DNA of 60,035 bases, the filler included. It is 4 parts of 4 records of this genome, joined end to end, with 100 filler letters (N's around TTAATTAATTAA, not from the genome) between each part and the next. Parts side by side here need not be neighbours in the genome. Positions count along the whole stretch, not along the records: positions 49,846 to 60,035 come from SRR31156797_137; 3 more parts are not named here. One strand, given 5' to 3'. The first letter of the stretch is position 1; each line of letters begins with the position of its first letter. The notes beneath the pieces were generated by a model that was not told the origin of the DNA, ran no database searches, and saw nothing but the letters and a program-made list of their open reading frames with translations. Of the stretch, positions 1 through 60,035 are shown piece by piece. A program made the position numbers and the translations under genes.

Positions 1-2
1 TT

Positions 3-716
3 CACGGCAGCGACGGAGATGATCTCATTTTCGGAGATGTCCTGAATACCGACGGTGTATTTACTGATATCGCCGCTGACCACGATCTGTCAGGCATTAC
101 AGAGCCGGCAAACGGGTCGGGATGGCAGGTGTTTGAAACACTGGAAAATGAACTTTCGACCTGGACCCGGGCAGACACCATCCAATATATCCAGGAAAAC
201 CATGAAGACCTTGCAGAAGAAACAGTGTTAGGAACTGAGACGGAGGATGGCAATGTACGCGATGGTGGGGGCGATTATATTGAAGGCGGTGCCGGAAATG
301 ACATTATTTACGGTCAGGAAGGCGATGATACCATTGATACAGGTTCAGGCGATGATGTGGTTGACGGTGGCTCCGGGTTTGACACCCTGGTTGTGACCAG
401 TGAAACTGAGCTGGATTTCAGCAATGTCAGCAATATTGAAAAAATTGATTTAAATGAAGACGGCCTGGATCAGACGATGACCCTTAGCCTATATCAAGTT
501 TTGAGTATGACAGATGAGAATAACACGCTTCAGATTACTGGAGAAACAGGCGATTCTGTTACGCTGACAGGTGTTGCCGACGGAGAATGGACCCATGACG
601 GTAATGGTTTGTTCACCAATGTCGCTGATAACGGCATTCAGGTAACCATTGCGTCAGTCAATGAAGGTGTGGACATTGATGTGGATGTTGATAACGGAGA
701 TTCATTTCAGGTATAA
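3..716 (+). CDS. RTX (Ca-binding nonapeptide repeat) large adhesin/T1SS substrate, C-terminal fragment; 5' truncated by the window edge
   Basis: The frame is open from position 3 (HGSDGDDLIFGD...). It carries GGxGxD repeats (GGAGNDIIYGQEGDDTIDTGSGDDVVDGGSGFD) and an acidic T1SS-like C-terminus, and lies next to a T1SS operon. Confidence 0.85.
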   Translation, partial: HGSDGDDLIFGDVLNTDGVFTDIAADHDLSGITEPANGSGWQVFETLENELSTWTRADTIQYIQENHEDLAEETVLGTETEDGNVRDGGGDYIEGGAGNDIIYGQEGDDTIDTGSGDDVVDGGSGFDTLVVTSETELDFSNVSNIEKIDLNEDGLDQTMTLSLYQVLSMTDENNTLQITGETGDSVTLTGVADGEWTHDGNGLFTNVADNGIQVTIASVNEGVDIDVDVDNGDSFQV

Positions 717-739
717 ACAATTATAAAATTTAAAGAATC

Positions 740-776
740 AAAAAAGCCGCGTCGGGTTTTCCGGTACGGCTTTTTT
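740..776. terminator. Bidirectional intrinsic terminator between the RTX gene and the LuxR-type gene
   Basis: AAAAAAGCCG...CGGCTTTTTT hairpin between convergent stop codons. Confidence 0.7.
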
Positions 777-1365
777 ATTTCATCCGGGTGGCAAGTTCAA
801 GCCGGTTGCGGCAGCCGGTTTTTTTGAAAATAGAGGTCAGATGGGCCTTGATAGTTCGAATGGAAACAAACATTTTTTCACTGATTTCCTGGTTTGATAA
901 CCCATTAACTAGCCATTTGACTACTTCTGCCTCACGGGATGTCAGGCGGTTCAACAGGTCTTTTTTCCTATCCTCGACATTGGTCTCCGGTAATGCCGAA
1001 ATTACCTGGGAAATGATGGCCGGGGGCAACCAAATCTGGCCTGCTTTAAGGGTTGCTACCGCCTGCTTCAGGTTGTCTTCATGCATATGCCGGTTACCGT
1101 AAGCCCGTATCCCCTTTTGTAAAAGCCGTAATGCCTGATTCTTTTGCGGTATGGCAACAAGGGCCATGCAGGGGCTGACAATCCTTGGAAGGTCTTTTTC
1201 ATTGCAGGATTCAAAATCAATGATCAGAATATCCTTTTGTGAAATATCATAACCGGCAAGTTTTTTTTTAACTGACAGGTGCTTTGTCTTTTTTCGGCCG
1301 CCGAACAAATCCTTGCAGCACTGAACCAGGGTCAGATCTTTGCTATAGATATAGACAGACACCAT
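775..1365 (-). CDS. LuxR/NarL-family transcription regulator with degenerate receiver domain
   Basis: C-terminal LTSREAEVVKWLVNGLSNQEISEKMFVSIRTIKAHLTSIFKK helix-turn-helix. Confidence 0.88.
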   Translation of the reverse strand: MVSVYIYSKDLTLVQCCKDLFGGRKKTKHLSVKKKLAGYDISQKDILIIDFESCNEKDLPRIVSPCMALVAIPQKNQALRLLQKGIRAYGNRHMHEDNLKQAVATLKAGQIWLPPAIISQVISALPETNVEDRKKDLLNRLTSREAEVVKWLVNGLSNQEISEKMFVSIRTIKAHLTSIFKKTGCRNRLELATRMK

Positions 1366-1369
1366 AATT

Positions 1370-2755
1370 CTATCTTTCCCTCAACGCATTGTTTTTTGCC
1401 CTGAGAATCGGTTTCATCAAATATTGCATAATGGTTTTTTTGCCTGTAATAATATTGACTTGGGCCGTCATTCCCGCAATTATTTCTTTTTTATTATCTT
1501 CGGTTCCAAGGTAATTTTTCTCGGTCATGATCCTGACAAGGTAAAATTCCTCCTGCCGTTCATCGGTGATCGTATCTGCACTGATGTGAACCACCTTGCC
1601 GTCAAGGCCGCCGTAGATGGCATAATCATAGGCCGTCAGTTTGACCACCGCCTTAAGCCCCGGATAGAGAAATGCAATATCAGACGGTCTGATCTTGGCT
1701 TCAACCAGGAGTTTGTCATCATTGGGAACGATTTCCACAATATCCATACCCGGTTTAACCACGCCGCCCACGGTATTGAACAGCAGTTGTTTAACTGTAC
1801 CATCCACAGGCGAACGCACATTTGTCCGCATCACCCGGTCTTCTATGGCCACCTGATTTTTTTTTAACCTGGATATTTCAGCCAGGGCCTTGTTCAAATG
1901 CTCCTGGGCTTCGGACTTATGCCGGCTCTGGATTTCTTTTAGCTGGTTCCGGCTTTCCTTTATTTTTGACGTCAGAGATCTTGCCTCATTTAACGCACTT
2001 TCATACTCGTGCTTTTTATCCAAAATCTTTTGCTTGAGCTGGATAAATTCAAGTTCCGATACCAGTCTTTTTTCAAACATAGGTTTGGTAAGCGCCATTT
2101 CCCTTGCGATCATCTCTTTGCTGGTTTTCAGATTCGCTATGGACATACGGGTATCGGACAATTCAATCTCCCGTTGTTTGATGCGCTGTTTTAAAACTTC
2201 TATTTCACTTTGTTTGCGGGCAATATTGGCATCATACAACCTTTTTTCCTTTTCAAGCAGGCTTGGTGCAAGGTCTTTATCTTTTTCCACACCCGCTTCA
2301 AAACTTCGAATGCCGGCTTCCGCTGCAAACCGAATGGTACGGGCGCGCAGTTCATTTATCACGGTCCTGCTCTCTTCAAAGGAACTGCCGGCCCCTGTAT
2401 TGTCAATAACAACAAGGATCTGTCCTTTTTTAACGGCATCTCCCTCGACCACCTTGATTGCTTTTATGATACCACCTTCAAGGTTCTGGATCACCTGTAT
2501 CTGCCGGGAAGGAATCAACCGGCCGATGCCTTGGGTTCTCTCATCAAGTTCCGCATAATTGGCCCATATAACAAGGGAAATCACCACCAGGCCAATCGCA
2601 TAAAGCAGGATATTGGTTTTGGCCGGGCTGTCCGATAACACGGCAGCACTCAGGCTGTCCATGAATTCAATATCGTTCCGGCTGTATTTTTTTTTATTTC
2701 CCACAGGCCATTTTGGCGGGGTGATTTTTTTAACAGAGTTGATATCAATGCTCAT
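1370..2755 (-). CDS. HlyD-family T1SS membrane fusion protein (LapC-like)
   Basis: N-terminal TM segment, IQNLEGGII, coiled coil, VRSPVDGTV and GKKTIMQYLMKPI motifs. Confidence 0.95.
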   Translation of the reverse strand: MSIDINSVKKITPPKWPVGNKKKYSRNDIEFMDSLSAAVLSDSPAKTNILLYAIGLVVISLVIWANYAELDERTQGIGRLIPSRQIQVIQNLEGGIIKAIKVVEGDAVKKGQILVVIDNTGAGSSFEESRTVINELRARTIRFAAEAGIRSFEAGVEKDKDLAPSLLEKEKRLYDANIARKQSEIEVLKQRIKQREIELSDTRMSIANLKTSKEMIAREMALTKPMFEKRLVSELEFIQLKQKILDKKHEYESALNEARSLTSKIKESRNQLKEIQSRHKSEAQEHLNKALAEISRLKKNQVAIEDRVMRTNVRSPVDGTVKQLLFNTVGGVVKPGMDIVEIVPNDDKLLVEAKIRPSDIAFLYPGLKAVVKLTAYDYAIYGGLDGKVVHISADTITDERQEEFYLVRIMTEKNYLGTEDNKKEIIAGMTAQVNIITGKKTIMQYLMKPILRAKNNALRER

Positions 2756-4899
2756 TTTTGTTTCCCTGCCAGCCGTGCAAGAATCTCATCTTTAGGGCCG
2801 TCCATGACAAGCCTGCCTTTGTCCATGACAAGAAGCCGGTCAACAATTTTAAGAATCGAAGGCTTATGGGTGATGATGATAGTAGTCCGCCCTTTGGTTA
2901 CGCGGCCAAGATTTGCAATCACCTGAGCTTCGGTATTAAAATCCATGGCATTTGTCGGCTCATCCAGCAAGATAATTGGACTTTTTTCAATAAATGCCAT
3001 GGAAACGGCGACCGACTGGCGCTGCCCCCCGGACAGCCGGGCTCCCTTTTCCCCGACCTGGAGATCCATGCCCTGGGGATGGCAGTCGGTAAATGTGTTC
3101 ACCCCGCCGATCCTGGCCGCCCTGATAATGGCATCGTCCGATGCATGGGGAAATTTTAACGTAATATTGTCCCGCACACTTCCGGAAAAAAGCGTTACAT
3201 CCTGGGGCACATAGGAAAAATTATGCCGCAAATCTGCCGGATCAATCTGATTGATGTTCAGGCCATCAATAAAAATAGCCCCCTCCTGCGGTTCAAACAG
3301 GCTGAGCAGCAACTTACCGATGGTGGACTTTCCTGACCCGACGGCACCGATGACACCAACGCGCTCCCCTGGTTTTATGTGAAAGCTGACATTTGAAACG
3401 GCCCGATTTTGTTCTTCGGGATAATTGAAACCGACATCTTTGAATTCAATCTCACCTTTAAATTTGGGCCGGTGAATAAATTTTTTGTTTTCAGGCCGTT
3501 CAACCTCTTTTTCCATGAAGGTGTTAAGGGATTTTAACCCAGCTTTCATCTGGCCGAAATTTAACATCAAAGAAACAGCTTGCGCCATGGGGGAAATAGA
3601 ACGGGAAGCAAGAATATTGACCGCGATCAGCCCCCCCATGGTTAATTCTCCATCTTTGATCAGATAGACGCCGGCAATAATAATGACCACGCTGTTCACC
3701 TGTGTTAAAAAAGCGGTCATGGTCGAAAGAAATCCGGATCTGATCCGTGACCGCTGACTTTTGTCCGCAATAAACCCACAGCTTTCCTCCCAGTGCCACT
3801 GCATGGAACTGCCTGCATTAAACGCCTTTACCGCCTCAAGATTGGATAAAGATTCTATGAGCACACTGTTCCTGTGATGGGTGGCATCATGGGTACTGTT
3901 GATGATTTTCTGGATCGAATACCGCATGGGGATACTGATGACCAGAATTAAAAGAACCGTTGCAATGGGAATAAGCACAATAAGGGGGTTAATCGAATAA
4001 ATCACCAGAATAAAAATAACAGCAAAGGGAAGGTCGATAAATGCGGTGATTGCACTTGAGGCAAAAAATGACCGTATGCCGTCAAAATCTTTTATGATGC
4101 TTGAAAATGCCCCTATCGACCCCGGTTTATCACGCAATTTCAGATTCATGGCCTGCTCAAAAAGCATGGAAGAAAGAATCACATCGCTCCGGCGTGCGGT
4201 ATTTTCAAGGAAGTAGGTTCTGATATTTTTAAGAATCAAGTCAAAAATATAAATCAAACCGACCCCGCAGGCCAGAACCCACAATGTATCAGTTGCATTA
4301 TGGGGGATAATGCGGTCATACACATTCAGAGTGAAAATCGGTCCTGCAATGACAAAAAGATTCACCAGGAATGTGGCAAGAAGCACCCTGCCATAAACCC
4401 CTTTGAATTTCATGAGCGTACCGAAGAACCAGTTTTTTTTCTTCAGAATACCTGCAGGCGTAAAATCTTGTTTCGCGCCTTTATATTTTTTTTTAAGAAA
4501 AAACACATACCCTAGGTACTCCTCTTCCAGCTTTTTAAGGCCAATCTGAACCGGATTGTCATCAAGCAAGGGAATAATTACCGTAGCATTTTTTTTCTCA
4601 AAATCAATGTCAAGCAGAAGACATGCATTGTCATCTTTAAGGGTGAGAATCGCAGGGAGAACCAGGGAAGGAATCTGGTTAAGCTTACGCTTCTGCAACT
4701 TTGAAACAAACCCGGCTTTTTTTGCAGCACGCGAAAAATTGGCTTTGGGGTTCTCAATACTGAATAGCCGCTGCCGGTCCGCACCGGGTTCGAACGGAAG
4801 GCCATGGGAAAGGACTTTTTCAGAGCTGGGCGTGTGGTTCAGTCTGGTCATTGCGACCAGGCATTGCATCAGGGGATCGGAAGAATGGGGCTCGCTCAT
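2752..4899 (-). CDS. T1SS permease/ATPase (LapB/LssB-like) with C39-like N-domain
   Basis: Walker A GAVGSGKST, LSGGQ and LLDEPT motifs plus a TM domain. Start moved to ATG 4899, which follows an AAGGA SD. Confidence 0.95.
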   Translation of the reverse strand: MSEPHSSDPLMQCLVAMTRLNHTPSSEKVLSHGLPFEPGADRQRLFSIENPKANFSRAAKKAGFVSKLQKRKLNQIPSLVLPAILTLKDDNACLLLDIDFEKKNATVIIPLLDDNPVQIGLKKLEEEYLGYVFFLKKKYKGAKQDFTPAGILKKKNWFFGTLMKFKGVYGRVLLATFLVNLFVIAGPIFTLNVYDRIIPHNATDTLWVLACGVGLIYIFDLILKNIRTYFLENTARRSDVILSSMLFEQAMNLKLRDKPGSIGAFSSIIKDFDGIRSFFASSAITAFIDLPFAVIFILVIYSINPLIVLIPIATVLLILVISIPMRYSIQKIINSTHDATHHRNSVLIESLSNLEAVKAFNAGSSMQWHWEESCGFIADKSQRSRIRSGFLSTMTAFLTQVNSVVIIIAGVYLIKDGELTMGGLIAVNILASRSISPMAQAVSLMLNFGQMKAGLKSLNTFMEKEVERPENKKFIHRPKFKGEIEFKDVGFNYPEEQNRAVSNVSFHIKPGERVGVIGAVGSGKSTIGKLLLSLFEPQEGAIFIDGLNINQIDPADLRHNFSYVPQDVTLFSGSVRDNITLKFPHASDDAIIRAARIGGVNTFTDCHPQGMDLQVGEKGARLSGGQRQSVAVSMAFIEKSPIILLDEPTNAMDFNTEAQVIANLGRVTKGRTTIIITHKPSILKIVDRLLVMDKGRLVMDGPKDEILARLAGKQK

Positions 4900-4901
4900 A
4901 T

Positions 4902-6836
4902 TTATCCTTTTAGTGGAGTAATTTCCGCAATGCCGTGTCCCTGGAAACAAGCTATGTTTTTATCTACAAATTCAAGCCGTTGCGTTTCGTTTTCAATTTT
5001 TGTAGCAATCAATTTGATACTCAGGCTTTCGGTAATTGTAAACAGTGAATTTAAAACCATATCCGCTTTCTGGGGATCATCAAACACCTCAAGATAATCC
5101 CGTTCAATTTTAATATAGTAGGGTTTTATTTTATCCAGCAGGTTAAGTGACGCATCATGCATGGTAAACCGGTCGATGCCGAATTTAAACCCCTTTCCTG
5201 TGATCAAACCGGCAAGATCAAAACAGATTTCAGGAAAATTTATCAATGTGTTTTCATGCATCTCAAACAAAAGACGATCGGTCAGCGATTTTTTATCCGA
5301 TAGAAACTGCCTTAACCAGGCCGTAGCCAGATGATCTCTGCAGAATTCAGTTGTGATATTCACCGCCAGAACGCTTCCTTGATTTTCCTGCAGGAATGCC
5401 GTGGATTCTTCTATAATATACCGGTCAAGTTTACTTGCAAGGCCCAGGGTTGTAATCATGGGCATAAACAGATTTGCCTTTCTTTGGATACCTTCCCGGT
5501 CCACCATGTTGACAAAAACTTCACGGTGGAATTCACCTAAATCAGAGCGAACGGGCTGGGCTGTCAGAAAAAAAAGGTTATTGGAAAAGGCGACATCAAT
5601 CAATATTTTCCATTCCTGCTTTCCTAAGGCCTTCTGGAATGATTCATCCCTGAACATTCTGACCGTTCCCGGATGGCCGATTTTTGCTTTTGATAATGCA
5701 TAATCCGTTTTGGAAAGAATCATGCCCACATCATCATTTTTGTCATAGGATGAAACCCCTGCGTAGACTTTTATTGTGTCCGGAATATCCCTGTCTTTTT
5801 CTGACAAAAATTTTTTTATAACATTTTCAACAAGGTGCATCGTGTCATTTTGTTCGGTGTCCGGCAGGATTGCGGCAAACTCGCGCCTTGGAAATCTGTA
5901 AACCGCTGCATCTGCTACCGCAGCCCCCATCCAGGAGTCTAAAGTGTCTGCCATGTCCTTAAATATTTTATGTACAAGGGGCCGGTTACCCGAAGCCTCG
6001 ATTGCCTCCATGCCGGTCAGGCCCCAAATGACAACATGGCCCCGGGCTTTTTTGCTTTCATCCCCAGTAAACGCGGCAAGCCGCTTTATGAAAGACGCAC
6101 GATTGTGAAGGCCGGTAATTTTATCCTGATATTTTAATTTCTGGTACTTGCTTAAGTTTTGAAGATTGTGTTCATACACTGACTGCACTTTTTCAACCAT
6201 GGTATTCATGGCAAGTACCACTTTTTTCAGCTCGGGTGTTTTGGGGATATCCTGGTTGATGATGAAATCATTATTGCTGATTTCTTCTGCCTGGTGTTTA
6301 ATTTTTTCCAAGGCGCCCAAAAGATGGCGTAATCCTAAAATGCTCGAGAAAAAAACAAGGATTCCAAGTACAAGAAACTGCAGACACAGCTGTTCCAATG
6401 TTTCCCAGAGTTTTGTGTAGGATGAGCCTGGATGGCCTTTGATTGTAAGAGTGCCGAAAATATTCCATCCGGCCATTACCTTTGCCTCTACTTCGGGCAT
6501 AGCAAGATCAATATGAGTGACGAAAAAAGAAGGTACCCCATGGATTAACAATTGTGCACGTTTTTCATACACCAGCGTTCCGTCCTGGCGGACCAATGAT
6601 ATGGATTCAAAATATCCGCCGTCGAACATTGCGTTGATACTGGTTTTCATGAAATCTTTATCCATGGGCCGGGTACTTAACGTCAGGGCAAGCATGTTCG
6701 CGTGATTTTTTGTATTCAGATAGGATTCATTTGCTGTAAATTCCCGGGCCGTATTAAAATTAATCCTCAAGACAATAATCAGGGTTGCCGTCAGAAGCAA
6801 AGTTACCAATAGCTGTGTCTGTTTTAAAAGACTCAA
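4902..6836 (-). CDS. lapD: LapD-like c-di-GMP receptor (periplasmic-HAMP-degenerate GGDEF-degenerate EAL)
   Basis: INAMFDGGYF periplasmic motif and HAMP domain; GGDEF is replaced by PRREF and EAL by EVF; adjacent to lapG. Confidence 0.88.
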   Translation of the reverse strand: MSLLKQTQLLVTLLLTATLIIVLRINFNTAREFTANESYLNTKNHANMLALTLSTRPMDKDFMKTSINAMFDGGYFESISLVRQDGTLVYEKRAQLLIHGVPSFFVTHIDLAMPEVEAKVMAGWNIFGTLTIKGHPGSSYTKLWETLEQLCLQFLVLGILVFFSSILGLRHLLGALEKIKHQAEEISNNDFIINQDIPKTPELKKVVLAMNTMVEKVQSVYEHNLQNLSKYQKLKYQDKITGLHNRASFIKRLAAFTGDESKKARGHVVIWGLTGMEAIEASGNRPLVHKIFKDMADTLDSWMGAAVADAAVYRFPRREFAAILPDTEQNDTMHLVENVIKKFLSEKDRDIPDTIKVYAGVSSYDKNDDVGMILSKTDYALSKAKIGHPGTVRMFRDESFQKALGKQEWKILIDVAFSNNLFFLTAQPVRSDLGEFHREVFVNMVDREGIQRKANLFMPMITTLGLASKLDRYIIEESTAFLQENQGSVLAVNITTEFCRDHLATAWLRQFLSDKKSLTDRLLFEMHENTLINFPEICFDLAGLITGKGFKFGIDRFTMHDASLNLLDKIKPYYIKIERDYLEVFDDPQKADMVLNSLFTITESLSIKLIATKIENETQRLEFVDKNIACFQGHGIAEITPLKG

Positions 6837-7498
6837 TGTTTTATCTCCTGGATTTCCAGATCAATGGCCTTTAATTTGAGCTGATTTTTCAACAGCCCGC
6901 GGCTCACACGTTTACCAAGGCCGTACTGTTTCTGGATATAAAGATCCCTTGCGGTAAAACTGTAAACAGGAACAAGGTCAGAGCGTTGTGTGGCAGGCAG
7001 GATCTTTTTGATATAATTGTCAAGGACAAAGGGCACTGTACCCGGGTTTTTGTAATAGGTTGCAACAAGGTGGGCGGGCTCTGGAAATCCTTTAGCACGA
7101 ACATAGGTAAGGAATAATTTCTCACCTGGGACGCCAAGCTGCATCATGGTTAAAAATTTGGCGATGGCGAAATCTTCACAGTCCCCCTGTCCCCTGCCAA
7201 GAAATTCCAGGCGGCTGGCCCAATAATCATTTTTATTCCACGTTTTTATGTCAGAGCGATATTCCAATTGATTATAAAAATTGTTTACATTAATAACAAT
7301 CTGCTCTTCGGGTAAACCACTCTGGTCTTCCATCATCGCAAGCAGGCTGTTTAAACGCCTGACCGCCTGACCGCCATATTTTTTTTCATACGTCTTCAGC
7401 AATTTTTCAGGCACAAAAAACCTGGTGGTGGTTTCAGCAAAGAGCGCTGTCACCACCAGGACAGTCAATCCTATAAATAGATGCTTGATTTCGGGCAT
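6833..7498 (-). CDS. lapG: LapG-like transglutaminase-like cysteine protease (C93)
   Basis: DYWAS..EFL..GQGDCEDFAIAK, with AHLV and VLDN completing the Cys-His-Asp triad; N-terminal signal peptide. Confidence 0.92.
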   Translation of the reverse strand: MPEIKHLFIGLTVLVVTALFAETTTRFFVPEKLLKTYEKKYGGQAVRRLNSLLAMMEDQSGLPEEQIVINVNNFYNQLEYRSDIKTWNKNDYWASRLEFLGRGQGDCEDFAIAKFLTMMQLGVPGEKLFLTYVRAKGFPEPAHLVATYYKNPGTVPFVLDNYIKKILPATQRSDLVPVYSFTARDLYIQKQYGLGKRVSRGLLKNQLKLKAIDLEIQEIKH

Positions 7499-7514
7499 TC
7501 ATCAAATCAAATTG

Positions 7515-9173
7515 CTATTTTGTCGGCCGAGATTTCTTTCTTGTATCTACCTTGAGATCCAACGCTTCGGGGATGCCTTCCTTAGGCAGGATATAGGGAT
7601 TAATGTTTACCGGTTCGGTGTAGCCAACCGATGAAACCGTTTCACCGATGCAGCCATAGGCTGACGCATTTACACCCTTAGCTGAGTTATCGCATTGATC
7701 ACTGACATCAACCACCCTATCGCCATCACGGTTCGGGTCCAGGATTTCTTTTTCATATTCTGCAAGGTCATACGGCTTTTCACTGGGAAGATTCATCTCT
7801 TCCAATAGGCCGGTGTCAAATTCATGAATCAGCACCCCTGTTGCCTGTGAAATCTTGTAATATGCCGCCAACCGGTTATATTGGGATTCCGCATTGGCAA
7901 CTTTGGCAGCATTATACTCATTTTCCATATTAAGAAGGTCTAAGAGTGTCCGGCGGCCTAAATGATACTCATCTTTAAACGCCGCTAAAGTTTCGGCACT
8001 CAACTCCAGATGATCATTGAGAAATCCTTTTTTGACCTGTTCAGCCTGATTGATATTCCACGCCAGCTGGACAGCCTGGTTAACATTTCTTCGTTCGGTA
8101 TATGCAAGCTGATATTCTTCGAGCAGAGACTGGTACTTTTGACCTCTTTCACCCTTTCGGATTCCCCCGTCGAAAAACAAATAACTCAATTTGAGCAATG
8201 CCGAGGCCTGGGAGGTATCTCCCTCATCACCGTCAACATCATTCTCGTACTGTGCTTTCAATTCAAGATCAAGACTGGGCCAATAGGCCCCTTTTGTTCG
8301 TTCATAGGCAGATTTACGCGCATGAATATTATATTTTGCAACCTCCAAAGCCGGGTGATTTTGAAATGCAAAATCAGTGGTTTCTTCAACCGTATCCGGA
8401 AATTTAAAGGCCGGTTCGGGCATCACAAATTGTTCCGGCTGGAGCACCCGGCCGAACTGGCGATGAAATTTTATAACAGCATGATTCAAGTCCTGTTGGG
8501 CTGAGATCAAATTCCCCCGGGCAAGGGACAATCGGGCCTTTGAGTTGGTTAGATCGGAAACACGGGTAAATCCCGCTGTGGTCCGTTCCTTGACCTGGCT
8601 CAGTATCCGTTCCTGGGTCATAACGTTTTGTTTTGAAAATGCCAGCAGTTCATGGGCTTTCAATACATTGATATAAGCCTCAACTGCTTCGAGAAAAACC
8701 TGGTTGCCAACCGTGACGACTTCATAGGCTGCAGAGAGGATTCGGGCATCCGTCTCCTCCACAAATGCTTTTGTCTCTCCCCCATTGAACAGGTTCTGCC
8801 GAAGATATATTAATGCCCTGGATGCAATATATTCTTCACGTTGATCATTGGTATCAACACCGTCCGTAATTTCAGGTCCTATGGAAGCCTCTGCTCCGAT
8901 TTTGGGATAGTAACCGCTTTTCGCGATAGAAAGCTCTTCCAGGACACTGCGATAGTTGTCCCTGGCCGCTATAATATCCGGATTGGTTGTTATAATATCT
9001 TTCAGGATATCATTTAAAGGTATGGGATCAAGGTTCCCGGTTTCGGAAGCAACTACATCGCCTGCGTAGAACACAAGACATACGCCTATAATAAATAATA
9101 ATTTCAAGTGTCTATAAAAATTAAACAATCCAACGGTTCCTTTCTTTAATTTCATTGAACTTGGATCAGGCAA
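7515..9173 (-). CDS. TolC-family outer membrane channel (LapE-like) with TSP3-like C-terminal linker
   Basis: OEP repeats, GRRTLLDLLNMENE motif and tail DRDGDRVVDVSDQC..GC. Start uncertain (9173 or 9155). Confidence 0.9.
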   Translation of the reverse strand: MPDPSSMKLKKGTVGLFNFYRHLKLLFIIGVCLVFYAGDVVASETGNLDPIPLNDILKDIITTNPDIIAARDNYRSVLEELSIAKSGYYPKIGAEASIGPEITDGVDTNDQREEYIASRALIYLRQNLFNGGETKAFVEETDARILSAAYEVVTVGNQVFLEAVEAYINVLKAHELLAFSKQNVMTQERILSQVKERTTAGFTRVSDLTNSKARLSLARGNLISAQQDLNHAVIKFHRQFGRVLQPEQFVMPEPAFKFPDTVEETTDFAFQNHPALEVAKYNIHARKSAYERTKGAYWPSLDLELKAQYENDVDGDEGDTSQASALLKLSYLFFDGGIRKGERGQKYQSLLEEYQLAYTERRNVNQAVQLAWNINQAEQVKKGFLNDHLELSAETLAAFKDEYHLGRRTLLDLLNMENEYNAAKVANAESQYNRLAAYYKISQATGVLIHEFDTGLLEEMNLPSEKPYDLAEYEKEILDPNRDGDRVVDVSDQCDNSAKGVNASAYGCIGETVSSVGYTEPVNINPYILPKEGIPEALDLKVDTRKKSRPTK

Positions 9174-9444
9174 TATTTTTCAACAGATCCAAAAACCGAG
9201 AAAGATTTTTTGTCGGTTTCGGCCCACCAAACTTATTTACATCTCAAATACAGAAAACTACTATTCAGCGTCATCGACCTTTAATTTCGCTCGTTATGTT
9301 TGGGGTTTCAATAATTTTGGATGTAATTATCCAGTCGTTCAAGCCAGCCAGTTGGGCCTACTTCATAATGTAGTTCACATTTTAAACAAAAAGAGCCCGA
9401 ACTTTTTTTAAAGATTGAAAAAATGAACTTGACAACTTTCTTTT

Positions 9445-9530
9445 TTAAGGGCAGCCCCGCCACCCATCCATGTTGCCAAGCCGCAGGCTTTGCGTCCCAC
9501 TCTTTCGAAAGGTTTGCCTTTTTCACTTAT
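9445..9530 (-). ncRNA. c-di-GMP-I (GEMM) riboswitch
   Basis: The minus strand reads TAAGTGAAAAAGGCAAACCTTTCGAAAGAGTGGGACGCAAAGCCTGCGG...GGTGGCGGGGCTGCCCTTA. This has the GGCAAACC-GAAA loop-GGGACGCAAAGCC signature, P3 GCCTGC/GCGGGGC and P1 TAAG/CTTA. Confidence 0.9.
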
Positions 9531-9662
9531 ATTTTACAGGGTTAATATTTATGCAGGTTGCATACCAGTTAGCTGGTAAACTTAAAATCATTTTATTTCA
9601 AGATGTTGCACCCAAACAACAAAATTAGGTCAATTTTAAAATTTACATTTTTTGTTCTATTG

Positions 9663-9762
9663 NNNNNNNNNNNNNNNNNNNNNNNNNNNNNNNNNNNNNN
9701 NNNNNNTTAATTAATTAANNNNNNNNNNNNNNNNNNNNNNNNNNNNNNNNNNNNNNNNNNNN
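9663..9762. other. Artificial contig spacer
   Basis: N-run containing TTAATTAATTAA (stops in all six frames); base composition and gene content change across it. Confidence 0.99.
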
Positions 9763-9890
9763 TCAATGTGCTTCGCACGATTGAAAGTCAGGACCCTGAT
9801 CTGGAATTGTCCTATCCTGATAGTTATCAGGGATTCCAGCGTTAAAACAAGGTTGATACTTAATTAATCCCACTGCCGCTCAGTTTTGAT

Positions 9891-10079
9891 TTAGTACTCG
9901 ATTTTTATGTTCTTCCAAATATCTTTTCCTGATCCCATTAAGTCAGAAATACAGTGAGTTTTTTTGCCTCCACTTTTATCAAGCATATCCAGAATTCCGT
10001 TCAATAAGAAAAATTTTGAGTGATCATCAAGTTCGGCAACCTGTTCGAATATCTTATTTATATTAATTGTTGATTTCAT
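9891..10079 (-). pseudogene. Small orphan, probably truncated antitoxin-like ORF
   Basis: HCISDLMGSGKDIWKNI resembles the tail of small antitoxins paired with PIN toxins; it ends abruptly and no toxin follows. Confidence 0.35.
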
Positions 10080-10318
10080 TAGTTTTATGAGTACAAAATT
10101 TATTTATCACGCAAACTCAAATTAAAACACAGGATAATCAGCTTTATTTTAAACGCCTAAAATCCGCAAGGATTTTTATTAGATCAATATTTTGTGATGG
10201 TCCGGAACTTAAAGCAACATTCATTTAAATGATTTAAAACTCGTTTAATTCGTTCAATTTGATGATGATAAAGAATACGATTGCAGATTTATGGTAAGCG
10301 GTTTAATATTAATGAGTT

Positions 10319-10678
10319 TTAATAAGGCACAACCCCCGAAACAGTCAGGTATTTCACCGTATCTCCAACACTGCTGGCCTGTTTGTAAATCTTACCATCC
10401 ACATAAACCAGAAGTTTTAACGATGAGGTGGAGACGTTATATTTTCCCGACAAATAAACAATTTCACCTTGTTCAAGGATAAAGCTTTTCTGCCATTTGT
10501 CAAGGGCACTTTCGGCTGAAACCGTTTCATTTTGCATATTTCCACCGGCATCACGGTACTGAATTGTAAATGCTGAAGTGGCATCCGTTGCGACATATTT
10601 TACCTGTTTGTTTTCGCGCTTTTCGCAGGAAGCAATTAGTAATGCCAGGATGGCTAGGAGAAATATCGATTTTTTCAT
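10319..10678 (-). CDS. Small lipoprotein, hypothetical
   Basis: Lipobox LIASC; 12 bp downstream of the TonB receptor gene. Confidence 0.75.
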   Translation of the reverse strand: MKKSIFLLAILALLIASCEKRENKQVKYVATDATSAFTIQYRDAGGNMQNETVSAESALDKWQKSFILEQGEIVYLSGKYNVSTSSLKLLVYVDGKIYKQASSVGDTVKYLTVSGVVPY

Positions 10679-10690
10679 GATTTATTTGGT

Positions 10691-13048
10691 TTAGAGGTTT
10701 AAGATGACATTGAGATAGAAACTGCGGCCGGGCTCATAAAGGGATATTTCCGATCCGACAATCCTGCGGTTAAGGTGCTCGTAGTAGGCCTCATCCAGCA
10801 TGTTGTTGATGCCTCCTGCCAGTGAAATGGTTTTGTTGATATGGTACTTCAGGTTGAGACCTGCAAGCAAAAATCCGGGAGTTGCTTTTTCGTCATAGGC
10901 CTGTGAAATCCTTTTTTGCGCTGATACCACCCTCAGATGAATTTGTGGTACAAGGTTACCCTTCAGGAATTTATAATCAAACCTCAGATTTGCTTCAAAG
11001 GGTGGGATTTCAGGAAGCGGGTCATTTTTCACAGTTTCCTGCCCGATAACTTCACCATTTTCATAAATATATTTGATGGCTTCAGGATTATGGCCGGCAG
11101 TGCAGGCTGCCGAAAGGTTCACGCCCCAGTTGAACCGGTTTGGAGAAACCCAGACAAACTCAAATCCGTACATGTAAGCTTCGTCAATATTTTGAAACTG
11201 TTTTACTCCCAAAACCCCCTTTGATTGTGGCATAACCTGCGAAGGAGGTAGTTTAATGCCAGTGATGTAATCGGTAATCCAGGAATAAAAACCATTGAGC
11301 CTGAAACTTCCGGAGCGATCGCAAACATATTTGAGGGTCAGGTCGGCCTGGTGGCTGTTTTCAGGTTTAAGGGAAGGGTTTCCAAGGTAGTCGTAATTAT
11401 CGTATCCCACAGGTAACAGGATGATAAACCGCTCCACCATATCCGGATTTCTCACCCCTCGTCCCAGGGCAAAATCCACTGTGAGCTCGCTGGTAATCTC
11501 GTAATTGATTCCGGCACTGAGGCTTACATTGTAAAATTTTGAATTAACCGTATCATTTCGGTACATTTCGCCGCCCATCATATTTTCAAGCACCATGGGG
11601 TTGCTTCCTGCTTTGTTCAAGTCGAGCCTTGCGGCAACAATCCATTTTAAAAACGGGCCTTGTTCCACCTGATATTCTGCAAAAAATCCCAAATTTTGAA
11701 TGGAAGCATCATTCCACAGGTCTTCAGTTTTTACAGGAAGCCCGGGCTGCATGATCAGATTTTTCACCCGTTGTCCATCTTTGCGAATGTCCTCATAATC
11801 CAGTCCAGCATGCAATTTTGAATATCCCCGTTCAAAGCCGAAATCAGTCCGGCCACCGGTATTTTTAGCTTCGATGGATGAGACGGCCACAACGGTATCA
11901 GAAAATGGCCGCCATTTGTTGTCCATTTCATGATTCACATCTGAGTGATACACTTTTGCGTCTATGGTTCTGAGCAGTGTGTTTTGATTTTTATAGCGAT
12001 AGGTTGCTGCGTAAAGATTAGTTTTGTCCTGGCGCTCATCCATGGGCAGGGTGGGGAATCGGATATCACGCCCCTGCGAATTTTTGTACGAAGCTCTGAT
12101 TTCATGATTTTTTGCCGGAATAAAACCTATCTCTGCAGAATAATTTAACTTCCCGAATTCCGATTTCACCTCATTACCGTTTCCATCTTCGTAGTTACCA
12201 TAATTTTGGTTGTTTCCGGATAAGGCAAAAAATATGCGATCGTTACCACCATAAACTGTAACGTGTTCCTTGTTGCCATTCCAGTTGCTTTCCCATCCCT
12301 TAATGGCTCTGGCCCTGATTTTCCATGATTCAAATGGTTTTGCTTTTTCGGTAACCAGGTTGAGCACAGCTCCAAAGTTTGGCCCGTATCTTAAGGCGTA
12401 GGGCCCTTTCAGAATTTCGACATAGGTAATATCATTAATGTCGATGTGTGAAGCTGCCGGATCCATCCTGTTGGGACATCCACCTTCAATTTTCTGCCCG
12501 CTGTTTGCCTGAACATTCAATTGTCCGAATTTTAACCCGCGAACCACCGGATCGATATTTCCCCCACCTTTCCTTATCCCGTTTACGTTGGGTTCCGTTC
12601 TCAGAAAATCGCCCATATCGCGTGCCGGTAGTTTTTCAATCTGGTCTTGTTTGATCAGATCTTTAATGTAAGTGTCTGAATTAAAGGCTTGTTCGGTTAT
12701 TTCGATACCCTCGATGAGTGTTATATCCGGCTCAATCCTGATTTCGATATATTTTTCTTCCCCGGCTTTGAGTTCAATTTCCCGGCTTTGTGAAACACAT
12801 CCAAGGTGATTGATGTTGAGGGTGTATTTACCAGGTTGCAAATCCGGAAAGCTAAACTTGCCTTCATAATTGGTTGCGGTGCCCAGGTTTATTGGCTGTA
12901 GAAATACCTCAGCCTGTGTTACTTGCTCCCCTGTTTTGTCTGAGATTACTGTGCCTTTTATCACCGAAGTATTTTGCCCAGACAGGTCAAATGAGAAGAA
13001 TAGCACAGTGATACAGCATAACACTGTTGTAGTTAATAATTTCATCAT
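10691..13048 (-). CDS. TonB-dependent receptor, OprC-like (putative copper)
   Basis: CarboxypepD_reg-like N-domain, plug motif GGCPNRMDP (CxxxM), HEM (HxM) motif and YYEHLNR..EPGRSFY C-terminus. Confidence 0.85.
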   Translation of the reverse strand: MMKLLTTTVLCCITVLFFSFDLSGQNTSVIKGTVISDKTGEQVTQAEVFLQPINLGTATNYEGKFSFPDLQPGKYTLNINHLGCVSQSREIELKAGEEKYIEIRIEPDITLIEGIEITEQAFNSDTYIKDLIKQDQIEKLPARDMGDFLRTEPNVNGIRKGGGNIDPVVRGLKFGQLNVQANSGQKIEGGCPNRMDPAASHIDINDITYVEILKGPYALRYGPNFGAVLNLVTEKAKPFESWKIRARAIKGWESNWNGNKEHVTVYGGNDRIFFALSGNNQNYGNYEDGNGNEVKSEFGKLNYSAEIGFIPAKNHEIRASYKNSQGRDIRFPTLPMDERQDKTNLYAATYRYKNQNTLLRTIDAKVYHSDVNHEMDNKWRPFSDTVVAVSSIEAKNTGGRTDFGFERGYSKLHAGLDYEDIRKDGQRVKNLIMQPGLPVKTEDLWNDASIQNLGFFAEYQVEQGPFLKWIVAARLDLNKAGSNPMVLENMMGGEMYRNDTVNSKFYNVSLSAGINYEITSELTVDFALGRGVRNPDMVERFIILLPVGYDNYDYLGNPSLKPENSHQADLTLKYVCDRSGSFRLNGFYSWITDYITGIKLPPSQVMPQSKGVLGVKQFQNIDEAYMYGFEFVWVSPNRFNWGVNLSAACTAGHNPEAIKYIYENGEVIGQETVKNDPLPEIPPFEANLRFDYKFLKGNLVPQIHLRVVSAQKRISQAYDEKATPGFLLAGLNLKYHINKTISLAGGINNMLDEAYYEHLNRRIVGSEISLYEPGRSFYLNVILNL

Positions 13049-13128
13049 TTCATTTTTTTATGGAACAAAATTACATACTTTAAATATGATATTTTTCAGA
13101 AATGTGTCTAAATTAATTACAACGAGGC

Positions 13129-13164
13129 AAAAAAAATCCCTAAAGGGTTTTCCTTCAGGGATTT
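13129..13164 (-). terminator. Intrinsic terminator of fbaA
   Basis: Minus strand AAATCCCTGAAGG...CCTTTAGGGATTTTTTTT. Confidence 0.7.
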
Positions 13165-13188
13165 GAGAGAAATAATATTTTATTTCAG

Positions 13189-14268
13189 TTAGTTGCGATT
13201 CATGCAGTTGAGGTCGTCAAAAGCAATTTCCAGGCGTTTTACCATACTTACCTCTCCTTCGCGCAGCCATTTGCGGGGATCGTAGTATTTCTTGTTGGGT
13301 TTGTCATCACCATCGGGGTTGCCAATTTGTCCCTGGAGGTAGCCTTCATTTTTCTTGTAATAATTCATTACGCCTTCCCACGTTGCCCATTGGGTATCGG
13401 TGTCGATGTTCATTTTGATAGCACCATAACCGATGGCCTCACGGATTTTTTCCTGGGGTGAGCCTGATCCACCGTGGAACACAAAGTTTACAGGGTTTGA
13501 TTCGGTATTGAATTTCTTCTGGATGTACTCCTGTGAGTTTTTCAGGATGGCCGGCTGCAGTTTAACATTACCCGGTTTGTAAACACCGTGTACGTTACCG
13601 AATGCAGCAGCTATGGTAAAACGTGGGCTAATCTTCATCAATTCCTCGTAAGCGTATGAAACCTCCTCGGGCTGGGTGTAAAGTTTTGAACTGTCCACAT
13701 CTGTGTTGTCTACACCATCTTCTTCTCCGCCTGTTATGCCGAGCTCAATTTCCAGGGTCATGCCCATTTTGCTCATACGTTGGAGGTACTTGCTGCAGAT
13801 TTCAATATTTTCTTCAATGGGTTCTTCCGAAAGGTCAAGCATATGCGAGCTGAAGAGCGGCTTACCGTGCTGTGCAAAGAATTTTTCACCTTCGTCAAGC
13901 AGTCCGTCAATCCAGGGCAGGAGTTTTTTGGCAGCATGGTCGGTGTGCAAAATAACAGGTACACCATATAGTTCAGCCATTTTGTGAACGTGCATGGCAC
14001 CTGAAACAGCGCCTGCTATAGCCGATTGCTGATTGTCGTTCGACAGGCCTTTACCGGCATAAAAAGCCGCACCGCCATTCGAAAACTGAATGATCACAGG
14101 AGAATTTACTTTAGCCGCAACTTCAAGTACTCCATTTATAGAGTTTGTTCCCACAACGTTCACAGCCGGGATAGCAAAACTTTCTTTTCGTGCAATTTCA
14201 AAAACTTTTTGTACATCGTCTCCCGAAACAACTCCGGGCTTAACAGCATCTAATACTTTATTTGACAT
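13189..14268 (-). CDS. fbaA: Class II fructose-bisphosphate aldolase
   Basis: ILHTDHAAKKLLPW, FGNVHGVYKPG, VFHGGSG and KKYYDPRKW motifs. Confidence 0.97.
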   Translation of the reverse strand: MSNKVLDAVKPGVVSGDDVQKVFEIARKESFAIPAVNVVGTNSINGVLEVAAKVNSPVIIQFSNGGAAFYAGKGLSNDNQQSAIAGAVSGAMHVHKMAELYGVPVILHTDHAAKKLLPWIDGLLDEGEKFFAQHGKPLFSSHMLDLSEEPIEENIEICSKYLQRMSKMGMTLEIELGITGGEEDGVDNTDVDSSKLYTQPEEVSYAYEELMKISPRFTIAAAFGNVHGVYKPGNVKLQPAILKNSQEYIQKKFNTESNPVNFVFHGGSGSPQEKIREAIGYGAIKMNIDTDTQWATWEGVMNYYKKNEGYLQGQIGNPDGDDKPNKKYYDPRKWLREGEVSMVKRLEIAFDDLNCMNRN

Positions 14269-14309
14269 AATTTTATCTGATTTAGAATTTAACTATCTGA
14301 TTAAGGGTG

Positions 14310-14317
14310 CAAATGTA
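14310..14317 (-). promoter_or_regulatory. Bacteroidota -7 promoter element for fbaA
   Basis: TACATTTG matches TAnnTTTG, about 40 nt upstream of the start. Confidence 0.6.
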
Positions 14318-14464
14318 AGATTTATTGTGTTTTGGTATTGGTAAGGTTGTCTTTAACTAATTGTTAATAATAGGGTTCCTGAAATTTGGAAAAAGGAAAA
14401 ACAGTAACTGTTGAGCGCAAATTATCCAAAAAACAATGAAAAATTTGCATTAAATTAATATTGG

Positions 14465-15529
14465 TCATATGATGTTGTCTTCCAGGAATTTGGAAGTTAG
14501 CCTGGATACAGGATAATTCTGGAGTTCTGAAACCGGAACTTTTAAATAATGATCAGCCATATTCTTTGAGGGTTCTTCAGTTTCGAATACAAAAAATTTG
14601 GCAGTGATTTTTTGATGGGTTAGCTGATGGATAATGGGTTGGGAAATGTTTTTAACAGTAGTTTTCCGATTGTTAACCAATGCGTTAAATTGTGGATGAT
14701 TCAGTATTGTTTCGTTGGATTTAACCGTGTTAAATTCTAATAGTGGAAACTCGTACAGGCCTTTCCAGATGTCGTTTCCGGATCGCTTTTTGAGGAAGGT
14801 AAATGTTTCCGGCCCCTCAGAAAATTTACAGATCAGGTAATAGAAAAATCTTTTCCGGACTTTTATTTTGCCCATTTTCATGGGAAGTTCAGCGACCTTT
14901 TTTTGTTTGAAAGCCAGACAATTTGATGAGAAAATACAACTTTCACAATCCGGATTTTTAGGTTTACACCAGGTGGCGCCAAACTCCATCATGGCCTGGT
15001 TGAATTTACCCGGTTGTTGCCTGTCAATCAGTGTATCCAGGAATTCAGCCATTTGCTTTTTACCCTGCGTAGAATCAACAGCCACCGAAATAGCAAACCA
15101 CCTGCTGATTACCCGCATAACATTGCCATCTATCACTGGCCGGGGCTCATTAAAAACTATAGAAGCTATGGCCGCCGCGGTATAGGGGCCAACGCCCTTC
15201 AGTTTTAAGATCTCATCATAATTATCTGGGAATTTACCATCCAGTTTTTCTACAATGTACTTTGCAGCATGGTGCATATTTCTTGCCCTTGAGTAATAGC
15301 CCAGACCCTGCCAAAGCTTTAGCACCGTATCTTCGTCAGCATTGGCCAGCACATGAATATCCGGGAAATGACTCACAAACCTATTGTAATAAGCGAGGCC
15401 CTGACCAACACGCGTTTGCTGAAGGATGATTTCAGAAAGCCAGATTTTGTAAGGGTCTCGGATTCTGCGCCACGGCAGGTCTCTGTAAGATTTATCATAC
15501 CAGTCCAGTAGCTTCGGAATATTTGGCAT
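14465..15529 (-). CDS. mutY: A/G-specific adenine glycosylase
   Basis: RDLPWR, SEIILQQT, WQGLGYYSRARN, HhH GVGPYTA and Fe-S C-x6-C-x2-C-x5-C motifs. Likely start is ATG 15529 (frame open to 15607). Confidence 0.96.
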   Translation of the reverse strand: MPNIPKLLDWYDKSYRDLPWRRIRDPYKIWLSEIILQQTRVGQGLAYYNRFVSHFPDIHVLANADEDTVLKLWQGLGYYSRARNMHHAAKYIVEKLDGKFPDNYDEILKLKGVGPYTAAAIASIVFNEPRPVIDGNVMRVISRWFAISVAVDSTQGKKQMAEFLDTLIDRQQPGKFNQAMMEFGATWCKPKNPDCESCIFSSNCLAFKQKKVAELPMKMGKIKVRKRFFYYLICKFSEGPETFTFLKKRSGNDIWKGLYEFPLLEFNTVKSNETILNHPQFNALVNNRKTTVKNISQPIIHQLTHQKITAKFFVFETEEPSKNMADHYLKVPVSELQNYPVSRLTSKFLEDNII

Positions 15530-15709
15530 ACGTGTGTTTTTGTACTCTGTTTCAATGGTCAAACCCTGATATTCCGGCAATTGTTCAAACTGGATTTTTA
15601 AACCCAAAAAATGGGTTTTTTGAGGATTACACCATATTCATAGTCTCCATCATACTGATTCACAAATTTTTAAAAAAAAATCAAAATGTTGCTGAATTAA
15701 AAAAAATTA

Positions 15710-15717
15710 TATATTTG
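15710..15717 (+). promoter_or_regulatory. Bacteroidota -7 promoter element for the HU operon
   Basis: TATATTTG, with TTG about 20 nt upstream. Confidence 0.6.
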
Positions 15718-15761
15718 CACGCCTATTTACAAATCTAATAATCAAATCTTTAAATAGTATT

Positions 15762-16052
15762 ATGACAAAAGCAGAAATTGTAGCAGAGATTGCCAATAAA
15801 ACAGGCATTGAAAAGTCAAATGTACAAACCACTGTTGAGGCTTTTATGGACACCATTAAGAATTCAATGGTTAATGGAGAAAACGTTTATTTGCGTGGAT
15901 TCGGTAGTTTTACCATTAAGAAACGGGCGGAAAAAACAGGTAGAAATATTTCAAAGAATACAACCATCATCATTCCTGCTCACAATATTCCGGCTTTTAA
16001 ACCAGCCAAGACTTTCGTGAACGAAGTAAAAGATAATGTAATCGTTAAATAG
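15762..16052 (+). CDS. HU/IHF-family DNA-binding protein
   Basis: MTKAEIV..VYLRGFGSF..KKRAEKTGRNI..PAFKP. Confidence 0.96.
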   Translation: MTKAEIVAEIANKTGIEKSNVQTTVEAFMDTIKNSMVNGENVYLRGFGSFTIKKRAEKTGRNISKNTTIIIPAHNIPAFKPAKTFVNEVKDNVIVK

Positions 16053-16066
16053 AGAGGGATTTTATA

Positions 16067-16156
16067 ATGCCAAGTGGAAAGAAAAGAAAGAGACATAAAA
16101 TGGCTACCCACAAACGTAAGAAGCGTTTGAGGAAAAACAGGCATAAGAAGAAGTAA
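16067..16156 (+). CDS. 29-aa basic protein, AURKAIP1/COX24 domain (bS22/mS38-like ribosomal protein)
   Basis: MPSGKKRKRHKMATHKRKKRLRKNRHKKK*, between HU and RNase G; below the ORF-track size cutoff. Confidence 0.88.
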   Translation: MPSGKKRKRHKMATHKRKKRLRKNRHKKK

Positions 16157-16295
16157 ACCGTATTAACACGAAAAATTATTACATAATGTCTGAATGGGAA
16201 TTTCATCAGGATGTTATGTAATAATTTTTTTTTATGTAAAGTCGTATCGAAATCAACAAAACAAGAGATAGATTTTTTAAACAAAAAGCAAGGGC

Positions 16296-17846
16296 GTGGA
16301 AAGGGATTTAGTAATTAATGCAAATTCCAACGGGGTTGATATAGCATTGCTCGAGGAAAAGCTACTGGTTGAATTTACCAAGGAGAAATCGAACAAAAAG
16401 TATTCAGTTGGTGATGTTTATCTTGGTAAGGTTCGGAAATTAATGCCCGGGCTCAATGCTGCTTTTGTGAATGTTGGATACGAAAAGGATGCATTCCTTC
16501 ATTACCTGGATCTGGGTCCCCAGGTCCGGTCTCTCATAAAATTTACAAGGCTGGCAAGTGCCGGCAAAATAAGTAACCTGCCATTAAGTGAATTCAGGTT
16601 GGAGCAAGATATTGAGAAAACGGGTAAGATATCTGAAGTACTTTCGATAAATCAACCCATCCTGGTTCAGATTGCTAAGGAACCCATATCTACCAAAGGC
16701 CCCAGAATTTCATCGGAAATATCATTTGCAGGCCGTTACCTGGTACTTGTTCCTCTGGCCGACAGGATATCGGTTTCCCAAAAAATTAAAAGCCCTGAGG
16801 AACGCAAGCGCTTAAAGCGTCTCATTAAAAGCATTAAGCCCAATAATTTTGGGGTTATCATACGTACTGCTTCCGAAAACAAAATGGTAGCCGACCTGGA
16901 TTCGGACCTGAAAGAGTTGCTTGAAAAATGGGAATCTATCTCAAAGAAACTCCATAAAGCGGAAGCCCCGAAAAAAATTGTTAGCGAACTTGACCGGACT
17001 TCTGCAATTCTTCGCGACCACCTCAACGAATCATTCAATAATATTCATGTAAATGAGACAACGCTTGCAGAGGAGGTCCGTACATTCATCAAGCATATAG
17101 CACCGGAAAAAGCCTCTATCGTTAAGCGCTATAGTGGATCCAAACCCATTTTTGAGCATTTTGGTATTGATAAACAGATCAAGAATTCCTTTGGTAAAAT
17201 TGTTACCATAAAAAGTGGTGTTTATCTTATCATTGAACATACCGAAGCCCTGGTAGCCATCGATGTAAACTCAGGCCACAGGGTGAACAAACAGAAAAAC
17301 CAGGAAAGCAATTCACTGGAGGTAAACCTTGAAGCAGCCACCGAAATTGCCCGTCAGCTCAGACTTCGTGATATTGGGGGAATTATTGTGGTTGATTTCA
17401 TCGATATGACGGAAGCCAAACACCGCAAGCAGCTTTTTGTGAAGCTCAAGGAAGAGATGTCCAAAGACAAGGCGAAGCATATCATTTTACACCCCAGTAA
17501 ATTCGGACTTGTACAAATCACCCGGCAAAGGGTACGGCCCGCCATGAAAGTGCAGGTACTCGAAAAATGCCCGGTATGTAACGGCAGCGGTGAAAGCAAA
17601 CCTACTGTCCTTATCATCGACGAAATTGAAAACAATTTGCAATACCTGGTTCAGGAACAGAACGAGCGGAAACTCATCATCACAGTTCATCCATTCCTGC
17701 ATTCGCATTTAACACGCGGTTTGCTCTCTGTCAGATTCAAATGGGCCTGGCAGTATAAATGCAAAATATCAATCAAACCTATGTCATCACATCATTTTCT
17801 TGAATACCATTTCTTCAACAAGAACAATGATGAATTGAAGATGTAG
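16296..17846 (+). CDS. rng: Rne/Rng family ribonuclease
   Basis: S1 domain (GLNAAFV), KEPISTKGPR, IDVNSG and LRLRDIGGIIVVDFIDM motifs, CPVC. Confidence 0.95.
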   Translation: MERDLVINANSNGVDIALLEEKLLVEFTKEKSNKKYSVGDVYLGKVRKLMPGLNAAFVNVGYEKDAFLHYLDLGPQVRSLIKFTRLASAGKISNLPLSEFRLEQDIEKTGKISEVLSINQPILVQIAKEPISTKGPRISSEISFAGRYLVLVPLADRISVSQKIKSPEERKRLKRLIKSIKPNNFGVIIRTASENKMVADLDSDLKELLEKWESISKKLHKAEAPKKIVSELDRTSAILRDHLNESFNNIHVNETTLAEEVRTFIKHIAPEKASIVKRYSGSKPIFEHFGIDKQIKNSFGKIVTIKSGVYLIIEHTEALVAIDVNSGHRVNKQKNQESNSLEVNLEAATEIARQLRLRDIGGIIVVDFIDMTEAKHRKQLFVKLKEEMSKDKAKHIILHPSKFGLVQITRQRVRPAMKVQVLEKCPVCNGSGESKPTVLIIDEIENNLQYLVQEQNERKLIITVHPFLHSHLTRGLLSVRFKWAWQYKCKISIKPMSSHHFLEYHFFNKNNDELKM

Positions 17847-18059
17847 ATTTCCAGCCTTAATTTTTCATTTCAACAAAATTGGGTCTTTGGTTCTTTCATT
17901 TCAATCGTGAGATGATTATTTAATCCATGAAGATGCGTCACCGAAAATGCCGGGCAGATAGCTGAGAGAAGAATCTAAAATGGTTACTTTTGCCAGCCTT
18001 AAATCTGGCTGGATTTAGCATTTGAAAATTAGAACAAACAATAAATCAAATCGATACAA

Positions 18060-19055
18060 ATGGAAACAGTTGTGAGCGGCATCAGGCCGACCGGAAATCT
18101 GCACCTTGGAAATTATTTTGGTGCAATACAAAATTTCCTGAAAATGCAGGAGGAGTATAATTGTTATTTCTTTATTGCTGATTATCATTCATTAACAACA
18201 CATCCCACACCACAGGATTTGCATGGCAATGTAAAGCAGGTGTTGGTTGAATACCTGGCTACGGGTATCGATCCTGAAAAATCTACGCTTTATATCCAGA
18301 GCGATCTGCCCGAAACCGCCGAACTTTACCTGTTGCTCAACATGAATGCCTACATGGGAGAGTTGGAGCGGGTTACAACGTTTAAGGAAAAAGCCCGTAA
18401 GCAGCCCAATAATGTAAACGCCGGATTGCTAACCTATCCTTCCCTTATGGCGGCCGATATCATTATTCACAAGGCTAACAAAGTACCTGTTGGTAAAGAC
18501 CAGGAGCAGCACCTCGAAATGACACGTACCTTTGCCCGACGGTTTAACCGGATGTATGATCAGGAGTTTTTCCCTGAGCCAACAGCTTTTAATTTTGGCG
18601 GTAACCTGCTAAAAATTCCGGGCCTGGATGGTAGCGGGAAAATGGGAAAATCAGAAGGTGAGGGCAATGCCATTTTCCTCGCAGAAGAGCCTAAAGCCAT
18701 CAAAAAGAAAGTGATGCGTGCAGTTACAGATGCCGGCCCAACTGAACCAAACTCTCCAAAACCTGAGCCCATTCAAAACCTGTTTTCATTAATGGAAGTT
18801 GTTTCTGATAAACAAGCAATTACATTTTTTAATGAGCAATACAATACCTGTAAGATCCGGTATGGCGATTTAAAGAAACAACTTGCTGAAGATATCATCA
18901 ACTTCACAGCACCATTACGCGAACGTATTAAGGAGGTGGCAGCAGATGAAAGCTACCTGAGAAAAGTGGTGAAAATGGGTGCCGAAAAAGCGCACGAAAG
19001 TGGAGCTAAAACAGTGAAAGAAGCCAGAGAAATCATTGGTTTCAGACATTTCTAA
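18060..19055 (+). CDS. trpS: Tryptophan--tRNA ligase
   Basis: SGIRPTGNLHLGNY, VPVGKDQEQH and KMGKS motifs. Confidence 0.97.
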   Translation: METVVSGIRPTGNLHLGNYFGAIQNFLKMQEEYNCYFFIADYHSLTTHPTPQDLHGNVKQVLVEYLATGIDPEKSTLYIQSDLPETAELYLLLNMNAYMGELERVTTFKEKARKQPNNVNAGLLTYPSLMAADIIIHKANKVPVGKDQEQHLEMTRTFARRFNRMYDQEFFPEPTAFNFGGNLLKIPGLDGSGKMGKSEGEGNAIFLAEEPKAIKKKVMRAVTDAGPTEPNSPKPEPIQNLFSLMEVVSDKQAITFFNEQYNTCKIRYGDLKKQLAEDIINFTAPLRERIKEVAADESYLRKVVKMGAEKAHESGAKTVKEAREIIGFRHF

Positions 19056-19077
19056 AAATTAAAACCAAGCGAAAAAT

Positions 19078-19653
19078 ATGAAAGCATTTCGGACCCTGTT
19101 GATTTTTGTGGTAGGTGGTGCGATCGTGTTTTTTGTTTTCGGATGGTATTCCGGTTTTTTTGCGCGGGCTGAGGTTGAGGTCAGGCGTATTGATCCTTTT
19201 GTGGTTGTTTATGAAAACCACCGAGGGGAATACAATGAAACCATAGATATACAGGAAAAAATAGCCGACAGGCTTTGGGAGGTAGGGATTGATAATTACG
19301 TCAATTTTGGAATTTATTATGATGATCCAAAAACCACAGATCCTGACGAATTAAGGAGTATGGTTGGCCGTGTGGTTGCAAAGGTGCACGAAGAAAAAAT
19401 AATGAGGCGTACTAACGCATTCCTGATACAGGAATTTAAATTGGATCAGGTTGCCGTGGTTGAGCTGCCACTAAAAAACATTTTTTCACTCTACGCCGCT
19501 ATTTATAAGGCCTACCCATTGCTAGAGCAGTATGCTTCTGATCACAACATATCACAAAAACCATTCATCGAAATTTATAATATTCCAGGCAAAATAGAGG
19601 TTATGCTTCCGCTGGATGAAGAATTGCAGCAATTGAACCAACAATGGCCTTAA
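19078..19653 (+). CDS. Membrane-anchored GyrI-like domain protein
   Basis: N-terminal TM segment, HRGEY, FGIYYDDPK and IEIY motifs. Confidence 0.75.
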   Translation: MKAFRTLLIFVVGGAIVFFVFGWYSGFFARAEVEVRRIDPFVVVYENHRGEYNETIDIQEKIADRLWEVGIDNYVNFGIYYDDPKTTDPDELRSMVGRVVAKVHEEKIMRRTNAFLIQEFKLDQVAVVELPLKNIFSLYAAIYKAYPLLEQYASDHNISQKPFIEIYNIPGKIEVMLPLDEELQQLNQQWP

Positions 19654-19680
19654 CCGTTTTTGAGATTAAAATGAACTAAT

Positions 19681-20874
19681 ATGCCACAAAATATTGCAAC
19701 AGCCATAGAACGCGAAAAGGTAGTGCTGGTTGGAATTACCACACAAAAGGAAGAAGAATCGAGGATTGATGAATACCTGGACGAACTGGCTTTTCTTGTC
19801 GAAACTGCCGGTGGTATTCCTGTACAGCGATTTAAACAACGGCTGAATAATCCCGATCCCAAAACATTCATCGGTTCCGGAAAATTGGATGAAGTGCGCA
19901 GTTTTGTGAAAGCCGAGAAAATTGATCTTGTGGTTTTTGACGATGAACTGAGTGGATCACAAATCAAAAATATTGAGAAGATACTGGATAAACGAATCCT
20001 GGATAGGACAGGTTTAATCCTGGATATTTTTGCCAAACGTGCACGTACGGCACATGCCAAAACACAGGTTGAACTGGCGCAATACGAGTATCTGCTTCCA
20101 CGCCTTACGCGGATGTGGACTCACCTTGAGAGGCAGCGCGGTGGTATCGGGATGCGTGGCCCGGGAGAAACCGAGATCGAGACCGACCGCCGGATCATAC
20201 GCGACAAAATTGCGTTGCTTAAGAAAAAGCTTACGCAAATCGACAAACAAATGACCGTGCAGCGTAAGGGGCGTGGGAACATGATCAGGGTTGCCCTGGT
20301 GGGATATACAAACGTTGGCAAGTCCACCATCATGAACCAGTTGGCTAAATCGGAGGTTTTTGCTGAAAATAAGCTGTTCGCAACCCTGGATACAACGGTG
20401 CGAAAAGTGGTGATCGAAAACCTGCCTTTCCTGCTTTCAGATACCGTAGGTTTTATTCGCAAACTTCCGCACGGACTGGTCGAATCTTTTAAGTCCACCC
20501 TTGATGAAGTCAGGGAGGCAGACCTGTTGCTTCACGTGGTTGATATTTCTCATCCTGATTTTGAAGAGCAGATTCATACCGTAAACGAAACGCTGAACGA
20601 GATCAACAGCTCCAACAAACCTACCATGATGATCTTCAACAAGATTGATGCTTATACCTGGGTAGAAAAAGAAGAAAATGACCTGACCGAGCCAACCCGG
20701 GAAAATGTGACCCTTGATGAGTTGAAGAAGTCATGGATAGCCAAAAACAATTCTCCGGCAGTTTTTATCTCGGCAAAGGACAAAGAAAACTGGGATGATT
20801 TTAAAAAGTTGATTTACGATAAAGTGAAAAAGGTCCACATCAAGCGATATCCTTATAATGACTTTTTGTATTGA
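19681..20874 (+). CDS. hflX: GTPase HflX
   Basis: GPGETEIETDRR, VGYTNVGKST, LFATLD, DTVGFI and NKID motifs. Confidence 0.97.
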   Translation: MPQNIATAIEREKVVLVGITTQKEEESRIDEYLDELAFLVETAGGIPVQRFKQRLNNPDPKTFIGSGKLDEVRSFVKAEKIDLVVFDDELSGSQIKNIEKILDKRILDRTGLILDIFAKRARTAHAKTQVELAQYEYLLPRLTRMWTHLERQRGGIGMRGPGETEIETDRRIIRDKIALLKKKLTQIDKQMTVQRKGRGNMIRVALVGYTNVGKSTIMNQLAKSEVFAENKLFATLDTTVRKVVIENLPFLLSDTVGFIRKLPHGLVESFKSTLDEVREADLLLHVVDISHPDFEEQIHTVNETLNEINSSNKPTMMIFNKIDAYTWVEKEENDLTEPTRENVTLDELKKSWIAKNNSPAVFISAKDKENWDDFKKLIYDKVKKVHIKRYPYNDFLY

Positions 20875-20913
20875 TTTTCAAGCAGACACCGAATTTCACA
20901 GCACGGAATTGTC

Positions 20914-22518
20914 ATGAAAAAATTACATTTACTCTTATTGTCTCTTTTATCAGGTGTGATCCTCAGCCTGGGATGGCCCATGTATGGATTCCCTTTCCTG
21001 CTCTTTGTTGGGTTTGTTCCATTACTTTTTATCATGGACCACCTGGACGAAAACCGGCGGAAATACCACAAGTACAGCATTTTCCAGTTTGCATATGTGG
21101 CGTTTTTTACCTGGAACGTGCTCACCACCTGGTGGATTTGGAACTCTACGATTTTTGGCGCTGTGATGGCTGTGCTGCTCAATTCACTATTTATGGCCCT
21201 GGTATTTATGATTTTTCATTTGAGCAAACGGGCATTCTTTAAAAAATCTGGTGCTATTTATTTGTTAATTTTTTACTGGATCAGTTTCGAATTCCTGCAT
21301 CTCGACTGGGATTTGTCGTGGCCATGGCTGAACCTGGGCAATGGTTTTGCCATGTACACGCCATGGGTGCAGTGGTATGAATATACAGGGATTTTCGGCG
21401 GTTCACTCTGGGTGTTGATCATGAATATCCTGATTTACAAACTCATTAAGGATTTCAGGAATAAGTCTTTCAGGAAGTGGAATTTGGCTAAGGTAGTCTT
21501 TGTGCTGATTGTGCCATTGCTGATCTCACAAATTATCTATCACACTTACAAGGAAAAGGGAGAGACTGCTGAAATCATCGTTACACAGCCCAATGTTGAT
21601 CCCTGGAGTGAGCAATATGTTTTGCCGCCCAGCACAGTTATTGCCAAAAACCTGAACCTCGCTGATTCTTTGATTACTTCAGAAACAGATTTTATTGTTT
21701 GTCCCGAATCCGCCATCCAGGAGGATATCTGGCACACCTCCATTGAAAAGTCTGTTTCAGCAAGGCAGATCAGGAAATATATCCGTGCCCATCCAAATGT
21801 AAGTATCATCATTGGTGCTTCAACTTTCAGGATGTTTGAAGAGGAGGAACCACTGACCAGCACAGCCAGAAAGTTTTCGGATGTGGATAAATATTATGAG
21901 GCTTTCAACACGGCACTTTATTTCAGCAATGACCAGGATGTGGGGATCTATCATAAGTCTAAGCTGGTTCCCGGCCCCGAGAAAATGCCGTTCCAGAAAA
22001 TCCTCAGGCCCATACAGCACCTGGCCTTTGATCTAGGCGGAACAGTTGGTAGCCTGGGCTATTCCGGTGAACGCGAAGTTTTTACTTCAGCAGACGAAAA
22101 ATTTAAGGCACCGGCCATCATTTGCTACGAATCCATTTACGGGGATTTTGTGAATGGTTTTGTGCGCAACGGAGCTAATATTTTAACCATCATCACAAAC
22201 GATGGATGGTGGGGGAATACTGCCGGGCATCGCCAGCATTTTACTTTTGCAAAACTCAGGGCGCTGGAGACACGTCGTTCACTGGCACGATCAGCCAATA
22301 CCGGGATTTCTGCTTTCATCAATCAGAAAGGTGATGTTATTGAGGCCACCGAATATTGGGTTCCTGATGTGATAAAAGGTGAGCTCAGGGCAAACGATGA
22401 ATTGACATTTTATGTTGCTTTTGGGGATTATATAGGTAGAATTAGTGTGCTGATCACGATACTGATGTTGTTGATCTCGATTTCTATGTCGGTTGTAAAC
22501 AAAAAATACCGTCCATAG
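20914..22518 (+). CDS. lnt: Apolipoprotein N-acyltransferase
   Basis: Multiple TM segments; CPESA, YHKSKLVPGPE, ICYESIY, TNDGWW and RSANTGIS motifs. Confidence 0.95.
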   Translation: MKKLHLLLLSLLSGVILSLGWPMYGFPFLLFVGFVPLLFIMDHLDENRRKYHKYSIFQFAYVAFFTWNVLTTWWIWNSTIFGAVMAVLLNSLFMALVFMIFHLSKRAFFKKSGAIYLLIFYWISFEFLHLDWDLSWPWLNLGNGFAMYTPWVQWYEYTGIFGGSLWVLIMNILIYKLIKDFRNKSFRKWNLAKVVFVLIVPLLISQIIYHTYKEKGETAEIIVTQPNVDPWSEQYVLPPSTVIAKNLNLADSLITSETDFIVCPESAIQEDIWHTSIEKSVSARQIRKYIRAHPNVSIIIGASTFRMFEEEEPLTSTARKFSDVDKYYEAFNTALYFSNDQDVGIYHKSKLVPGPEKMPFQKILRPIQHLAFDLGGTVGSLGYSGEREVFTSADEKFKAPAIICYESIYGDFVNGFVRNGANILTIITNDGWWGNTAGHRQHFTFAKLRALETRRSLARSANTGISAFINQKGDVIEATEYWVPDVIKGELRANDELTFYVAFGDYIGRISVLITILMLLISISMSVVNKKYRP

Positions 22519-22576
22519 CCAGCAAAAAAAAGCCCCTGTATTTCTACAGAGGCTCGATATCAATTTCGTTCCTGAG

Positions 22577-23398
22577 TTAACGTTTGATCAGCTTGATCCT
22601 TTCGATCTGATTTTCCATGCTGATAGTTACAAAGTAAACGCCATTACTTTGTCCTTCAAAATCTATTTTTATCAAATTCTCTCCCATTGTTGAGTTGATT
22701 GACTCCTCATAAATCAAACTTCCAATAGCATTCATTACATTTATTACTGCCACACCATCTTTCATGGACGAGAAAGTAATTTCAGCTTGTCCTGATGTTG
22801 GGTTTGGGAAGGCTGATACATCGCTGATTACAGCTTTTTCAACTTCCGTGATTTTGAATGATTGTGGGTTTGTATTAGCCTGTTCGAAAGTCGTCGTTTC
22901 GTTCGGAAGAGTAACGAAGGTTTGTGGCCAGCCGTAGCCAGTCCACATGCCATTACACAGCGTATTGATTTCCCAGGTGTATTCGGTATCTGCCTCAAGC
23001 AAATCCAGGGTCACCATATTTAAAGTATCAGCAAACTTAAAATTGCAACCAATTGCACCGGTTTTGTAATACTTAACCCAGGTAAGACCGGTAAGACCTT
23101 CCCAGCTTAAGTCAACTGTGTTTTCAGTGATATTATCAGCCATTTGATTTACAGGCTCACAACCTACAACAGTATCTTCCAGTGTTGTAAAGGTTTGGGG
23201 CCAGTTGTAACCTGTCCAGCTGCCATTACATAATGTATTGAGCTCCCACGTATATTCTGTTTCCGCTGCAAGGCATTGCAGGCTCACCTCGTTGTTTCCT
23301 TGTGCATATCTGTAACGGTATTCCTGTGTTCCGCTAATGTAATATCTTACCCATGTTGGACCTGTTAATCCTTCCCAACTCAGGTCAGCAGTGTGTGC
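22577..23398 (-). CDS. T9SS type A sorting domain protein with tandem FN3-like repeats; 5' truncated
   Basis: Two ~85-aa repeats (DLSWEGLTG..TWV..EYTWE.NTLCNG.WTGY.WPQTF) and a CTD (AFPNPTSG...SNGVYFV...KLIK). The frame is open to the contig edge. Confidence 0.88.
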   Translation of the reverse strand, partial: AHTADLSWEGLTGPTWVRYYISGTQEYRYRYAQGNNEVSLQCLAAETEYTWELNTLCNGSWTGYNWPQTFTTLEDTVVGCEPVNQMADNITENTVDLSWEGLTGLTWVKYYKTGAIGCNFKFADTLNMVTLDLLEADTEYTWEINTLCNGMWTGYGWPQTFVTLPNETTTFEQANTNPQSFKITEVEKAVISDVSAFPNPTSGQAEITFSSMKDGVAVINVMNAIGSLIYEESINSTMGENLIKIDFEGQSNGVYFVTISMENQIERIKLIKR

Positions 23399-23498
23399 NN
23401 NNNNNNNNNNNNNNNNNNNNNNNNNNNNNNNNNNNNNNNNNNTTAATTAATTAANNNNNNNNNNNNNNNNNNNNNNNNNNNNNNNNNNNNNNNNNNNN
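23399..23498. other. Artificial contig spacer
   Basis: N-run containing TTAATTAATTAA. Confidence 0.99.
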
Positions 23499-23690
23499 CC
23501 TGCAGGAAGAAAAATACACCCCTGAAAAAGCTTCCCGCAGCTTGCAGGAAAGAAAATACAGTATGTAAAAACCTTCCTGTAACCTGCTTGAAACAGAATA
23601 TAGTATGTAATAATGTTCCAGCAATCTGCAGGGAATTTTCTACAGCCTGTGTTAGCATTTTCGCAATCTACAGCAACAATTCTAAACTTT
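23499..23690 (+). repeat. Degenerate 42-nt (2x21) tandem repeat; one frame encodes a Cys-x6 heptad pattern
   Basis: Units begin CCTGCAGG/CTTGCAGG/CCTGCTTG/TCTGCAGG/TCTACAGC at 42-nt spacing. Confidence 0.7.
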
Positions 23691-23761
23691 ATGAGTTTGA
23701 AAAAATTGCTATTGGGAAGTTTTAGCTATTTTTGAAACTCGATAATGAAAAATACAAGAAT

Positions 23762-23995
23762 ATGGATTTTAACGATCAGGATGTAATTATAGAATGTCCA
23801 AATTGTAAAAAAGAGATGATTGTAAAGATTTTAGAGATCACCAATCATCATACGGTAAGTTGCCCGGAGTGCGGTAAGAAGGTAGATTTATCAGCAAATG
23901 ATCCATCTGCAAAGTTGGGTATTCCAAAAGATTATAAACCATTTGAAGGTTTGGGTGATTATTTGAAAGAAGTTGAGGCAAAAAGAAAGAAATAG
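23762..23995 (+). CDS. Small zinc-ribbon protein
   Basis: CPNC...CPEC; ATG at 23762. Confidence 0.7.
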   Translation: MDFNDQDVIIECPNCKKEMIVKILEITNHHTVSCPECGKKVDLSANDPSAKLGIPKDYKPFEGLGDYLKEVEAKRKK

Positions 23996-24042
23996 AATAT
24001 AAAAAAGAGACGCAAGCTATTGCGTCTCTTTTAGTTTGCGAT

Positions 24043-24768
24043 TTATCGTCGATTAACGTCTCCACCGCTTGAACTGCTTACATTAAATTTTTCCGGACTT
24101 CCGTAATAGGTAACATCACCACCCGAACTGGCATGTGCTTCAATTGATTCTACGGCATATACGCTAACATCACCACCGCTCGAAGCTTTTGCTTTACACT
24201 CCAATGCTTTTAAATCGCTGGCTTTAAGATCACTTCCACTACTTGCTTTTCCGTAGAAATAATCTGCCGATCCGTAAAGAACTGCGTCAGCACCTGAACT
24301 TACCGAACAGGTAACATCTCCAGCTTTTAATTCAATTTTTGCATCGGCACCACTGCTCACCGAAATATCTAAAGTTCCTGCTTTAATTAAACTGCGAGAT
24401 TCCAGATCCGATCCACTGGAAACACTTATTTCATCAACCATTACCAAGGTTACATATACATTTAATTTCTTGGCTCTGCGAATGCTTTCTTCAGTTTTAA
24501 TAATCAGCTTGTCACCTTTAACACGAGTGACAATTATATCTAACAAATTTTCATCTGCTTCAACAGTTACCGATTCTTTATCGCCTTGTACGATATACAC
24601 ATCAATGCCACTACTCGCTGAAATTTTAGAGAATGTTCCGATTTCTCTTTTTTGTTTTTGTACATCTCCGTTGCCTTTTTCTCCCCAGAATTGCGCATTT
24701 ACTGTGGCAGAAAATACTAGAGTTATGGCAACAAAGGTTAAGGATAGTTTTTTTATCAAATTATTCAT
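24043..24768 (-). CDS. DUF2807/GIN head-domain protein
   Basis: Signal peptide, VEADENLL and repeated SSGS/SSGA beta-helix motifs. Confidence 0.88.
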   Translation of the reverse strand: MNNLIKKLSLTFVAITLVFSATVNAQFWGEKGNGDVQKQKREIGTFSKISASSGIDVYIVQGDKESVTVEADENLLDIIVTRVKGDKLIIKTEESIRRAKKLNVYVTLVMVDEISVSSGSDLESRSLIKAGTLDISVSSGADAKIELKAGDVTCSVSSGADAVLYGSADYFYGKASSGSDLKASDLKALECKAKASSGGDVSVYAVESIEAHASSGGDVTYYGSPEKFNVSSSSGGDVNRR

Positions 24769-24967
24769 AAGTATAAGATTTTAGTGAATACGTTAATCAG
24801 TTTATAAGACGCCTTAAGTAGGAATCAAGTTACAGTTCAAGAGAAAAAAAGTAATTTATACTTTCTTACTGATCTAAAGACATTCGCAAAATGCGAAGTG
24901 TTGCACTAAAATTTTAAAAGGAAAATAGATACCTGATTAAATCCGATATCTATTGGATACAAACTCA

Positions 24968-25795
24968 TTAAAATAGATTGAGAAACGTTTGTTTAATAAG
25001 AGGTTTAAGTCTTTTGCCTATGGATTTTACATTTGTATTTTTAATGGTTTGTTTTTTGGGAATTTGAGTGTGATTTCCCAAAATGATTACAGCGGGAGAG
25101 GCTGGTAATTCTGATTTTTTAATCTTGCTAAAAAACCTTGTATTTCCACTCAGTAAAGAACTATCCTGATAACTTACCTTCGAGATAACATTTATATGGG
25201 TCTCTTTGGAAAGATTTCGATTCAATTCACTCGCCATCTCATTCAATCGTTCCAGTCCCATGTAGATTACTACGGTATCATCATTCTCTATTTCTTTAAT
25301 GATTTGATTCAATTCACTCTTTTTACCCCCAACTTTTACTGCCGAATGAAAATGAATTCCGGAAGATTTCCCCCGTTCTGTTAAGGGAATCCAATATTCG
25401 TTTGCAGCAGCCATTCCAGCGCTAATTCCTGGTATCAGTTCAAAGTCAATTTCCGATTCCATTAAGAATCTGATCTCTTCCACACCTCTGCCATAAACCA
25501 TAGGATCACCGGATTTTAATCTCACTACCTGGTAGCCTAACAAATAGTACATCAACAGTTGATCGTGAATTAGCTCTTGTCGTGTTACCGGATTTATTCC
25601 ATCACCAGATCGTTTTCCTACATCCAGAACAATTGCTTTTTTCGGGAATAGCGAACGAACTTCATCTGTAATGAGAGCATCGCTTAAAATTACATCTGCA
25701 TTTTCGATGCTTCTTAGTGCTTTTATGGTGAGCAGATCGGCAGCGCCGGGTCCGGCGCCAACAATCCATATTTTACCTTGTTTCATACCTGTCAA
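24968..25795 (-). CDS. cobA: Uroporphyrinogen-III C-methyltransferase
   Basis: VGAGPGAADLLT, RLKSGDPMVYGRG.EE and IPGISA motifs. Confidence 0.92.
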   Translation of the reverse strand: MTGMKQGKIWIVGAGPGAADLLTIKALRSIENADVILSDALITDEVRSLFPKKAIVLDVGKRSGDGINPVTRQELIHDQLLMYYLLGYQVVRLKSGDPMVYGRGVEEIRFLMESEIDFELIPGISAGMAAANEYWIPLTERGKSSGIHFHSAVKVGGKKSELNQIIKEIENDDTVVIYMGLERLNEMASELNRNLSKETHINVISKVSYQDSSLLSGNTRFFSKIKKSELPASPAVIILGNHTQIPKKQTIKNTNVKSIGKRLKPLIKQTFLNLF

Positions 25796-25816
25796 CTTTA
25801 ATTTTAGATTGTAAGA

Positions 25817-27550
25817 CTAGTGCTTAAAATCTTGTCCTTTCACTATTTCATCAACATACTTTTTGCGAATAATAAAGTCCCCAAAAGCTTCTCCATCTTC
25901 CCGCGAATCAGAATAATCTTTAAAAAGAGGTCGCAATTCTGTAAGGATTTCTTCCTCGTTCACATTTTCTCCGTAAAGATTATTTAAACGAGTACCATTG
26001 AAGTTTCCTCCCAGATAAAGATTGTACCTACCCGGACCTTTTCCTATAAATCCGATTTCCGCAACATAGGGTCTTCCACAACCATTTGCACAACCGGTCA
26101 TTCGAATTACAATTTCATCTTTGTACAATCCGAATTCACTTAAACCATTCTCAATTTTATCAATTAAACTCGGTAAATATCTTTCAGCCTCGGCAAATGC
26201 CAAACTACATGTATTTAAAGCTACACAGGCAATAGAGTTGGCTCTTATTCCCGAAATTGCTTGTGGAAGCAATCCATACTTTTTAAGAATCTTATTGATC
26301 TTGCTTTTGTCAGATTCGTTTATTTTTCCAAGAATTAAGTTTTGATTCCCTGATAAACGGAAGTCAGATATTTTTAATTCTGCTATCTCGCGAAGAGCGG
26401 TTTTCAGTTTTGTATTTTCTTCATCTTTTACCCTGCCACCTTCAATAAATAGTCCCAGGTACCAATCTCCATTATTGGTTTGATGCCATCCAAATTTATC
26501 TCCATTTCGAATTAAAGCGTAAGAGCGTTCAGCTTCTAGTTCAAAGCCTAATTTTTCGTGCAGTAGCTCTTTAAATTTATCTACTCCCAGGCGATCAATT
26601 GTATATTTCAATCGTGCATTTTTCCTTACTTTACGATTGCCCTGTTCTTTTTGTACCAATACAATTTTTTCAGCAACATCAACTGTGTTTTCAGCCTTTG
26701 CAAAACCTAAAACAGTTCCCAATCTTGGGTAAGTCTCTGCATCGCCAAATGTGGTTCCCATGCCACCACCTGCAACAATATTAAAACCTTCTAAAACGCC
26801 ATTATTTTCTATGGCAATAAATCCAATATCCTGAGTGAAAACATCGGTATCGTTAAACGGGGGAATGGTAAAGCCAATTTTAAATTTACGAGGCAAGTAA
26901 ACCGGTCCATAAAGAGGTTCCACTTCACCTGCGCTTCCTTCGGCTACCTTTTTTTTGTCTAACCAAATTTCATAGTATGCCGGAGTACGCGGAGTAAGGT
27001 GATCGCTAACCTTGTTGGCATATTCCTGAACCTGATCAAATACGTTGGAGGAATAAGGATGTGGACTTGCCATTACATTTCTGTTTACATCACCACAAGC
27101 GGCAATTGTATCAAGTAAAGACTGGTTGATGGACTGAATACTTGGTTTCAAATTTCCTTTTAGCACCCCGTGAAATTGAAAGGCTTGTCGGGTTGTTAGC
27201 TTTAATGTTCCGTTGGCATATTCATCAGAGATCTGATCCATTTGTAACCACTGTTCTGCATTCACTAATCCACCAGGAACTCTTACCCTTATTAAAAAGG
27301 AATAATCAGGTTCCAATTTTTGTTTCTTTCGTTCACGTTCGGTATCTCTGTCAAATTGTTGGTAAATGCCATGGAATTTTGATACCTGTCGATCATCAAC
27401 CGCAATTGCATCTGTTACACTATTAGCAAGACTTTCCTCTAATGTGCCGCGCAAGTAATTGCTGTCGGTTTTTATTTTTTCTACTTCGGATAGTTCTGCC
27501 CAATTTATGTTTTTATCTGTCATGATTGTTAGTTTTAGCTTAGTAAACAT
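25817..27550 (-). CDS. cysI: Assimilatory sulfite reductase hemoprotein subunit
   Basis: TTRQAFQFHG, ACGDVNRN, YLPRKFK, ACVALNTC and TGCANGC motifs. True start may be 27523. Confidence 0.95.
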   Translation of the reverse strand: MFTKLKLTIMTDKNINWAELSEVEKIKTDSNYLRGTLEESLANSVTDAIAVDDRQVSKFHGIYQQFDRDTERERKKQKLEPDYSFLIRVRVPGGLVNAEQWLQMDQISDEYANGTLKLTTRQAFQFHGVLKGNLKPSIQSINQSLLDTIAACGDVNRNVMASPHPYSSNVFDQVQEYANKVSDHLTPRTPAYYEIWLDKKKVAEGSAGEVEPLYGPVYLPRKFKIGFTIPPFNDTDVFTQDIGFIAIENNGVLEGFNIVAGGGMGTTFGDAETYPRLGTVLGFAKAENTVDVAEKIVLVQKEQGNRKVRKNARLKYTIDRLGVDKFKELLHEKLGFELEAERSYALIRNGDKFGWHQTNNGDWYLGLFIEGGRVKDEENTKLKTALREIAELKISDFRLSGNQNLILGKINESDKSKINKILKKYGLLPQAISGIRANSIACVALNTCSLAFAEAERYLPSLIDKIENGLSEFGLYKDEIVIRMTGCANGCGRPYVAEIGFIGKGPGRYNLYLGGNFNGTRLNNLYGENVNEEEILTELRPLFKDYSDSREDGEAFGDFIIRKKYVDEIVKGQDFKH

Positions 27551-29315
27551 CGAGAAGTATTCGTCTCTCCTTTTTCAATTTCTTAAAATATTCTTCTGCT
27601 TTTTCGGGAGTAATTCCTCCTTCGTTGGCAATTATTTCTTTTAAAGTTTCCTGAACATCCTTAGCCATGTAGTTTTTATCACCACAGATGTAAAAATGAG
27701 CTCCACTTTCTAACCAATTGAATACTTCTTTCGCATTTTCTTTTAATCGATGTTGCACGTAAGCTTTTTCTTTCTGATCTCTTGAGAAAGCTACATCTAG
27801 TTTGTTCAGCACACCTTTTTGAAGGTATTTTTGCCATTCGACCTGATACAGGAAATCTTCTTTGAATCTTTGGTTTCCGAAGAATAACCAGCTATTTGCT
27901 TTTTCACCTTTCTGTTCCAATTCCTGAAGGAAACTTCTATAAGGAGCAACTCCGGTTCCGGCACCAACCATTATTACGGGTTTGTTATCTTCTTTCGGTA
28001 ATCTGAATGATTCATTCTTTTCAATATAAATAGGAACGTGGTCTCCAACATTTATCTGATCCGATAGGTAAGTGGAACAAGCACCGTTTCTATCTCGTTT
28101 TTTATGCTTGTATCTAAGCGAAGCAACAGTAAGATGAACTTCTTCAGGATTCTGCGCTGGACCGGAAGAAATGGAATAGAGGCGAGCATAAAGTACTCTT
28201 AGAATTCCTAGCAATTCATCGGTTTGAATCTTGCCCTGATAATCTTCCAACAGATCGTAAACATCGGCACCGTAAAGATACTTGTCAAGTGCTTCCTCAT
28301 TTTCAAGTAGAGAAGCCAGTTTGCTGTTGTTTACAATTGCATTGTATTTTTCAATAACCTCTTTATTGAGCACTGTAATTTCTAATTGATGTTGTAATGC
28401 GCTGAAAAGCGACAATTGCTTATTTCCAACACTTACAATTTTTTCCGGATCATCACCAAGGAAATTGATGATCAGATCTACCAGATCTACAGGATTGTTT
28501 GGTAAAATTCCTATGCTGTCTCCCGCTTCATAACTTATACCTGAATCCTCCAATGAGATTTCAACATGGAATATTTCTTTTTCTGATTTTTCGGTTGTTA
28601 TTCTCACCTTTTCCAGCACTTCAGCATAGAAAGGGTTGGTTCTGTTGAATTTCTTCTTGACCTTAGTAACAGATTTAGTTGTACTACTTGTAATGCCATC
28701 TGGTTTTAGTTTTTTCAATTCTCCTGTGATTGCCTCAATCCAATTGGCTGCATCCTCTTCATAGGCAACATCTGCTTTTTGAATGGGAACAATTGCTTCA
28801 CCTCCTAATTTTGTAAATGCTTCATGAAAATCTACACCTGTTTGGCAAAATTTCTTGTACGATTTATCACCAAGTGCTAAAACAGAGAACTTAGTTTCCT
28901 TAAGTTTTGGAGCTCTCGAACCAAGCACAAACTCATGAAAATCTTCTGCCTGTAATGGTGGTTCACCTTCGCCATGTGTGCTCACAATCAGAAACAAGTA
29001 CTTTTCTTTTTTCAAATCATTTTTCTTATAATCATCAAGAGATTTAAGATTTGCTTGAAAGCCTAATGTCTGTACTCTCTCATACAAATTAATGGCAATT
29101 TCTTTACTGTGACCCGTATGAGTTCCGTAAAGAATGGTGATTTTTTCGGAGGAAGTCACAGGAGTTTGAACCGAAGGATTATTCGAGTCTGCATTTCCAT
29201 TAATTAATCCGGAAATGTATCCATTAACCCAAATCAACTGTTCTTTTGAAAAATCTTTAATAATCAAGTTAAGTTGCTTGAGTTGTTCTGTATTTGGTTG
29301 ATATTCTTTTGTCAT
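27540..29315 (-). CDS. cysJ: Sulfite reductase (NADPH) flavoprotein subunit
   Basis: Flavodoxin (YGTHTGHS, STHGEGEPP), RLYSISS, GAGTGVAPYR and AFSRDQ motifs. Confidence 0.93.
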   Translation of the reverse strand: MTKEYQPNTEQLKQLNLIIKDFSKEQLIWVNGYISGLINGNADSNNPSVQTPVTSSEKITILYGTHTGHSKEIAINLYERVQTLGFQANLKSLDDYKKNDLKKEKYLFLIVSTHGEGEPPLQAEDFHEFVLGSRAPKLKETKFSVLALGDKSYKKFCQTGVDFHEAFTKLGGEAIVPIQKADVAYEEDAANWIEAITGELKKLKPDGITSSTTKSVTKVKKKFNRTNPFYAEVLEKVRITTEKSEKEIFHVEISLEDSGISYEAGDSIGILPNNPVDLVDLIINFLGDDPEKIVSVGNKQLSLFSALQHQLEITVLNKEVIEKYNAIVNNSKLASLLENEEALDKYLYGADVYDLLEDYQGKIQTDELLGILRVLYARLYSISSGPAQNPEEVHLTVASLRYKHKKRDRNGACSTYLSDQINVGDHVPIYIEKNESFRLPKEDNKPVIMVGAGTGVAPYRSFLQELEQKGEKANSWLFFGNQRFKEDFLYQVEWQKYLQKGVLNKLDVAFSRDQKEKAYVQHRLKENAKEVFNWLESGAHFYICGDKNYMAKDVQETLKEIIANEGGITPEKAEEYFKKLKKERRILLDVY

Positions 29316-29318
29316 GAT

Positions 29319-29795
29319 TTAATTGGCAATTAGTAGTTTTTGTAATCGGTAATTTTCAAAGTAATCCTTCAACTGATTGCGTATTTGGATAGATTTGTAC
29401 ACATCTTCACCATTTGAACTTACAGCAATGCTGATATTTTCCCGCTTGTAAATGGCAGGAGAAACAAATTCACAAAATTCTGGCTGATCGTGCACATTTA
29501 GTAACACGTTGACATCACGACAATCGCGAATTAATTGCTTGACAAATGCAGGATCATCAACGCAACTGTATATTAAATGGTAGTTTTTTAAAAAATCTTT
29601 AAGGTATTGTTGTTCATGATACACAATTCCTGAGTTTTTTATCCAATCGATAATTTTAGGTGCAATAACCTCTATCTGATTGGTGCTTCGTTGTAAGATT
29701 TTAAGTTTTTTGTAGGCATCTTCTCCTCCTCCGATAATTAGAATTTTTTTATCGGTAATATCTATTGCTATAGGTAAAAATTGTTTCTTCGACAT
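29319..29795 (-). CDS. Precorrin-2 dehydrogenase/sirohydrochlorin ferrochelatase (CysG N-domain-like)
   Basis: FLPIAI..ILIIGGG, NVHDQPEFCEFVSPA and IAVSSNG motifs. Confidence 0.88.
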   Translation of the reverse strand: MSKKQFLPIAIDITDKKILIIGGGEDAYKKLKILQRSTNQIEVIAPKIIDWIKNSGIVYHEQQYLKDFLKNYHLIYSCVDDPAFVKQLIRDCRDVNVLLNVHDQPEFCEFVSPAIYKRENISIAVSSNGEDVYKSIQIRNQLKDYFENYRLQKLLIAN

Positions 29796-29806
29796 GATTC
29801 TTCGTT

Positions 29807-30037
29807 TTAAATGTTGTAATCTATGGGGTGTTTTTCTTCCTTCCCGAATTTGATTTTATTCCATGTTCTTTCATGAATAAAATAGAGACCCATTTTGGTA
29901 AACAGCTCCACGCCGCCTATCGACATAGCCCATGTGAGATCTCCTATTACTAGCCATGAAATTAGTACTGTATCTATGGTTCCAATAGTTCTCCACGAAA
30001 TGGTTTTTGCGATACTTCTGTAAGTTTTTTCTTTCAT
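29807..30037 (-). CDS. DUF2061 small membrane protein
   Basis: RSIAKTISWR..GTIDT and YFIHERTW motifs; typical of sulfur assimilation operons. Confidence 0.88.
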   Translation of the reverse strand: MKEKTYRSIAKTISWRTIGTIDTVLISWLVIGDLTWAMSIGGVELFTKMGLYFIHERTWNKIKFGKEEKHPIDYNI

Positions 30038-30054
30038 TTTTTTCGCTTACGGAT

Positions 30055-30089
30055 AAAAAAAAGAGCCTTTCTGGTTTGCAGAAAGGCTC
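30055..30089 (-). terminator. Attenuator terminator 2
   Basis: GAGCCTTTCTG-CAAAC-CAGAAAGGCTC-TTTTTTTT, about 18 nt before the DUF2061 start. Confidence 0.88.
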
Positions 30090-30125
30090 GATATGCTTGG
30101 TTTTAATAATGCACAGCGAATTCTG

Positions 30126-30209
30126 CTAGGGTGGAAACCATAACATGCACATACAACAACACGCAAAAATGTTGAATTGGAAACTGATATGTGATTTTTT
30201 GAATTTCAT
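30126..30209 (-). CDS. Cys/Met-rich leader peptide 2 (27 aa)
   Basis: MKFKKSHISFQFNIFACCCMCMLWFPP*, followed by a terminator. Confidence 0.82.
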   Translation of the reverse strand: MKFKKSHISFQFNIFACCCMCMLWFPP

Positions 30210-30248
30210 TATTATTTTAAAGCGGTATATCTGTTGAAATTAATTCAT

Positions 30249-30282
30249 AAAAAAAGCCTTTCTGCGAGTGCAAAAAGGCTTT
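30249..30282 (-). terminator. Attenuator terminator 1
   Basis: AAAGCCTTTTTGC-ACTC-GCAGAAAGGCTTT-TTTT. Confidence 0.88.
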
Positions 30283-30311
30283 GTGCTATTATTTTGATTC
30301 GATTTAATTCA

Positions 30312-30410
30312 TCAAGCATCTCCTTTTTGCAAAACACGATTTTCCATACACATACAACACATTGTACATGCAACAGAAACATTCATTTTACTATTTAGGA
30401 TATTGCTCAT
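30312..30410 (-). CDS. Cys/Met-rich leader peptide 1 (32 aa)
   Basis: MSNILNSKMNVSVACTMCCMCMENRVLQKGDA*. Its 3' end TGCAAAAAGG is complementary to the terminator arm CCTTTTTGCA. Confidence 0.82.
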   Translation of the reverse strand: MSNILNSKMNVSVACTMCCMCMENRVLQKGDA

Positions 30411-30672
30411 TATTTTGTTTTAAATCGGACTAAATGATCTCTTATTCGGCTACAAGGATATGAAGATATTTTGAATAATCCAACATAGCACAATAAAAAT
30501 AATTTCCGGCAATTACCTTTTAACACTATTAAAACGATTGCATTTTTATAAATAGAAAGTGTAGATGGATGTAGAATTAAGAATTTTAAAAATTATGAAT
30601 TGTTAACACCGAATTTGTTGCTTGGGAATCAATCTCTTCATATATTTACGGCACAATAAATAAATTACAACT

Positions 30673-30927
30673 ATGCTCCCAAAGTTTTTATTAGCAGACA
30701 ATTCACAAGAGTTACCGGACACTCTTTTCATCGTTCACACACGTAATCCAAAGTGTATTATCGAATGTGATGTTGAAGATTTCAATTCCAATCAAACGAT
30801 TCATTGGATGGATAAAACACCGGAAGATCAAAATATGATTGAAGATTTGTTGGATGAAGCAGAGACTTTCTATAACGATGAATTGGATAGTCAGGAAGAT
30901 CTTTACGACGAAGAATTTGAAGATTAA
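30673..30927 (+). CDS. Conserved acidic hypothetical protein of Bacteroidota type
   Basis: MLPKFLLADNS..FIVHT..P N-terminus and acidic tail. Confidence 0.75.
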   Translation: MLPKFLLADNSQELPDTLFIVHTRNPKCIIECDVEDFNSNQTIHWMDKTPEDQNMIEDLLDEAETFYNDELDSQEDLYDEEFED

Positions 30928-30939
30928 ATACATATTTGC

Positions 30940-31134
30940 ATGACAAAAAAGTTGAAACGATCATCGAATAAGTTGGTCGCAGGTGTTTGTGCGGGAATTG
31001 CTGAATATTTGAATCTTGATGTTACACTTGTGAGAATATTGTATGTGCTAATTTCTATTTTTAGTGCCGGATTTCCTGGTTTATTAGTTTACATTATTTT
31101 CTGGTTTGTGATGCCTGATTATAACGATATTTAA
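30940..31134 (+). CDS. PspC domain protein
   Basis: KLKRSSNKLVAGVCAGIAEYL..D.TLVR..YIIFW.VMP. Confidence 0.9.
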   Translation: MTKKLKRSSNKLVAGVCAGIAEYLNLDVTLVRILYVLISIFSAGFPGLLVYIIFWFVMPDYNDI

Positions 31135-31406
31135 TATTGATATAATCATTGTAAATGATATTGGAGAAAACGGAAGTTTTCTCCTTTTTTTATGCCATAA
31201 ATTAAGATTGTACAGCAAGTTTATTTATGCTGGAAACATGTGTTCTAAAACAGTTCCAAAAGACCACATTTGTCATGATTTAGAAAAGTGTTTTCATCTA
31301 TTTTTGCAGCGAATTTTTGAGGTGATATTAAATAACAGAACTAAATATATTAATCTGAATTGTAATATTTCCTTACGCAAACAACAACACTTAAATATTC
31401 TAACTG

Positions 31407-32123
31407 ATGAACCTAAAAAAACTGATCCCTTTACTTGGGTTGGTATTTATCTGTATGGGAGTTTCTGCTGAAAATCTTCCATCAAAAACCAAAGTGAATC
31501 GTAGTATTGACTTTGTAAGTAAACACTTGTGGCGTGGATCTAATAGTGGTACAGCTCCTACAATTGAGCCTACACTTGAGATACAAACCGGCAAATTTAC
31601 TTTTGGGGCTTGGGGAGCCTATGCTACTGATGATAGTTATCAAGAGGTAGATTTTTACGTACAGTACAACACACCATTATTTCAGTTTAGCTTGTACGAT
31701 TTTTATTGTCCGAGACCAAATTTTGAAAACTCTAAATTCTTCGATTTTGATAGTGAAAATAGTGTGCATCTTTTTGACGCAACAGCTAAATTTAAAGGGC
31801 ATGCAAAGTTCCCAATTTCGGTAATGGGATCTGTACTTTTTTACGGAGAATTCGATAAAGATGAGAATGGAGATCAACAGTATTCAACTTATTTCGAATT
31901 TGGATATTCTAAGTTAATTGCCGGTAAAAAATTCTCCTGGGCATTAGGGTTTTCACCATTCGAAGGCATGTACGATGATAAGTTTAATGTGGTAAATGTG
32001 AACATGACAATGTATGATCAAATTAAGCTTACAGATCAGTTTTCTTTACCAATTAAAGGAGGGATAACTTTGAATCCGGCGACCGAGAGATTGTTTTTAA
32101 CTTTTGCTGTTACCATTAAGTAA
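31407..32123 (+). CDS. Putative outer-membrane beta-barrel (TorF-like)
   Basis: Signal peptide, SKHLWRG, FGAWG and EVDFY motifs. Confidence 0.65.
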   Translation: MNLKKLIPLLGLVFICMGVSAENLPSKTKVNRSIDFVSKHLWRGSNSGTAPTIEPTLEIQTGKFTFGAWGAYATDDSYQEVDFYVQYNTPLFQFSLYDFYCPRPNFENSKFFDFDSENSVHLFDATAKFKGHAKFPISVMGSVLFYGEFDKDENGDQQYSTYFEFGYSKLIAGKKFSWALGFSPFEGMYDDKFNVVNVNMTMYDQIKLTDQFSLPIKGGITLNPATERLFLTFAVTIK

Positions 32124-32143
32124 TTTCAAAAGTATAGATATGT

Positions 32144-32171
32144 AAAGGCTTCCAATCGGAAGCCTTTTTTT
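32144..32171 (+). terminator. Intrinsic terminator
   Basis: AAAGGCTTCC-AATC-GGAAGCCTTT-TTTT. Confidence 0.8.
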
Positions 32172-32184
32172 GTTATAATATGGA

Positions 32185-32247
32185 GAAGCTCCACATTAGG
32201 CTGTTGAAGCGTTCCTCATTAGGCTATGGAAGCTTTCCACATTAGGC
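32185..32247. repeat. Three short direct repeats GAAGC(N1-3)CCWCATTAGGC
   Basis: Copies start at 32185, 32206 and 32229; a partial CATAGGCT follows at 32261. Confidence 0.75.
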
Positions 32248-32351
32248 ACTGATAATTTTTCATAGGCTGAGCTTTTGATGTGACTATTTTATCAATTCAA
32301 AAGAATTGATGATATTTAAGTTTTAAGATAATTGTAACAGAAAACTATACA

Positions 32352-32732
32352 ATGACAGAGTTAGAGAAAGTAAATCAGTTTCATGATGCTTTTGGTGTAA
32401 ATGTGGAGCAATCGCCAAAAATTCCAGGTCGTGAAAGGTGTGAATTGAGACAGAATATTATACAGGAAGAGGTTGATGAATTAAAAGCTGCATGGGAATC
32501 TGGTGATTTGGTTGAGGTTGCCGATGCTTTGGCAGATATTCATTACGTGTTAATGGGAACTGTATTGGAATTTGGCTTGCAGGACAAATATCCTGACATT
32601 TTTTCGGAGGTTCACAAAAGCAATATGAGTAAGTTGGACGCAAATGGCAAGCCTTTGTATCGTGAAGATGGGAAAGTGATAAAATCGGATTTATTTAATG
32701 CACCTGATATTGAAAAAATCTTAAAAGGATAG
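32352..32732 (+). CDS. MazG-like NTP pyrophosphohydrolase
   Basis: QEEVDEL, EVADALAD, EVHKSNMSK and REDGKVIK motifs. Confidence 0.9.
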   Translation: MTELEKVNQFHDAFGVNVEQSPKIPGRERCELRQNIIQEEVDELKAAWESGDLVEVADALADIHYVLMGTVLEFGLQDKYPDIFSEVHKSNMSKLDANGKPLYREDGKVIKSDLFNAPDIEKILKG

Positions 32733-32738
32733 AACGTC

Positions 32739-33254
32739 ATGAAAAAACTAAAGCACATATTCCTTGCACTATTTTTATTCTTAGCAATCAATCTTTCTGT
32801 TAAAGGGCAAAAAGTATCCCCGCTAAATGGTTTTGATAATTTAGTGGGTGGCATTTGGTTGACGGAAGGTGAATGGGCAAACGGTCAGAAATTTAAACAG
32901 GAAATTGATTTCTCCTGGGGATTAAATCAAAAGATTGTTAAGGTAAAGACCTATGGAACTATTGATCCTAAAGGTAAGGAATATGGCTTGAGGAATGAAG
33001 GAATTCGATCTTTTAATACTCAAGATTCGGTGATTCAATTTTGGGAGTTTGATATTTTTGGAGGGATTACAACAGGTATTTGTTACTTCAATAATAAGGA
33101 TCTTTATTACGAGTATGACTACAAAGGAGAAATCTTATTAGAGAGCTGGATTTATATAGATGAGAATAATTATAAATATCAGATAGGCAATATGAAAGAT
33201 GGTGAAATGGATAAGGTTTACATGAAATCATCATATCGAAGAATTAAAAAATAA
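32739..33254 (+). CDS. Secreted hypothetical protein
   Basis: Signal peptide; operonic spacing. Confidence 0.7.
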   Translation: MKKLKHIFLALFLFLAINLSVKGQKVSPLNGFDNLVGGIWLTEGEWANGQKFKQEIDFSWGLNQKIVKVKTYGTIDPKGKEYGLRNEGIRSFNTQDSVIQFWEFDIFGGITTGICYFNNKDLYYEYDYKGEILLESWIYIDENNYKYQIGNMKDGEMDKVYMKSSYRRIKK

Positions 33255-33262
33255 CAGGAGCT

Positions 33263-34051
33263 ATGAATTTAAAGAAGTATCATGTTGATGCATTTACGGA
33301 TAAGTTGTTTGGAGGGAATCCTGCATGTGTAATTCCGTTAAACAATTGGTTACCCGATGATGTTTTATTTGATATCACCAAAGAGAACAATTTGGCTGAA
33401 ACTGCTTTCTTTGTTCCTGTAGAAAATGGATTTCACATTCGTTGGTTTACACCCGAAGTTGAAATGGATTTGTGTGGTCATGCAACTTTGGCAACAGCTC
33501 ATGTTATTAAAAAACATCAGAACTATAAAGAGGATGTTATTCACTTAGAATCGGTAAGTGGAGAATTGAAAGTTACGTGTAATGAAGATAAATATGAATT
33601 GGATTTTCCTTCGAGAATGCCTGTGCTATCGGAATTACCAGAGATTATATCTTCTAGTTTAAATATCCAACCAAAGGAGATTTACAAATCAAGAGACTAT
33701 GTTTTAGTTTATGAGGACGAAGATGAAATTTTAGCTTTAAATCCTGATAAGAATAAATTAGAAGGTATTGATTTGGGACATGGAGGAATTGTTTGCACAT
33801 CAAAGGGAAATGAGGTAGATTTTGTGTCTCGATTTTTTACGCCTGGAGCGAGTATTTTTGAAGATCCGGTTACAGGTTCTGCACATTGTAGCTTAATTCC
33901 ATTTTGGAGTGAAAAATTAAATAAAAATGAGATGTTGGCGCATCAGGTATCCTCTAGAAAGGGAGTATTGTATTGTGAAAACAAAGGTGAACGTGTTAAC
34001 ATTTCAGGGAATGCGGTAACTTATAGTTTAGGAGAGATATATTTGAAATAA
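33263..34051 (+). CDS. PhzF-family isomerase
   Basis: VDAF..GGNPA, ETAF, RWFTP..EMDLCGHAT and EDPVTGSAH motifs. Confidence 0.93.
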   Translation: MNLKKYHVDAFTDKLFGGNPACVIPLNNWLPDDVLFDITKENNLAETAFFVPVENGFHIRWFTPEVEMDLCGHATLATAHVIKKHQNYKEDVIHLESVSGELKVTCNEDKYELDFPSRMPVLSELPEIISSSLNIQPKEIYKSRDYVLVYEDEDEILALNPDKNKLEGIDLGHGGIVCTSKGNEVDFVSRFFTPGASIFEDPVTGSAHCSLIPFWSEKLNKNEMLAHQVSSRKGVLYCENKGERVNISGNAVTYSLGEIYLK

Positions 34052-34052
34052 T

Positions 34053-34619
34053 ATGGAGTATGTAGAAGAAGTAATATTTGAAAATAAGGAATTCTTAAAT
34101 GCTAAATTGAATAAAGGGGAATATGACAATTGTAGGTTTAAGAATTGTTCTTTTGCAAACGCAGATTTGTCGGATGTAATCTTTCTGGAATGCGAGTTTG
34201 AGAATTGTGATTTAAGCAACGTAAAGGTTAATAATACGGCCTTTCGAGATGTTGAATTCAACTCTTGTAAGATGCTGGGAATATCTTTTCAGGATTGTAA
34301 TCAATTGTTGATCTCTTTCAATTTTACAAATTGCATGTTGAACTTGAGTTCCTTTTATCAATTAAAATTGAAGGCAATAAAATTTAGAAGCTGCAAACTT
34401 TCTGAAGTAGATTTTACGGAAACAGATCTTAAACAATCGATATTTGAGAATTGTGATTTAAGCGGAGCAGCTTTTGAATATACCAATTTGGAAAAAGCAG
34501 ATTTAAGTACTGCAATTAACTATACGATTCATCCGGAATCCAATAAAATTAAAAAAGCAAAGTTCTCTTCACAAGGCTTGGAAGGATTGCTACAACAGTA
34601 TGATATAGTGATAAAATAA
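34053..34619 (+). CDS. Pentapeptide repeat protein
   Basis: F.NC.F / A.L pentapeptide repeats throughout. Confidence 0.9.
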   Translation: MEYVEEVIFENKEFLNAKLNKGEYDNCRFKNCSFANADLSDVIFLECEFENCDLSNVKVNNTAFRDVEFNSCKMLGISFQDCNQLLISFNFTNCMLNLSSFYQLKLKAIKFRSCKLSEVDFTETDLKQSIFENCDLSGAAFEYTNLEKADLSTAINYTIHPESNKIKKAKFSSQGLEGLLQQYDIVIK

Positions 34620-34680
34620 AAAATCCCGCCAAGTAGACGGGATTAATGTTAAAAGCAAAATTTATATTATTTGATGATAT

Positions 34681-35232
34681 TTATGCAGCTGATTTACTTA
34701 AATTTTTGGCTTTAGGAAAATCTACCGGAACTTGAGTTAAGTTGTGAGTGTAATTGGTAAATGAAATTTCCATTACAACTGCCAAAAAATCAATCAAGGC
34801 TTTTTCATCATATCCTGCTGCAAAAAACTCATCTAGTTTGTTTTGACTGGCTTTTCCACTGTTTTGAGCGACTTCGGCAGCGAGAGTACTTAAGGTGTTT
34901 AGCTTTGCATCGGCAATACTTCCTTCTCTTAACTGAATTGTTTCGTCTTCGGTAAATCCATTCATTTTGGCAATCGCAGTGTGCGCAGCTAAACAATATT
35001 CACATCCGTTTACTTCTGATACTGCTAGTTTAATTGCTTCCATTTCTTTGCCTGAGAAACTGTCTTTACCAGCTTTGCTTGAATAGTTAAGGTAGTTTTC
35101 TAATGTATCGCTCGAATATGCAATAGTTGCATATAGGTTAGGAACCATTCCCAATTGACTTTTTACCTTATCTAAAATCTGTTGTGCCTTTGCATCTACC
35201 TGCTCTCTTGTTGGTACTGTAATTGTTCTCAT
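34681..35232 (-). CDS. Carboxymuconolactone decarboxylase/AhpD-like peroxidase
   Basis: VPNLY and AVSEVNGCEYCLAAH motifs. Confidence 0.9.
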   Translation of the reverse strand: MRTITVPTREQVDAKAQQILDKVKSQLGMVPNLYATIAYSSDTLENYLNYSSKAGKDSFSGKEMEAIKLAVSEVNGCEYCLAAHTAIAKMNGFTEDETIQLREGSIADAKLNTLSTLAAEVAQNSGKASQNKLDEFFAAGYDEKALIDFLAVVMEISFTNYTHNLTQVPVDFPKAKNLSKSAA

Positions 35233-35373
35233 CTTGTTATATTTTTGTAATTATTAATATATGATCTTTAAACTATTCTGCGTTTTGATCTTTTGTTATT
35301 ACAAAGATGGAGCAAAAAAATAGTGGGAAGAATGGCTATTCTTCCCACTGACTTGATGATTTTTCCTTTTGGA

Positions 35374-36210
35374 CTAAATAAATACTGTTTTTTTGAATTC
35401 GGTTGGACTTTTACCCACAATTTTTCTGAAAAAACGACTAAAGTGAGCAGCATCTTCAAAACCAATTTCAAACGCAATTTCTTTTGCGCTTTTATCTGTA
35501 TACAAGAATAATCTTTTCGCTTCTAAGCCAATTCGTTCCTGAATAACCTGTAAGGGAGTTTTATCATTGTACTCACTAAATAGGTTTGATATGGTTTTGG
35601 GCGATTTATTTAGTAATTCGGCATATTCAGCAACCTTATGTTTGTTGCGAAAGTGCATTTCGACTAATACATTAAATTGACGAATAAGATCGAGTTTATC
35701 CTGATTAATATCCGGGTTATTAAGGTTTTTTCTAACCAATCGGGTACATTTTATAAGAAATCTCTTTAAAAGCACCTGAAGCATTTCTCCTTGAATTTGA
35801 TCGGAGTTTTCAAATTCTTCGAGAATAACTTGAACCAACAAATCAAAACTTTCCTGTTCTTTCGAATCCAATGAAACAATAGGGACTTCAGAAGAACCAA
35901 AAAACAAATAGCCATGGCATGAAACTTCGTGATCGTGCTGTTGAATGCAATAAAACTCACGATTGAAAGAGAGTAAATTTAAATGATCCGTATTCTCAAG
36001 AATTTCAAACTGGTTAAGAGGAGTGAGAAATAGAATCTGATTCTGAAGAATATTGTATTGAATACCATCAACAATAATGGTTGAATTCCCTTTTCTTTGC
36101 CATAGTATACGATACAAAGGATCTTTTTTTACTAGATCAACACTTGTAGTTGAGAATGTACAGAATGAGAAATAAGAGGCATCTCTTTTATTTTCGAAGA
36201 TCTGATTCAT
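35374..36210 (-). CDS. AraC-family regulator
   Basis: SAKEIAFEIGFEDAAHFSRFFRK..GKSPTEF. Confidence 0.92.
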   Translation of the reverse strand: MNQIFENKRDASYFSFCTFSTTSVDLVKKDPLYRILWQRKGNSTIIVDGIQYNILQNQILFLTPLNQFEILENTDHLNLLSFNREFYCIQQHDHEVSCHGYLFFGSSEVPIVSLDSKEQESFDLLVQVILEEFENSDQIQGEMLQVLLKRFLIKCTRLVRKNLNNPDINQDKLDLIRQFNVLVEMHFRNKHKVAEYAELLNKSPKTISNLFSEYNDKTPLQVIQERIGLEAKRLFLYTDKSAKEIAFEIGFEDAAHFSRFFRKIVGKSPTEFKKTVFI

Positions 36211-36228
36211 TAATATAAAGATTGGTGA

Positions 36229-36738
36229 TTACATGTTGACATATTCGAATCCATCATTAGGGTGTAGTGGATCTTCTGTTTTATCATGTAAAAGCACATG
36301 ATATTCCAGGTATGATTTAAGATTGGTCATCCAAAATGTCCATCCATTGCTACAACCAACATAGTTGTTCATTTTACTGTCTTCATTTAATTTAATGTCG
36401 CTTTGAGTTAATTTTACCAGAGTCATTCCTTTTTGGCGACTTAATTCTATTTTCACGGTGTTATCGGCAAATTGAAATACTATTTTATCTTTTCCGTTTG
36501 CTTCAATAATCTTTCCTTTTTGCTCATCGTCCCAATTGTGCCACTTCCATATATAGGTATCACCAGTCTGAGTAAATTCTTTTGACGCTCTTTTAGCTCC
36601 ATTTTCACTTCTGAATGTTGCTTTTTTAAGAAACCATCTTTCCAATTTATGCCTGGTAGCCCAACACTTGTAGACTTTTTCGATAGGCACATTAATATGA
36701 ATTTTACGAACAAATTGACTCCAATCTCTATTTTCCAT
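36229..36738 (-). CDS. SRPBCC/AHSA1 domain protein
   Basis: INVPIEKVY..WAT..LERWF and GWTFWMTNLKSYLE motifs. Confidence 0.85.
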   Translation of the reverse strand: MENRDWSQFVRKIHINVPIEKVYKCWATRHKLERWFLKKATFRSENGAKRASKEFTQTGDTYIWKWHNWDDEQKGKIIEANGKDKIVFQFADNTVKIELSRQKGMTLVKLTQSDIKLNEDSKMNNYVGCSNGWTFWMTNLKSYLEYHVLLHDKTEDPLHPNDGFEYVNM

Positions 36739-36823
36739 TTTACTGATTTGTGATTTTTTACCAGATAATAAAATACAAAAAAAGGGACAGAAAACCGTCC
36801 CTTTTTTTTGTGATCGAAATTAT

Positions 36824-38494
36824 TTAGACCTCTTCGGGATGTTCTTTTTTGAACTTATCCCAATAGGTGTTTAGAGTTGATTTCATATCCTTATGCAACA
36901 TTAATATACCTGCCAAGTTGGGCAGAGCCATTAATACAATTGTGATACCTGAAATGGTCCAGATAATGGTAGTATCGGCAAAAGAAGCAATAAAGAATCC
37001 CACACAATAGATAATTCGATATGGTAATACTCCTTTTGCTCCAAACAAATAGGTGACGGAACGACCACCATAATATGCCCATGCTATGGCTGTTGAAAAT
37101 GCGAACAAAAGTAATCCAATCGATACAATCCAACGTCCCCAATCACCGAGTAAACTTCTGGAGAATGCTTCTGCTGTTAATGGTGCAGAGTGAACAAGTG
37201 AATTACCTTTAAAGTAAACACCATTTTCAGATATAGATTTTCCATCCTGTATTTTAATGCTTCCTGTATACAGATTATCATCGGTATTGTACACCATAAC
37301 TTTTTCAGCTATTGATCGAGCATTGATAATACTTACTTGGTTTTCGATAACACCTTGCTTCACATTTAAGTCACCTGAAAATACAGGAAGTTCCGCTTGC
37401 TTGCTTAAAAAATGAATCAGTTTTGATCTATCTTCTTCTTTAGTATCATCGTATTGGTCAGCCATTACGATCATATCAGTAGATTGAAATCGGTTTGGTA
37501 ATTTTTCGGTCCAAACCCCTGAAGAAAGAATTACCAGTCCAGTTAAAGTACAAATAACTATAGTATCAATAAATGGTTCTAAAATAGCAACCATACCTTC
37601 AGAAACAGGCTCTTCGGTTCTGGCAGCAGCATGAGCAATTGGAGCAGAACCCTGACCAGCTTCATTACTGAACAATCCACGATTAACACCTTTTGTTAAA
37701 GCATAAGAAAAAGCAGCACCTAAGAATCCACCAACTGCGGCTGTTCCTGTAAATACATTGGTAAATATTGAAACAAAGGCAGGAATAATATTTTCGTAAT
37801 TATATGAGATTACAGCAAGAGCTCCAACAAAATAAATAAGTGCCATCCCAGGAACAAGCTTCTCTGTTACCTTTGCAATTCTTTTAATACCACCCAAAAT
37901 TACAAATGCTAGAAGAACTGTTAGGATTCCTCCTACTATCATTTTATCAAAACCAAATGTTGAATAAAGGGAGTTCGTAATTGAATTTATTTGAGGTAAA
38001 CTACCAGTTCCAAATGATGAAAATATGGTCATGGCAGCAAAGAATCCTGCTAGCCATTTCATATTCAGTTTGTTTTTCATGTAATACATTGGTCCACCGG
38101 AGATAAAACCTTTTTCATCGGTTTCACGATATTTGTGTGAAAGTGTAACCTCAACAAATTTGGTAGTCATCCCTAGAAATGCGGTTACCAACATCCAAAA
38201 TAATGCTGCTGGTCCTCCCAAGTAAATGGCAAGAGCTACACCAGCTATATTTCCTGTTCCAACGGTTCCTGATAAAGCGGTGGTTAAGGCTTGAAAGTGA
38301 GAAGCATCACCCTTTTCACCAGGTTTGTCGTATTTGCCGCTAACTACTTTAATGGCGTGTTTGAAAAAACGGAATTGTGGGAATTTTAGATAAATAGTAA
38401 AGAATAAACCGGTTCCAATAAGAATAAATGGAAACCACTGGCTTCCTCCTAAATATCCTTCAATTAGGGTTAAAAAGTCATTAATGCTATGCAT
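36824..38494 (-). CDS. Alanine/glycine:cation symporter (AgcS)
   Basis: [34 protein letters not shown] and EPFIDT motifs. Confidence 0.95.
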
Positions 38495-38819
38495 AAATTA
38501 AGGGTTAATGGTATTGAGTTATCGAATTTTTTATTGAAAGTCATCTAAGATAAGGGAATATTTTTAAAATGGGCAGTAAGCTATAGGTTCAAAATATTCT
38601 ATGAAAAGATTTAAGATATTAAACCTTTTAGATGGCAATTTAACATTATTACTTTATTAAAATTAATACGTTGATCTGCTTGTATAGCCATTTTGTCGAA
38701 AAAAAGAGTTTCCTCACAAGTAATTTTTCTACATTCAATATTGATTTTTTTTGAAAGATCTTTAGAATAAAAAACTAACCATCCCTTTTGGATGATATCT
38801 ATACCAAAACAACAAAAAA

Positions 38820-41249
38820 ATGAAAAAGTTAATTTATGTGCTGTTATTTTTTATAGCGGCAAATGTCAATGCTCAAAATAACATTGACTTTCAAAAGCCT
38901 CCAAAACAAATTTTGGATTTGGCTGATGTTGAACGAGCTCCTTCCGTATTGATGGATGAGAGCAAAGAGAACATGGTATTGTTGTATCGTGATGCGTACA
39001 AAACAATTGCCGAATTGTCGCAGGAAGAAATGCGTTTAGGGGGACTTCGCATTGATCCAAAGACTAATATTGGTAGCCGTATTAGCTATTACAATAATGT
39101 TAAAGTAAGACGATTGGATTCAAAATCGGATGATGCAATTCAATTCAAAGGATTACCAAAAAATCCACGATTTTCTAATTTTGTATGGTCTCCTGATCAA
39201 TCAAAGTTGGCAATGACGAATACAACAGCTAAAGGTGTTGAAGTTTGGGTTTTGGACCTAAAAACGGCCAATGCAAACAAAATTGCTGAAGGAAAAGTTA
39301 ATGCAAACCTGAGAGATGTTATCAATTGGTTTAAAGATGGAGAATCGGTATTGGTTAAATTTGTAGCTGAGGCTAGAAAAGAACTAATTAATGCGAAAAG
39401 TTCTATTCCAACAGGACCAACCATTTCTGAAAATGCTGGTAAAAAGGCTCAAAACAGAACTTATCAGGATTTGTTGAAAAATAAAACAGATGAATTCAAT
39501 TTCGAACAATTGGCAATGTCTGAATTGTTTAAAGTTAAATTGGACGGATCATCAGAAAAATGGTTGCCGGCAGCTATGTACAAAAGTGTTACTTTCTCTC
39601 CTGATGGTAACTATGTAATGATAAGTGTTGTTGAGAAACCATTTTCTTACTTAGTACCTTACTATCGTTTTCCTTCCAAAACTACTATCTATACAAAGGA
39701 CGCAAAAAAGGTTGAGGATGTATTAACAGTGCCTTTGATAGAAGATTTACCACAAGGATTTATGGCTGTACGTAAAGGTCGTCGATCGGTTCAGTGGAGA
39801 TCAGATGTAGCAGCTTCTATCATTTATGTTGAAGCTTTAGATGGTGGAGATCCTGAAACAAAAGTTGATTTCCGTGATGAAGTTTTCCAGTTAGAAGCTC
39901 CTTTTAATGGCAATGGAAAAAGTATTTTGAAAACAATCAATCGTTTTTACGATATTGAGTGGGGAACAGAAAAAATGGCTATTGCTCATGATTACTGGTG
40001 GAATAGTCGTAATACTAAATCTTATATTTTTAACCCATCGGATGCTTCAGTAGCTCCAATCAAGATTTACGATCGTAACTATCAGGATAGATATAATGAT
40101 CCAGGAAGTTTTGTAAGCAAGAGAAACAAGTATGGAAAATCAGTTCTTGCTCTTGATGGTGATAATGCATATTTGTTAGGTGCTGGTTACTCAAAAGAAG
40201 GTCAATTTCCATTCCTGGATAAATTTAATTTGAAGAGTAAGGAAACTAAGCGTCTATACCAGTCGAAGTATACTGATAAATTAGAAAGTTTAAGAGATTT
40301 TGATGCGGATAAAAAAGAATTGCTGGTTCGAATTGAGTCAAACAATGAGTATCCTAACTATTTCTTCAGAAAACTTAAAAATAAGAAGTTAGAGCAAATT
40401 ACTGCTTTTGAAAATCCTTTTAAGAGTATCGAAGGAATTCATAAAGAAGTGATCAATTACAAAAGAGAAGATGGCGTTGAACTTTCAGGAACTTTATATC
40501 TGCCAGTAGGATACGATATGGAGAAAAAAGAGAGAGTTCCAATGATTCTTTGGGCTTATCCAACCGAATACAAGGATAAGGCTAGTGCAGGTCAAACGAC
40601 TTCAAATCCAAATGAGTTTACCTATTTGTATTGGGCTTCTCCTGTATTTTGGGTAACTCGTGGTTATGCGGTTTTAGATGATGCTTCTTTCCCAATTGTT
40701 GGAGAGGGTGATGAAGAACCAAATGACTCATTCCGCACTCAGTTAGTTGCAAATGCAAAAGCAGCTATCGATGCGGTTGACGATTTAGGATATATCGATA
40801 GAGAAAGAGTTGCTTGTGGTGGTCACAGTTATGGAGCATTTATGGTGGCTAATTTGTTGACTCATTCCGATTTATTTGCAGCAGGTATTGCACGAAGTGG
40901 AGCTTACAACAGAACTCTTACTCCGTTTGGTTTCCAAAGCGAAGAAAGAAATTATTGGGAAGCACCAAAGGTATATTATAACATGTCTCCTTTTATGCAC
41001 GCTGAAAAAATGAAGCATGCACTTCTATTGGTTCATGGTGAGGCTGATAACAATTCAGGAACTTATCCAATGCAAAGCGAGCGTTATTTTAATGCATTAA
41101 AAGGTTTAGGAGCGACAGTTCGTTTGGTAATGTTGCCAAAAGAGAGTCATTCGTACCGATCAAAAGAGAATATCATGCACATGTTGTGGGAGCAAGATCA
41201 ATGGCTTGAAACACATGTAAAGAATAAAAAACAAGTGGCAGATAAATAA
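38820..41249 (+). CDS. S9 prolyl oligopeptidase-family peptidase
   Basis: GGHSYGA nucleophile, HGEADNN and ESH motifs; signal peptide. Confidence 0.92.
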   Translation: MKKLIYVLLFFIAANVNAQNNIDFQKPPKQILDLADVERAPSVLMDESKENMVLLYRDAYKTIAELSQEEMRLGGLRIDPKTNIGSRISYYNNVKVRRLDSKSDDAIQFKGLPKNPRFSNFVWSPDQSKLAMTNTTAKGVEVWVLDLKTANANKIAEGKVNANLRDVINWFKDGESVLVKFVAEARKELINAKSSIPTGPTISENAGKKAQNRTYQDLLKNKTDEFNFEQLAMSELFKVKLDGSSEKWLPAAMYKSVTFSPDGNYVMISVVEKPFSYLVPYYRFPSKTTIYTKDAKKVEDVLTVPLIEDLPQGFMAVRKGRRSVQWRSDVAASIIYVEALDGGDPETKVDFRDEVFQLEAPFNGNGKSILKTINRFYDIEWGTEKMAIAHDYWWNSRNTKSYIFNPSDASVAPIKIYDRNYQDRYNDPGSFVSKRNKYGKSVLALDGDNAYLLGAGYSKEGQFPFLDKFNLKSKETKRLYQSKYTDKLESLRDFDADKKELLVRIESNNEYPNYFFRKLKNKKLEQITAFENPFKSIEGIHKEVINYKREDGVELSGTLYLPVGYDMEKKERVPMILWAYPTEYKDKASAGQTTSNPNEFTYLYWASPVFWVTRGYAVLDDASFPIVGEGDEEPNDSFRTQLVANAKAAIDAVDDLGYIDRERVACGGHSYGAFMVANLLTHSDLFAAGIARSGAYNRTLTPFGFQSEERNYWEAPKVYYNMSPFMHAEKMKHALLLVHGEADNNSGTYPMQSERYFNALKGLGATVRLVMLPKESHSYRSKENIMHMLWEQDQWLETHVKNKKQVADK

Positions 41250-41406
41250 TATTTGCCATAATAATAGAATAAAGAGCCTGCACGAAAGTGTGGGCATTTT
41301 TTTTGTCTTATAAAGAATAATGATAAACAGCAAAGTCTAACATTTTGAATAATATGAATTGTTATTTTTGTGGTTATTAATTTATTGTATAATCGAAATC
41401 TAATTT

Positions 41407-42006
41407 ATGAAATTTATTTACGCAACTATTTGTTTATTATTTTTATCAGTAAGCTCATTATTGGCACAGATCGAACAAGGTAGGTTTTTTATTAATGCTC
41501 AGTCAAGCATAGGATTTAATTCCTTTGATATTGAAATGAAATCTGACAATGAAGATCGGGATTTGGGAAAAACAAAATCTTTCGAATTTGCTCCTAGTAT
41601 AGGATGTTTTGTTGGAGATGGACTTTTGGTTGGAATAGAAGTACCATATTCATCAAAAAAAAATGAAGATGATGATGGTGATTATGTGAAAACAAAAAGT
41701 CTCACATTTGTACCATTTTTAAGATATTATTTTGCGAACGGAGGAAGTAATGTGAAACCATACTTACATGGTGGTTTTGGCTTTGGTGCTTCAACGGAAA
41801 AGAATGAATATCAGGAATTGGATTATCGTCAGTCAGTGTATGAATTAGGGGGGGGACTTGCAATATTTTTCCACAAAAATATTGCTATAGATTTAGGTTT
41901 AGGATACGCTTCAACAACTTTAAAACCTAAAGATGATAACGATAATGATGTAAAGATTGTAACTAAAGGTCTCGCGTTTAAAGTTGGTTTTACTTTTTGT
42001 ATTTAA
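41407..42006 (+). CDS. Outer membrane beta-barrel protein
   Basis: Signal peptide, PFLRYYF, amphipathic strands. Confidence 0.8.
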   Translation: MKFIYATICLLFLSVSSLLAQIEQGRFFINAQSSIGFNSFDIEMKSDNEDRDLGKTKSFEFAPSIGCFVGDGLLVGIEVPYSSKKNEDDDGDYVKTKSLTFVPFLRYYFANGGSNVKPYLHGGFGFGASTEKNEYQELDYRQSVYELGGGLAIFFHKNIAIDLGLGYASTTLKPKDDNDNDVKIVTKGLAFKVGFTFCI

Positions 42007-42017
42007 TTGCTATTTGT

Positions 42018-43406
42018 ATGATGAAGAAATTAGTGTTCATTTTTATTATTAGTAGCCTTTTCATTTATTCTTGTGATAGCGATAACGATTCCATCGAGGA
42101 ATCTACATCCGAAATTGAATTGTTATTTCCTGTGCAAGAACAAGGTGAGATTGTGAATATCCCTATAAATACACCAATTCAGTTTCAAGCTAAGCTCTCA
42201 AATGATGAACCTGGAGAGATTATTTGGTGGTTAGAAGAAGATAGAGTTCATCGAAATTTGAATGATTTTTATACTTTTTCGAAGAATGGTTTATTTAAGG
42301 TCAATTTTTATTGTCATCTGAATAACGAGAATAAAGATCAAACATTTATCTGGGTTAATGTAGTTGGAAAAGTTGTAACCGATATTGCCAATGACGAAGT
42401 AGGCTGTGCTATCGCTGAAAATCAAAACGGCATTTATATTGTAACAAAAAACAGAGAATCTTATACTCGAGATGGAGCATTTGTATACAGGTATGCCGAT
42501 AATAAAGTGGTGGAATCTAAATATGTTGATGGAGTTGGTCAAATTAAAGATTTAGAAAAATTTGATAATGGAGATATTTTGATGATTAATACAACAGGTG
42601 AACTGAGAATGAGTTCAACTGAAGAGATTTTATTTGAACACACCGAATCTCCATATTCAGAGTATCATTTGGTGAAAAACGAAGATGGTTCTGTTACTGG
42701 TATAGGAGTCAATCAGGCAAGAACTAATGTTTATCAAGAAAAAAGAGATTTTAATGGTACTGTGATCAAAAAGGAAAAGATCACACGATCTGGAGATAAA
42801 AATATCAATGATGCTTATCAGGTGAATGATTCAATTTGTATGGTTATTTATCCTGATTATTGGGAAGAGCAATTGGAACTAAAAACAATAAATATTCTTA
42901 ATAAGAAAGAGCAAGAATCCGATCTTTATGATTTAATTCAGGTTCGTTGGAAAGATGCGAGATTTAATAAAATTACTAATGGAGTTTTAATATATCCTAC
43001 CGAAATGGAATTCGATTACCATTTTGTTCGTATGGATAAACAATTAAATAATATTAGACGAGAAAGATTTGAGAATTTAGATTATACTGATGACAGTTAT
43101 TATTGTGGAGAGTATGATGAATATTCAGAATGTCATGATAAAAAGGTATGGGGATGGGAATCTGATGATTTCTTCAATTTTATGACTCAAAATAATAAAC
43201 TTAGAATTAATAAGGAGTATAATTGGAAAGAACCAATATCAATATTTAATTCTACCTCACAAATTAAGGTTGATTGGGTATTTAAATCTGATGATAGCAT
43301 TCTTATACTAACCAATACGAAGAAATACAATGAATTTGGTTTTTATAGTAAGAGGTTTTGTACCATCTATAGAATGAACTTAAAAGGAGAATTTATTGAT
43401 TTATAG
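42018..43406 (+). CDS. Lipoprotein, hypothetical (PKD-like N-part)
   Basis: MMKKLVFIFIISSLFIYSC lipobox. Confidence 0.7.
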   Translation: MMKKLVFIFIISSLFIYSCDSDNDSIEESTSEIELLFPVQEQGEIVNIPINTPIQFQAKLSNDEPGEIIWWLEEDRVHRNLNDFYTFSKNGLFKVNFYCHLNNENKDQTFIWVNVVGKVVTDIANDEVGCAIAENQNGIYIVTKNRESYTRDGAFVYRYADNKVVESKYVDGVGQIKDLEKFDNGDILMINTTGELRMSSTEEILFEHTESPYSEYHLVKNEDGSVTGIGVNQARTNVYQEKRDFNGTVIKKEKITRSGDKNINDAYQVNDSICMVIYPDYWEEQLELKTINILNKKEQESDLYDLIQVRWKDARFNKITNGVLIYPTEMEFDYHFVRMDKQLNNIRRERFENLDYTDDSYYCGEYDEYSECHDKKVWGWESDDFFNFMTQNNKLRINKEYNWKEPISIFNSTSQIKVDWVFKSDDSILILTNTKKYNEFGFYSKRFCTIYRMNLKGEFIDL

Positions 43407-43429
43407 AATTAATTATATTTTAAACTTGA

Positions 43430-44107
43430 ATGAAACTAAAATCATTACTATTTTTTTTACTGATATTTATACATATATCAGCAATTAGTCAACAGAAATC
43501 GGTTACAGGAGAAGAAAGAAATATGGCTATCGATCTGGCAAATAAGGCCATTGTAAATATTCAGCAACAAAATTATGATGAGGCGATTCCATTAATGACA
43601 AAAGCCATTTCGATTGATTCAACATTGCGAAAGTCATATTTGTACTTGTACACTTTAGCATCCGAAAAAGAAGAATTTAGAGATTCAGCTATGATGCTTT
43701 TGCAAAAAGCAAAGAAATTATTTCAACAAGACGATGAAATCTGCTACTACATTGGAGAGATTTATAAAATGCAAGGAGATCTTAACAGAGCGATGATGGA
43801 ATATAGCATGGCAATAGCATACAGCAAGATAAATGGTTCGGATTTTTATTTGGTACCTCATTATTACTTTAATCGAGCAACAATATCTTTAAAGAAAAAT
43901 AGATATTCATCTGCTGTGGTTGACTATTCCTATGCTATTCAATTAAAGCCAGAATATACTCAGGCGTATATCAACAGAGGAATTAGCTTATTTCAATCTG
44001 GAAAAAAAGAAGATGCCTGTTCCGATTGGAAAACTGCAATGGGTTTAGAATCTGATGCTGCAAAAGAATACTGGGAAAGGAATTGTCAAGAGAAAGAAAT
44101 TAATTAA
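43430..44107 (+). CDS. Tetratricopeptide repeat protein
   Basis: YFNRA..A..DYS.AI.L.P and AYINRG..AC.DW motifs. Confidence 0.88.
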   Translation: MKLKSLLFFLLIFIHISAISQQKSVTGEERNMAIDLANKAIVNIQQQNYDEAIPLMTKAISIDSTLRKSYLYLYTLASEKEEFRDSAMMLLQKAKKLFQQDDEICYYIGEIYKMQGDLNRAMMEYSMAIAYSKINGSDFYLVPHYYFNRATISLKKNRYSSAVVDYSYAIQLKPEYTQAYINRGISLFQSGKKEDACSDWKTAMGLESDAAKEYWERNCQEKEIN

Positions 44108-44220
44108 GCCGAATTCAATAGTATTAGATAAGGAATAGCATCTCAGCTATTCCTTTCTTTTTGCCTATCCATCAGTTTTGTTAATTTTGCAAAGAATAAA
44201 TTAAGACAGAAAGTTAGCAC

Positions 44221-46722
44221 GTGATATATCCAGATAATTTTGAAACAAAACTAAGGTTCGATAAAGTTAGAGAACTGGTTAAAAAACAATGTTTAAGTTC
44301 GCTTGGTCGCGATTTAGTAGATGAAATTCGTTTTTCCAATTCGCACAGAACTGTAAATCGTTTGGTAAACGAAACCAATGAATTTAAAACCATTTGCCAG
44401 GAAGAAGAGAGTTTTCCAATTGGATACTTTATTGATGTAAGAGGAAGTTTGGAAAAAGTTCGTATAGATGGAACTTACCTGGAATTAGAGGAATTGTACA
44501 ATTTAAAGCGTTCTTTGGAGTCGATTTCTGCCATTCTTCGCTTTTTTGAGAAGAAGGATGAGGATGATTATCCATACCTGTTGAAATTAACTGGCAACGT
44601 GAAAATGTATCCATACATTTTCGAAAGAATTAATGGTATTATCACAAAAAACGGTAGGATAAAGGGTAATGCATCACCCGAATTACAGCAAATTAGAAGC
44701 TCTTTGATTCAGAAGCAATCGAACATATCAAAGCGCATGCAATCTATGTTAAAGATGGCACAACGTGAAGGTTGGGTCGATAGAGATGTTGCACTTTCTA
44801 TTCGTGATGGAAGAATTGTAATTCCAATTCCAGCAGGTCATAAGCGTAAGATCAAAGGGATTGTACACGATGAATCTGCAACAGGAAAAACCAGCTATAT
44901 TGAGCCTGCTGAAATTGTTGAAACCAACAATGAAATTCGAGAGTTGGAATATGCTGAACGTCGTGAGATTATTAAAATACTTCAAGAGTTTACGGCTCAA
45001 CTTCGACCATATATCGACGATTTATTTCGGGCTTACGAATTTTTAGCCAATATCGATTTTATCAGAGCAAAGGCAATGTTCTGTATTCAAGTGAATGCTC
45101 TGTTGCCAAAAATGGTAAATACACCAACTCTGTTATGGGAAAAAGCAACGCATCCGCTTTTATATCTGACATTGAAAAACGAAGGAAGAAAAGTGATTCC
45201 TTTAAGTCTTCAAATGGACGATGAGAAGAGAATTATTTTGATTTCAGGTCCAAATGCCGGAGGTAAATCGGTTTGTTTGCAAACTGTGGGATTGTTGCAG
45301 TATATGTTCCAGTGTGGCTTTTTGGTTCCTATGGAAGAGGAATCGAAGATTGGTATTTACGATAAAATTTTCATTGATATTGGTGATGAGCAATCTATTG
45401 AGAACGACTTAAGTACCTACAGTTCTCATTTGATGAACATGAAACATTTCCTTCGTAATTCAGATAAAGATACTTTGGTTCTGATTGATGAGTTTGGAAC
45501 AGGAACAGAACCTGCCTTAGGTGGGGCTATTGCCGAGTCGATATTAGATAAATTGAACCGCAAACAAGTTCGTGGTGTAATTACTACTCACTATTCCGGT
45601 TTAAAGCACTTTGCTTCCGAAGCAGATGGAATTGAGAATGGAGCCATGCTTTACGATTCGCATCAGATGAGACCTTTGTTTCAATTGGAGGTTGGCAAGC
45701 CAGGTTCTTCATTTGCATTCGAAATTGCAAGAAAAATTGGATTACCCGAAGAAATATTAAAAGCGGCAACCGATAAAATTGGTGAAGATCACATCAATTT
45801 TGACAAACACTTGCGTGATATTGTTCGAGATAAGAGATATTGGGAAGGTAAAAGAGATAAAATTCGCAGAAATGAAAAGAAACTGAATCAGCTTGTTGAG
45901 CAATACGATAAAGAGCTAAAAGACGCCAGTAAACTGCGTAAAGATATTATCGAAAAGGCACAGGAAGAGGCGAAACATTTGCTTCAGAATGCCAATAAAA
46001 CGATAGAAAAAACCATTCGTGAGATTAAGGAAAGTAAGGCTGAAAAAGAGAAAACCAGAAAAGTTAGAAAGGAATTTGAGGAGACTAAAGTTGAATTAAC
46101 TCAGGCTGAACTGGAGGAAGAGGAGAGAATCAACCGAAAAATTCAGAAACTTCAAAATCGTGAAAAGAAAAAGAATAGAGGTGCTAAAGAGGAAGTAAAT
46201 CCGGCTAAAGTAAGTAAGCCAGTTGTAAAAGCGAAGAAGCAATTCAATCCGGGTGTTATTGAGAAAGGTGATAATGTAAAACTGGATAATCAGACTTCTG
46301 TTGGAGAAGTGATCGAAATCAATAATAAAAATGCTGTTGTTGCATTTGGAAGTATTCAGACTACGGTTAAAATCCAGCGTCTTACAAAAGTTTCTAAATC
46401 ACAGGTTAAGAAGCAAGAGAAAACTTACAATCAAACATCAGCTTTGGTTCAGGAGAGAATTTCGAAACGAAAATTGAATTTCAGACAAGATCTTGATGTT
46501 AGAGGAATGAGAGGTGATGAGGCTCTGCAAATTGTAATGGATCATGTAGATGAGGCAATAATGCTTGAAGTGAGAGAGTTTAGAATTTTACATGGAACAG
46601 GTCATGGAATACTTCGCCAATTGATACGCGATTACTTGCAAACAGTAGAATTGGTTCGTCATTTTAGAGATGAGAAAATTCAAATGGGAGGATCGGGAAT
46701 AACCGTGGTAACCATGGATTAA
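44221..46722 (+). CDS. mutS2: Endonuclease MutS2
   Basis: ISGPNAGGKS, DIGDEQSIENDLSTYSSH, LIDEFGTGT and Smr domain (LDVRG..ILHGTG). Confidence 0.96.
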   Translation: MIYPDNFETKLRFDKVRELVKKQCLSSLGRDLVDEIRFSNSHRTVNRLVNETNEFKTICQEEESFPIGYFIDVRGSLEKVRIDGTYLELEELYNLKRSLESISAILRFFEKKDEDDYPYLLKLTGNVKMYPYIFERINGIITKNGRIKGNASPELQQIRSSLIQKQSNISKRMQSMLKMAQREGWVDRDVALSIRDGRIVIPIPAGHKRKIKGIVHDESATGKTSYIEPAEIVETNNEIRELEYAERREIIKILQEFTAQLRPYIDDLFRAYEFLANIDFIRAKAMFCIQVNALLPKMVNTPTLLWEKATHPLLYLTLKNEGRKVIPLSLQMDDEKRIILISGPNAGGKSVCLQTVGLLQYMFQCGFLVPMEEESKIGIYDKIFIDIGDEQSIENDLSTYSSHLMNMKHFLRNSDKDTLVLIDEFGTGTEPALGGAIAESILDKLNRKQVRGVITTHYSGLKHFASEADGIENGAMLYDSHQMRPLFQLEVGKPGSSFAFEIARKIGLPEEILKAATDKIGEDHINFDKHLRDIVRDKRYWEGKRDKIRRNEKKLNQLVEQYDKELKDASKLRKDIIEKAQEEAKHLLQNANKTIEKTIREIKESKAEKEKTRKVRKEFEETKVELTQAELEEEERINRKIQKLQNREKKKNRGAKEEVNPAKVSKPVVKAKKQFNPGVIEKGDNVKLDNQTSVGEVIEINNKNAVVAFGSIQTTVKIQRLTKVSKSQVKKQEKTYNQTSALVQERISKRKLNFRQDLDVRGMRGDEALQIVMDHVDEAIMLEVREFRILHGTGHGILRQLIRDYLQTVELVRHFRDEKIQMGGSGITVVTMD

Positions 46723-46781
46723 GATAATAAAATCTAGAATAATAAAGGGAAATTCATTGAGTTGAATTTCCCTTTTTCTTA

Positions 46782-47723
46782 TTATTTTAACCCGTCATTA
46801 ATTGCTTTTGCATATGAACTGCTTTTTCCATAGGCAGCACATTTTTGAATATCGTCGTACAGCCAAATAAATCCGCCATCGATATTTTCTTTTTCACTAG
46901 AGATTTTTTCTTGAATAATGGCTGGTTTGTCGCCATTACTGCAGTTTTCACCATTTCGACACCACAATCCGTAAGATACTTTTAAGTCTCCGAAATATTG
47001 GTTCCATTGAGAAGGTTTGTTTTTCCAACCTCCGGCATAGCACTGCAAATAAACTCGGTCAACAGTTCCAGCCTGTTTTGCTTCTACTTGCTCATAAACT
47101 GCTTTCCAATACTCATCTTCGTTAAAAGGGCATAGCGCAACCTTATATCCTATATCAGCAAGCATTAAGCTAAACTCAACAGTTGAAGGAACATCGAAGG
47201 TAACTTCATCGTCGTAATTAATTGCAGATGCACCAGTAATATCTTGTAGCTTTTGAAAAGCCTTGTATAATTTTGTGTCAGGACCGATTCCTTCTGAAGC
47301 AATTAGGTTTTTAATATTTTCCCACGATTGTGCTCCCCATGCACCTACTCCAAGTTCAATTCTGTCAACCGATGTTGGTTCAGTGGTTAAAGTAGCTAAT
47401 CTTGTTTGCCATTCCGGATCTCCAATATATTCACCTTCAGCATTTATAATAGGTGTGTCGTTAAAATTCATACTTCCATCAGCACCAATATGTATGGTCC
47501 AAATAATCACAGTTGAAAAACCTGATGATTTTAAATCTTCCATTACTTCCATTCCACCCGAGTAGAATGGTCCACCACCAAAAACGGCAGAATATTTTCC
47601 AGCAGGAACTTCTGAAGTATTTTTCGATGAGTTTTCTGAATCATTATTGGAATCACTACAGGCATTGCAAGCCGATAATGTAAAAAAAATGAAGAGATAA
47701 CTTAGTTTCTTTAGAATTGTCAT
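46782..47723 (-). CDS. GH18-like lipoprotein
   Basis: Lipobox LSAC, AINYDDE (DxDxE-like), YLQCYAGG and GGFIW motifs. Confidence 0.65.
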   Translation of the reverse strand: MTILKKLSYLFIFFTLSACNACSDSNNDSENSSKNTSEVPAGKYSAVFGGGPFYSGGMEVMEDLKSSGFSTVIIWTIHIGADGSMNFNDTPIINAEGEYIGDPEWQTRLATLTTEPTSVDRIELGVGAWGAQSWENIKNLIASEGIGPDTKLYKAFQKLQDITGASAINYDDEVTFDVPSTVEFSLMLADIGYKVALCPFNEDEYWKAVYEQVEAKQAGTVDRVYLQCYAGGWKNKPSQWNQYFGDLKVSYGLWCRNGENCSNGDKPAIIQEKISSEKENIDGGFIWLYDDIQKCAAYGKSSSYAKAINDGLK

Positions 47724-47880
47724 TCGTGTAAATTTATGTGTAAAAATATAACTCTAAAGTAATTGATGAGGGTTAATGATAGAGTTAATCTTGAATTAAC
47801 AGATAGAAAAAGGTATTAATAGCGCATAAAAAAGAGCCATTCTCTGAAGAATGACTCTAAGTAAAAGGTGTGAAATATTT

Positions 47881-49059
47881 TTAGATAAACATGCTTATCA
47901 ATACATAAAGGTAATGAGCAAAGGTACCAGCAAAAATACCTCCAATAGTATGTGATAGCAGTGCTTTTGATGTTAACTCTCGATAATTTAAGGTATCTAA
48001 CATTGCAGTGTGAGTACTTAAATATCCGCTCCAGCACATTCCCATGGCTGTAAATACTGCAATTACGTTTCCATCAATAATTCCTTTGGCAAGAAATGCT
48101 TTTACCAATGATAAAGCAGCTCCAACTGCACCAAGAGATGTAACTGGAAATGCGATTAATTCAGGATGTTTAAATCCGAATAAGCCTTCGAAAATCCACC
48201 ATACATATCCTGCTAATTCAGGTAAAATTGGTACTCCTTCATAAGCTAATCCCTGGTATCCTAGTGCAGCATCTTTAGGTCCAAAAGTTAGCATCATTAC
48301 CATGGTTGATATAATTAAAACGCCAGGAATAATTGCAAGACCTAAGTCGACTCCCGATTTTCCTCCATCTAAAATTGAGTTAAGGAAACGAAGGAATACG
48401 CTACCTTCAGATTTGAAGCTGATTTTTTCAGTTGCACCTTCAAAATCATTATCCTGGCGAACAGGAATGTTTCCCTTGATCAATCGTTGCATCAATCTGG
48501 TTGAAACTACAGCTCCGAATAATGCACCAACAAGACCAATTAATGCTGGAATAAATAAATTCTCATCATTTCCAGGAATCTTTAGGGTAGACATGAAAGT
48601 GATTACAATTAATCCCATTCCGAAAGCAGTACCGAAATTGGTCAAAGAAACCAACTGGTAGTTTTTAAAGTATTTGCTAAAATTCTTATCGTTAGCCAAA
48701 CTAATAATAGCTGGATTATCCGATAAAAAGGTCAATACTCCTGCAAGTGCACCAACACCAGGCAGGTTGAATAATGGTTTCATGAGTGGAGCAAGAATTT
48801 TTTCCAGTAATCGAACCACTCCAAATTCAATTAAAAGCTTGCCTAATGCTCCCGATAAAACGGTAATTCCCATAATATAGAATACGGTATTCATTAACAA
48901 ATCCCATGCGGTATTCATAATGGTATTCAGCATATTGGCAACGCCCATCGTATGACCGATGTATCCAAAAATCCCGAAAAAAGTAAGAAGAAACATGACA
49001 GCTTCGTAGCGTCGCTTCTTCAAAAAATCCGTCTCTTTAATCGACTTAATTGCGTTCAT
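47881..49059 (-). CDS. CD0519/CD1768-like polytopic membrane protein
   Basis: FLSDNPAII, LTNFGTAFGMG and MGMCWSGYLSTHTAM motifs. Start placed at ATG 49059 because the TTG at 49098 overlaps a TACATTTG promoter element. Confidence 0.75.
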   Translation of the reverse strand: MNAIKSIKETDFLKKRRYEAVMFLLTFFGIFGYIGHTMGVANMLNTIMNTAWDLLMNTVFYIMGITVLSGALGKLLIEFGVVRLLEKILAPLMKPLFNLPGVGALAGVLTFLSDNPAIISLANDKNFSKYFKNYQLVSLTNFGTAFGMGLIVITFMSTLKIPGNDENLFIPALIGLVGALFGAVVSTRLMQRLIKGNIPVRQDNDFEGATEKISFKSEGSVFLRFLNSILDGGKSGVDLGLAIIPGVLIISTMVMMLTFGPKDAALGYQGLAYEGVPILPELAGYVWWIFEGLFGFKHPELIAFPVTSLGAVGAALSLVKAFLAKGIIDGNVIAVFTAMGMCWSGYLSTHTAMLDTLNYRELTSKALLSHTIGGIFAGTFAHYLYVLISMFI

Positions 49060-49302
49060 TCTAAAAGGTTGTGTTTTTGTGTTTGTATTTTGCTGCAAAT
49101 GTAAATTTTTACGGTGGTTTACGTGATTTTTTCGATATGATCTTTATCAGCTTTTTAAAGGGCTAAATATGTTGCAAAAGCATGTTTAATATTTCATGTT
49201 TTATAATTAATAGAAGGTAGTAATTACTCAATTTGTTGATAAAATCTTCTTCATTCTTCCCTCTAATTGTACTAGCTTTGTCTTCCCAATCAAATTTCAT
49301 CA

Positions 49303-49745
49303 ATGTCGGCAGCAAAACACGCATTAAAAAGATATTTCGGATACGATCAGTTTCGTCCCCTTCAGGAAAAGGTTATACAGTCGGTGCTTAAAGGCAACGA
49401 TGCTGTGGTAATTATGCCTACCGGTGGAGGAAAATCGATGTGTTATCAGATTCCAGCATTAATAATGGAGGGAGTTACCATTGTGGTTTCACCTCTTATT
49501 GCATTGATGAAAGATCAGGTGGAAGGGTTGAGAGCCAATGGGGTTTATGCGGATTACTTAAATAGTTCTCAAACATCGCATCAGCAAGCAAAAGTATTGG
49601 AAAATATTACTGCAGGAAAAATAAAACTCCTGTACGTGTCACCCGAGAAATTAGTGAGCCAGGAATTTTATTATTTGCTTTTGCAGATGAAAGTGAACTT
49701 GTTTGCTATCGATGAAGCGCATTGTATTTCGGTTTGGGGACATGA
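49303..49745 (+). CDS. recQ: DNA helicase RecQ, N-terminal fragment
   Basis: FGYDQFR, MPTGGGKS, SPLIALMKDQV and IDEAHCIS.WGH motifs; cut by the contig end. Confidence 0.95.
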
Positions 49746-49845
49746 NNNNNNNNNNNNNNNNNNNNNNNNNNNNNNNNNNNNNNNNNNNNTTAATTAATTA
49801 ANNNNNNNNNNNNNNNNNNNNNNNNNNNNNNNNNNNNNNNNNNNN
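49746..49845. other. Artificial contig spacer
   Basis: N-run containing TTAATTAATTAA. Confidence 0.99.
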
Positions 49846-50142
49846 GGCATAAAAATTTTTGTCTGTCATTTTTCCTTTCTGGATTTTATTGAGAAGACTT
49901 TTTTCTGCATCACTTCTATGTTGTTCCTCAATATTTGTAGCAATTACTGCTACTCTTCCCTCATATATTAATTCAGAAGCATATTTTTCACTAATACTTG
50001 AATAAAGATTAAACTGATGATTTTGTTCTGAACCCTCCTCTAGGGCATCCATTAGTTTTTTATCTATTTTAGGGTCCTTATAGCTTTTGCTAAACTTGAT
50101 ATGGTTTTTTGTGTTGTAATATTTATTTTCTGAAGTGGTCAT
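49846..50142 (-). CDS. Hypothetical protein; 3' truncated
   Basis: AAGGA SD before the ATG; frame open to the contig edge. Confidence 0.65.
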
Positions 50143-50411
50143 AATATTCCTTGTTTTTATAATATTTTATGTGTTAAGTATTAACCAAAGCTTAATTAAC
50201 TTTAAATTTTAAAAGAAAATGAAAGTTGATAAAGAAAAGTCTCTATTTTTTCTAAACAGTATTTAAAATGGTAAAAAAGCTACGATTTATCGTGCTTTTG
50301 GAATTGTTTTCGAAGGTGTGTAGGAGTGTTGGGATTATAGTGTTCGCCCCTGCGAACACTAACCTTTAAAAATTAAAAAGAAGTTTAGTGATGTATTTAA
50401 ATATTTCGAGT

Positions 50412-51167
50412 TTATTGATTCTCTTTAATTATTATGTGAACTTCTTCATTGTGTTTCCTTACCTCCTCTCCTAATTTGTCAAAGAAATCTTTAGGGTGTT
50501 TATATAATTCTTGATTATTTGTTAGTATTAACTCTTCAGTTGTAGTAAGGGTTCTAATCATATTTTTTAATTTGCCATCTTCTCCAAATTTTCTTACGAT
50601 AATAAAAGAGCCAAATTGTATAATACTTTCTTCCTCTTTCGTAGATTCTAATAATTGTGAAATTGCAGAAGCTAAATTTACATCTAATTCCACTTGAGAT
50701 TTATTAACTGTTTTATTTTCTATATGTCTCTCTATTTTTTTTACTTTTTCTTTTACTTCTTTATTGGTAACCAAGTTTTTAGTTACTGCCATTATGCGTT
50801 TAAATATGGATCCAATTTTTTCAACATCTAAATCAACATACAAATTTAGTTCATTAAAGATTTTATCAAATGCATATATTATTACCTCTCTGTTGTTTGC
50901 ATTAGAAAAATAGAGTATTACATTAATACCTCTTAAACATTTTTTACTTTTACTTAATGGGTTTGTTTCTATAATTCCATAAAGCATAGCTTCTCTTAAT
51001 GCACTCTCTTCAAGTAACTGATTATATTTAGATACTAAATTATTATATTTCTCTCTAGCTTCAGACCTGTTCAGAGGGTATCTCGAAAATAGGTGAGCTT
51101 TTGATCTCAATCGTGGTCTTCTTCTGGAAGATATACTGTTATAAAAATCGACTTTATTTATTGGCAT
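50412..51167 (-). CDS. Hypothetical protein
   Basis: 251-aa ORF with AAGGA SD. Confidence 0.75.
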   Translation of the reverse strand: MPINKVDFYNSISSRRRPRLRSKAHLFSRYPLNRSEAREKYNNLVSKYNQLLEESALREAMLYGIIETNPLSKSKKCLRGINVILYFSNANNREVIIYAFDKIFNELNLYVDLDVEKIGSIFKRIMAVTKNLVTNKEVKEKVKKIERHIENKTVNKSQVELDVNLASAISQLLESTKEEESIIQFGSFIIVRKFGEDGKLKNMIRTLTTTEELILTNNQELYKHPKDFFDKLGEEVRKHNEEVHIIIKENQ

Positions 51168-51255
51168 AGTACTATCCTTGAGTTTATATAGTATTGTAAT
51201 AAAATATGAATTAATTTTAATAATTATTAAGTTTATGGCATAAAATTAATTTTAA

Positions 51256-51314
51256 AATAATTCTAAATAATTTAGATTATATATATTGACAAATTAATAT
51301 TTTATCTATATACT
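51256..51314 (+). promoter_or_regulatory. Inverted repeat plus sigma70 promoter for the DUF2726/recombinase pair
   Basis: AATAATTCTAA-ATAAT-TTAGATTAT, then TTGACA(51286)-17 nt-TATACT(51309). Confidence 0.7.
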
Positions 51315-51344
51315 TAAGTTAGACTATTATAGGAGAAATTTATA

Positions 51345-52217
51345 GTGAAGAAACAAAATAACTATTCAATTGAAGAACTATATTTATTACTACAAAATAA
51401 ACAATGGAATAAATTACTACAGTTTGAAAAAGAAAATAGAAAACAAATATTAAAAGATGATCAAATAAAAAATATTTATGAAAATTTCTTTTTTCCAGAG
51501 TATATTAAATATATAGAACTATTGGACGACAAACTTAGTTCAATTGTTGAAGCGAAACAGCTATATAAACATTTTATACAACTATATAACACTAGTACAT
51601 ATCATTTTGAAGATAATTTTATAGCATTTACAGTAGTTTTTTTAGATATGTTAAAAGATGATAATTTAGAAATAGCCTATACTTATGCGAAAAAATGGGA
51701 AGAACTTGATGTTGCAAAGCTTATCATCGAAGAGTACTCAAAAAATAAAGTGCTGCACTCACAGAGCGACATTATGCATATCAAAAAAATTGAAGACACT
51801 AAAAAAAATAGATCCACTATAAATCTTTTAAAAAGCAAACAAGAAGTTGACTTTTTTAATGCAGTAAGAAGTTGCTATATGAATTTTTTTATCTATCCCA
51901 ATGTAGCATTAAGCTGTATAATTGATTTTGAAAAGATTGAAGCTGAACTTACTGAGCAAGAAAAAGCATATTTTTTTAAATCAATTGTAGATTGTGTTGT
52001 ATTTAAAGAGGAAAATAATAATTATAAGCCATGCTTCTTTTTTGAACTTGATAGCATCTATCATGATACAGAAAAAATGAAACAAAATGATAATAAAAAA
52101 AATAGAATATTTGAATTGTCAGGACTCAAATTGATAAGAATAAGACCAAAAAGAGAAGAAAAATTGAATGAAGAAAATTTTAAAATTGCTATCAATGAGG
52201 CAATAGGAAATGAATAA
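51345..52217 (+). CDS. DUF2726 domain protein (restriction-endonuclease-like fold)
   Basis: IYPNVAL..II, VDCVVF, FFELDSIYHD and DNKKNRIF..SGLKLIRI motifs; AGGAG SD. Confidence 0.8.
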   Translation: MKKQNNYSIEELYLLLQNKQWNKLLQFEKENRKQILKDDQIKNIYENFFFPEYIKYIELLDDKLSSIVEAKQLYKHFIQLYNTSTYHFEDNFIAFTVVFLDMLKDDNLEIAYTYAKKWEELDVAKLIIEEYSKNKVLHSQSDIMHIKKIEDTKKNRSTINLLKSKQEVDFFNAVRSCYMNFFIYPNVALSCIIDFEKIEAELTEQEKAYFFKSIVDCVVFKEENNNYKPCFFFELDSIYHDTEKMKQNDNKKNRIFELSGLKLIRIRPKREEKLNEENFKIAINEAIGNE

Positions 52218-53310
52218 ACAATTATTAGAGTTTGATAGTTTTGAAAAAGACTATTTAAAATGGGCTAGACTATACTCACTAAATAAATACAATACCTTTG
52301 ATAAAACTAAAGTGAAAGATAGTTTTGATGTAGTTGCACTTGAAGATATGCTATTAAATGAATCAATAGAAAGTATCGAAGAACTACATAAAATAAATAA
52401 CCTGATTAACAGCAGAGGTTTAAAGCAAATGGCTACCTTATCAATGGCTATTAAGAAGTTTTATTATTATGCTAAAGATATAGTAAACTCATTTAATGAG
52501 CTTAATAGTGACTTGATAAAGCAGTATGTAAATAAAGACTGTATAGACCAAAACTTAGTATATAAAACAAGATGTAACTACAAGAATAATTTAGTAGCTT
52601 TTTTGACTTTTGTAAACAATGAAAATAGTGATAAAATCAAATTGGAAATTGAAAAGAAGATTGAAGTTATCTCTAATTCAGATGATAAAAAAAATCCTTA
52701 CAAGCTAATTGATTGGATGGATAGTAAAATGGTAAAACATTTTATTAAGAGTATGGTTTCTTTTGCTTATCCAAATGAGTTTGAAAAATGTAGAGATATA
52801 TTAATTACTAGACTTTTAATTTGTGGTGGATTAGAAGTTACAGAGCTTGTAAATGTAAAAGAAGAAGATTTTACTTTTGAAACAAATTCTATGAGTATCA
52901 ATGTTACTAAAGCAAATGGTAAAACAAGAGAAGTACCTTTGCCTAAAGCTTTATTTATAAGATACTACAATGAATACTTAAAGATAAAAGATAATGAATC
53001 AGATTTGTTTTTTTATAGTCCAAAAGATAAGACTACTCCAATAGAAAAAAACCTAGTAAAAAGTATTGTTGAAAAGCTTGTAGAGTTCTCTAGAATCAAT
53101 GTTAGAGATAAAACACCAAAAATGCTTAGAAAATCTTATATTATATTTATACATAATGAAAAGAATAAAGATGGACTTACACAACCACTTGCAAATGTTC
53201 AAAAATTAAGTGGAATAGAGAATGTATCAGATTTAAAAGAGATATTAAAATATGCAACTGTTGATTTGGTTACAGCTAGTGATGGTTTTGAATCATTAAA
53301 TATAAAATAA
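52210..53310 (+). CDS. XerH-like tyrosine recombinase with degenerate catalytic motifs
   Basis: 366 aa with a XerH-like N-terminus. Box I reads GGLEVTEL; box II reads TPKMLRKSY...VQKLSGI. Confidence 0.75.
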   Translation: MNKQLLEFDSFEKDYLKWARLYSLNKYNTFDKTKVKDSFDVVALEDMLLNESIESIEELHKINNLINSRGLKQMATLSMAIKKFYYYAKDIVNSFNELNSDLIKQYVNKDCIDQNLVYKTRCNYKNNLVAFLTFVNNENSDKIKLEIEKKIEVISNSDDKKNPYKLIDWMDSKMVKHFIKSMVSFAYPNEFEKCRDILITRLLICGGLEVTELVNVKEEDFTFETNSMSINVTKANGKTREVPLPKALFIRYYNEYLKIKDNESDLFFYSPKDKTTPIEKNLVKSIVEKLVEFSRINVRDKTPKMLRKSYIIFIHNEKNKDGLTQPLANVQKLSGIENVSDLKEILKYATVDLVTASDGFESLNIK

Positions 53311-53362
53311 TTCTAATTTATTTAGAATTATTATTGACATTCTCAACAAAAAAGAGTACAAT
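53306..53362 (+). promoter_or_regulatory. Perfect 11-5-11 inverted repeat plus sigma70 promoter facing the ORF array
   Basis: AATAATTCTAA-TTTAT-TTAGAATTATT, then TTGACA(53334)-17 nt-TACAAT(53357). Confidence 0.75.
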
Positions 53363-53414
53363 ACTCTTATAAATAAAAAATAAGCATATTTGATATGCTA
53401 TAAAGGAAAATATA

Positions 53415-53579
53415 GTGATTGAAGCAGCAGAAGAACAAATTTTAGCTAATTTAAATAAATTAGATACAAAAGAGGTTGAAGAGATAGCGGAAAATTATGA
53501 TTATCAATGGGATGAAAATGAATCTACAAGTAGAAATTTAAGAGAACTTGCAGAAGTTATGTTCAATAGAGAATCATAA
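53415..53579 (+). CDS. Small acidic hypothetical protein (54 aa; not in the ORF track)
   Basis: AAGGA SD and GTG start; MIEAAEEQILANLNK...MFNRES*. Confidence 0.65.
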   Translation: MIEAAEEQILANLNKLDTKEVEEIAENYDYQWDENESTSRNLRELAEVMFNRES

Positions 53580-53608
53580 TAAATATACAGTAAAGCAAGG
53601 AGTTCAAT

Positions 53609-54025
53609 ATGATTTTATTAGTTCCAATTAAAAGCGAAAGACTGTCAAGTAGTTGTGTTGTTATAGACTTTGACAACATCGCAAAAGAAGTCACTTTTGA
53701 AGATAAATTTATAGGATTTACAGATAAAAGGTTTACTTTAAAAATTCCAGTTGCTCAATTAAAAAAAGCTATTGAAAACGCAGGATATACAATAGGTATG
53801 CTAAAAAAAGATGTTGAAGTAGTAAAAAGATTCGGAAAATTTTATTACAAGATTGTATTAGACAAAGAAGACAATGTGACTAAGCAAAGAAAAGATTTAA
53901 TGGATAGAAAAAAGAAAAATCTTCTTGCTAAAATTAAAGATAAAGAAGAAGAAATCAAGATTAAAAATGAAGAACTTTTATCAATGAAAGAACTACTAAA
54001 AAAATTAGAAAGAAAATCTGCATAA
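53609..54025 (+). CDS. Hypothetical protein with coiled-coil C-terminus
   Basis: AAGGAG SD. Confidence 0.75.
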   Translation: MILLVPIKSERLSSSCVVIDFDNIAKEVTFEDKFIGFTDKRFTLKIPVAQLKKAIENAGYTIGMLKKDVEVVKRFGKFYYKIVLDKEDNVTKQRKDLMDRKKKNLLAKIKDKEEEIKIKNEELLSMKELLKKLERKSA

Positions 54026-54048
54026 TTATATGCAATAAAGGTTGAGTA

Positions 54049-54354
54049 ATGATTTTTGAGAAAGAAGATATAGTTGAGTTTAATTCACTTTTTGATAAAA
54101 AACTTACTAAAAAAGGTTGTCATACAATAAGTTTCTATGATGGAAAAGATGAAGCACAATTTGAAATAAAAAAAGAGGAAGAAAATGTTTTTTACATTAT
54201 GAGAGCAACAAATAAAAAACATTATGATTGTATCTTTGATTTCAACAAACAATCTATTAAGCAGATTCATACATGGAATTTAGATTTACCAAACAGAATG
54301 ATTAAATCTACTTTCAAAATGGCACTTGATAGATTGAAAAAATTAGAAAATTAA
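54049..54354 (+). CDS. Hypothetical protein
   Basis: AAGG SD within the junction motif. Confidence 0.7.
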   Translation: MIFEKEDIVEFNSLFDKKLTKKGCHTISFYDGKDEAQFEIKKEEENVFYIMRATNKKHYDCIFDFNKQSIKQIHTWNLDLPNRMIKSTFKMALDRLKKLEN

Positions 54355-54582
54355 AGCCAGTCGGATTTTATCAAGTATTTTTCAAAGATGGAAGTTCAAA
54401 TATAGGATGTATAGGAAGATATGATGATAATTATAATGTAAAAGCATCATTATGGATTGCCTTTCCAAATGTATACAATGGGAGTTTTAAAATTACTAAA
54501 AGTTTTGCTAAAACTATAAGCAAAGTAGAAAGAAAATATTAAACCCCAATGAGTAAAATTTAATACAATAAAGGTTCAAAAT

Positions 54583-54753
54583 ATGACAACTATTGAAATT
54601 ACAGAAGAACAACTAGAAGCAATTAAAGACTTAGCTGATGATATACAATCAATGATAGGTGGTGCTGATAATGATGAACACTGGCAAAATTGTATTGATA
54701 AGATAGATGAAGTTTTAGAACAAAATAAATTAACACCAAGAACATTTGGTTAA
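54583..54753 (+). CDS. Small acidic hypothetical protein (56 aa; not in the ORF track)
   Basis: MTTIEITEEQLEAIK...PRTFG*, bounded by junction motifs on both sides. Confidence 0.7.
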   Translation: MTTIEITEEQLEAIKDLADDIQSMIGGADNDEHWQNCIDKIDEVLEQNKLTPRTFG

Positions 54754-54782
54754 TGCAATAAAGTAAGAAGGAAAATTAAAAG

Positions 54783-55133
54783 ATGAAAATTAATACTAAG
54801 AACAAAGAATCAGGATTAAAGGTTTTAGCAATAATTTTATTAATTGTATCAACACCATACTATATGATATTGCTACCAAAAGTATTTTTAGGTTTCGCTG
54901 CTATATATAGTAGTCCTAATGATATGATTGCACATTCATCAATGATGATACTTGGTTTTGTGGCAGCAGTTGGTATGGCTTATAATTCATATAAAATGAT
55001 TGTAGAATGGGATAAAAGTATTCATGTTGTTTTTAAAGAATCTGTTTTTCTTCTTTTTTTAATCTTAGTTTATATAAATACATTGAAAGAACCAACGAGA
55101 GTTATTATTGATTACTTAGAAAGTTTAGTTTAG
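54783..55133 (+). CDS. Membrane protein, hypothetical
   Basis: Three hydrophobic segments; AAGGA SD. Confidence 0.7.
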   Translation: MKINTKNKESGLKVLAIILLIVSTPYYMILLPKVFLGFAAIYSSPNDMIAHSSMMILGFVAAVGMAYNSYKMIVEWDKSIHVVFKESVFLLFLILVYINTLKEPTRVIIDYLESLV

Positions 55134-55150
55134 TAATTGGAAAATATTAA

Positions 55151-55390
55151 ATGATTAATTTTAAAAGCCCACTTACTAAATCAAATTTGTTGATATTGTG
55201 TTTGGTATATATTATTTCAATAGTTTTCTTTTTTACAATAGCTTTTGAACAAAATTTGGAAACCTTTTTTGGTTCTGTTAAAATTGCAACGGTTATTGTA
55301 CTTATTCCTACATTAATAGGTTGGTATCTTTTAAAATGGATATTTGAAGGAATTTATACAATGTTACGAGTAAAAGAAAAAAATAAATAA
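55151..55390 (+). CDS. Small two-TM hypothetical protein
   Basis: Two hydrophobic segments. Confidence 0.65.
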   Translation: MINFKSPLTKSNLLILCLVYIISIVFFFTIAFEQNLETFFGSVKIATVIVLIPTLIGWYLLKWIFEGIYTMLRVKEKNK

Positions 55391-55489
55391 GTATCTAAAA
55401 GGTGCTGTAAGGGATAATATTGCAATGTGTAATACTATTATGTATATTGAATTAAAGTAATAAAATATGATAAAAAAAGGTTGTGAAAA

Positions 55490-56128
55490 ATGGAAACTGC
55501 TACAAAAAAAATAAAAGAAGTTGAAAATGATAATTCAGAGGATAATTCTTTTTTAAAGATCTTTCTAGGATTGATTCTTATAGTAATGTTTTGGGCTTTA
55601 CTAGATAACAAAGAATCTAAAAATAAAGCTCTTGAAGCAGAAGTTAGAAATGTACATTTTGAGTTATATGATTATAAAAAAAATGTAGTATTAAATAATA
55701 AGGCATCAATTACTAAATATATCCAAAGTAACTTTCAAGATATTAATGAATATAGATTAGTTTCAATTGCAAACAATGAAGAATATTCTACATTAACAGT
55801 AATTATTAATGAGCCTATAAAAACGACTAAAAATGAATTAGGATATAGAAAAGATAATTTCTATTTAATTGATGTAAAAATCACTCCTGAAAAGTTGGAA
55901 TTAATTGAGCTTACAAAACAAATACCTTTACAGGTAAACAATAAAAATAAATTGGATAATGAGAAAATTTGGTATCAAAAAATTCACGACTTTTTCCCTA
56001 ATCCCGTAACAGGTTTTATTTTAGGACTTAAGGGATTTGCAAAAAAGGTTAATTCTATGGTTATTGAATCTAAAAGAAGTTCGATTGAAAAGCCAATATA
56101 CTTAGAAAAAATAAATAATCCAAAATGA
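55490..56128 (+). CDS. Membrane-anchored hypothetical protein
   Basis: One N-terminal TM segment; AAGG SD. Confidence 0.7.
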   Translation: METATKKIKEVENDNSEDNSFLKIFLGLILIVMFWALLDNKESKNKALEAEVRNVHFELYDYKKNVVLNNKASITKYIQSNFQDINEYRLVSIANNEEYSTLTVIINEPIKTTKNELGYRKDNFYLIDVKITPEKLELIELTKQIPLQVNNKNKLDNEKIWYQKIHDFFPNPVTGFILGLKGFAKKVNSMVIESKRSSIEKPIYLEKINNPK

Positions 56129-56211
56129 TTAAGTTCAATAGGTCTAACTTTTAATAGTTGGACTGTTTGAGTTTATTAAATTGCACTAAAAAAGTGTTAT
56201 TAAGGAATAAA

Positions 56212-56397
56212 ATGTTTGAAAAAAGAATAGAAGAAATAGAGGGGCTTGGATTAGAATTTATACCTAAATATAATAGCTATTGCTTCAAAGATGTTAATGT
56301 AGGAGTGGTTGAAGTTCAAACAATGAGTGATGAAAAATGGAACAAACTTATTGACGAAATAAAACCAGTTATTGAAGCTAGAAAATCAGCACAATAA
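56212..56397 (+). CDS. Hypothetical protein
   Basis: AAGGA SD then ATG 56212; the stop lies inside a junction motif variant. Confidence 0.7.
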   Translation: MFEKRIEEIEGLGLEFIPKYNSYCFKDVNVGVVEVQTMSDEKWNKLIDEIKPVIEARKSAQ

Positions 56398-56425
56398 ATG
56401 CTATAAAGTTGATTGGGGTAAAGAT

Positions 56426-56764
56426 ATGAATAAAATTATTATAGGTTCAATATTAGCAGCAAGTATTTCTTTTGCTAATAATAATATGGAAGAAGTTGTG
56501 AAGTTTGCTAATGAGATATGTGGTTCTATAAATCTAAATGGTAAAATGGAAAAAATTGATATAGATATACATTTTACAGATAAGAACAAAAAAGAGTTAA
56601 TACAGCTTTTAAAAGATATGGGTTTTGAAGATGTTGAAATTAGGGATAATAGGATAATCAAGAGAAGCTATTCATATAAAGGTATCCCAAGAGAAAAAAT
56701 ATCTCAATCAATGAAAGAGATAAGAAAATGCAAAATGGATATCGTAAAAAGTATGATGCAGTAA
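56426..56764 (+). CDS. Secreted hypothetical protein
   Basis: Signal peptide MNKIIIGSILAASISFA; the stop lies inside the junction motif. Confidence 0.7.
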   Translation: MNKIIIGSILAASISFANNNMEEVVKFANEICGSINLNGKMEKIDIDIHFTDKNKKELIQLLKDMGFEDVEIRDNRIIKRSYSYKGIPREKISQSMKEIRKCKMDIVKSMMQ

Positions 56765-56776
56765 AGAGGTTGTTTT

Positions 56777-57022
56777 ATGAATAAGCAAGAGATTATTGAT
56801 AAAAAGTGTTTTTGTATCTTTTCAAATGAAAATGAATCTAAGTTATTAGAGCTTGGCTTTAAATATTGGATAGGTAGAGGTAATTTAGAGAAAATAAGTT
56901 CTGACAATACTGCACAATTTTTCATATTAGAAGATGATGAAATAAAAACTGGTGTCAATGCAGATATTGTCAATTTTACTGAAATAAAAATAATTGATAA
57001 TAAATTTAATTTAGTACAATAA
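56777..57022 (+). CDS. Hypothetical protein
   Basis: GAGG SD; the stop lies inside the junction motif. Confidence 0.7.
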   Translation: MNKQEIIDKKCFCIFSNENESKLLELGFKYWIGRGNLEKISSDNTAQFFILEDDEIKTGVNADIVNFTEIKIIDNKFNLVQ

Positions 57023-57032
57023 AGGGCTTTTA

Positions 57033-57317
57033 ATGGAAGTGTATTATATTGGCAAAAACAAAAAAGAAACTTCAAAATTTATACATAGTGAGATTGAAAA
57101 GAATGAACTTATCTCTAAGAAAAAAATATTAATAGATGATACAAAACAAGAAATTTATTTAATAGATGGTTACAGTTTAAATAATATATATAAATATCCT
57201 GATGATAGAAAATATTTAGTATTCAAAGATGGTGTTTATGTAAATTCTATATTTCGAGAGTTCTCAAAAAGTTTGTTAAGTCTTATTGAGTCAAAAACTA
57301 TTAAAAACATACAATAA
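57033..57317 (+). CDS. Hypothetical protein
   Basis: Bounded by junction motifs on both sides. Confidence 0.7.
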   Translation: MEVYYIGKNKKETSKFIHSEIEKNELISKKKILIDDTKQEIYLIDGYSLNNIYKYPDDRKYLVFKDGVYVNSIFREFSKSLLSLIESKTIKNIQ

Positions 57318-57325
57318 AGGGTTTA

Positions 57326-57796
57326 GTGATGGATAATTTCTTGAAAACACTAGTTGAATTGGATTTTTTTGAAATGAGTAATGAAGAATTAAATACTTAT
57401 ATAGAAGAGAATAAGGAATCAATCATTGAGGCTTTAACAGTAGATGGTGAACAGTTAGGTGAAGCTATTTTTAAAGATATGAATGAAACTGGTTTTAGAT
57501 ATTTTTTAGATGAATTAAAATTGCGTGGTGATCGTAAATCATCACAAACTCTTTTATTTGAAATTGAAAACTACAATAAAGAAGCTGTAATATGTGCAGG
57601 TATTGGGGTAGATTACAACAGATATATTTTAATTAAAGATTACTTCGTTGAAGAGCTTAAAAAAGTTGATAAACTGGATGAGATTGAGGAGCAACTTATT
57701 CAAACTTGTTGTATAAGTTTTGCAAGAAAAAACAATAATTCTTATAAAGAAGGGATTGAATTTATAATCAATGGGTCACTAAAGAGTAAAGATTAA
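57326..57796 (+). CDS. Acidic hypothetical protein
   Basis: 156-aa ORF following a junction motif. Confidence 0.72.
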   Translation: MMDNFLKTLVELDFFEMSNEELNTYIEENKESIIEALTVDGEQLGEAIFKDMNETGFRYFLDELKLRGDRKSSQTLLFEIENYNKEAVICAGIGVDYNRYILIKDYFVEELKKVDKLDEIEEQLIQTCCISFARKNNNSYKEGIEFIINGSLKSKD

Positions 57797-57891
57797 CTGT
57801 TATGTTTAAAAAAGCACAATAAATGATGAATGATAATCTCTCTAAAAGAGGGATTTCATCTCACTGGAGTAATGAATTAAGGAGTTAGTTA

Positions 57892-58038
57892 ATGTTTAGA
57901 ATAATAATAAAAATCATAAATAATTGGAAAGAGAAAAGAAGAGTCCAAAAAGAAAAAGATAGACTAATTGCCTCACTTGATGAAAGAGGATTATATGAAC
58001 AATCAGCACTTATTGAAGCATTAAGTAGTAAAAAATAA
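57892..58038 (+). CDS. Small hypothetical protein (48 aa; not in the ORF track)
   Basis: AAGGAG SD; MFRIIIKIINNWKEKRR...LSSKK*. Confidence 0.6.
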   Translation: MFRIIIKIINNWKEKRRVQKEKDRLIASLDERGLYEQSALIEALSSKK

Positions 58039-58111
58039 GTATAAGTAGCATCAAAACTTTTTTAAAAAGTTTCTTGATCTGATTAATGTAGAAAAGTTAA
58101 AAAGGATTGGA

Positions 58112-58570
58112 ATGAAGTATATTGAAATAAAAAATAATGGTGAGCATGGTTGGAATTTGGATGCAATTCTAGCTAACTTGGGATATTGTCTATCAAGCAC
58201 TACAGATGATGATTTTTACAAAAAACTTGAAAGAATAGGAAAAAACTTAGCAGTTATAATATTAAATAAATATTCAAAAGATGAACTAATAGAAATGTTC
58301 AAATCTAGCATATCAAATTCACAATACCAAAATTGTTCTTGCGTAAAAAATGAATACAACATAAATAGTTGTCATATTGATTATCTAAGCAGTATGATAA
58401 GTTCTTTATCAGAGTATTCAAATAGAGAAAAAGGTTTATTTAGTAAATATTTTGATAAAAACAACATTATTGATTTCTTTACATTATATTTCACAATTAT
58501 GAAAAATAATAATGAGTTTAAATTTTTACTTGAAGAACCAAGTAGAAATATGCCAAAAGCACATGACTAG
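58112..58570 (+). CDS. Hypothetical protein
   Basis: AAGGA SD. Confidence 0.7.
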   Translation: MKYIEIKNNGEHGWNLDAILANLGYCLSSTTDDDFYKKLERIGKNLAVIILNKYSKDELIEMFKSSISNSQYQNCSCVKNEYNINSCHIDYLSSMISSLSEYSNREKGLFSKYFDKNNIIDFFTLYFTIMKNNNEFKFLLEEPSRNMPKAHD

Positions 58571-58588
58571 TGTAGTAAAGGATAAAGA

Positions 58589-58927
58589 TTGAAAAAGTTA
58601 CTAATATGTTTAATGGTTTTAGGAAGTTCTCTTTTTGGGGAGGAAGTTGTAGAAGTTATTATTCCTTTAGAAGCACATAATTTAAATGTAGGAAGTAAAT
58701 CTACTTTTAAATTGGACAATAAAATAGTTAAATATCAAGTGCTTTCTAAGAACAATACGGAAGTTTGTGTAAAGTCATTAACAAAAGATGTCGAGTTTAT
58801 GAATCAATGTAGAGCTATTTTTAAAAACTCATTAATAAAAGAAGTTGAGTTGAGACTAGAGAATGAAAATTTTAGAGAAGAACTACAAATACTTATTAAC
58901 AAGTATCCTGATATGGATATACGATAA
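58589..58927 (+). CDS. Secreted hypothetical protein
   Basis: Signal peptide MKKLLICLMVLGSSLFG; the stop lies inside a motif variant. Confidence 0.7.
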   Translation: MKKLLICLMVLGSSLFGEEVVEVIIPLEAHNLNVGSKSTFKLDNKIVKYQVLSKNNTEVCVKSLTKDVEFMNQCRAIFKNSLIKEVELRLENENFREELQILINKYPDMDIR

Positions 58928-58937
58928 AGGTTATAAA

Positions 58938-59222
58938 ATGGAAAAACAATTTATAAAAAGTAGTATTGAAAATGAATCTATTGTAAGAATTTTCCAAAAA
59001 AATTACAATAATACGATAAGTCATATCGGTAGTCTTGTTAAAGAGGCAAAAATAGATTTTCCAGACTTAAAAGATAGAGACATAAGAGTCGTTGTTTTGA
59101 GTGGAGAAAGATATGACAGAATGACTGCGATTGAATTTTCTTCACCAAAAAATGAAGTTCCTGAAACTTATTTTGAGTGGACTAGAACAGATGAGCTAGG
59201 ATTCTGTAAAACTTATAATTAA
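58938..59222 (+). CDS. Hypothetical protein
   Basis: AAGG SD then ATG 58938. Confidence 0.7.
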   Translation: MEKQFIKSSIENESIVRIFQKNYNNTISHIGSLVKEAKIDFPDLKDRDIRVVVLSGERYDRMTAIEFSSPKNEVPETYFEWTRTDELGFCKTYN

Positions 59223-59242
59223 ACATGCAATAAAGGAAATAA

Positions 59243-59539
59243 ATGATTACAATATTTGACTTAGGTGGCAATAAAAAAGAATTAGAAACAGAAGAGTTTT
59301 TAGATTTGAACGATGAGTGTCATTCACGTTCTGAGATTACTTTCTTAAAATTTGACCCAGACAATTTAAATGCAGAATTTGATGAATTATTCAGATGTTA
59401 TAACAATAACGGATGTACAGAGTTAAATACTGATGATCAAAATTTTGATGAAGATAGAAGTTTTTTATGTTGCAATAAAGATATTAATTTTAAAGAACTT
59501 GAAATTAATACAGATAATAGTTTTTCTATGGATTTATAG
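59243..59539 (+). CDS. Acidic hypothetical protein
   Basis: AAGGA SD within the junction motif. Confidence 0.7.
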   Translation: MITIFDLGGNKKELETEEFLDLNDECHSRSEITFLKFDPDNLNAEFDELFRCYNNNGCTELNTDDQNFDEDRSFLCCNKDINFKELEINTDNSFSMDL

Positions 59540-59595
59540 AAACAACACATAATTAACAAATAATATTAATAAGAAAAAGACTAATAAGGAAAAAA

Positions 59596-59721
59596 ATGTT
59601 TTTAACTAGACTAAAAGAACAATTAACTAATTTGACTCCAATACAATGGTTATTTGGATTAGGTTTATTTTATGTAATAGGCTTAATAAATGGATTTCTA
59701 TTCTTAAAATACTTAATTTAG
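59596..59721 (+). CDS. 41-aa single-TM peptide (not in the ORF track)
   Basis: AAGGA SD; MFLTRLKEQLTNLTPIQWLFGLGLFYVIGLINGFLFLKYLI*. Confidence 0.6.
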   Translation: MFLTRLKEQLTNLTPIQWLFGLGLFYVIGLINGFLFLKYLI

Positions 59722-59735
59722 AACAAGGATAAATA

Positions 59736-60011
59736 ATGAAAAGATTACTGTTAGGATTGATATTATCTGTAACTATGTCACCTGCAATTTCAGTTGTTGA
59801 ATTATCAGAATTAGAATATAAGAGAGGTGATGTTATTACAGTAAAGCTTGGTTTAATAAACTCAAATGGATATCCTGTTTGCATTGGAAGAACACTATTT
59901 TTCAATTATCCAAAAGTATCTTATCAATTATTTGATCATAAGAATAAAAGACCTTATAAATGTAGAGCTGAACAAAACAGAGAAAAAGAATATAAGATAA
60001 TAATTGAGTAA
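59736..60011 (+). CDS. Secreted hypothetical protein
   Basis: AAGGA SD; signal peptide. Confidence 0.68.
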   Translation: MKRLLLGLILSVTMSPAISVVELSELEYKRGDVITVKLGLINSNGYPVCIGRTLFFNYPKVSYQLFDHKNKRPYKCRAEQNREKEYKIIIE

Positions 60012-60035
60012 GATAAAATCTAAAATTTAAGTGAA

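Follow-up and report, generated by a model that had tools for sequence, protein, structure and literature searches.

Two serial leader-peptide attenuators with Cys and Met codons predicted ahead of a sulfite reductase operon of Bacteroidota

The operon encoding a DUF2061 protein, a siroheme-synthase-like protein, CysJ, CysI and CobA is very probably controlled by two serial ribosome-mediated transcription attenuators, which would sense charged tRNA-Cys and, probably, tRNA-Met, a proposal that is founded on comparative sequence analysis and RNA folding. The tandem leader is a real and conserved feature whose proposed mechanism follows a textbook scheme, being new as a Cys/Met version and not as a new kind of system. 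An earlier note on the same DNA had placed tandem leader-peptide attenuators ahead of this sulfite reductase operon; the present analysis confirmed this anatomy at the coordinates detailed below and found both units to be conserved.

Organization of the leader and the downstream operon

All coordinates are counted from the first letter of the window, i.e., the whole 60,035-nt stretch of DNA that was analyzed, and all parts of the leader, as well as the operon, are located on its minus strand. The order promoter, uORF1, terminator 1, uORF2, terminator 2 and DUF2061-siroheme-cysJ-cysI-cobA, which the earlier note had described, was recovered on this strand.

The predicted promoter (30453..30483) is composed of a TTG (30483..30481), a 20-nt spacer and a -7-like box, TATCCTTG (30460..30453). 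Promoters of Bacteroidota conform to the consensus TAnnTTTG / TTTG, and the TAnnnTTG box upstream of uORF1 is the sole one on the minus strand between positions 30030 and 30560, with a box present at the equivalent place in all 15 Marinifilaceae leaders of the alignment. In none of these 15 sequences does a TAnnTTTG or TAnnnTTG box separate terminator 1 from uORF2, and a second promoter between the units was, therefore, rejected. Because the sole conserved promoter box precedes uORF1, both gates are believed to lie on the path of a single transcript. A sigma-70 scan returned fewer sites than were found in shuffled sequences, the sigma-70 model being inapplicable to Bacteroidota. These leaders, with their promoter of the TAnnTTTG type, harbor no Shine-Dalgarno sequence.

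uORF1 (30410..30312) comprises 32 codons plus a stop codon and specifies the peptide MSNILNSKMNVSVACTMCCMCMENRVLQKGDA. Its Cys/Met run (30345..30368) reads TGT ACA ATG TGT TGT ATG TGT ATG and is followed, still inside uORF1, by the predicted antiterminator strand of unit 1, region 2 (GCAAAAAGG, 30322..30330, Q-K-G codons), which begins 12 nt past the run, the uORF1 stop codon being located 18 nt beyond the region 2 start. Terminator 1 (30249..30282) consists of a stem of 13 pairs (30282..30253) with the 4-nt loop ACTC and a U-tract extending to 30249. uORF2 (30209..30126; 27 codons plus a stop codon) specifies the peptide MKFKKSHISFQFNIFACCCMCMLWFPP and harbors the run TGT TGT TGT ATG TGC ATG (30144..30161), so that the two runs read MCCMCM in uORF1 and CCCMCM in uORF2. 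Terminator 2 (30055..30089) possesses a stem of 11 pairs (30089..30063), the 5-nt loop CAAAC and a T8 tract (30062..30055). Six terminator-like sites were detected between positions 29500 and 31500, compared to 0.8 +/- 0.8 in shuffled sequences, while the folds of both leaders were more stable than 200 of 200 shuffles (z -4.4 and -3.9). A scan against Rfam 15 with E values up to 10 returned 13 weak matches, none of which was near the gathering score and among which neither a SAM riboswitch nor a T-box family was represented.

The first structural gene of the operon (29807..30037, minus strand, ATG at 30037) encodes a small DUF2061 membrane protein (Pfam PF09834, E 3.9e-21). The remainder of the operon spans 24968..29795 on the same strand and encodes a siroheme-synthase-like protein (29795..29319; NAD_binding_7), a CysJ-like flavoprotein (29315..27540; Flavodoxin_1, FAD_binding_1 and NAD_binding_1), a CysI-like hemoprotein (27550..25817; NIR_SIR) and a uroporphyrinogen-III methylase-like protein, CobA (25795..24968; TP_methylase), with the domains in each case being assigned by Pfam.

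Conservation and distribution of the leader units

Relatives were identified by a DUF2061 protein search of a species-representative genome collection, which yielded 80 loci. The closest of these belong to Marinifilum, Labilibaculum and Ancylomarina (86 to 93% protein identity), followed by Prolixibacteraceae and Draconibacterium-like genomes (61 to 75% identity), and then by loci of Flavobacteriia, Cytophagia-like genomes, Campylobacterota and marine archaea. Small ORFs were scored as Cys/Met ORFs if they possessed an ATG start, 8 to 70 codons and at least four Cys/Met residues within seven, with at least two Cys. Such an ORF was present no more than 700 nt upstream of the DUF2061 gene in 53 of the 80 loci, to which two leaders were added later (those of locus L058 and of locus L049, the latter located approximately 1 kb upstream), compared to a background of 16 among 4281 small ORFs elsewhere in the 80 loci, one of these 16 being the displaced L049 leader. 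The earlier note had advised a search of upstream regions for such uORFs with covarying hairpins; compensatory pairs are evident in the terminators of these leaders. Among the 80 loci, those of Flavobacteriia, archaea and Campylobacterota displayed no convincing leader.

Both units, the promoter box and the antiterminator strands align in 14 of 14 Marinifilaceae loci and the window (15 sequences, with a mean column identity of 74%). uORF1 orthologues are present in the Marinifilaceae loci, and the core of the uORF1 run, TGTTGTATGTGTATG, is near-invariant across this alignment. uORF2 is kept in 12 of the 15 sequences as CCCMCMLW[FYN]PP-stop; its end differs in L074 (LWNQP-stop), in L011 (MLLKPPW-stop) and in L012, which reads CCCMYMLWNPPW and has no stop codon at that point. 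The conservation of the uORFs on which the earlier note had made its reading depend is, in fact, observed, the uORFs, frames, runs, terminators and complements all being kept in relatives.

A single homologous unit precedes the equivalent operon in approximately 40 Prolixibacteraceae-like loci, and the tandem form is, among DUF2061 loci, confined to Marinifilaceae, with the other leader-bearing loci possessing one unit. The 37 single-unit leaders share the order region 1, run, region 2, stop codon, region 3, and region 4 with its U-run. Region 1 is represented by CUUCUGAAA (S-S-E-I codons), the runs read MCMCMC, CMMCMCC and the like, region 2 is UUCAGAAGG (F-Q-K codons) with the stop codon approximately 20 nt further, and region 3, which constitutes the terminator 5' arm, is the nearly invariant GCCCUUCUG. 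The tandem unit is a duplicate of the single-unit leader, a form common across related families, and the duplication is older than the split of Marinifilum, Labilibaculum and Ancylomarina.

It is very improbable that either unit is a duplicate in decay which makes no separate contribution to regulation. The stop codon of unit 2 does drift, being TAG in most sequences, TGG-TAG in L011 and a later TAA in L012, and no ATG was found at the usual uORF2 start in L011, as might be expected of decay; however, the run, antiterminator and terminator are kept in both units in 15 of 15 sequences representing three genera, terminator 2 displays compensatory changes, and a second, independent tandem pair is located at another operon. 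Alternatively, the uORFs might encode functional Cys-rich products (metal-binding, redox or precursor peptides), in which case the hairpins would be the ordinary terminators of these small genes. Synonymous third-position changes in the Pro codons of the uORF2 tail, LW[FYN]PP, suggest some constraint at the peptide level. This explanation is, nevertheless, extremely improbable, as the best-conserved codons outside the run coincide with RNA pairing partners (SSEI with region 1, and FQK/QKG with region 2), while peptide length and sequence are otherwise freely variable, no modification or export genes were apparent from Pfam among the operon genes examined, and the leaders are always located directly ahead of sulfur-assimilation genes.

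Alternative structures and the position of the ribosome

A segment of uORF1 had been described in the earlier note as complementary to the 5' arm of terminator 1, and this complement proved to be exact, GCAAAAAGG (30330..30322) matching CCTTTTTGC (30278..30270). The complement noted for unit 2 is equally exact, in that GCAGAA (30126..30121), whose first letter is the G in the stop codon of uORF2, matches TTCTGC (30083..30078) within the terminator 2 5' arm, but this helix does not represent the whole of antiterminator 2. As modeled, antiterminator 2 is a composite hairpin (-14.9 kcal/mol) in which the GCAGAA:UUCUGC outer helix closes a conserved inner stem formed by 30118..30111 and 30096..30089 (CGCUGUGC with GCAUAUCG, also given as CGCTGTGC with GCATATCG). 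A plain two-strand duplex measure underrates this antiterminator (z -0.1 to -2.8) because the measure is blind to the inner stem. A pairing of UGGUUU in uORF2 with AAACCA in the terminator 2 loop was also considered and rejected, neither side being kept in Labilibaculum.

The RNA left free in each ribosome state was folded for 66 units, with a ribosome footprint of +13 nt from the A-site codon being assumed. Left out of these 66 were the alternative-frame ORF of L032, unit 1 of L011 (whose terminator mismatch was rejected by the finder), unit 2 of L005 and of L011 (uncalled as ORFs yet visible in the alignment), and the leaders of L049 (because of its distance), L058 (missed by the first criterion) and L055 (which has a Cys-less run). 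When the A site was occupied by the final codon of the run, at least 60% of the terminator 5' arm was paired in 65 of the 66 units (-11 to -20 kcal/mol; -15.8 and -14.9 kcal/mol for units 1 and 2 of the window, respectively), whereas with the ribosome at the stop codon this threshold was reached by 8 of 66 units, the pairing then being weak (0 to -6 kcal/mol). Folding of the leaders, as the earlier note had recommended, revealed alternative structures that are predicted to switch with ribosome position. The full-length minimum-energy fold includes the terminator in 64 of 66 units, and the distance from run to region 2 is 9 to 16 nt in 64 of 66, the exceptions being the two units of L012 (22 and 26 nt).

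Conservation of the pairing was assessed in both sets of leaders. Among the 37 single-unit leaders, 98.8% of cells in the 3:4 helix (the terminator) are paired, a level which none of 500 shuffles reached, compared to 79.7% in the 2:3 helix (38 to 68% with the partner slid) and 83.2% in the 1:2 helix (40 to 61% slid). The 15 tandem leaders displayed pairing in 92.8% of antiterminator cells (35 to 53% slid) and in 96.9% of terminator cells, the latter with compensatory pairs, which was again reached by 0 of 500 shuffles. Within these 15 sequences, region 2 of unit 1 is paired in 98.5% of cells, with A-to-G changes that preserve G-U pairs; antiterminator 2 is paired in 94.4% of cells in the outer and 85% in the inner helix, with one covarying pair (CG 7, UA 5, UG 2); and terminator 2 is paired in 100% of cells, with one compensatory pair (CG 8, UA 7). 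The high conservation of the sequences leaves the 2:3 covariation thin, with a single covarying pair in each alignment, and its values, i.e., a pair with GC 15, AU 10 and GU 4 that was matched by 8 of 500 shuffles in the single-unit leaders, and a level reached by 13 of 500 in the tandem antiterminators, can be yielded by kinship among the sequences in the absence of structure. Covariation of the 1:2 helix in the 37 single-unit leaders is within the shuffle range (79 of 500). The 1:2 helix is clear in many Prolixibacteraceae-like leaders, in which CUUCUGAAA pairs with UUUCAGAAG, and weak in the two units of the window (duplex z -0.9 and 0.0).

Three further Cys/Met leaders, detected in related genomes with the covariance model described below, harbor other terminator arms, CCCTTCACG, GTCTTCCGGATA and CCTTTCTGTG, each of which is accompanied by its own complement 3' of the run. 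These leaders gave -17.4, -20.4 and -13.5 kcal/mol in the stalled state and -2.0, -0.5 and -1.9 kcal/mol with the ribosome at the stop codon. Such matched complements at differing terminators represent the strongest covariation-type evidence for the proposed mechanism.

Transcription is presumed to begin at the single promoter (30483..30453), whose box is conserved, and a ribosome would translate uORF1 as RNA polymerase advances, such coupling being putative in these bacteria. When Cys- or Met-tRNA is scarce, the ribosome is believed to stall in the run (30368..30345), thus leaving region 2 free to pair with the terminator 1 5' arm, a pairing which is possible, conserved and correctly placed; the polymerase would then read through because terminator 1 would be blocked by region 2. 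When supply is good, the ribosome would reach the uORF1 stop codon and cover region 2, allowing terminator 1 to form and transcription to end. Transcripts that pass terminator 1 would meet an equal test at uORF2 and terminator 2, where the stop codon itself marks the start of region 2, which is predicted to close the composite hairpin. Read-through of the whole leader would be the product of two probabilities, which is expected to lower basal expression and to steepen the response. As each unit has both Cys and Met codons, it is proposed that one signal is read twice in series, and not one amino acid per unit.

In truncated transcripts from which the ribosome is absent, the antiterminator still folds in 43 of 66 units, so that read-through, in contrast to trp, may be the default of an untranslated leader. 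The same folds, together with the UGU/AUG repeat, an RNA motif of low complexity to which a protein could bind, would accord with an RNA-level device which operates without translation, whereby a protein or small ligand acts at the UG-rich repeat or elsewhere and the frames are incidental. Such a device is, however, highly unlikely in view of the signs of translation. An ATG-started frame extends across the run in every detected unit, while the other two frames are open there in 1 and 17 of the 66 units, respectively. Regions 1 and 2 are separated by a multiple of three nucleotides (60 to 78 nt) in 25 of the 28 units in which both motifs were found. The Cys codons vary synonymously (TGT 237, TGC 34), and the stop codon is positioned such that a terminating ribosome would cover region 2. 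Leaders of like design for His and Ile/Leu/Val in related genomes, and the want of an Rfam match in the scan described above, also argue against it.

Signal, regulon and relation to known systems

The leader peptides contain 12.5% Cys and 16.4% Met, compared to 0.67% and 2.2%, respectively, in the 24 long ORFs of the window. From this codon content we infer a dependence on Cys and Met supply and, with it, a probable regulatory role of the Met codons, the sequences being equally compatible with Cys and with Met sensing. It is possible, although we consider it unlikely, that Cys is sensed alone, the Met codons representing a by-product of the ATGTGT repeat, spare internal starts or spacers. The extra Labilibaculum leaders, whose runs are Cys-dominated (CCCCM and CCMCCCM), would suit this alternative, as would the most similar uORF sensors published in the literature searched, which, in the accessible parts of those sources, read Cys codons alone; nor do the titles and opening lines of abstracts in that literature mention a leader peptide in which Met codons are linked to attenuation. 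Conversely, Met is approximately 7-fold enriched in the leader peptides, and almost all runs, including those of distant lineages, intersperse it with Cys (MCMCMC, CMMCMCC, CCCMCM); sulfide, the product of the sulfite reductase operon, supplies the synthesis of both cysteine and methionine. A joint Cys/Met signal is the reading we favor.

A covariance model built from the single-unit leaders was run on the window and on five related genomes. It matched both units of the window (61.7 and 50.3 bits), and no other match was obtained in the 60-kb window at E < 0.1. A second tandem pair, in Labilibaculum euxinus, precedes an operon composed of sir, cobA (TP_methylase), siroheme synthase, cysH (PAPS reductase) and cysC (APS kinase), and in Draconibacterium sediminis a single leader precedes an OsmC-like gene. 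The model also cross-matched, in the five related genomes, a His leader (MKFIALHHRHHHF) ahead of a hisG-like ORF and Ile/Leu/Val leaders ahead of ilvD-like ORFs, labels which we take from N-termini read by eye and not from a database search. These cross-matches suggest that these bacteria make general use of leader-peptide attenuation of this geometry. In the five related genomes, the pattern TGYTGYATGTGY was matched 27 times, and the 6 of these 27 that are accompanied by an ATG-started short ORF and a terminator are all located ahead of sulfite reductase operons. An order-wide search with the model gave matches at E <= 0.001 in at least 4 of 151 genomes, 17 of thousands of first-look candidates having been scored per genome.

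A more far-reaching version of the proposal, which we put forward tentatively and regard as rather doubtful when taken as a whole, holds that the leader is a natural two-stage ribosomal sensor with unequal stages. The first stage would retain the ancestral layout, in which the antiterminator strand lies within the ORF. Stage 2 would have gained an early stop codon placed directly on the antiterminator and the conserved LW[F/Y/N]-Pro-Pro-stop ending, which might slow termination, hold the ribosome on the antiterminator and so make this stage a tighter gate. Through its interleaved AUG codons the leader would be the first natural leader peptide to sense methionine in addition to cysteine, and a Cys/Met ribosome-directed regulon of Marinilabiliales-like Bacteroidota would encompass cysJI, sir-cysH-cysC and the OsmC-like gene.

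The control of sulfate assimilation in Bacteroidota is poorly described, and no regulator of these sulfate-assimilation operons is given in the literature searched. If the proposal holds, the regulation of two or more sulfur-assimilation operons in Bacteroidota of marine and sediment habitats would be accounted for by a conserved ribosome-based sensor, ribosome-directed regulons would reach beyond mycobacteria, and Cys plus Met would join the short list of amino acids sensed by leader peptides. The duplicated same-signal pair would provide a natural test of whether a response becomes sharper when attenuators act in series, a question relevant to RNA circuit design. Both the annotation of these organisms and the reading of their transcriptomes are affected by the unannotated small ORFs and premature terminators.

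The classical attenuators of E. coli and Salmonella (trpL, hisL, thrL, ilvL, leuL and pheL) possess a run of cognate codons and mutually exclusive 2:3 and 3:4 pairings, between which the ribosome decides. The present leaders resemble them in their short uORF with a cognate run, their exclusive antiterminator and terminator and the proposed use of ribosome position as the switch. They differ from the classical systems in combining Cys with Met codons, in their two serial units, in the weak 1:2 pairing of the units of the window, in an antiterminator of unit 2 that begins at the stop codon and in their Bacteroidota host. Tandem riboswitches and tandem T-boxes likewise place two serial terminator switches under one signal, an arrangement proposed to sharpen the response, but they sense a ligand or uncharged tRNA by RNA binding, whereas sensing here would proceed via the translating ribosome.

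That no example was characterized in Bacteroidota, as the earlier note had supposed, agrees with the open literature searched (supplements, e.g., the 5' region tables of PMC9723704, and subscription papers being outside its scope), in which neither a Cys/Met leader of Bacteroidota, nor a Met-codon leader, nor a duplicated same-signal leader-peptide pair was found. For Flavobacterium and Bacteroides transcriptomes, the accessible text of PMC9723704 and PMC7366714 refers to leader-peptide attenuation in a general way, and the corresponding text of PMC2965389 and PMC4833913 contains nothing on Cys or Met leaders.

A functional parallel is provided by mycobacteria, in which polycysteine leaderless sORFs at several loci sense cysteine by ribosome pausing and unmask the sequestered ribosome-binding site of the next gene, thus exerting translational control (Canestrari et al., 10.1101/834739). 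As presented in the accessible portion of that study, these sORFs are leaderless, do not act via an intrinsic terminator and have polycysteine tracts in which neither Met codons nor tandem units feature. A leaderless start is excluded for uORF1, as the promoter box ends 42 nt ahead of its ATG, and the arrangement required for unmasking of a ribosome-binding site is not apparent here, since a canonical terminator follows each uORF at least 67 nt ahead of the next start codon. The uORFC-8-2 motif ahead of cysS in Rhodobacterales has a Cys-codon uORF followed by a terminator stem and U run, for which attenuation has been proposed (Brewer et al. 2021, PMC8632094); by the part of that source available, it differs from the present leaders in being alpha-proteobacterial, in controlling a cysteinyl-tRNA synthetase and in consisting of a single unit with two Cys codons and no Met codons. 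Candidate Cys leaders with Cys runs near the stop codon have also been described upstream of cys operons of Actinobacteria (Seliverstov et al. 2005, PMC1262725), although these, according to the available excerpt of the same paper, lack conserved terminator hairpins, and Rho-dependent termination was suggested. A tandem arrangement is known from the Salmonella mgtCBR leader, in which two short ORFs, each belonging to an attenuation-like switch, independently control a single operon (Lee and Groisman 2012, PMC3641672). Its ORFs, as far as the accessible text of that work extends, are not duplicates, one signal being ATP and the other proline-charged tRNA, whereas the leader described here possesses two homologous units which share their codons and are each furnished with a terminator of their own.

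Position of the uORF2 stop codon

Past the uORF2 TAG, on the minus strand at window positions 30126..30103, the reading frame continues as QNSLC followed by one to two residues, as is also the case across the alignment of 15 Marinifilaceae leaders, comprising the window and 14 loci. A TAA lies seven codons beyond the position of this TAG in 12 of the 15 aligned sequences, while in the window and locus L005 the frame is still open beyond the position of that TAA. The stop codon itself varies at two aligned loci, with L012 carrying TGG in place of TAG, resulting in read-through, and L011 carrying TGG-TAG. Comparison of these sequences suggests that uORF2 formerly ended farther downstream, as uORF1 does, and that the early stop on the antiterminator was gained later.

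Short elements outside the leader ORFs

Between the promoter box and uORF1 (window 30441..30426, minus strand; alignment columns 51-65) lies a short element, AGATC-(6-7 nt)-TCC, which is conserved in 15/15 Marinifilaceae leaders and whose position is occupied by a small AGAC..GTCT hairpin in Prolixibacteraceae-like leaders. A perfect 9-pair hairpin, GGAGAAAAC..GTTTTCTCC, is located at window positions 31163..31184; it has a terminator-like score on both strands, and a T-run comes after it on the plus strand.

Leaders in related genomes

A second Cys/Met tandem pair, MRKVKLHIVKLKQNNCCCCMYIPIDKG and MKSTIQNIVKNRIDSSNTMMCCICCMCCCMRIILTYPGYYNYDCTMF, with one terminator apiece, was observed upstream of a sulfur operon in Labilibaculum euxinus (leaders near L095/L101; operon in L105, G002:C11:149500-158950, minus strand), which encodes Sir, a TP_methylase, siroheme synthase, PAPS reductase and APS kinase. 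Near its C-terminus (residues 584-656), the 691-aa NIR_SIR sulfite-reductase-like protein of this operon (L105:6806-8881, minus strand) matches the HEPN domain (PF05168; E 1.1e-05), an unexpected fusion.

In Draconibacterium sediminis, Cys/Met leader MNKSLSIANNIMCMCCCMFSKHVEGDTMR and a terminator (locus L086) precede an OsmC-like gene (L104, G005:C12:177500-185800, minus strand), farther downstream of which are 4Fe-4S, NrfD, cytochrome c and molybdopterin oxidoreductase genes. The Cys codons are replaced (..MYISMFMYMRFNCISQKNGRI) in the leader at L055:2240-2500 (plus strand), a locus retrieved by the DUF2061-protein search, with terminator and region 2 intact; this leader is either degenerate or re-tuned.

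Leaders for other amino acids were also observed (loci L093, L096, L089 and L090), namely a His leader, MKFIALHHRHHHFTYPQVS, upstream of a hisG-like ORF, and Ile/Leu/Val leaders, e.g., MKLVSVIILVVVVLLGRSEKG, preceding ilvD-like ORFs. Their geometry is that of the Cys/Met leaders, the final leader codons (E-K-G) being complementary to the terminator 5′ arm.

Follow-up and report, generated by a model that had tools for sequence, protein, structure and literature searches.

We analysed a stretch of 60,035 nt (the window). Its right-hand contig carries the gene for a XerH-like pseudo-recombinase, which we call XerL (52210..53310, + strand). The gene had been described in a first-pass annotation as a full-length open reading frame of 366 aa without a stop, and this was borne out. 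Upstream of xerL lies the gene for a DUF2726 nuclease-related protein of 290 aa (51345..52217, + strand; PF10881, E 3.4e-08). Its stop and the start of xerL share 8 nt, and the two genes are predicted to be co-transcribed. Two modules, each consisting of a palindrome followed by a promoter-like site, bracket this gene pair: P1 (51256..51314, + strand) and P2 (53306..53362, + strand). Behind P2 follow a 5'-UTR hairpin, AGCATAT-TTG-ATATGCT, and a first junction motif, GCTATAAAGG (together 53383..53406, + strand), which form the right edge of the conserved platform. The remainder (53415..60035, + strand) is an array of small ORFs, at least 17 in number and all in one orientation, with junctions of the form T(G/A)CA(A/G)TAAAG(G); the array runs off the window.

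The contig to the left is not part of this locus. A linker (49746..49845, no strand) consisting of a run of N around TTAATTAATTAA joins the two contigs and is not biology; at this linker, the GC content drops in a step from 32–38% to 23–27%. The left contig encodes a MutS2 protein that shares only 26% identity with MutS2 of Aliarcobacter. The contig 1–49745 is from a different organism than the XerL contig.

XerL has the tyrosine recombinase superfamily's two-domain fold (CB and CAT domains). Its N-terminal XerH-type core-binding domain (residues 9–139, 52234..52626, + strand) covers positions 4–132 of the 132 profile positions of PF18644, Phage_int_SAM_6 (E 3.6e-07, 30.7 bits versus a Pfam cut-off of 27.5). 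The C-terminal domain with the tyrosine recombinase fold and a degenerate active site (residues 184–311, 52759..53142, + strand) matches PF00589 with 39 bits (cut-off 27.1, E 8.9e-10). In sequence, profile and fold, the closest known protein is XerH of Helicobacter, Campylobacter and Arcobacter (PDB 5JJV, 5JK0), which shares the two-domain architecture including PF18644 and is of similar length (362 aa versus 366 aa). XerH 5jjv was the best PDB sequence match by phmmer, and XerH was also the best PDB match of the XerL family profile (E 1.7e-27). The alignment of this profile with 14 canonical XerH proteins by hhalign gave a probability of 99.9 and an E-value of 1e-31. The AlphaFold model of XerL is of moderate quality (mean pLDDT 73), with a weaker C-terminal region of 70 residues and weak stretches at residues 297–306 and 348–361. 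When it was submitted to Foldseek, the best six matches (E 3e-15 to 6e-14) were without exception XerH chains, and the 49 best among the matches listed were all tyrosine recombinases. In the alignments, TRxNYKNNL of XerL pairs with TKKNYRIAL of XerH; NY[KR] is shared without exception by the XerL family and canonical XerH, and so is the Arg that follows the beta-hairpin Lys. The fold of XerL and its XerH ancestry are thus established. XerL differs from XerH by an extra conserved insertion, NEKxxxGLTQP, which is specific for the XerL family, as is a conserved C-terminal TASxxF motif.

The active site also sets the two proteins apart. The catalytic residues R-K-H-R-H/W-Y, which in cleavage-competent XerH are R213, K239, H309, R312, H335 and Y344, read E209, K238, K304, R307, I336 and, with doubt, Y348 in XerL. 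GGLEVTEL of XerL pairs with TGMRSNEA or TGIRVSEI of XerH, which places Glu209 (nt 52834–52836) at the position of Arg-I. PKMLRKS pairs with AHMLRHS, with Lys304 in place of His-II and Arg-II retained as Arg307, and LSGIEN pairs with LGHADI, with Ile336 in place of His/Trp-III. The beta-hairpin Lys is retained as Lys238 within NGKTRE. The exchanges reported at first pass (Arg to Glu in box I, KMLRK for HxLRH and SGI for LGH) are all found in the sequence, and alignment with XerH did not restore a catalytic set. Counted strictly, three of the six positions are replaced and two retained, the identity of the nucleophile being in doubt. Tyr348 (nt 53251–53253) is, as had been noted, the nearest Tyr, 12 residues past position 336. 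The segment from Ile336 to this candidate Tyr, which is displaced by three residues, reads SGIENVSDLKEILKY (53215..53253, + strand). The profile–profile alignment with canonical XerH ends at XerL residue 340 (profile column 346), so that homology between the C-terminal segment carrying this Tyr and the catalytic-Tyr helix is not demonstrable.

These exchanges are common to the whole family. Ten close homologs of XerL were found, and homologs at 15 loci encode proteins 37–95% identical to that of the window. We counted residues in a subclade of 16 clusters; 13 loci and proteins were aligned. In the 16 cluster representatives, the Arg-I position is without exception Glu or Leu. His-II is replaced by Lys, Gln, Arg, Ser or Leu and His-III by Ile, Leu, Met or Val, again in 16 of 16, and Arg-II is retained throughout. 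At the beta-hairpin position, Lys or Arg is mostly retained (13/16). The candidate Tyr is present in 12 of the 16 clusters; the other four have Leu, Phe, Phe and Thr at its position, and Tyr348 is accordingly not a conserved nucleophile. In the tree, the subclade lies inside a branch of 45 clusters (defined at 50% identity) that is entirely devoid of Arg-I (SH-like support 94), and most members of this wider clade have no Tyr in the aligned C-terminal region. As judged from the aligned proteins, Arg-I, His-II and His-III have been lost across the whole subclade and the Tyr is not conserved.

Replacement of three catalytic residues could in principle indicate a decaying xerH pseudogene which is open by chance. 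This explanation is refuted and retains practically no probability. In none of the 15 loci is the frame interrupted, proteins as divergent as mentioned above have the same substitutions fixed, and the Arg-I-less clade of 45 clusters is ancient. The dN/dS ratio was 0.083 for the locus pair L007/L008, 0.137 for L003/L004, 0.11–0.13 for L007 or L008 versus L001, and 0.195 for the window versus L002; this range of 0.08–0.20 refers to unsaturated pairs only (dS < 0.8). A search of the homologs for random decay was thus negative. By these comparative measures, the xerL gene is functional and under purifying selection, and the earlier proposal of an exapted XerH which is catalytically dead or altered is supported.

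A catalytically altered enzyme would be an active recombinase with non-canonical chemistry that shuffles the cassettes itself. Such chemistry would have to draw on the conserved Arg307, Lys308 and Lys238, on the family-specific NEK...GLTQP loop and on some nucleophile in place of the classical Tyr. XerL is the sole conserved protein beside arrays that clearly recombine, Arg-II is invariant, the basic residue of the beta-hairpin is kept in most clusters, and the strongly conserved family-specific motifs have no assigned role. We nevertheless consider activity of this kind improbable. The residue at Arg-I is acidic or aliphatic in every cluster and the only nearby Tyr is missing in a quarter of them. 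To our knowledge, no tyrosine recombinase has so far been found to work in the absence of Arg-I. Even the conservative exchange R213K serves as the catalytically dead control for XerH in the work of Bebel et al. (PMC5241119), so Glu or Leu at this position should abolish canonical chemistry.

XerL is rare. It was found in two of 184 Arcobacteraceae species genomes, and the family in one of 72,556 plasmid records; the gene occurs in Aliarcobacter-type DNA of low GC content. In the 2.5-Mb Aliarcobacter genome G001, XerL occurs alongside a canonical XerH, whose RKHRHY set is complete, and therefore XerL is not the dif resolvase. XerH is a single-copy core gene product acting at difH; XerL, unlike it, is encoded by a rare accessory gene beside the true xerH. 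Current annotation pipelines call XerL-type genes 'site-specific integrase', and informative names are almost absent among those members of the Arg-I-less clade that were looked up; the integrase name is probably wrong for this clade. The plasmid integrase of pACRY43158 was considered as a clade member and was discarded, as its translation has a full catalytic set. It and the integrase of a second Aliarcobacter plasmid, pAFAEC, had been found via the distant member P0025 and cover the same annotated CDS of 402 aa; the translated copy is that of pACRY43158.

The slot upstream of xerL varies between loci. In L003, it is occupied by a PD-T4-7-like defence gene (PADLOC, E 2.4e-31), to which the upstream gene of L002 is homologous as judged by eye only, and in L004 by another gene, of 300 aa. 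In L001 and L008–L012, a structured non-coding leader of 230 nt is found instead, for which Rfam has no family. PADLOC gave no match for XerL or the DUF2726 protein. In tblastn searches with the DUF2726 protein and nine other neighbours from the window against L001–L012, none was found. A fixed pair of DUF2726 nuclease and XerL was therefore dropped, the pairing not being conserved.

What does accompany xerL are the palindrome–promoter modules, detected by repeat and pattern searches. In P1, the palindrome AATAATTCTAA-ATAAT-TTAGATTAT (pattern match at 51259–51279) precedes TTGACA-17-TATACT, and in P2, the palindrome AATAATTCTAA-TTTAT-TTAGAATTATT precedes TTGACA-17-TACAAT. The P2 palindrome is perfect (0 mismatches) and begins within the XerL stop codon. 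The two promoter-like sites (51286–51314 and 53334–53362, each matching 11 of 12 positions) are the two best of the 10-kb contig, and each is directly preceded by its palindrome. The layout is 11-5-11 with the core AATT[C/G]TAA-N5-TTA[G/C]AATT, and the centre of the palindrome lies 12–17 nt ahead of the -35 box (manual reading of the P1 and P2 sequences). Across loci, the P2 module follows the XerL stop codon in 14 of 15 cases and leads into an array of small orphan genes with the T(G/A)CA(A/G)TAAAG junctions, the exception being L015, where neither P2 palindrome nor promoter is present. P1 was seen in nine loci (the window, L001, L002, L003, L004, L008, L010, L011 and L016). The half-site tracks the protein clade, with TTCTAA in the clade of the window and TTGTAA or TTATAA in the distant clade. 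XerL is thus strictly co-located with paired palindrome–promoter modules. When three mismatches are allowed, the core palindrome occurs four times in the whole window versus 2.6 times expected, so that it is not rarer than chance and the case rests on position and cross-locus conservation rather than on single-window statistics. The palindromes consist of A and T only and lie in DNA of 25% GC.

The dimensions of the palindromes fit a XerH-type protein. XerH covers 10–11 bp per arm (PMC5241119), matching the 11-bp arms of P1 and P2. In A. butzleri, difH lies 66 bp from xerH (PMC2731167, Table 2), and a cognate-looking palindrome likewise adjoins the xerL gene. The XerL-linked palindrome differs from difH: difH has the arms TTGAAAA and TTTTCAA with a 6-bp centre (PMC2731167), compared with a 5-bp spacer, another sequence and two copies, both at promoters.

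We favour, though with somewhat less than even confidence, the explanation that XerL is an exapted and inert protein which acts as a site-specific DNA-binding regulator, and as an autoregulator, in the manner of MrpR or TnsF. XerL would be a XerH paralog that has kept the two-domain C-clamp and lost phosphoryl transfer. It would most likely bind the 11-5-11 palindromes as a dimer, upstream of the -35 boxes of P1 and P2. Dimerisation of tyrosine recombinases usually needs DNA. P1 would drive the variable upstream gene, often a defence gene, together with xerL itself, and P2 the downstream cassette array; XerL would in this way autoregulate its own gene and gate expression of the array. We infer that binding changes transcription, and, since the palindrome touches or overlaps the -35 box with its right arm, we lean slightly towards repression. 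A role as DNA-binding regulator had been among the suggestions of the first-pass annotation; the two palindrome–promoter modules lend it circumstantial support, while the binding itself is what we infer from them. A purely regulatory role leaves unexplained the conserved NEKxxxGLTQP insertion and the C-terminal TASxxF motif, and also that XerL is tied to an array which recombines at a fixed motif.

Two precedents are relevant, both reported in 2023 (PMC10516654, PMC10293859), and XerL combines the recombinase fold, catalytic loss and purifying selection expected of a protein of this type. MrpR (YopR) of the Bacillus subtilis prophage SPbeta (PDB 8A0A), the best functional analogue for a regulatory XerL, is described as having the tyrosine recombinase fold with three of seven catalytic residues kept, as not performing recombination, and as the master repressor which binds promoters sequence-specifically (PMC10516654). 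It has no detectable sequence relationship to XerL: 8A0A was absent from the search with the XerL profile (E up to 1) and from the Foldseek matches listed. MrpR is a Firmicutes prophage protein with about nine binding sites. XerL is an independent exaptation from the XerH lineage and has no phage context; its two candidate sites lie on either side of its own gene, and downstream there is a cassette array. TnsF, the target selector of Tn6022-like Tn7 transposons, is, like XerL, an inactivated XerH-like derivative and is reported to have been co-opted for site-specific recognition and bending of DNA (PMC10293859). It differs by N-terminal zinc fingers, tandem CB domains and cooperation with TnsABC, none of which is found at the XerL locus.

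The MrpR precedent (PMC10516654) also raises the question of whether XerL serves a prophage or phage satellite as master repressor, with the small co-oriented genes as early genes. These genes are orphans, point in one direction and stand behind a strong predicted promoter, and the PHROG matches of known function are restricted to integrase families. We regard this as quite unlikely. XerL had no match in 50,697 phage records or in IMG/VR. In the 41 kb around the copy on pM830MA, no structural or replication genes are present; this copy is surrounded by CBASS, RnlAB, IS21 and other integrases. The arrays sometimes consist of only one to three genes, and motif-bounded cassette exchange is atypical of phage early regions.

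This exchange was observed in several comparisons. Contig X3 matches 52210–53406 only and differs on both flanks, so that the conserved unit is exactly XerL, P2 and the first junction. Contig X2, from an independent metagenome (record 11), joins position 54034 to 58924 at ATAAAGGTT, a sequence of 9 nt which is common to two junctions. At 53405, X2 has a further joint, whose two sides are not connected by known sequence; other metagenome joints, with sides of 21–30 nt or likewise without known intervening sequence, were left out as evidence. The loci L008 and L009 are identical until TATGCAATAAAGG and unrelated beyond. A cassette of 189 nt, which terminates at CTGCAATAAA, is the first in two arrays and 94.7% identical between them, the respective XerL proteins being 42% identical. 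In L006, a tandem duplication of 1150 nt begins directly after ...TAAAG of the motif. Cassettes are thus demonstrably exchanged exactly at the junction motif, including in an independent metagenome. The motif is specific to the arrays: inside that of the window, it has 12 matches on the + strand and none on the - strand. It had been considered as a general ribosome-binding context of Aliarcobacter, and this was rejected as there are 38 matches in G001 compared with 36 for the reversed control.

These findings call to mind an integron. A recombinase-fold gene stands beside a strong (here predicted) outward promoter, followed by a fixed first junction and a variable array of mostly orphan and promoter-less small genes, and cassettes common to several arrays are gained or lost at a conserved junction. 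The caution at first pass against a simple integron interpretation was nevertheless right. The IntI-specific model TIGR02249, which includes the additional domain of IntI, reaches only 20.7 bits with XerL (cut-off 265; residues 72–250 only). Unlike IntI, XerL has no catalytic set and its gene is co-oriented with the array. The attC sites of integrons, imperfect palindromes with R''/L''/L'/R' boxes at the ends of cassettes, are 57–141 nt long; the junctions here have an 11-nt motif, accompanied at most by a short hairpin.

In a wider sense, XerL might be, as we tentatively suggest, the signature protein of an undescribed integron-analogous cassette platform in Aliarcobacter. By the same tentative proposal, xerL, the palindrome, the promoter, the hairpin and the first junction could together capture and express promoter-less orphan cassettes. 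As to the mechanism, it is possible but rather doubtful that XerL is the non-catalytic platform protein of such a system and that a recombinase acting in trans, the host XerH or another, exchanges the cassettes. The palindrome, P2, hairpin and first junction would then mark the insertion point in the role of attI, and a regulatory role of XerL would be compatible with this. The joints described above, the duplication, the shared cassette, the exact limits of the conserved unit and the strand-specific occurrence of the motif in the array all agree with it. So do the presence of a canonical XerH in G001 and the orphan character of the cassette ORFs (one of 27 tested has a Pfam match above the cut-off), as known from chromosomal integrons. 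Against it stands that no active recombinase is conserved in cis and that the motif resembles neither the XerL palindrome nor A. butzleri difH (PMC2731167). With about 11 nt and no palindromic structure, it is also unlike the core sites of tyrosine recombinases. Replication slippage between repeats of 9–11 nt could yield the deletions and duplications, and the conservation of the motif may be partly translational, as it includes a Shine-Dalgarno sequence along with a stop codon. The enrichment of hairpins ahead of the junctions is only modest (mean -2.1 versus -1.1 kcal/mol, p 0.002), about half of the junctions being without one. If such a platform exists, cassette exchange would involve either a division of labour, in which XerL targets and another enzyme cuts, or a chemistry new to the superfamily, and the 45-cluster Arg-I-less clade of XerH would mark a hidden class of such platforms.

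Under the favoured explanation of XerL as a DNA-binding regulator, the locus would add to the re-use of dead tyrosine recombinases as DNA-binding proteins, which has been recognised only recently. The authors of the MrpR study surmised that recruitment of this kind occurs more widely than had been anticipated (PMC10516654), and the sizeable unstudied Arg-I-less clade, representing an independent exaptation from the XerH lineage, bears this out. The locus offers testable cis elements in the form of two palindromes at two promoters. With XerL as the only conserved gene heading an array with cassette swaps at a fixed 11-nt junction, in defence-island surroundings, it may also be an entry to what is possibly a novel mode of storage and expression of accessory genes, apart from classical integrons. 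A literature search, with most subscription journals outside its scope, returned no paper on the XerL family or on Aliarcobacter cassette arrays.

A hairpin with motif comparable to that at the right edge of the platform is found in L003, L004, L006–L009, L011 and L012. Rfam gave no match at the gathering threshold for the array of the window, and six related loci were likewise without a match when E-values up to 1 were admitted. In a further genome, G118, the junction motif occurs in a scattered excess (65 versus 16).

The xerL gene (window 52210..53310, + strand) is an open reading frame of 366 codons, and the domain composition of its product, the XerH-like protein XerL, was analysed by profile searches. 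Residues 9–139 match PF18644 (XerH-type N-terminal domain, E 3.6e-07) and residues 184–311 match PF00589 (Phage_integrase, E 8.9e-10), both with scores above the curated Pfam cut-offs. None of the NCBIfam Xer or IntI models came near its cut-off; the best was XerA (59 bits versus 220), and the integron integrase model reached 20.7 bits versus 265. The best solved relative is Helicobacter pylori XerH (phmmer E 1.3e-08; family profile E 1.7e-27). Foldseek analysis of an AlphaFold2 model (mean pLDDT 73, the last 70 residues being weaker) placed the six XerH chains at the top of its matches (E 3e-15 to 6e-14, about 355 columns aligned).

The canonical catalytic positions of tyrosine recombinases were mapped by pairwise alignment to XerH and by profile–profile alignment to 14 canonical XerH sequences (probability 99.9), with concordant results. 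The XerH active site consists of R213, K239, H309, R312, H335 and Y344, and R213K served as the dead control, according to an excerpt of Bebel et al. (PMC5241119). In XerL, Arg-I is replaced by Glu209 (GGLE for TG(M/I)R), His-II by Lys304 and His/Trp-III by Ile336 (SGI for LGH). Arg-II is retained as Arg307 ((P)KMLRK for (A)HMLRH), and the beta-hairpin Lys, kept in XerH, corresponds to Lys238 (NGKTRE). The sole nearby Tyr, Tyr348, is found 12 residues past position 336. As the profile alignment stops at residue 340 (profile column 346), the Tyr348 segment is not demonstrably homologous to canonical XerH. The first-pass annotation had described an uninterrupted frame with these Glu, Lys and Ile substitutions and a Tyr at +12, and the alignments to XerH confirm this description: neither of them restores the catalytic set.

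A word-indexed search revealed 10 XerL relatives with 38–95% identity, one of which bears the name ‘site-specific integrase [Aliarcobacter butzleri]’. An exhaustive profile search returned 1586 proteins at E ≤ 0.001, among them 35 at E ≤ 1e-30. The 10 relatives and 149 new proteins from the best 150 of the 1586 profile rows gave a pool of 159, from which 109 proteins of 320–420 residues were retained and 50 left out. These were aligned with the window protein and one canonical Aliarcobacter XerH. Among the resulting 111 rows, 56 have no Arg at the Arg-I column. On the FastTree tree, to which all branch supports refer, the Arg-I state needs 7 changes versus a mean of 37 with shuffled labels, and 45 rows, none having Arg-I, form a clade with SH-like support of 94. 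Within it, XerL belongs to a 16-row subclade (support 97). The canonical residue is kept in no member of this subclade at Arg-I (Glu in 10, Leu in 6), His-II (Lys, Gln, Arg, Ser or Leu) and His-III (Ile, Leu, Met or Val), and in all 16 at Arg-II. The beta-hairpin Lys is kept in nine (Arg in four, other residues in three) and the candidate Tyr in 12 (otherwise Leu, Phe, Phe and Thr); in the wider Arg-I-less clade the majority of members have no Tyr at this position.

At the codon level 13 xerL genes were compared, and dN/dS is given for unsaturated pairs: 0.083 for loci L007 and L008 (dS 0.30), 0.11–0.13 for either of these with L001, 0.137 for L003 and L004 (dS 0.27) and 0.195 for the window and L002 (dS 0.77). 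The clade-wide substitutions together with the low dN/dS indicate that the substitutions are fixed and that the protein is under purifying selection. Judged from these comparisons, the clade is conserved and ancient, without decay. Random decay in homologues, which would have spoken for a recent pseudogene, was thus not what we found, and pseudogene decay of xerL is excluded. A self-sufficient recombinase with non-canonical chemistry is also unlikely, given that Arg-I is missing throughout and that natural variants dispense with the Tyr.

Two palindrome–promoter modules flank the gene. The P2 palindrome (53306–53332) is perfect, AATAATTCTAA-TTTAT-TTAGAATTATT, and begins within the xerL stop codon; one base past it lies a promoter-like site, TTGACA-17-TACAAT (53334–53362). 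A second, slightly imperfect copy, the P1 palindrome (51256–51279), is followed by TTGACA-17-TATACT (51286–51314). P1 is located upstream of the gene for a DUF2726 nuclease-related protein (51345–52217), the stop codon of which lies within an 8-nt overlap with the start of xerL. No other promoter-like sites in the 10-kb contig score as well as these two, each with 11/12 matches. P2 follows the xerL stop codon in 14 of 15 loci, with proteins down to 37% identity to that of the window; L015 has neither the P2 palindrome nor the promoter. P1 was seen in the window, L001–L004, L008, L010, L011 and L016; it was not found in L006, L012 and L015, and some contigs stop short of its position. Window-clade loci have the half-sites AATTCTAA...TTAGAATT and distant-clade loci AATTGTAA...TTA(C/T)AA(A)TT, so that the half-site tracks the protein clade, and the palindrome centre is 12–17 nt upstream of the first −35 base in every case, the sequences being read by eye. 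The L015 gene (G118:C139, 972–2054, − strand) encodes the member of the family that diverges most, in which Phe takes the Tyr position; the gene follows TACAATAAAAGG, as though it were a cassette inside an array.

XerH covers 10–11 bp per arm, as stated in a section of PMC5241119, and the 11-5-11 site therefore fits a dimer of an XerH-like clamp. On the most economical interpretation, XerL is an inert DNA clamp with sequence specificity, the proposed control protein of P1 and P2. It would bind both palindromes and would control P1, its own operon, as well as P2, the cassette array. Re-use of a dead tyrosine recombinase as a DNA-binding protein is of an already known kind, and two direct precedents for such an inactive binder exist. 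MrpR/YopR of SPbeta has the tyrosine recombinase fold, keeps three of seven catalytic residues, does not recombine and is a repressor that binds a repeated element; the authors of that work propose that such recruitment is widespread (excerpts of PMC10516654). The second, TnsF, is XerH-like but inactivated and serves as a target selector (an excerpt of PMC10293859). XerL has no detectable relationship to MrpR at the sequence level and thus represents an independent exaptation.

The content of the slot between P1 and xerL varies between loci. The DUF2726 gene is found in the window and in a contig of sequencing run X2, which covers 51213–53006. L003 carries at 188–1078 a gene similar to PD-T4-7, a single-gene anti-phage system (PADLOC E 2.4e-31); the L002 gene (93–923) is homologous to it as judged by eye only, and L004 has a different gene of 300 residues. 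In L001, L008–L012 and L016 the slot is a non-coding leader of about 230 nt (L008 3155–3385; L001 6520–6750; L012 1085–1340; L016 19750–19985). This leader of the distant clade forms a long-range stem around two hairpins, with five compensatory pairs among only four sequences. It has no match in Rfam and might act like a riboswitch or as a regulatory RNA. The neighbours at other XerL loci have a defence-island flavour (CBASS, RnlAB, TIR, Fic). On the megaplasmid pM830MA (L001/L016, record 104178–111521), a CBASS operon of a patatin phospholipase and an SMODS/DncV-like nucleotidyltransferase and an RnlA/RnlB toxin–antitoxin pair are located upstream of xerL, and an inserted block with three more integrase genes downstream.

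Downstream of P2, a short 5'-UTR hairpin and GCTATAAAGG (53383–53406) precede a co-oriented array of at least 17 small ORFs, which extends from 53415 to the window end at 60035. Only one of 27 cassette ORFs has a Pfam match above cut-off, the rest being orphans. The junctions repeat T(G/A)CA(A/G)TAAAG(G), with 12 copies on the + strand and none on the − strand inside the array versus five (+) and three (−) in the remaining 53 kb. Co-oriented arrays of orphan small ORFs with this junction motif are also present in L003–L012. A logo of 38 distinct junctions shows no conservation past about 12 nt. Hairpins upstream of junctions are only modestly enriched (mean −2.1 versus −1.1 kcal/mol, p 0.002); such a hairpin is lacking at about half of the junctions. 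The motif was also considered as a general Aliarcobacter translation signal, which was rejected (38 matches versus 36 in the reversed control, 2.5-Mb genome). A 228-nt gap in the array (54355–54582), with no ORF of 45 residues or more and ending in ACAATAAAGG, could represent either a small RNA or a cassette that has decayed. The 51 nt at 56126–56176 recur 6369 letters past the window end in a 45-kb contig of run X1, and therefore the array, or related repeats, runs well beyond 60035.

L008 is identical to L009 up to and including TATGCAATAAAGG, beyond which the two are unrelated. L005 and L011, whose XerL proteins are merely 42% identical, have a common first cassette of 189 nt (94.7% identical) ending at CTGCAATAAA. 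L006 contains a 1150-nt tandem duplication, the units of which start right after ...TAAAG. In X2 record 11 (a 996-nt contig from an independent aquaculture metagenome), 53376–54034 continues directly at 58924–59260, the joint falling in the 9-nt ATAAAGGTT common to both junctions. X3 record 15 (a contig from a marine metagenome) matches 52210–53406 only, with 70 differences and other DNA on both flanks. Sharing, duplication and deletion exactly at the motif show that cassette exchange occurs there, and from these observations the conserved platform is exactly xerL, P2 and the first junction. Such motif-bounded exchange supports the main rival, in which XerL, still catalytically dead, would serve an integron-like system as its platform or targeting protein, and the DNA would be cut in trans. 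Against this, the loci have no conserved active recombinase in cis, and the junction motif is similar neither to the XerL palindrome nor to difH, which in A. butzleri reads TTGAAAA-CTATAA-TTTTCAA (PMC2731167, Table 2). The DNA-clamp regulator and this rival are mutually compatible.

Searches of the full-text literature, mostly outside subscription journals, revealed no work on the XerL family or on Aliarcobacter cassette arrays. New for XerL are its XerH origin, the clade size (45 clusters among the 111 aligned rows), the paired operator–promoter architecture and the link to a cassette array bounded by the junction motif. That XerL marks a new cassette platform we regard as possible but less likely than not.

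The family is rare. Carriers amount to two of 184 Arcobacteraceae species genomes (E ≤ 1e-40), one of 401 sampled Campylobacterota genomes by a family-specific C-terminal profile, this being the seed genome itself, and one of 72 556 plasmid records. Named carriers are A. butzleri, an Aliarcobacter MAG and the A. cryaerophilus megaplasmid pM830MA (160.9 kb), and every relative with DNA sits on a contig of 22–26% GC. No member was found in 50 697 phage records or among IMG/VR viral contigs. A prophage repressor is unlikely in view of this absence from phage collections and of the genomic contexts. The carrier genome G001 also encodes a canonical XerH (YTGIRVSE, GKGNKPR, AHMLRHS, LGH, RIYTH); XerL is therefore an extra paralogue and not the dif resolvase.

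The true genomic context of xerL is window 49846–60035 only. A six-frame-stop linker, N...TTAATTAATTAA...N (49746–49845), joins two contigs, with 32–38% GC just to its left versus 23–27% to its right, and the identity between the left-contig MutS2 (44221–46722) and that of Aliarcobacter is only 26%. The parts of the window on either side of the linker are probably from different organisms or replicons. The unrelated left-hand contig carries a c-di-GMP-I riboswitch aptamer (9447–9528, − strand; Rfam RF01051, 55.2 bits versus gathering 35). The Aliarcobacter megaplasmids pACRY43158 (L018 5929–7137) and pAFAEC (L019 5929–7137) each contain a CDS for an XerH-like integrase of 402 residues. These may be plasmid-borne dimer resolvases; only the pACRY43158 copy was read as protein, and its catalytic set is complete.

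Follow-up and report, generated by a model that had tools for sequence, protein, structure and literature searches.

In integrons, cassettes carry at their 3′ end an attC site, an imperfect inverted repeat that folds as a hairpin, and beside the array lies the gene for IntI, a tyrosine recombinase that has an intact active site and an integron-specific extra domain. Stoperators are 13-bp repressor-binding DNA sites that block transcription. Those of Cluster A mycobacteriophages are named in the report on the Cluster K mycobacteriophage SAS, a 13-bp repeat, GGGATAGGAGCCC, with a suspected role in starting translation (Pope et al. 2011, PMC3203893). In the part of that report drawn on here, SAS is a short asymmetric repeat, uniformly oriented and a few bases ahead of gene starts, that combines a Shine–Dalgarno (SD) core with conserved positions unable to pair with 16S rRNA, sometimes contains the upstream stop, is confined to the accessory or non-structural genes, where it accompanies unrelated families, and is essentially absent from hosts; about half of the copies have an upstream inverted repeat. 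The PeSLs of T4-type phages are composite promoter-plus-terminator stem-loops repeated between small, non-essential ORFs of unassigned function, and recombination between copies yields insertions, deletions and replacements among close relatives; circles bearing single ORFs have been proposed and detected (Arbiol et al. 2010, PMC2839356, as far as the portion used here extends). We describe a motif, TRCARTAAAG, that is best read as a stop-plus-ribosome-binding junction element, resembles SAS, T4 PeSLs and integron cassettes most closely, and appears to bound gene cassettes in a new way.

The motif was found in a window of 60,035 nucleotides, the whole stretch of DNA analyzed, in which contigs are concatenated with N spacers; the element that carries the array comprises positions 49846–60035 only (25% GC). 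ORF calling gave 19 co-directional small ORFs of 41–212 aa on the + strand (53415–60011), and the array extends past the 3′ limit of the window, where the contig of sequencing run X1, the probable source, adds ~26.7 kb. None of the 19 ORFs had a Pfam or PHROG match above threshold or a confident family, and tblastn of two of them against plasmids returned zero matches. As the sequence-only reading had it, a strong promoter follows a recombinase gene directly (TTGACA-17-TACAAT, 53334–53362, + strand, 11/12 consensus positions). It aligns with promoters of the Malaciobacter mytili plasmid pAMYT and the metagenome relative L076, so that the integron trait of a common promoter ahead of promoterless units is present and kept in these relatives. 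Behind it lies a conserved leader (53367–53405, + strand) composed of an A-rich tract, a 7-bp hairpin (AGCATAT/ATATGCT) and the first motif copy, TGCTATAAAG (53396–53405); its RNA fold is −5.7 kcal/mol. Within the array, a terminator-like hairpin with a T-rich tail follows ORF 55490–56128 (56141–56164, + strand), so the array is not necessarily one transcript. The segment 56126–56176 is repeated ~6.4 kb past the window end in the X1 contig.

Exact TRCARTAAAG occurs 11 times in the window, always on the + strand and always within 53586–59846. Shuffling of the 60-kb window gave a mean of 0.81 copies (maximum 3). For the array alone (53300–60035), 2000 first-order Markov simulations gave an expectation of 0.12 (maximum 3) against the 11 observed, and the minus strand held none. 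The composition of a stop codon joined to an SD sequence does not suffice to explain this enrichment, because TRCAR, at a frequency of only 0.0077 per position, precedes 11/35 of the + strand TAAAG in the array.

Relative to the 19 array gene starts, the motif is exact at 8, has one mismatch at 4 and is missing at 7, which counts against reading it as the site of module exchange; at the 12 starts that have it, it lies 6–19 nt 5′. All eight exact junction copies were placed correctly by the sequence-only reading, and all are on the + strand. They are TACAGTAAAG at 53586–53595 (13 nt before ATG 53609); TGCAATAAAG at 54031–54040 (8 nt before ATG 54049), at 54754–54763 (19 nt before ATG 54783, with a separate SD, AAGGAA, between) and at 59226–59235 (7 nt before ATG 59243); TACAATAAAG at 54564–54573 (9 nt before ATG 54583), 57015–57024 (8 nt before ATG 57033) and 57310–57319 (6–9 nt before the next gene start); and TGCAGTAAAG at 56757–56766 (10 nt before ATG 56777). 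Variants had been counted at about six more positions, of which one-mismatch copies account for four junctions only, again on the + strand: the leader copy at 53396; TGCTATAAAG at 56399–56408, followed by TTGATTGGGGTAAAG in a "long junction" also present three times in pAMYT; TGTAGTAAAG at 58571–58580 (8 nt before TTG 58589); and TACGATAAAG at 58920–58929, preceded by an ATATCC/GGATAT hairpin segment seen at four junctions in four arrays.

In about half of the junctions readable from protein ends, the upstream ORF terminates at the TAA of the motif. The run of proteins ending in Q or R was read properly for MMQ-stop (56757), LVQ-stop (57015), NIQ-stop (57310) and DIR-stop (58920), whereas SAQ-stop derives from a second, motif-like copy (56389–56398) just 5′ of the 56399 variant. 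Three exact copies, rather than the single one reported earlier, lie inside genes, all on the + strand: 57572–57581 (ORF 57326–57796, read Y-N-K; chance or relic), 59471–59480 (ORF 59243–59539) and 59837–59846 (ORF 59736–60011). Across five arrays, 26 of 32 sites precede an ORF of 35 aa or longer, with 6–21 nt between motif and start.

The same motif occupies gene junctions in three arrays on pAMYT and in one array of a Halarcobacter MAG, where it is confined to six consecutive junctions of an operon and ordinary SDs occur at the remaining ones. Junction segments of 40–60 nt are common to arrays with unrelated flanking genes, and one cassette (54783–55133) is common to the window and pAMYT at ~90% identity over ~410 nt. 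Scanning 184 Arcobacteraceae genomes for paired motifs yielded 37 matches, and the reversed control ~39; only 5 of the 37 lay in arrays, located in contig 16 of genome G001 and contig 2 of G153, the latter having the same coordinates as pAMYT. Among 401 sampled Campylobacterales genomes, arrays were present in G001 and G153 alone, and 2 of 20 sampled chromosomal matches in G001 precede a start. The motif is element-specific and no general host feature; like SAS, it is confined to a mobile element, and few copies occur in the chromosomes of hosts.

Its AAAGG is complementary to the CCUUU of the 16S tail (…CCTCCTTTCAGAG), and the 5′ half shows no extended pairing with that tail, so the motif is not simply a long SD. 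At 10 of the 26 start-associated sites it lies 12–21 nt 5′ of the start and a further SD intervenes, so that the role of ribosome-binding site there does not fall to the motif. Reading TRCART as a −10 element would put the transcript start past the SD. Promoter-like sites numbered 70 against 71.3 expected from shuffles, and terminator-like sites 2 against 1.4. The best stem ending at the motif averaged 4.56 bp (n = 32), no longer than the mean for 2573 control positions elsewhere (4.62 bp, p = 0.66), although some junction families do hold 6–8 bp stems.

The layout is that of SAS: asymmetric, in one orientation, directly 5′ of starts and built on an SD core. SAS differs in sequence and length (13 bp, compared with 10–12 nt here), belongs to phages of Actinobacteria rather than to a plasmid-like Campylobacterota element, and is not reported, in the part of its description used here (PMC3203893), to take part in the gain or loss of genes, whereas breaks fall at the motif in the present element. 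PeSLs differ in their composite structure (PMC2839356, as described in the portion used here): with sites at shuffle level, the array motif lacks a sigma-70-like promoter and terminator stem-loop at each repeat and has no hairpin excess and only 10–12 conserved letters. Like the motif, stoperators are asymmetric, fill short intergenic spaces with numerous copies and keep a single orientation with respect to transcription, but they are defined by a repressor-bound transcription block, and no repressor is known for the window motif.

We regard it as possible, though on balance doubtful, that the motif is firstly an expression signal, in line with the alternative given in the sequence-only reading: either RNA is processed at it, or it is a start-associated sequence to which a protein or small RNA binds. 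Such a signal would co-regulate the array genes and undergo exchange through short homology, as PeSLs do, without a dedicated recombinase. Its fixed distance to starts, its restriction to the coding strand and the SD and frequent stop inside it all fit this account, as does the lack of a shared recombinase and of recombination-site architecture. SAS, the closest described analogue, is thought to be translational (PMC3203893, in the part consulted), and PeSL cassettes mediate shuffling and mini-circle formation between copies (PMC2839356, likewise). The sites with an intervening SD argue against it, and so does the Halarcobacter operon with its single run of motif-bearing junctions. Two rearrangements described below also weigh on this account.

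Break points were examined in assembled contigs, with evidence from X2 and X3, two runs other than X1. In one X2 contig of 996 nt (record 11), which has 1 mismatch to the window, position 54034 is followed immediately by 58924, so that 4889 nt are skipped; the joint consists of 9 shared letters, ATAAAGGTT, inside the two motif copies at 54031 (left) and 58920 (right). Another X2 contig (record 13) matches the window from 59231, the T of TAAAG in the motif at 59226. Matches of X3 contigs begin at 58576, the T of TAAAG in the variant at 58571 (record 21), and at 57317, at the motif at 57310 (record 18), and one ends at 53406, at the motif at 53396 (record 15). On pAMYT, a gene is duplicated, and between TAAAG and the following TAAAGG its copies agree in every letter save one extra G in the second; the five letters ahead of TAAAG differ between the copies. 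The leaders of the window, L076 and pAMYT agree at 37/39 positions; directly after TAAAG the similarity stops, with complete divergence beyond. Deletion, duplication and replacement break points hence lie at the motif near the TRCAR/TAAAG boundary in X2 and X3 contigs, pAMYT and a metagenome contig, as predicted for exchangeable modules bounded by it. The expectation that relatives change exactly at the motif is borne out by these cases and contradicted by two others: the cassette match between window and pAMYT begins ~5 nt before the ATG and ends ~35 nt after the stop, and an X2 contig has 6 other letters in place of 59572–59890, away from the motif. With the motif present at each junction, alignment will set any junction break at a motif edge, and the crossover position is therefore approximate.

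Our leading interpretation, held tentatively and at a little under even confidence, is that ATRCARTAAAG(G) is a strand-specific junction element that also serves as the crossover for module exchange in arrays of accessory genes on large plasmid-like Arcobacteraceae elements. Recombination between directly repeated copies would exchange modules that each hold one gene or a few, with the crossover at or within TAAAG, so that each product would retain the stop of the left gene and the ribosome-binding site of the right gene. The array may be entered at the hairpin-plus-motif leader behind the promoter. Ordinary RecA-type exchange usually needs far more homology than 9–10 letters. Because so few shared letters would not serve RecA, yet the rearranged sequences are otherwise near-identical, a trans-acting enzyme that is encoded elsewhere and targets the motif seems the most likely mechanism. 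The same short overlap, in sequences that differ by 4.9 kb with 1 mismatch in 996 nt, and the near-identical pAMYT duplicate with its one extra G both speak against incidental exchange at an expression signal. Against a dedicated enzyme stands the lack of a recombinase common to the arrays, and against an enzyme site the fact that the best stems are no longer at the motif than elsewhere; we also know of no tyrosine or serine recombinase site resembling an asymmetric site of 10–12 nt, which counts against it as well.

An unlikely alternative would make the motif only an expression or termination–reinitiation signal, at which breaks are seen because only intergenic junctions tolerate them. The junctions are indeed very short and mostly filled by the motif, and breaks occur in motif-free regions too. 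However, the 9-nt overlap of the X2 joint coincides with two motif copies 4.9 kb apart, the duplicated unit of pAMYT spans exactly TAAAG to TAAAGG, and leader homology ends at the same base in three elements; several such independent coincidences would be improbable were the motif uninvolved.

The gene pair ahead of the array begins with a DUF2726-domain protein (51345–52217, + strand, 290 aa; Pfam PF10881, E = 3.4e-8) under the promoter TTGACA-17-TATACT (51286–51314). The second gene (52210–53310, + strand, 366 aa) encodes an XerH-like tyrosine-recombinase homologue with a degenerate active site (Pfam Phage_integrase 8.9e-10, Phage_int_SAM_6 3.6e-7; full-length match to XerH 5jjv, 1.3e-8). 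In alignment with XerH 5jjv and XerC-like 4a8e, Arg-I is replaced by Glu, His-II by Lys and His-III by Ile (GLEVTEL opposite GMRSNE/GLRVSEL; KMLRKS opposite HMLRHS). The protein retains the catalytic Lys, Arg-II and a candidate Tyr and lacks the full Arg-Lys-His-Arg-His/Trp-Tyr set of an active tyrosine recombinase. A homologue on plasmid pM830MA (39% identity) has the same substitutions, and in the 160,910 bp of that plasmid the exact motif occurs once. No locus with relatives of the gene pair had an array, and L076 has the array promoter and leader and lacks both genes. With three catalytic residues replaced and its relatives found elsewhere without the array, the XerH-like neighbor was rejected as the enzyme of the array, and the proposed tie between array and adjacent recombinase finds no support.

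A true integron relative, with the motif as the site where the tyrosine recombinase next to the array takes up cassettes, is largely refuted and very improbable. The locus does show a recombinase-family gene, a strong promoter and then co-directional, mostly promoterless small ORFs. As in integron cassettes, each unit has the site at its 3′ end, frequently with the stop inside it; units disappear, are duplicated or turn up in new contexts, and the leader-adjacent unit varies among relatives. Integron cassettes leave as circles and enter at the primary site; the assembled contigs contain a deletion joint at the motif and no circle. Recombinase genes likewise stand immediately ahead of the motif run in Halarcobacter and of array 1 on pAMYT. 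The former encodes an unrelated recombinase of 194 aa; the closest homologue of that protein on a plasmid (p133_LEO_107) has no small genes after it, by annotation; the latter is a recombinase trio, and pAMYT arrays 2 and 3 have no adjacent recombinase. The three neighboring recombinases are thus of different kinds, and none is common to the window, pAMYT and Halarcobacter arrays. With the integron-integrase model TIGR02249 (NCBIfam), which has a cut-off of 265 bits, the window protein scored 20.7 bits and that of Halarcobacter 26.9 bits. With no attC-like inverted repeats or stem excess at the motif, which attC exceeds about 10-fold in length, this agrees with the initial impression that neither IntI nor attC is evident. 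What stands of the integron-like proposal is the motif-bounded exchangeable module; an integron-type mechanism does not.

Two copies of an operator-like palindrome (direct repeat D1/D9, inverted repeat I19) flank the DUF2726/XerH-like module, one just 5′ of the −35 of the DUF2726 promoter (51245–51281) and the other just 5′ of the −35 of the array promoter (53295–53331). In L076, a single palindrome copy is followed at once by the promoter and leader.

The 10-nt sequence TRCARTAAAG occurs exactly 11 times in the window, always on the + strand and always within 53586-59846, against 0.81 copies expected from the shuffled window and 0.12 (maximum 3 in 2000) from simulation of the array alone (53300-60035). 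A stop codon followed by a Shine–Dalgarno sequence does not account for this excess: TRCAR, a sequence with a frequency of 0.0077 per position, stands directly before 11 of the array's 35 TAAAG. The eight junction sites named in an earlier, sequence-only reading are all correct, as are the protein endings MMQ*, LVQ*, NIQ* and DIR*, and the strong promoter that it placed ahead of the genes (53334-53362) is among the two best promoter matches of the contig. It put variants at about six further positions; four further junctions carry one with a single mismatch, and the motif lies within ORFs three times rather than once. A motif precedes the start by 6-19 nt in 12 of 19 genes; the other 7 starts lack one. 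With its terminator-like hairpin at 56141-56164, the array may be transcribed in two or more units, and counts of internal promoters and terminators at the array junctions were at shuffle level. A 63-codon open frame (54354-54542) has no ATG, GTG or TTG start and begins on the last stop-codon base of the ORF at 54049-54354, in a different frame; it may be a 5′-truncated cassette or a frameshifted continuation.

Close DNA similarity elsewhere was confined to one array gene, 54783-55133, which matches the 170-kb Malaciobacter mytili plasmid pAMYT, where its counterpart is the last gene of an array of the same design. Array 1 of pAMYT consists of a promoter, a leader nearly identical to 53367-53405 and approximately 13 small co-directional ORFs with the junctions ATGAAATAAAGG, ATGCAGTAAAG and similar; array 2 adjoins a DnaB-like helicase gene, and array 3 is short. 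With a pattern from one junction family, we found a further array on a 50-kb contig of a Halarcobacter metagenome-assembled genome, in which a long operon has the motif at six junctions in a row. The contig is plasmid- or ICE-like by its other genes, which code for a LexA-like repressor, a DpnD/PcfM-like protein, ParB and a polyvalent-protein domain.

Pooling the five arrays gave 32 sites, of which 26 lie 6-21 nt upstream of an ORF start. The base just 5′ of the motif T is A in 25 of the 32, and the base after the motif is G at 16 sites, where TAAAGG is therefore a likely Shine–Dalgarno sequence, and T at 9. At its 3′ end, M. mytili 16S rRNA (…CCTCCTTTCAGAG) pairs with AAAGG and not with TRCAR, so that extended pairing was rejected. 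If TRCART were a -10 box, transcripts would begin after the Shine–Dalgarno sequence. Those T-followed sites that were read have a separate Shine–Dalgarno sequence downstream, and the motif is therefore more than a ribosome-binding site.

Arrays with dissimilar flanking proteins have stretches of 40-60 nt about the motif in common, for example 47 nt that the Halarcobacter array shares at 94% identity with pAMYT array 2. One junction segment of 25-47 nt with the hairpin ATATCC/GGATAT occurs in four arrays (window 58903-58929; L001, on pAMYT, 10650-10676; and the relatives' loci L002, 5021-5047, and L039, minus strand near 9506). In three arrays, proteins that are otherwise unlike each other take their C-terminus, …YPD(M/L)D(I/M)(R/K/Q)*, from this segment; the Halarcobacter copy lies after the stop, in a different frame. 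The segment includes ATCCTG, which we take to be the core of IncP-type nick sites. Stems of 6-8 bp are present in individual junction families and in the leader. As a candidate for attC-like structure at the sites in general, hairpins were rejected, the best stems ending at the motif being no longer than elsewhere in the arrays.

Comparison among relatives largely bore out the expectation that genes are gained, lost or reordered at the motif. The leader agrees at 37 of 39 positions among the window, pAMYT array 1 and L076, a metagenome contig with the promoter and leader; divergence sets in directly after TAAAG, and the first gene after the leader differs in each of the three. In the sequencing run X3, a contig likewise matches the window up to 53406, where the match ends. 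A 92-aa gene of pAMYT occurs twice, the copies being separated by another gene; save for one extra G in the second, their identity runs from TAAAG to the next TAAAGG and stops there. A short ORF after a junction of the same plasmid (L001 10680-10740) begins with a stretch 82% identical to the duplicated gene's 5′ end. It resembles a truncated third copy, which would point to decay of cassettes. A 996-nt contig from run X2, which belongs to a different study, joins 53376-54034 to 58924-59260 with one mismatch and so omits 4889 nt, or about 13 genes; the joint falls within the nine letters ATAAAGGTT common to the motifs at 54031 and 58920. Further contig matches start at the T of TAAAG in the motifs at 59226 (X2) and 58571 (X3) and within the motif at 57310 (X3). 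Two changes lie away from the motif: cassette 54783-55133 diverges from pAMYT at motif-free places, and an X2 contig has six letters in place of 59572-59890, at the motif-free array end. These comparisons concern the array parts with cover in X2 and X3, and joints that rest on just 21-31 letters to one side, in A-rich sequence, were set aside as unreliable, 53405->59225 among them. Because all junctions carry the motif, aligners extend up to it, and the data do not fix the exact crossover.

In our reading, this junction element has an expression face and a recombination face: it gives the left gene its stop and the right gene its ribosome-binding context, and its direct copies are the points at which modules are lost, duplicated and replaced. 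Exchange targeted to the motif seems to us the likeliest account, at a little less than an even chance, and a dedicated enzyme would be its putative agent. Such an enzyme is favored by recent rearrangements between near-identical sequences that share only 9-10 letters, by the position next to the leader, which differs among relatives, and by the restriction of the motif to runs of junctions; against it, the arrays have no recombinase in common and no known site architecture. Those same two absences leave room for an expression signal at which exchange is incidental and driven by homology, which we regard as possible, if less probable, given how few letters the recent rearrangements share. That the motif is an expression signal and nothing else we consider unlikely.

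The gene directly ahead of the array in the window (52210-53310, + strand) matches Helicobacter pylori XerH over its full length (1.3e-8). It has Glu at the first catalytic Arg of XerH and a XerC-like protein, and KMLRK where these two have HMLRH. A homologue with 39% identity on the A. cryaerophilus plasmid pM830MA (L119 8986-10077) has the same losses, catalytic Arg-I, His-II and His-III being replaced in both, and the two therefore define a conserved, probably non-catalytic XerH-like subfamily, which suggests a role in DNA binding without recombination. With such a catalytic center, a true integron driven by this neighboring gene seems to us very improbable. The motif occurs once in the 161 kb of pM830MA, with no array after the XerH-like gene. 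Four loci, on chromosomes or contigs, where the DUF2726 gene (51345..52217), the XerH-like gene or both have relatives are also without an array, and a link between the array and this gene pair was rejected on these grounds. A protein-pattern scan of genome contigs with the XerH-like protein confirmed no relative. Just upstream of the pM830MA homologue (L119 2734-7594) lie a CBASS phospholipase and nucleotidyltransferase, together with an RnlA/RnlB pair, hence a defense island context.

A 37-nt direct repeat with a near-perfect operator-like palindrome, AATTCTAAAT.ATTTAGAATT, brackets the DUF2726/XerH-like pair (51245-51281 and 53295-53331), just upstream of the -35 elements of both strong promoters. 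L076 lacks the pair: promoter and leader there come directly after a single copy of the repeat. The pair therefore looks like an insertion before the array. The repeat may serve both promoters as an operator, or it may be the site into which a two-gene module was inserted. Elsewhere, array 1 of pAMYT comes after three tyrosine recombinases, none precedes arrays 2 and 3, and the plasmid's only other tyrosine recombinase is 60 kb away. The Halarcobacter motif run begins 45 nt after an intact 194-aa recombinase, which has close homologues in only two Arcobacter plasmids among the plasmid matches listed; in one of these, p133_LEO_107, the annotation shows no small genes after the homologue, and a link between the array and this recombinase was rejected accordingly. 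A recombinase-family gene thus precedes three of the five arrays, in three different kinds, which is suggestive of a link at most.

The motif is not a host feature. The Halarcobacter genome has 72 copies of the 10-mer against 25 of a reversed control, six of them clustered in the array; of 20 chromosomal copies fetched, 2 lie before a start and the others within long open frames. Two motifs 220-250 nt apart matched 37 times in 184 Arcobacteraceae genomes (approximately 39 for the reversed control), and only five of the 37 lie in arrays, those of the Halarcobacter contig and pAMYT. A stricter pattern recovered arrays only in the same two among 401 sampled Campylobacterales genomes, and its four extra single matches are isolated pairs. 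Near and distant DNA searches gave no match among phages and pAMYT alone among plasmids. In IMG/VR, the leader pattern gave 0 matches, the long-junction pattern 34 single matches with no locus of more than two motif copies, and the paired-motif pattern at least 116 loci with no dense array among the matches listed. A metagenome scan with the leader pattern yielded 43 loci, 42 of them chance palindromes and one a true relative, L076. No Pfam or PHROG family was above threshold for the 20 proteins scanned, tblastn of two cassette proteins against plasmids returned nothing, and searches of 49846-60035 for Rfam families and for tRNAs gave no family above threshold, one sub-threshold snoRNA match and no tRNA.

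Integrons are the textbook route by which bacteria stack and reshuffle promoterless genes. The array resembles integron cassettes, yet lacks IntI and attC. In layout, Cluster K mycobacteriophages offer the closest likeness in their start-associated sequences, 13-bp asymmetric repeats 3-7 bp before the starts of non-structural genes that contain a Shine–Dalgarno sequence and sometimes the upstream stop, their function being unknown (PMC3203893). In behavior, the closest likeness is to the PeSLs of T4-type phages, where recombination between repeats of a regulatory cassette rearranges small ORFs and gives mini-circles (PMC2839356). Both are precedents for other short junction elements; the array adds a very short motif for which comparisons give direct evidence that genes are lost, duplicated and replaced there. 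Literature searches on Arcobacter and mytili plasmids and on gene cassettes or intergenic elements found no description of the motif. We think it possible, though less likely than not, that the arrays form a cassette system in their own right, carried on Arcobacteraceae plasmids, with a putative enzyme, TRCAR|TAAAG as site, the leader as entry site and neither IntI nor attC. Single genes or small blocks would then be excised and inserted by the candidate enzyme at a strand-specific site of 10-12 nt; the site would combine stop codon and ribosome-binding site, so that inserted genes would be expressed at once, and the hairpin-plus-motif leader after one promoter would be the entry site. If this is true, the arrays would be a platform for gene capture like that of integrons, but with neither IntI nor attC. 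Since M. mytili LMG 24559 is cultivable and non-dangerous and carries pAMYT, two questions can be taken to the bench: whether start-associated repeats act in translation, recombination or both, and whether a cassette system can need neither IntI nor attC. The cargo, about twenty small proteins per array of no known family, is, at a guess, a place to seek plasmid establishment or anti-defense functions.

The four contigs of the window are separated by spacers (9663-9762, 23399-23498 and 49746-49845), each 44 N, TTAATTAATTAA and 44 N. Their GC contents are, from first to last, about 45%, 40%, 35% and 25%, and the other three pieces may therefore derive from different replicons or organisms. The array-bearing piece (49846-60035, 25% GC) ends within the array, which continues past the window end; a 45-kb record from run X1, from which this DNA probably comes, contains the piece and goes on for approximately 26.7 kb. 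The terminator-like hairpin region, 56126-56176, recurs in that record approximately 6.4 kb past the window end, so that the array probably goes on with repeated punctuation.
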